Part shown: one piece after another, positions 1 through 10,502 of the stretch
Position numbering within the stretch: position 1 is the stretch's first letter
Layout of the letters: the number at the start of each line of letters is the position of its first letter
Origin: Tubiluchus corallicola
Taxonomy: Eukaryota; Animalia; Priapulida
Length of the DNA: 10,502 bases
Direction: 5' to 3'
Assembly: GCA_030141605.1 (NCBI GenBank)
Contig: JAQGDQ010000257.1
Location: 311,711-322,212 of the forward strand
Made by a program: the position numbers and the translations under genes
The notes under the pieces: generated by a model
The model's database searches: none
What the model was told of the DNA's origin: nothing
Seen by the model: only the letters and a program-made list of their open reading frames with translations

Positions 1-126
1 CCCTGTGAGTTGATAACTGAAGTCTGAGTGGCCAACGGTTAGCCTGCAAGTGTGGTCTCAACAGGTCACACCCTGCTCTTTTATACCCTCGTCCCGTGCC
101 TCTTTTGCTAACTCTCATCCTTGACA
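1..126 (-). mobile_element. Possible start of an LTR (truncated by window start)
   Basis: The minus strand begins TGTCA at 126, is more GC-rich than the flank and carries TATAAAA (79-85). No second LTR or target-site duplication is visible. Confidence 0.25.
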
Positions 127-1512
127 TATACCCTGGAACACTCAATAAACTCAAGGAGGCTTTTTGAGCTGCATTTTTGACGCGTCGTATACTATTTGTC
201 TCCAAGGACGAGACCATTAATTTGCCATTGCTTAAAACGTGGGTGACAGTTATACCGCTAGTCTACAACTCATCAATACAGAGTATATTCGTATTTACTG
301 CTATATTAGTTGCTTAAAAGTTGTTTTCTTTGGATTTTTTTGACTCGTTAAATGATTTTTAGTTGGCATCAGGCATATATACCCCGCCCACTCAAAATTA
401 TATTGACATTCTTTATTTTGCTAGTTAAGTAATCTGTTTATGGAGTTAGTTAAGAACTAACACAAAAAAAACCAAATTGACGTAAACGTTTAAAGCTATC
501 CTTATAAGAGGTTTTCCGTGAATTCTGTATCAACTGATTTCATCAATGACGTTACAGTAATAACAATGTAGTTATTTATATATGTCCTAAATATTATAAT
601 TTTTAGTACCATCTGTGATTTCAATTTAAGTAATTAATGCAGATTTGGTCCAGTCGATAAATGAGATACAAGAGATGTGTCATTGTTATTACAGCTGTAC
701 GTATTACAGTTATTGAGGTTGTAAGAGTGTAAAAATTATATTTGCTTAATTGCAACTTGCTGTTGTTTTGTAAAACTTAATCAGCGTCGGCGATAATTAA
801 ATTTGAAAATGTGTTAATTCGCTGCTGATATGCTTCTGTAAACGCGCGTTTTACTGCAGACAATCTTCACGCTGACAAAATTATGTCTACTGGCTGGCAT
901 TAACAACTTAAAATTCATGTACAAAAAATAACGAAAGCATCATTTTATGTGAGTTTTAATTTAATATCAAGCAAACTGAAGCTAACAGGACAAAAACGGT
1001 TTTGAAATTTTTCAAAATATAGGAATGCGTGCTCCATTGGTAACGAAGATATTATTGATTTTTAAAGTGTACAATGTAATCACTTCAAATTTTTACAATA
1101 GGAAAACTTTGTGGACCATCTGAGTCTATCGTGCAAAAACAGTTATACGCCCCGCTTGATTTTTTGCCGTTAGGAACAAATTATGCTAATAGCTGTAGCT
1201 TAATTAATTATCCATGCTTGCATGTCAACACGCTTGCTTTCATAAGTTTGATGGCAATGGATGGCATGACGCTTTGCAACCTCACTTTGTTATTTGTTAC
1301 TCGGTGTGATAATGAGCGTCATTCAGAGAGTGAAATAAAGAAAGTAAAACTATCTGCGTGTTCAAAAGATTTGCAGCTCTCAAAAGTTACGAATGCAACA
1401 ATGAATGATTTTACAAATAATGTGCTAACCACTTAGTGCAAAATGTTATTTTAGATGCAGTTTTAATGTATAATGCAATTTGTGATTTTAAACATTAATA
1501 CCATTTTAACAT

Positions 1513-1965
1513 TGTGAACAGAGCTTTACCGTACTCAAAGATGCATTAAACTAAAACACAGTGTTACATACGCCAAATTTTGATAAGACCTTTTTCCTGA
1601 CAACTAATACTAGTGCAATAGGAATTGCTAGTGGAATAGGTGGCCGTGGCCAACTTACACAAATGTCTAATGATGATGGACAATCACTTATTTGAGCAGG
1701 AAGCTAACTAAATATCAATGCAACTACTTAACAGTGAACAGAATTTTCTCTATTGAGAAATCGTCATACCATCTGGTAGACAGGTAATTTGTCATTCGCA
1801 CAGATGCAACAATTTTTAGCTTACTTAAAGCAGATGAAAAATGCTAATAAGCGAATTGCCAGACAGAGTTTGTTGCTACAAGAATGCACTTTCATTGTGG
1901 TCCATATCAGAGCAAACGTAAATTGCTGTGCAAATGCACTCGTTAAGTCAGTTAGTGTAAGTTAA
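1513..1965 (+). mobile_element. Decayed Ty3/gypsy-type LTR retrotransposon pol fragment (RT connection + RNase H)
   Basis: Translation across stops and frameshifts: CEQSFTVLKDALN*NTVLHTPNFDKTFFLTTNTSAIGIA...LTQMSNDDGQ / SRKLTKYQCNYLTV / FVIRTD / LAYLKQMKNANKRIARQSLLLQECTFIVVHIRANVNCCANAL, collinear with the gypsy motifs PVL..PDF.KPF.L.TDAS, SRKL...Q.NYST.E, TDH, RW.L.LQE, N..ADALSR. Confidence 0.88.
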
Positions 1966-2199
1966 AAATTATGAGAATAAAAAGATTAAAATACTATTTT
2001 ACATATTTACAAATTTGTCTACATGATGACATAATGGTGACTTATGAAATTGTGAATTTTAATACTTTTTGATAGTTTTTGCTACTTTTTTGCCATGTAA
2101 GTTTCCGTACGAGTAGTATATTTTTATAGTATAGACACTTATATATTTTGATGAGTTTATGAATTTATTATATTCTCTTATAAAAACGTTACGCGTTTT

Positions 2200-2862
2200 T
2201 TATATTCTCCAATTACTGATGAATTCTACTTTATCGTTTTTATATAAGGGTCTTTTGTGAGTTAGGAGTTTGTTTTTTAGTTCTGTTTTAAATGTTGTTA
2301 ACCCGTCTTTTGATTTCATACTTAAGGATGCTGAATTTCATAAGTTGATTGCTGTTTTGTTTACTGAATTGTGTCACTATGTGTTTTTTGTAAGTAACTG
2401 TTTTAGATTATAGGAGCGTTCGTTTTTATGTTTATCAAGCATAAATAATAAAGTATTTTCTTTGAAAACAGGAATTATATCATTTATATATTTAAATAGA
2501 AATTTTAAGGTATGGTAATGAATATTTGATTCTATAGTGGGTATTCTTAATTTTTCTCTATTGGTAGTGGCTGAGTATATTATGGTGTTCATTTCTGTTT
2601 TTTAGAAAAATGGCCTAGTACATATTTGAGTGCATAAATTTGAGTTTTATCTAACCTATCTGTTTGGGTTTTAGAAATGTTTGCAAGTAGATGGCAGCCA
2701 TAAGTTAAATGAGGCATTATTAATGTTAGTAGTTTGGTATCAATAGTAAGCTGGTCTTTTACTTGTTTAAGGAATGATATACTCTGGCCCATGTTGCGAA
2801 TTATATTGTTGATGTGTTCTTCCCAACTAAGCCTATTGTTCAGTTCCAAGATGCCTTAGATG
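2200..2862 (-). mobile_element. Decayed non-LTR retrotransposon (LINE, CR1/L2/Crack-group-like) ORF2 C-terminus downstream of the RT core
   Basis: ORF 2589-2849 (LNNRLSWEEHINNI...LIMPHLTYG...LDKTQIYALK), ORF 2377-2592, and its in-frame continuation past stops (NSVKQTAINL*NS...GLTTFKTELKNKLL, stop at 2200-2202) match the LGI.LD..LSW..HI / LI.P.L.YG / LWN.L...FK..LK pattern. Clade assignment is tentative. Confidence 0.85.
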
Positions 2863-2932
2863 AAGGAAAATAAGATGGGAACATGATTTTTTTTCCAATT
2901 GAGGCCATTTCGTGGAAAGTATTTTATTTTAT

Positions 2933-3089
2933 GCAATCCTGTAAGGCAGCATCTTTAAATGGGAATGATAGCTCCTTGAGATGGTGTATTATTTTTGAAT
3001 ATTTTATAACGAATTTCCAATGTGTTTTAATTTGTATAAAATGTTATTTTACGAGTGTGTTAAAGTCCATTTAAATTTTGGTATGACAT
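2933..3089 (-). mobile_element. Possible N-terminal fragment of a LINE APE endonuclease
   Basis: MSYQNLNGL, then after a frameshift HHLKELSFPFKDAALQDC, resembling the APE motifs N.NGL and DII.LQET; same strand and just upstream of the ORF2 C-terminal relic. Confidence 0.4.
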
Positions 3090-3114
3090 TTTTGTGACTG
3101 TGCTATTGCCTAAA

Positions 3115-3697
3115 CTGTCCTCACAGTCTACCCTTACAGGCCTCACAGTCTGTCCTCACTGTCCTTGCAGTCCTCGCTGCCCTTAAAGTCTGTCCTGACT
3201 GTCCTCACTAGTCTATCCTCACAATCTGTACTTACAGTTCTCACAGTCCTCGCTGTCCTTCTAGTCTGTCCTCACAGTCTTCACAGTCCTCACAGTCTAT
3301 CCTCACAATCTGTACTTACAGTTCTCACAGTCCTCGCTGTCCTTCTAGTCTGTCCTCACAGTCTTCACTGTCCTCACAGTCTGTCCTGACTGTCCTCACT
3401 AGTCTATCCTCACAATCTGTACTTACAGTTCTCACAGTTCTCACTGCCCTCACAGTCTGTCCTCACAATCTGTACTTACAGTTCTCACAGTTCTCACTGT
3501 CCTCACAGTCTGTCCTCACTGTCCTCACAGTCTGTCCTCACAATCTGTACTTACAATTCTCACAGTTCTCACTGTCCTCATAGTCTGGCCTCACAGTCTG
3601 TCCTCACAATCTGTACTTACAGTTCTCACAGTTCTCACTGTCCTCACAGTCTGTCCTCACAATCTGTACTTACAGTTCTCACTGTTCTCACTGTCCT
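3115..3697. repeat. Complex minisatellite built from 9-bp (CTCACAGTY / CTCACTGTC) and 13-bp (CTCACAGTCTGTC / CTCACAATCTGTA) modules
   Basis: Marker AATCTGTACTTACA recurs at 3223, 3307, 3414, 3467, 3542, 3608 and 3661 (spacings 84,107,53,75,66,53). Confidence 0.95.
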
Positions 3698-4486
3698 GCT
3701 AAAGTAGTAGTCAATGAAATTTTGTCATAATTGTAAAGCTTAATAACTAAGCTCGGATTTCGCGTGTCCTCGTATGAAACAACACAGCCATAGCCCGATT
3801 CCATGATTCTAGGAGTAAAGAGAAAATTAGAAGTTTTAGCTTTCAGTTTATTACTTAAGCAGGGAAATTTTAAGGAATTTTCGTACAAAATTGGGCAGGC
3901 TCCTACTACATGAAACTGCTTATTAAGCCCTCAGTCTATACATCATTTTTTATTTGAATGTACATTAGTAAACCAAGCCAAAAGAAATGATTTTATTAGC
4001 ACTGTATATTCTCTAGCCGAGATAATAATGCTATAAATGCTTTTGCAAATCTTATCTCAGATGAATTCCCATCGTCTTTCGCCCGTATATAAACAGTCTG
4101 TTGGTGATGAAACGTTACAACTCTCGTCGTGTTTTCTATATGCTGTTTTGTTTTTATTTATGATTATGTGAATTTGCATTAGAATTGGTTATTATGTTTA
4201 TTATAATTGTACTCGCTGTTTCTCAGTGTGTGTGATGCGTATAGATATTTGTTACTATGTATTAAAATATGTTCGTTATCTTTTATTATGTATGAATGTT
4301 GTGATGGATTGTAATCTGTAACTATGTCTATTGTATATGGTCGTTGTCGTTCATTGTGTCTCATGCGTTAGATTCTAAATTATATATATATTGTGAATAG
4401 GTTTAATACGTTGTAAATGCTTTTAGAAATTTTAAACATATCCCACAAATAGAGGGAATGTATTCTGTACATAGTTTTTAAAAATA

Positions 4487-4687
<201 letters not shown>

Positions 4688-5365
4688 GTAGTAGTAAATT
4701 ATCTGACACTACGGAACCCCAGAACCACGTGTTACACCTCGTTTATAGGGTGATCGTGCCTGCCTTTCGTGACTTTGAGTATCAGAGTACGTTACCTATA
4801 AACACGGCGTCACAATGGTAAAATGAAACTGGTTGTCGTGGTCATGTTTACTATCAGGATTAGAGCGCATGTGATTAAAAATGCCTGTCAGCGTCACTGT
4901 CACTGTTATTTTCATAAATGTCGTCATCATAAATGTTAATTATCTTGTATCAAATTTACAAAACTCTTCGCCGACGATAGATCCAGTGTTTAAAAAACGG
5001 ACGTGAAATTTAAATTTATCATTATCACCATCATCAATGGAATTAAAATGAGACATTAGAAGTTTTGAAGGCAACGTTCGCAAACCCAGTCTTTGTGATG
5101 ACTACCGAGATTCGCGCAGTAGGACAAAGTCGAAGACGTACGTTTTTGGTGGACCTCTTACCTCAACAATCACAAAGAACACCACACTGATCCTGTAATG
5201 TTGTCATGGCAATTGTTAATGACATCGTCTATGTATCTCACCTAGGTTTTATACTTAATTACACGTTGTCAAGTGCGGTTTTTATGCATGGCAACTTCAG
5301 CATATTACCTCATACTCCACCTGCATTATTTAATTAAATTATGTACAATATGGACAGTTACATGT

Positions 5366-5554
<189 letters not shown>

Positions 5555-5653
5555 GTATACGTTGATAAGCAAGGGTTAAATATTTATTAAGAGATCGAAT
5601 TACAGCATCATATCAAACATTTGTAATATCATAGTGTCACAACAGTACAAACA

Positions 5654-5972
5654 ATGGCTTGGTCAAGATTTGACAGCAGGTTTCTTCTCACTGTAGGGTG
5701 TGTCTGGTTAAGTTTAGCCGTTGCTATTGTTGACATAAGTAATTTAAAAAAAGTGCTAATAGACAAAAATATGACAGGGTTTGTTCTTGAGACGAAAAAT
5801 GTTAGATCGTTAATGGGTTGTGTACGCTTGTGTGTAACACAGCCAGGATGTATTGGCCTCAGTGTAGGTCCAAGTGATGACAGTTTCTTATGTGACGTGT
5901 GCGGTCCTGAGGCAAATGGTTCAGCTAAAACTTTAATACCTGATTTTGATTTTTACATTGTAGATTTAACAG
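5654..5972 (+). CDS. Coding exon 1: signal peptide + PAN/apple-like domain
   Basis: ATG in context ACAAACA-ATG-G; basic N-terminus plus hydrophobic stretch FLLTVGCVWLSLAVA ending in A-x-A; motif RSLMGC-x3-C-x5-C...C (C56,C60,C66,C80) matches the PAN core spacing; strong donor CAG|GTGAGC (GT at 5973-5974), phase 1. Confidence 0.8.
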
Positions 5973-6444
5973 GTGAGCTCATCCATTTTTGTTCATCAAT
6001 ATAATATAATATAATATAATATAATATAATATAATATAATATAATATAATATAATATAATATAATATAATATAATATAATATAATATAATATAATATAAT
6101 ATAATATAATATAATATAATATAATATAATATAATATATTATATAATATAATATAATATAATATAATATAATATAATATAATATAATATAATATAATATA
6201 ATATAATATAATATAATATAATATAATATAATATAATATAATATAATATAATATAATATAATATAATATAATATAATATAATCTTGTATCGTTTGGAATG
6301 TTGAGTGCTGCACGTATAATTTTGTTGTGGTAAATGCAATCTTGTTGGCCTTAATGACAATAAAATTACTGCTGCTGCTGCTATGCTATTACCAACACCA
6401 CCACCACCACCACCACCACCACAACAACAACAACAACAACAACA

Positions 6445-6509
<65 letters not shown>

Positions 6510-9500
6510 GGTAAGCCAACAAAATTTCATGAAATTACAATAAATTACATTAAGTAACTGCATAAAAAAACACACAGATTCATAATGTACAAGCATCGGC
6601 AAATAATTAGATCACTTCAAAAATTGTATACTATTTTAAATAAGTATGCATTGATCTGTATTTTAAAAGCGTTAATGACCGAAAGTGTCCTGGTGTGGAT
6701 AGATAAACTGTTCCATTAAGCTGGTCCTACAATGGCGCACTCTAGGAACCGTAAGCAAAAGGTTATCTTTTGATCTCATACTATATCAGTTTAAATTTGT
6801 TGGACGAATCATGTCACAAATGTAATCGTGTGCCTCGCCATGAAGAGCCTTAAATACAAGTAGCACTAGCTTAAATGTATCCATAAATTAAACACATCTT
6901 AGCAGTCACCGTCCAAACAGTAAACACTTCATGCTTGATATTTTCGTCATGCCCAAAAAATGCAAAAGTTATAATTATATTAATATGATTGTACGCTTTT
7001 ATTGTATTGATGTGGTTGTGTTGTCAATAAAGCTGTTTATCAATTCAAGTTCTGAATGAAAAAGTAATTAAAGTATCAGGAAAACATAACGAACACATTT
7101 TTATAATGTAAGAAACAACAAAACTTAAAGACAAAGTGCATTTTTTTGTTTCTTCAGAAATTTGAGCTCTTTTTTTAAATCATGTTAAAATATTCAAATT
7201 TTGCTTTTTCTATTTAAAACTTGTTATTATTAACAATATATTCACCTATTTTCAAGACAAACATATTATTCCCACGCCAAGAGTAATAAATTTTCGTGAA
7301 CTTTTTTACTGGGACTAACTTCTTTCTAGTTCACCCGATAATCCTAGCATGGAGCATAAAGAAAACAGTTTTATAATATTTGTTATACTTGTAGAGGCCT
7401 ATGTATCTAATTCCATTTCTGGGTCCGACTAGTTTGACATACTCGCAAGAAATCTACGGTGGCGCTAAAGTGAACACAACGTTGTACCTAGAAGGCAGAG
7501 TGCTTGACAATCCAAACGGGTAGGCATCTGTATGTACCAAAATTACCTCAACGACTGACCAGTTATAATGATTGATAATTATTTGTGTTATAGTTTGAGG
7601 CCTACATAATATCACATAATTATATTTCCACACTATATTGTTATATAATATAACTTATATACGTGATCAACACACGTTTTAATAACTTTTGGTTCTTCTA
7701 ACAAAAATTTACAAGTTATAAATTTTATATTTATAATCTAGTATGTTTGAAATTATTTAACCAATAAAAATTGGTAGATAGTCAGTTACAAGAAACAGCG
7801 CTTTTGGCATATTCTTTTGCATATCAAAGGGAAAGGCAAAGCCTTCCGGGATAGGTTTATTACAATGTTCGGGGGAAAATGTTAGAACGATTTAGGAATA
7901 ACAGTGTGAGGAGAATCCCATGTGATTAGTAAAAACACTTTAAAATTGTGACGTTTCACGCTAATGTCGTCATCCATGGAGTGAAGAACAGCAGGATAAT
8001 GCAAATTTCCGTAAAAAGTAAAATAAGTTTTTACAAGAAATTAGCTAATTTTGTGACGTTTCTGCAAGAACATTAGGTAAGCTGCAGAAGTTTGAATTAG
8101 TTTAGGTAGCACGCGCTTACAGAAAGCCACGATGCGCTTACGGAAAGTCACGAAGTTCACCTGTTACATCGTAATTTTCAGCAGACAGCTGCCATTCACT
8201 TGAAAATTTCTGTTCAGCGTTAGTAGTACAAATTAACTTTATGCTTTATAGCAGTTTTTGTTCAAGTTTCTTTGTTATACTTTTCTAAGTTTAAGTGATA
8301 ACAGCAATACAAACACAACATGCTAACTGATGTGTCCTTTCTTTTAATAAAAGTTGTAGGAAGAGGCACAATGATGCGACACATTTTTGGTATTAATTGC
8401 GGGCACATATTTTGTTATGCTTTGTTAATTGGCACACACTATTCGGTAGTGGGAAATCTTTCTCTGAAAAATAAACAAAAAATGCCTTTTGTTCAGTACT
8501 GAGACACTTTAGTATTGCAAGCGCTCTTACGAAAGCTACGATGCGCTTACGAAAAGTCACAAAGTTCACTTGTTACGTCATAATTTTCAAGTGAATGGCA
8601 GTAACCACCACAACTGAAAAATTCTACACAGTGGCGTTAATAAATTTACTTATTAAATTTACAGACAGTTTCTTTATGTAAATTTTTTTGCTATATTTTC
8701 TAAGTGATAACAGTAAAATAAAATTAAAATAAAACATGGTAAGTAACTTGTCCTTTCTTTTAGTAATACGCCATTCCACATAAAAACCGAAAATCTTCCA
8801 TCTATGCGAAGTATAGCTAGAAGCAGTGTGGCAAGTGACATACGATTACTGAACTTAGTGGTTACCAACCCATCTACTCACTATGTTTGGCGTTTCATAA
8901 GTGGTTTCTAAGCACACAGTACCCAATTTTGCTCGTTACGGCATATTGTACGAACCAGATTTTACATAATGGCTTTATTCTTTTAGAATCGCCATTCGTG
9001 TTAGAATTGTCAAATCTGTTACCGACATTGCATTAAAAATCGATTCTAACTTCGAGACGAACCAAACAATATTGAAAAGCAGACTGAACGGAAACTGGGG
9101 TCCTGAGGAGATGGCAGCCCTTGCACTTGAAGCAGGACAAGAATTTTCCATGGCAATCGACATGCTGGAAGACAAGTACGTCACACATGAGTTAACAATT
9201 AGAAGTTTTGTTCTTTATCTTAGGAAATGTTTACACGCACGCTGCTTAAATGGGATATGTAGATTGTTTTTAACGCATAACCGATCTAAAGTTTATAATC
9301 AATTTGGAACGATGTTTTTTTAAATATACCCTGAACAAGGCATTAGACTTCGAAAAATTACTGATGTGTAATTTAAGAACAAATGTTTTGGAGTGTTAGA
9401 TGGCAACAAGTAAACAAAAAAATCAGCTGCATAAAGTGCTCTACTTATGCCGAAATATGTGTCTAATGAGATGTTACAGTGGGTATAAGTCACAGTTGCA

Positions 9501-9768
9501 GTACGCCAGTCCCCACAGGTTGTGAGCCAAAGTACTTTCGTCAATTTTGTCAACAGCAGTGGCATTACATAAGAGTATTTGCAAATACTAATGAATGCGT
9601 AACTTTAATGATAATTTTTTTGTCTGTTTCAGGTTTTCAGTCAGTGTTAATGGAAACCACTTTGTAGATTACCAGTACCGTTACACTCCTATTTCTGACA
9701 TAAATTCGATAACAGTGAACGGCGATATGGAACTTCAGAAGTACATCCAATATGGTACACCTGTGTAA
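5654..9768 (+). CDS. Five-exon gene for a predicted secreted PAN/apple-galectin chimeric protein (264 aa); join(5654..5972,7257..7282,7395..7519,8987..9175,9633..9768)
   Basis: Manual splicing: four GT-AG introns, phases 1,0,2,2; exons 319+26+125+189+136=795 nt with no internal stop. Protein: MAWSRFDSRFLLTVGCVWLSLAVAIVDISNLKKVLIDKNMTGFVLETKNVRSLMGCVRLCVTQPGCIGLSVGPSDDSFLCDVCGPEANGSAKTLIPDFDFYIVDLT-DKHIIPTPR-RPMYLIPFLGPTSLTYSQEIYGGAKVNTTLYLEGRVLDNPN-GIAIRVRIVKSVTDIALKIDSNFETNQTILKSRLNGNWGPEEMAALALEAGQEFSMAIDMLED-KFSVSVNGNHFVDYQYRYTPISDINSITVNGDMELQKYIQYGTPV*. The link between exon 1 and the galectin exons depends on the 26-nt microexon. Confidence 0.75.
5998..6282. repeat. (ATAAT)n pentanucleotide microsatellite in intron 1
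   Basis: Directly visible, one interruption near 6136-6141; starts 25 nt after the exon 1 donor. Confidence 0.98.
6368..6510. repeat. Compound trinucleotide microsatellite (CTG)n...(ACC)8(ACA)8(ACT)21 ACG in intron 1
   Basis: Directly visible stepwise change of unit in a single register from 6391. Confidence 0.97.
7257..7282 (+). CDS. Coding exon 2: 26-nt linker microexon (DKHIIPTPR)
   Basis: Acceptor ttcacctattttcaag| and donor AGA|GTAATA; converts phase 1 (exon 1 end) to phase 0 (exon 3 start) and encodes a Pro-containing linker. The donor is only moderate. Confidence 0.55.
7395..7519 (+). CDS. Coding exon 3: N-terminal part of the galectin-fold domain
   Basis: Acceptor ttgttatacttgtag|, donor GG|GTAGGC (phase 2); YSQEIYGGAKVNTTLYLEGRVLDNPN resembles the galectin start pattern Y...I.GGL..G..I.I.G.V......F. 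Confidence 0.8.
8101..8350 (+). repeat. Diverged ~250-bp direct repeat, copy 1 (intron 3)
   Basis: Collinear shared blocks with 8508-8766: ACGATGCGCTTACG-AAAGTCAC-AAGTTCAC-TGTTAC, TAATTTTCA, TTTTCTAAG/TAAGTGATAACAG, AACATG-TAA, TGTCCTTTCTTTTA. Confidence 0.85.
8508..8766 (+). repeat. Diverged ~250-bp direct repeat, copy 2 (intron 3)
   Basis: Same blocks as copy 1, offset about 410 bp. Confidence 0.85.
8987..9175 (+). CDS. Coding exon 4: central Trp-containing exon of the galectin-fold domain
   Basis: Acceptor ctttattcttttag|, donor AA|GTACGT (phase 2-2); contains DIAL, NGNWGPEE and GQEFSMAI, matching the galectin DIAL / G.WG.EE / G..F.I.I motifs. Confidence 0.88.
9633..9768 (+). CDS. Coding exon 5: C-terminal part of the galectin-fold domain, TAA at 9766-9768
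   Basis: Strong acceptor ttttttgtctgtttcag|; FSVSVNGNHFVDYQYR...INSITVNGDMELQ matches galectin F.V.VNG.H...F.HR...I..I.I.GD..L. Confidence 0.88.
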
Positions 9769-10502
9769 GAGAGAAAAACATTCATACGTACATCCAATAT
9801 GGTACACCTGTGTAAGAGAGAAAAACATTCATACGTACATCCAATATGGTCCACGTGTGTAAGAGAGAAAGACATTCATACATACATCCAATATGGTCCA
9901 CCTGTGTAAGAGAGAAAGGCATTCATACATACATTCAATATGGTCCACCTGTGTAAGAGAGAAAAACATTCATAGGTACATTCAATATGGCCCACCTGTG
10001 TAAGGGAGAAAAACATTCACATGTACATCCAATGTGGTCCACCTGTGTAAGAGAGAAAGACATTCATACGTGCATCCAATATGGCCCACCTGTGTAAGAG
10101 AAAAGTCATTCATACGTACATCCAATATGGTCCACCTGTGTAACAGAGAAAAACATTCATACGTACATTCAATATGGTACACCTGTGTAACAGAGAAAAA
10201 CATTCATATGTACATCCAATGTGGTCCACCTGTGTAAGAGAGAAAGACATTCATACGTACATCCAATATGGTCCACCTGTGTAACAGAGAAAAACATTCA
10301 TACGTGCATCCAATATGGCCCACCCGTGTAAGAGAAAAAACATTCATAGGTACATCCAATATGGCCCACCTGTGTAATAGAGAAAAACATTCATAGGTAC
10401 ATTCAATATGGTCCACCTGTGTAAGAGAGAATAACATTCATAGGTACATTCAATATGGTCCACCTGTGTAAGAGAGAAAAACATCCATACGTACATCCAA
10501 TA
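9741..10502 (+). repeat. 47-bp minisatellite, 16 full units plus a partial one, truncated by the window end
   Basis: Unit GTACATCCAATATGGTMCACCTGTGTAAGAGAGAAAAACATTCATAC starting at 9741, 9788, 9835, 9882, 9929, 9976, 10023, 10070, 10116, 10163, 10210, 10257, 10304, 10350, 10397, 10444, 10491; two units are 46 bp. Confidence 0.98.

Follow-up and report, generated by a model that had tools for sequence, protein, structure and literature searches.

The genome of the priapulid Tubiluchus corallicola appears, from its gene models, to hold a small, fast-evolving and lineage-restricted family in which an exon for a signal peptide and a PAN/apple-like module stands before galectin exons. The stretch analysed here (10,502 nucleotides of contig JAQGDQ010000257.1, hereafter the window) probably carries a recently broken copy of this family. 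Intact members are, by prediction, secreted proteins of the order signal peptide, PAN, linker and galectin, and are likely diversifying recognition molecules. The original prediction had read the window as one five-exon gene of this kind; judged against the paralogues, the architecture holds for the family as a whole, whereas the gene model of the window fails at exon 2. Joins between PAN and galectin exons are known from genomic gene models, not from transcripts.

Gene model and the linker exon

The window contains the following features.

4086..10502, forward strand: segment common to the window and sister copy C361, in blocks about 82-93% identical
5654..5972, forward strand: exon 1, encoding a predicted signal peptide (residues 1-24, approximately) and a PAN/apple-like module, with a phase-1 GT donor at its end
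6303..6333, forward strand: approximate junction, relative to C361, of a missing ~1.1-kb stretch carrying the true exon 2
7257..7282, forward strand: proposed 26-nt micro-exon, most likely intronic from paralogue comparison and splice-site scoring
7395..7519, forward strand: exon 3, opening the galectin domain and carrying the residue-142 sequon; phase 0 to 2
8987..9175, forward strand: exon 4, galectin strands with degenerate sugar-site motifs and an excess of replacement changes
9633..9768, forward strand: exon 5, closing the galectin domain, with the stop codon
9734..10502, forward strand: 47-nt minisatellite, 16.4 copies, reaching the contig end

The arithmetic of the proposed phase-consistent reading frame stood: its five segments join into 264 amino acids without stops, with AG/GT ends and phases 1/0/2/2, but its second exon is wrong, and the family's true linker exon is absent. 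The translated model has cysteines at 16, 56, 60, 66, 80 and 83, and its four N-glycosylation sequons lie where predicted, at residues 39, 88, 142 and 182. Exons 1, 3, 4 and 5 are evidently real, because they recur in the same order and with the same splice phases in four intact paralogues, far above chance. These paralogues (C361, C2157b, C162b and C2117) give stop-free models of 269-277 amino acids that use the linker exon, and the predicted modular signal-PAN-galectin family is in this form present in the genome.

The linker exon, the true exon 2 of the family, measures 56-62 nt, runs from phase 1 to phase 0 and lies between exons 1 and 3. At the seven loci that have it, its length is always 3n+2 and its donor GTAAGT, and in all five scored loci that contain it, it ranks top among splice candidates by a crude score of our own. 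A search with nhmmer --max detected it at these seven loci, and truncated at two more, whereas neither the window nor 10 kb of sequence ahead of it gave a match; compared with C361, the window lacks about 1.1 kb holding this exon. An allelic relation between C361 and the window locus was considered and rejected, because a further 30 kb upstream are not collinear; C361 is instead a gene duplicate. The first unit of the minisatellite is made up of the final coding bases of exon 5 together with its stop codon and 3' flank, and related arrays also occur in paralogues.

Predicted signal peptide and PAN-like module of exon 1

The N-terminus encoded by exon 1 is hydrophobic (peak mean hydropathy 2.65), as in the aligned paralogues, and the signal peptide was called by hydropathy only. 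The PAN-like module proposed for this exon drew uneven support. Taken alone, neither exon 1 nor exon 3 of the window matched a Pfam family, and a fold search with an AF2 model of exon 1 (pLDDT 61) gave no structure at E<=0.001, with MANEC/apple/PAN structures ranking first in Foldseek (best E 0.03). Against the ESM atlas, which compares language-model features, PAN_1 clusters scored 0.95, 0.94 and 0.93. PAN_1 was matched directly by five of the 13 aligned paralogue exons (best E 1.8e-4), and C56, C60, C66 and C80 are invariant in all 13, giving the C-x3-C-x5-C ... C pattern of PAN/apple domains. The families matched by exon 1 were PAN_1 and PAN_4, with no Ig family among them. The top atlas score, the paralogue matches and the preponderance of PAN proteins among the 77 PAN-profile matches scanned with Pfam together make a PAN/apple module very likely. 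The donor position of exon 1 agrees with the paralogues, save for a 9-nt extension common to the window and C361.

Galectin exons, sugar site and amino-acid change

Exons 4 and 5 each match Pfam PF00337 above cut-off (E 1.5e-8 and 2e-7), as the original prediction had anticipated, and the nearest solved sequences in the PDB are galectin-9, nematode galectins and galectin-5. The "complete galectin fold" claimed for the window is thus borne out as a profile match, but not at its sugar site. At positions that we take to correspond to galectin-1 numbering, the window keeps two of the seven canonical residues (W and E), with H, N, R, N and R replaced, and its canonical galactoside site is degenerate. 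Eight family domains retain 2-6 of the seven, whereas C1624a1, C1624a2 and C496 have all seven. The family domains cluster with canonical C1624a1 and C496 (support 96/96). In the account given in PMC13084444, the beta-galactoside residues sit in the motifs HFNPRF, V-x-N and WGxExR.

Exon 4 is under apparent selection, with an excess of amino-acid change. Between the window and C361, pN is 0.199 and pS 0.075 in this exon, against 0.079 in the flanking introns (Fisher p 1e-4), and the window branch carries 14 replacement and no silent changes against 41/1010 intron sites (p 0.006). The excess recurs in two of three other pairs, which are not independent, and is not seen in the C162a/C162b pair (p 0.33). 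The significance depends on introns as the neutral yardstick: against the exon's own silent sites, dN/dS is not significant (w 2.9, p 0.096). Gene conversion as the source of the divergence is unlikely, because silent divergence equals intron divergence.

State of the window copy

Joining exon 1 directly to exon 3 shifts the frame and gives a 118-residue PAN-only product with a premature stop in exon 3. With the linker exon absent, the intact gene first proposed is not supported, and because of this frame shift the window probably holds a recently broken copy, unless the gap is an allele or an assembly error; its output would be null or, after direct splicing, this PAN-only product. The loss is probably recent, and the remaining coding sequence has no frame-breaking indel in 769 nt, where about 3.6 would be expected on one branch (P 0.027). 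That the gene is intact in the species, the gap reflecting faulty assembly or a deletion allele carried by the one animal sequenced, would fit the four remaining open exons, their conserved splice sites and recent replacement excess, and the position of the gap between long microsatellites about 4 kb from the contig end. We nevertheless regard this as improbable: the breakpoints apparently lie between the arrays, in short stretches of unique sequence, rather than inside them (on weak alignments), no further near-identical copy of the missing exon was found elsewhere in the assembly, and other damaged members are frequent in the family (C944b, C1619/C1651, C162a).

Still less probable is a functional copy whose frame is mended by the 26-nt micro-exon, or by some other cryptic site, in place of the linker exon. 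It would yield the clean 264-aa reading frame, from exons that are still open and changing under apparent selection, yet 27 AG..GT segments of that intron are free of stops and restore the frame, and the micro-exon comes fifth among them by our crude score (6.2, where the true exon 2 of five paralogues reaches 14.6-16.5). Its splice sites are atypical, with a T at donor position +5 (0/31 family donors) and an AAG acceptor (1/36 family acceptors), and it is conserved no better than the surrounding intron (mismatches 1/26 versus 37/729). In C2157 the homologous stretch measures 27 nt and has GA where GT is expected; C361 also contains the sequence, and its inclusion behind the true exon 2 would disrupt the frame there. 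The segment is most likely intronic and the 264-aa model is not supported; a phase-consistent micro-exon chosen by eye had masked an absent exon. Very improbable, finally, are separate, co-duplicated transcription units for PAN and galectin exons. The two are joined by gene models and by no transcript, and PAN exons also occur without nearby galectin exons; however, 22 of 24 such galectin-free exons have a C-type lectin exon, and none was seen behind the galectin-linked ones. Moreover, the linker exon has a phase-1 acceptor that fits the PAN donor and showed no start codon of its own, and even paralogues separated by a dS of about 0.4 or more preserve exon order and phase. A recently broken copy of a family of likely secreted recognition proteins is our preferred reading of the window, held with moderate confidence.

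The family across the genome and its origin

A profile of exon 1 matched 33 copies in the genome among 46 candidates scored. These signal-plus-PAN exons are followed by a C-type lectin exon in 22 cases, belong to galectin-type genes in nine and are orphans in two; C-type lectin and galectin are the only lectin partners found, and fibrinogen accompanies none. Damaged copies are common, with a frameshift in C944b, a truncated linker exon in C1619 and C1651, and exons 2-3 lacking in C162a. In a PAN tree of 23 rows, rooted at the midpoint and with long-branch warnings, the galectin-linked exons come out as a single group (support 92/89; present in 94% of bootstrap trees) within the C-type-lectin-linked ones. 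In a smaller tree built earlier, the galectin clade was missing (2 changes; 8% of bootstraps). Exon shuffling at the phase-1 intron, part of the original prediction, is well supported, because 22 C-type lectin genes begin with the same PAN exon, and its galectin-linked copies branch from within theirs. Use of the PAN phase-1 donor is supported by an intron-less public protein (P0032, Logan), which is identical to a genomic PAN and C-type lectin model at 141 of 214 positions and reads uninterrupted across their junction.

We infer that an older two-exon family of signal-PAN and C-type lectin genes lent its first exon through the phase-1 intron to a galectin unit that begins with the phase-1 linker exon and has the canonical galectins of C1624 and C496 as relatives, and that the hybrid would have duplicated afterwards. 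No PAN exon was found in about 42 kb upstream of C1624a, which has two galectin domains, nor was the exon preceding its linker, so a secreted ancestor is possible.

The databases and literature searched yielded no protein joining PAN and galectin domains; supplementary tables of lectin architectures might list some. Such searches for public homologues are weak evidence of absence. Exon 1 was found in none of 96 longer public candidates and the exon-5 alignment in none of 1048, while exon 4 of a canonical paralogue was found in 19 of 27, all annotated with PF00337 only. The PAN profile recovered 106 public representatives, with PF00337 in none of the 77 scanned with Pfam and a best E of 0.26 for all 106 against the family's galectin exon profiles. 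In one RNA run (X1), no exon was covered in window positions 6520-9730 or in the exon 1-2 stretch of one paralogue, which is uninformative on expression.

Proposed function and known counterparts

We somewhat favour a mechanism in which intact members would enter the ER, be N-glycosylated and be secreted. Their galectin face, having lost its beta-galactoside residues to a degree that varies between copies, would have been pushed to new specificities and would bind variable foreign or surface ligands, with the conserved PAN module, common to the C-type lectin members, as a constant docking or oligomerising part. Degenerate sites could also mean that sugar binding was lost. By analogy with known systems, an immune role may be envisaged. 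Reproductive and matrix proteins also combine rapid change of a binding face with secretion, and the same architecture could serve gamete recognition, mucus, or an adhesive or skeletal matrix. We consider such a non-immune role unlikely, as two points favour non-self recognition: the genes duplicate by birth and death, a pattern they have in common with a C-type lectin family, and snail plasma offers a precedent in the GREPs and CREPs described in PMC5433772.

The closest parallels are the VIgL proteins of Biomphalaria and other gastropods (GREPs, CREPs and FREPs), described as secreted modular lectins with one N-terminal module before varied lectin domains (PMC5433772, PMC9334734); secretion is predicted for the family here. 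GREPs likewise end in a galectin domain, with non-canonical sugar-pocket residues according to PMC5433772. In contrast, their N-terminal module is IgSF rather than PAN-like, and our family lacks a fibrinogen partner, has several diverging galectin copies and is known from genes alone. Neither of two phylum markers, molluscan haemocyanin and hemerythrin, gave a match; these blanks are weak and uninformative, and they leave a gastropod framing of the family unsupported. The parallel is closer than first recognised, because the PAN exon also heads C-type lectin genes, with the galectin-linked copies nested inside. That we are dealing with an independent VIgL counterpart, in which one signal-plus-PAN cassette serves C-type lectin and galectin families and the galectin branch is secreted, positively selected, non-galactoside and immune, is a tentative proposal that we rate slightly below even.

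The PAN-then-lectin layout of the 22 C-type lectin genes recurs in Biomphalaria LG11L gene models 41/42 (as reported in PMC13712769), the nematode CW+CTLD class (as reported in PMC5297725) and Lingula XP_013414542.1 (P0095); the window subfamily differs in having a four-exon galectin unit in place of the C-type lectin exon. With classical galectins (prototype, tandem-repeat and chimera galectin-3) it shares PF00337, but unlike them the window gene has a predicted signal peptide, N-glycosylation sequons and two of seven canonical residues, and in place of the proline-rich tail of galectin-3 stands a disulphide-type PAN module. Galectins are typically, though not universally, made in the cytosol without a signal peptide. 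The loss of galactose-binding residues recalls the galectin-related proteins described in PMC10343441, and sponges (Geodia, Chondrilla australiensis, Amphimedon) already provide classically secreted galectins with signal peptides (reported in PMC13084444 and PMC10343441), which are single-domain and lack a PAN module.

Should expression bear out the models of the intact paralogues, these would represent a second, convergent animal case of a galectin domain placed behind a common secreted module. A single genome displays the steps: PAN and C-type lectin donors, related canonical galectins, a clade of hybrids, a galactose site lost by degrees and a binding exon that changes at a faster pace. How a secreted galectin fold gains new ligands would then become directly testable.

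Gene model and domains

The five exons originally predicted in the window, which is the end of contig C1902 in a 345-Mb genome, join into an open frame of 264 residues, and the phases, cysteines and four sequons ascribed to it were all reproduced. The galectin identity of exons 4 and 5 was confirmed by a Pfam match and by sequences of solved structures. Exon 1 opens with a hydrophobic N-terminus (hydropathy), followed by a PAN-like module. A Pfam search with the window's own exon 1 matched no family, but the ESM atlas placed it with PAN_1 clusters (score 0.95) and five of 13 paralogous exon 1 sequences matched PAN_1 in Pfam. Its predicted structure, of moderate confidence, had MANEC, HGF and the apple domains of factor XI/prekallikrein among its highest-ranked matches, none reaching E 0.001. 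The PAN plus galectin domain architecture is real at the level of the family.

Features of the window
5654..5972: exon 1
7257..7282: micro-exon, predicted as exon 2
7395..7519: exon 3
8987..9175: exon 4
9633..9768: exon 5
3114-3695, 4487-4685, 5369-5547, 5998-6282, 6391-6509: simple and complex tandem repeats (22/53/75-nt CTCACAGT-type array; AAT, AC, AATAT and ACC/ACA/ACT runs)
~7980-8345 and ~8520-8790: two related dispersed-repeat copies in intron 3
9734-10502: 47-nt minisatellite

The minisatellite is built from the end of exon 5, namely its final coding bases and stop codon, together with the 3' flank; arrays of differing length also follow exon 5 on C361, C2157, C162, C944 and C2117. Introns of paralogues contain the intron 3 repeat too, in one orientation or the other, and contigs from X1, a sequencing run checked for RNA, match it in part. 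By eye, positions 1-150 resemble the terminus of an LTR-type element: they include a TATA-like TTTTATA, AATAAA and TCA-like terminal motifs.

A family of PAN exons

The suggestion that the gene belongs to a family was borne out. An exon 1 profile gave 33 matches in the genome, a lower bound. A single C-type lectin exon lies downstream in 22; nine sit in galectin-type loci (window, C361, C2157b, C162a, C162b, C2117, C1619, C1651 and C944b), and two are orphans. The PAN exons examined end at the same place in a phase-1 donor, except that two copies are truncated and those of the window and C361 extend 9 nt further. The public intron-less protein P0032 spans the PAN/lectin junction and is identical at 141/214 positions to the C2280 PAN plus C-type lectin model.

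The two-exon signal-PAN plus C-type lectin family has at least 22 copies, forms tandem arrays on C558, C1597 and C708, and includes two C1597 copies with an in-frame stop within the PAN exon.

Other members of the PAN exon family
C558, C1597, C708, C2344, C797, C1872, C1491, C2005, C2315, C1584, C2280, C2531, C46, C683, C1278: contigs with signal-PAN plus C-type lectin genes
C944:111623-114736: damaged PAN-galectin copy C944b, PAN exon frameshifted
C1619:382615-384750: damaged PAN-galectin copy, linker exon truncated, exons 4-5 absent within ~17 kb
C1651:4660-6796: damaged PAN-galectin copy, linker exon truncated, exons 4-5 absent within ~17 kb
C162:32119-36538: damaged PAN-galectin copy C162a, exons 2-3 not found

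The missing linker exon

Comparison of first introns uncovered a conserved exon of 56-62 nt (length 3n+2, donor GTAAGT) at C361, C2157 (twice), C162b, C2117, C944b and the canonical C1624 galectin. Once this linker exon is included, signal-PAN-linker-galectin models can be built for four paralogues; they are free of stops, are 269-277 residues long and carry 2-4 sequons. The window holds no trace of it and, relative to its sister C361, lacks ~1.1 kb near 6303-6333; a spare near-identical copy was sought across the assembly and not found. C361 was considered as an allele of the window and rejected; it is a duplicate, because the 30 kb upstream are not collinear. The micro-exon did not hold up as exon 2: 27 candidates would restore the frame, of which it is one; its splice sites are atypical, and it is conserved no more than intron, co-occurs with the true exon 2 in C361 and lacks its GT in C2157. 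The window copy is mis-modelled at exon 2.

Splicing exon 1 straight to exon 3 brings a stop after 118 residues. The remaining exons are still in frame despite ~3.6 expected frame-breaking indels, so either the linker was lost recently, or its absence is allelic or reflects an error in the assembly. The window copy is probably broken, most likely a recent null or the source of a PAN-only product.

Proposed origin of the chimera

A tree of 23 rows placed its six galectin-linked PAN exons in one group (92/89) inside the C-type-lectin-linked ones, and in a 17-row PAN tree this group was not recovered; both trees were midpoint-rooted and carried long-branch warnings. In their galectin domains, family members cluster with the canonical galectins of two contigs, C1624 and C496. 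The simplest history would be that a galectin unit took the place of the C-type lectin exon through a swap at a phase-1 intron.

At C1624:610500-619700, a single strand carries a pair of canonical galectin domains, one after the other, which probably make up a tandem-repeat galectin; its inter-domain linker and first exon were sought and not found. The end of the first domain has a possible phase-1 donor aligned with the PAN-galectin stop codon, hinting that this stop may have arisen at an old donor.

Sugar site and selection

The canonical sugar-site residues follow galectin-1 numbering. The site is degenerate: the window keeps 2/7 residues and other family domains 2-6/7, against 7/7 in canonical paralogues. 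Motifs were taken from passages of PMC13084444.

Between the window and C361, 32/189 bases of exon 4 differ, flanking introns differing at ~8%; replacement divergence is 0.199 and silent divergence 0.075, with 14 replacement and 0 silent changes on the window branch. Replacements exceed intron divergence in three of four paralogue pairs, which share members, the pair without excess being C162a/C162b; against silent sites alone the exon 4 test was not significant. We read this pattern, from sequence comparison, as suggesting diversification of the binding face.

Relation to known lectins

According to the parts consulted of PMC5433772 and PMC9334734, the snail VIgL lectins carry one module ahead of fibrinogen, C-type lectin or galectin domains. 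The PAN-galectin family, known here from genes, resembles them in logic, with a shared module before the lectin domain. It is not GREP, the galectin member of VIgL, because GREP has an IgSF domain and this family has none. The genome itself shows no sign of being that of a gastropod: searches for haemocyanin and hemerythrin gave no match, which is uninformative as to phylum. Both ingredients have precedents in sections of earlier papers: PAN plus C-type lectin proteins (PMC13712769, PMC5297725), of which Lingula P0095 is one, and galectins with signal peptides (PMC13084444, PMC10343441); the passages of PMC9835746 consulted do not treat galectin. No single-chain animal PAN plus galectin protein appeared in the literature searched, mostly outside subscription journals, or in database searches. 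On this coverage the architecture is apparently undescribed and likely new, though its novelty is not proven.

In the intact paralogues, the exons are very probably spliced into a single mRNA, whose product would be secreted and glycosylated. PAN may act as a constant docking or oligomerising module and the galectin face as a variable recogniser, and we lean towards a part for these proteins in immunity. PAN-galectin is a small lineage-restricted family, a variation on modular secreted lectins.
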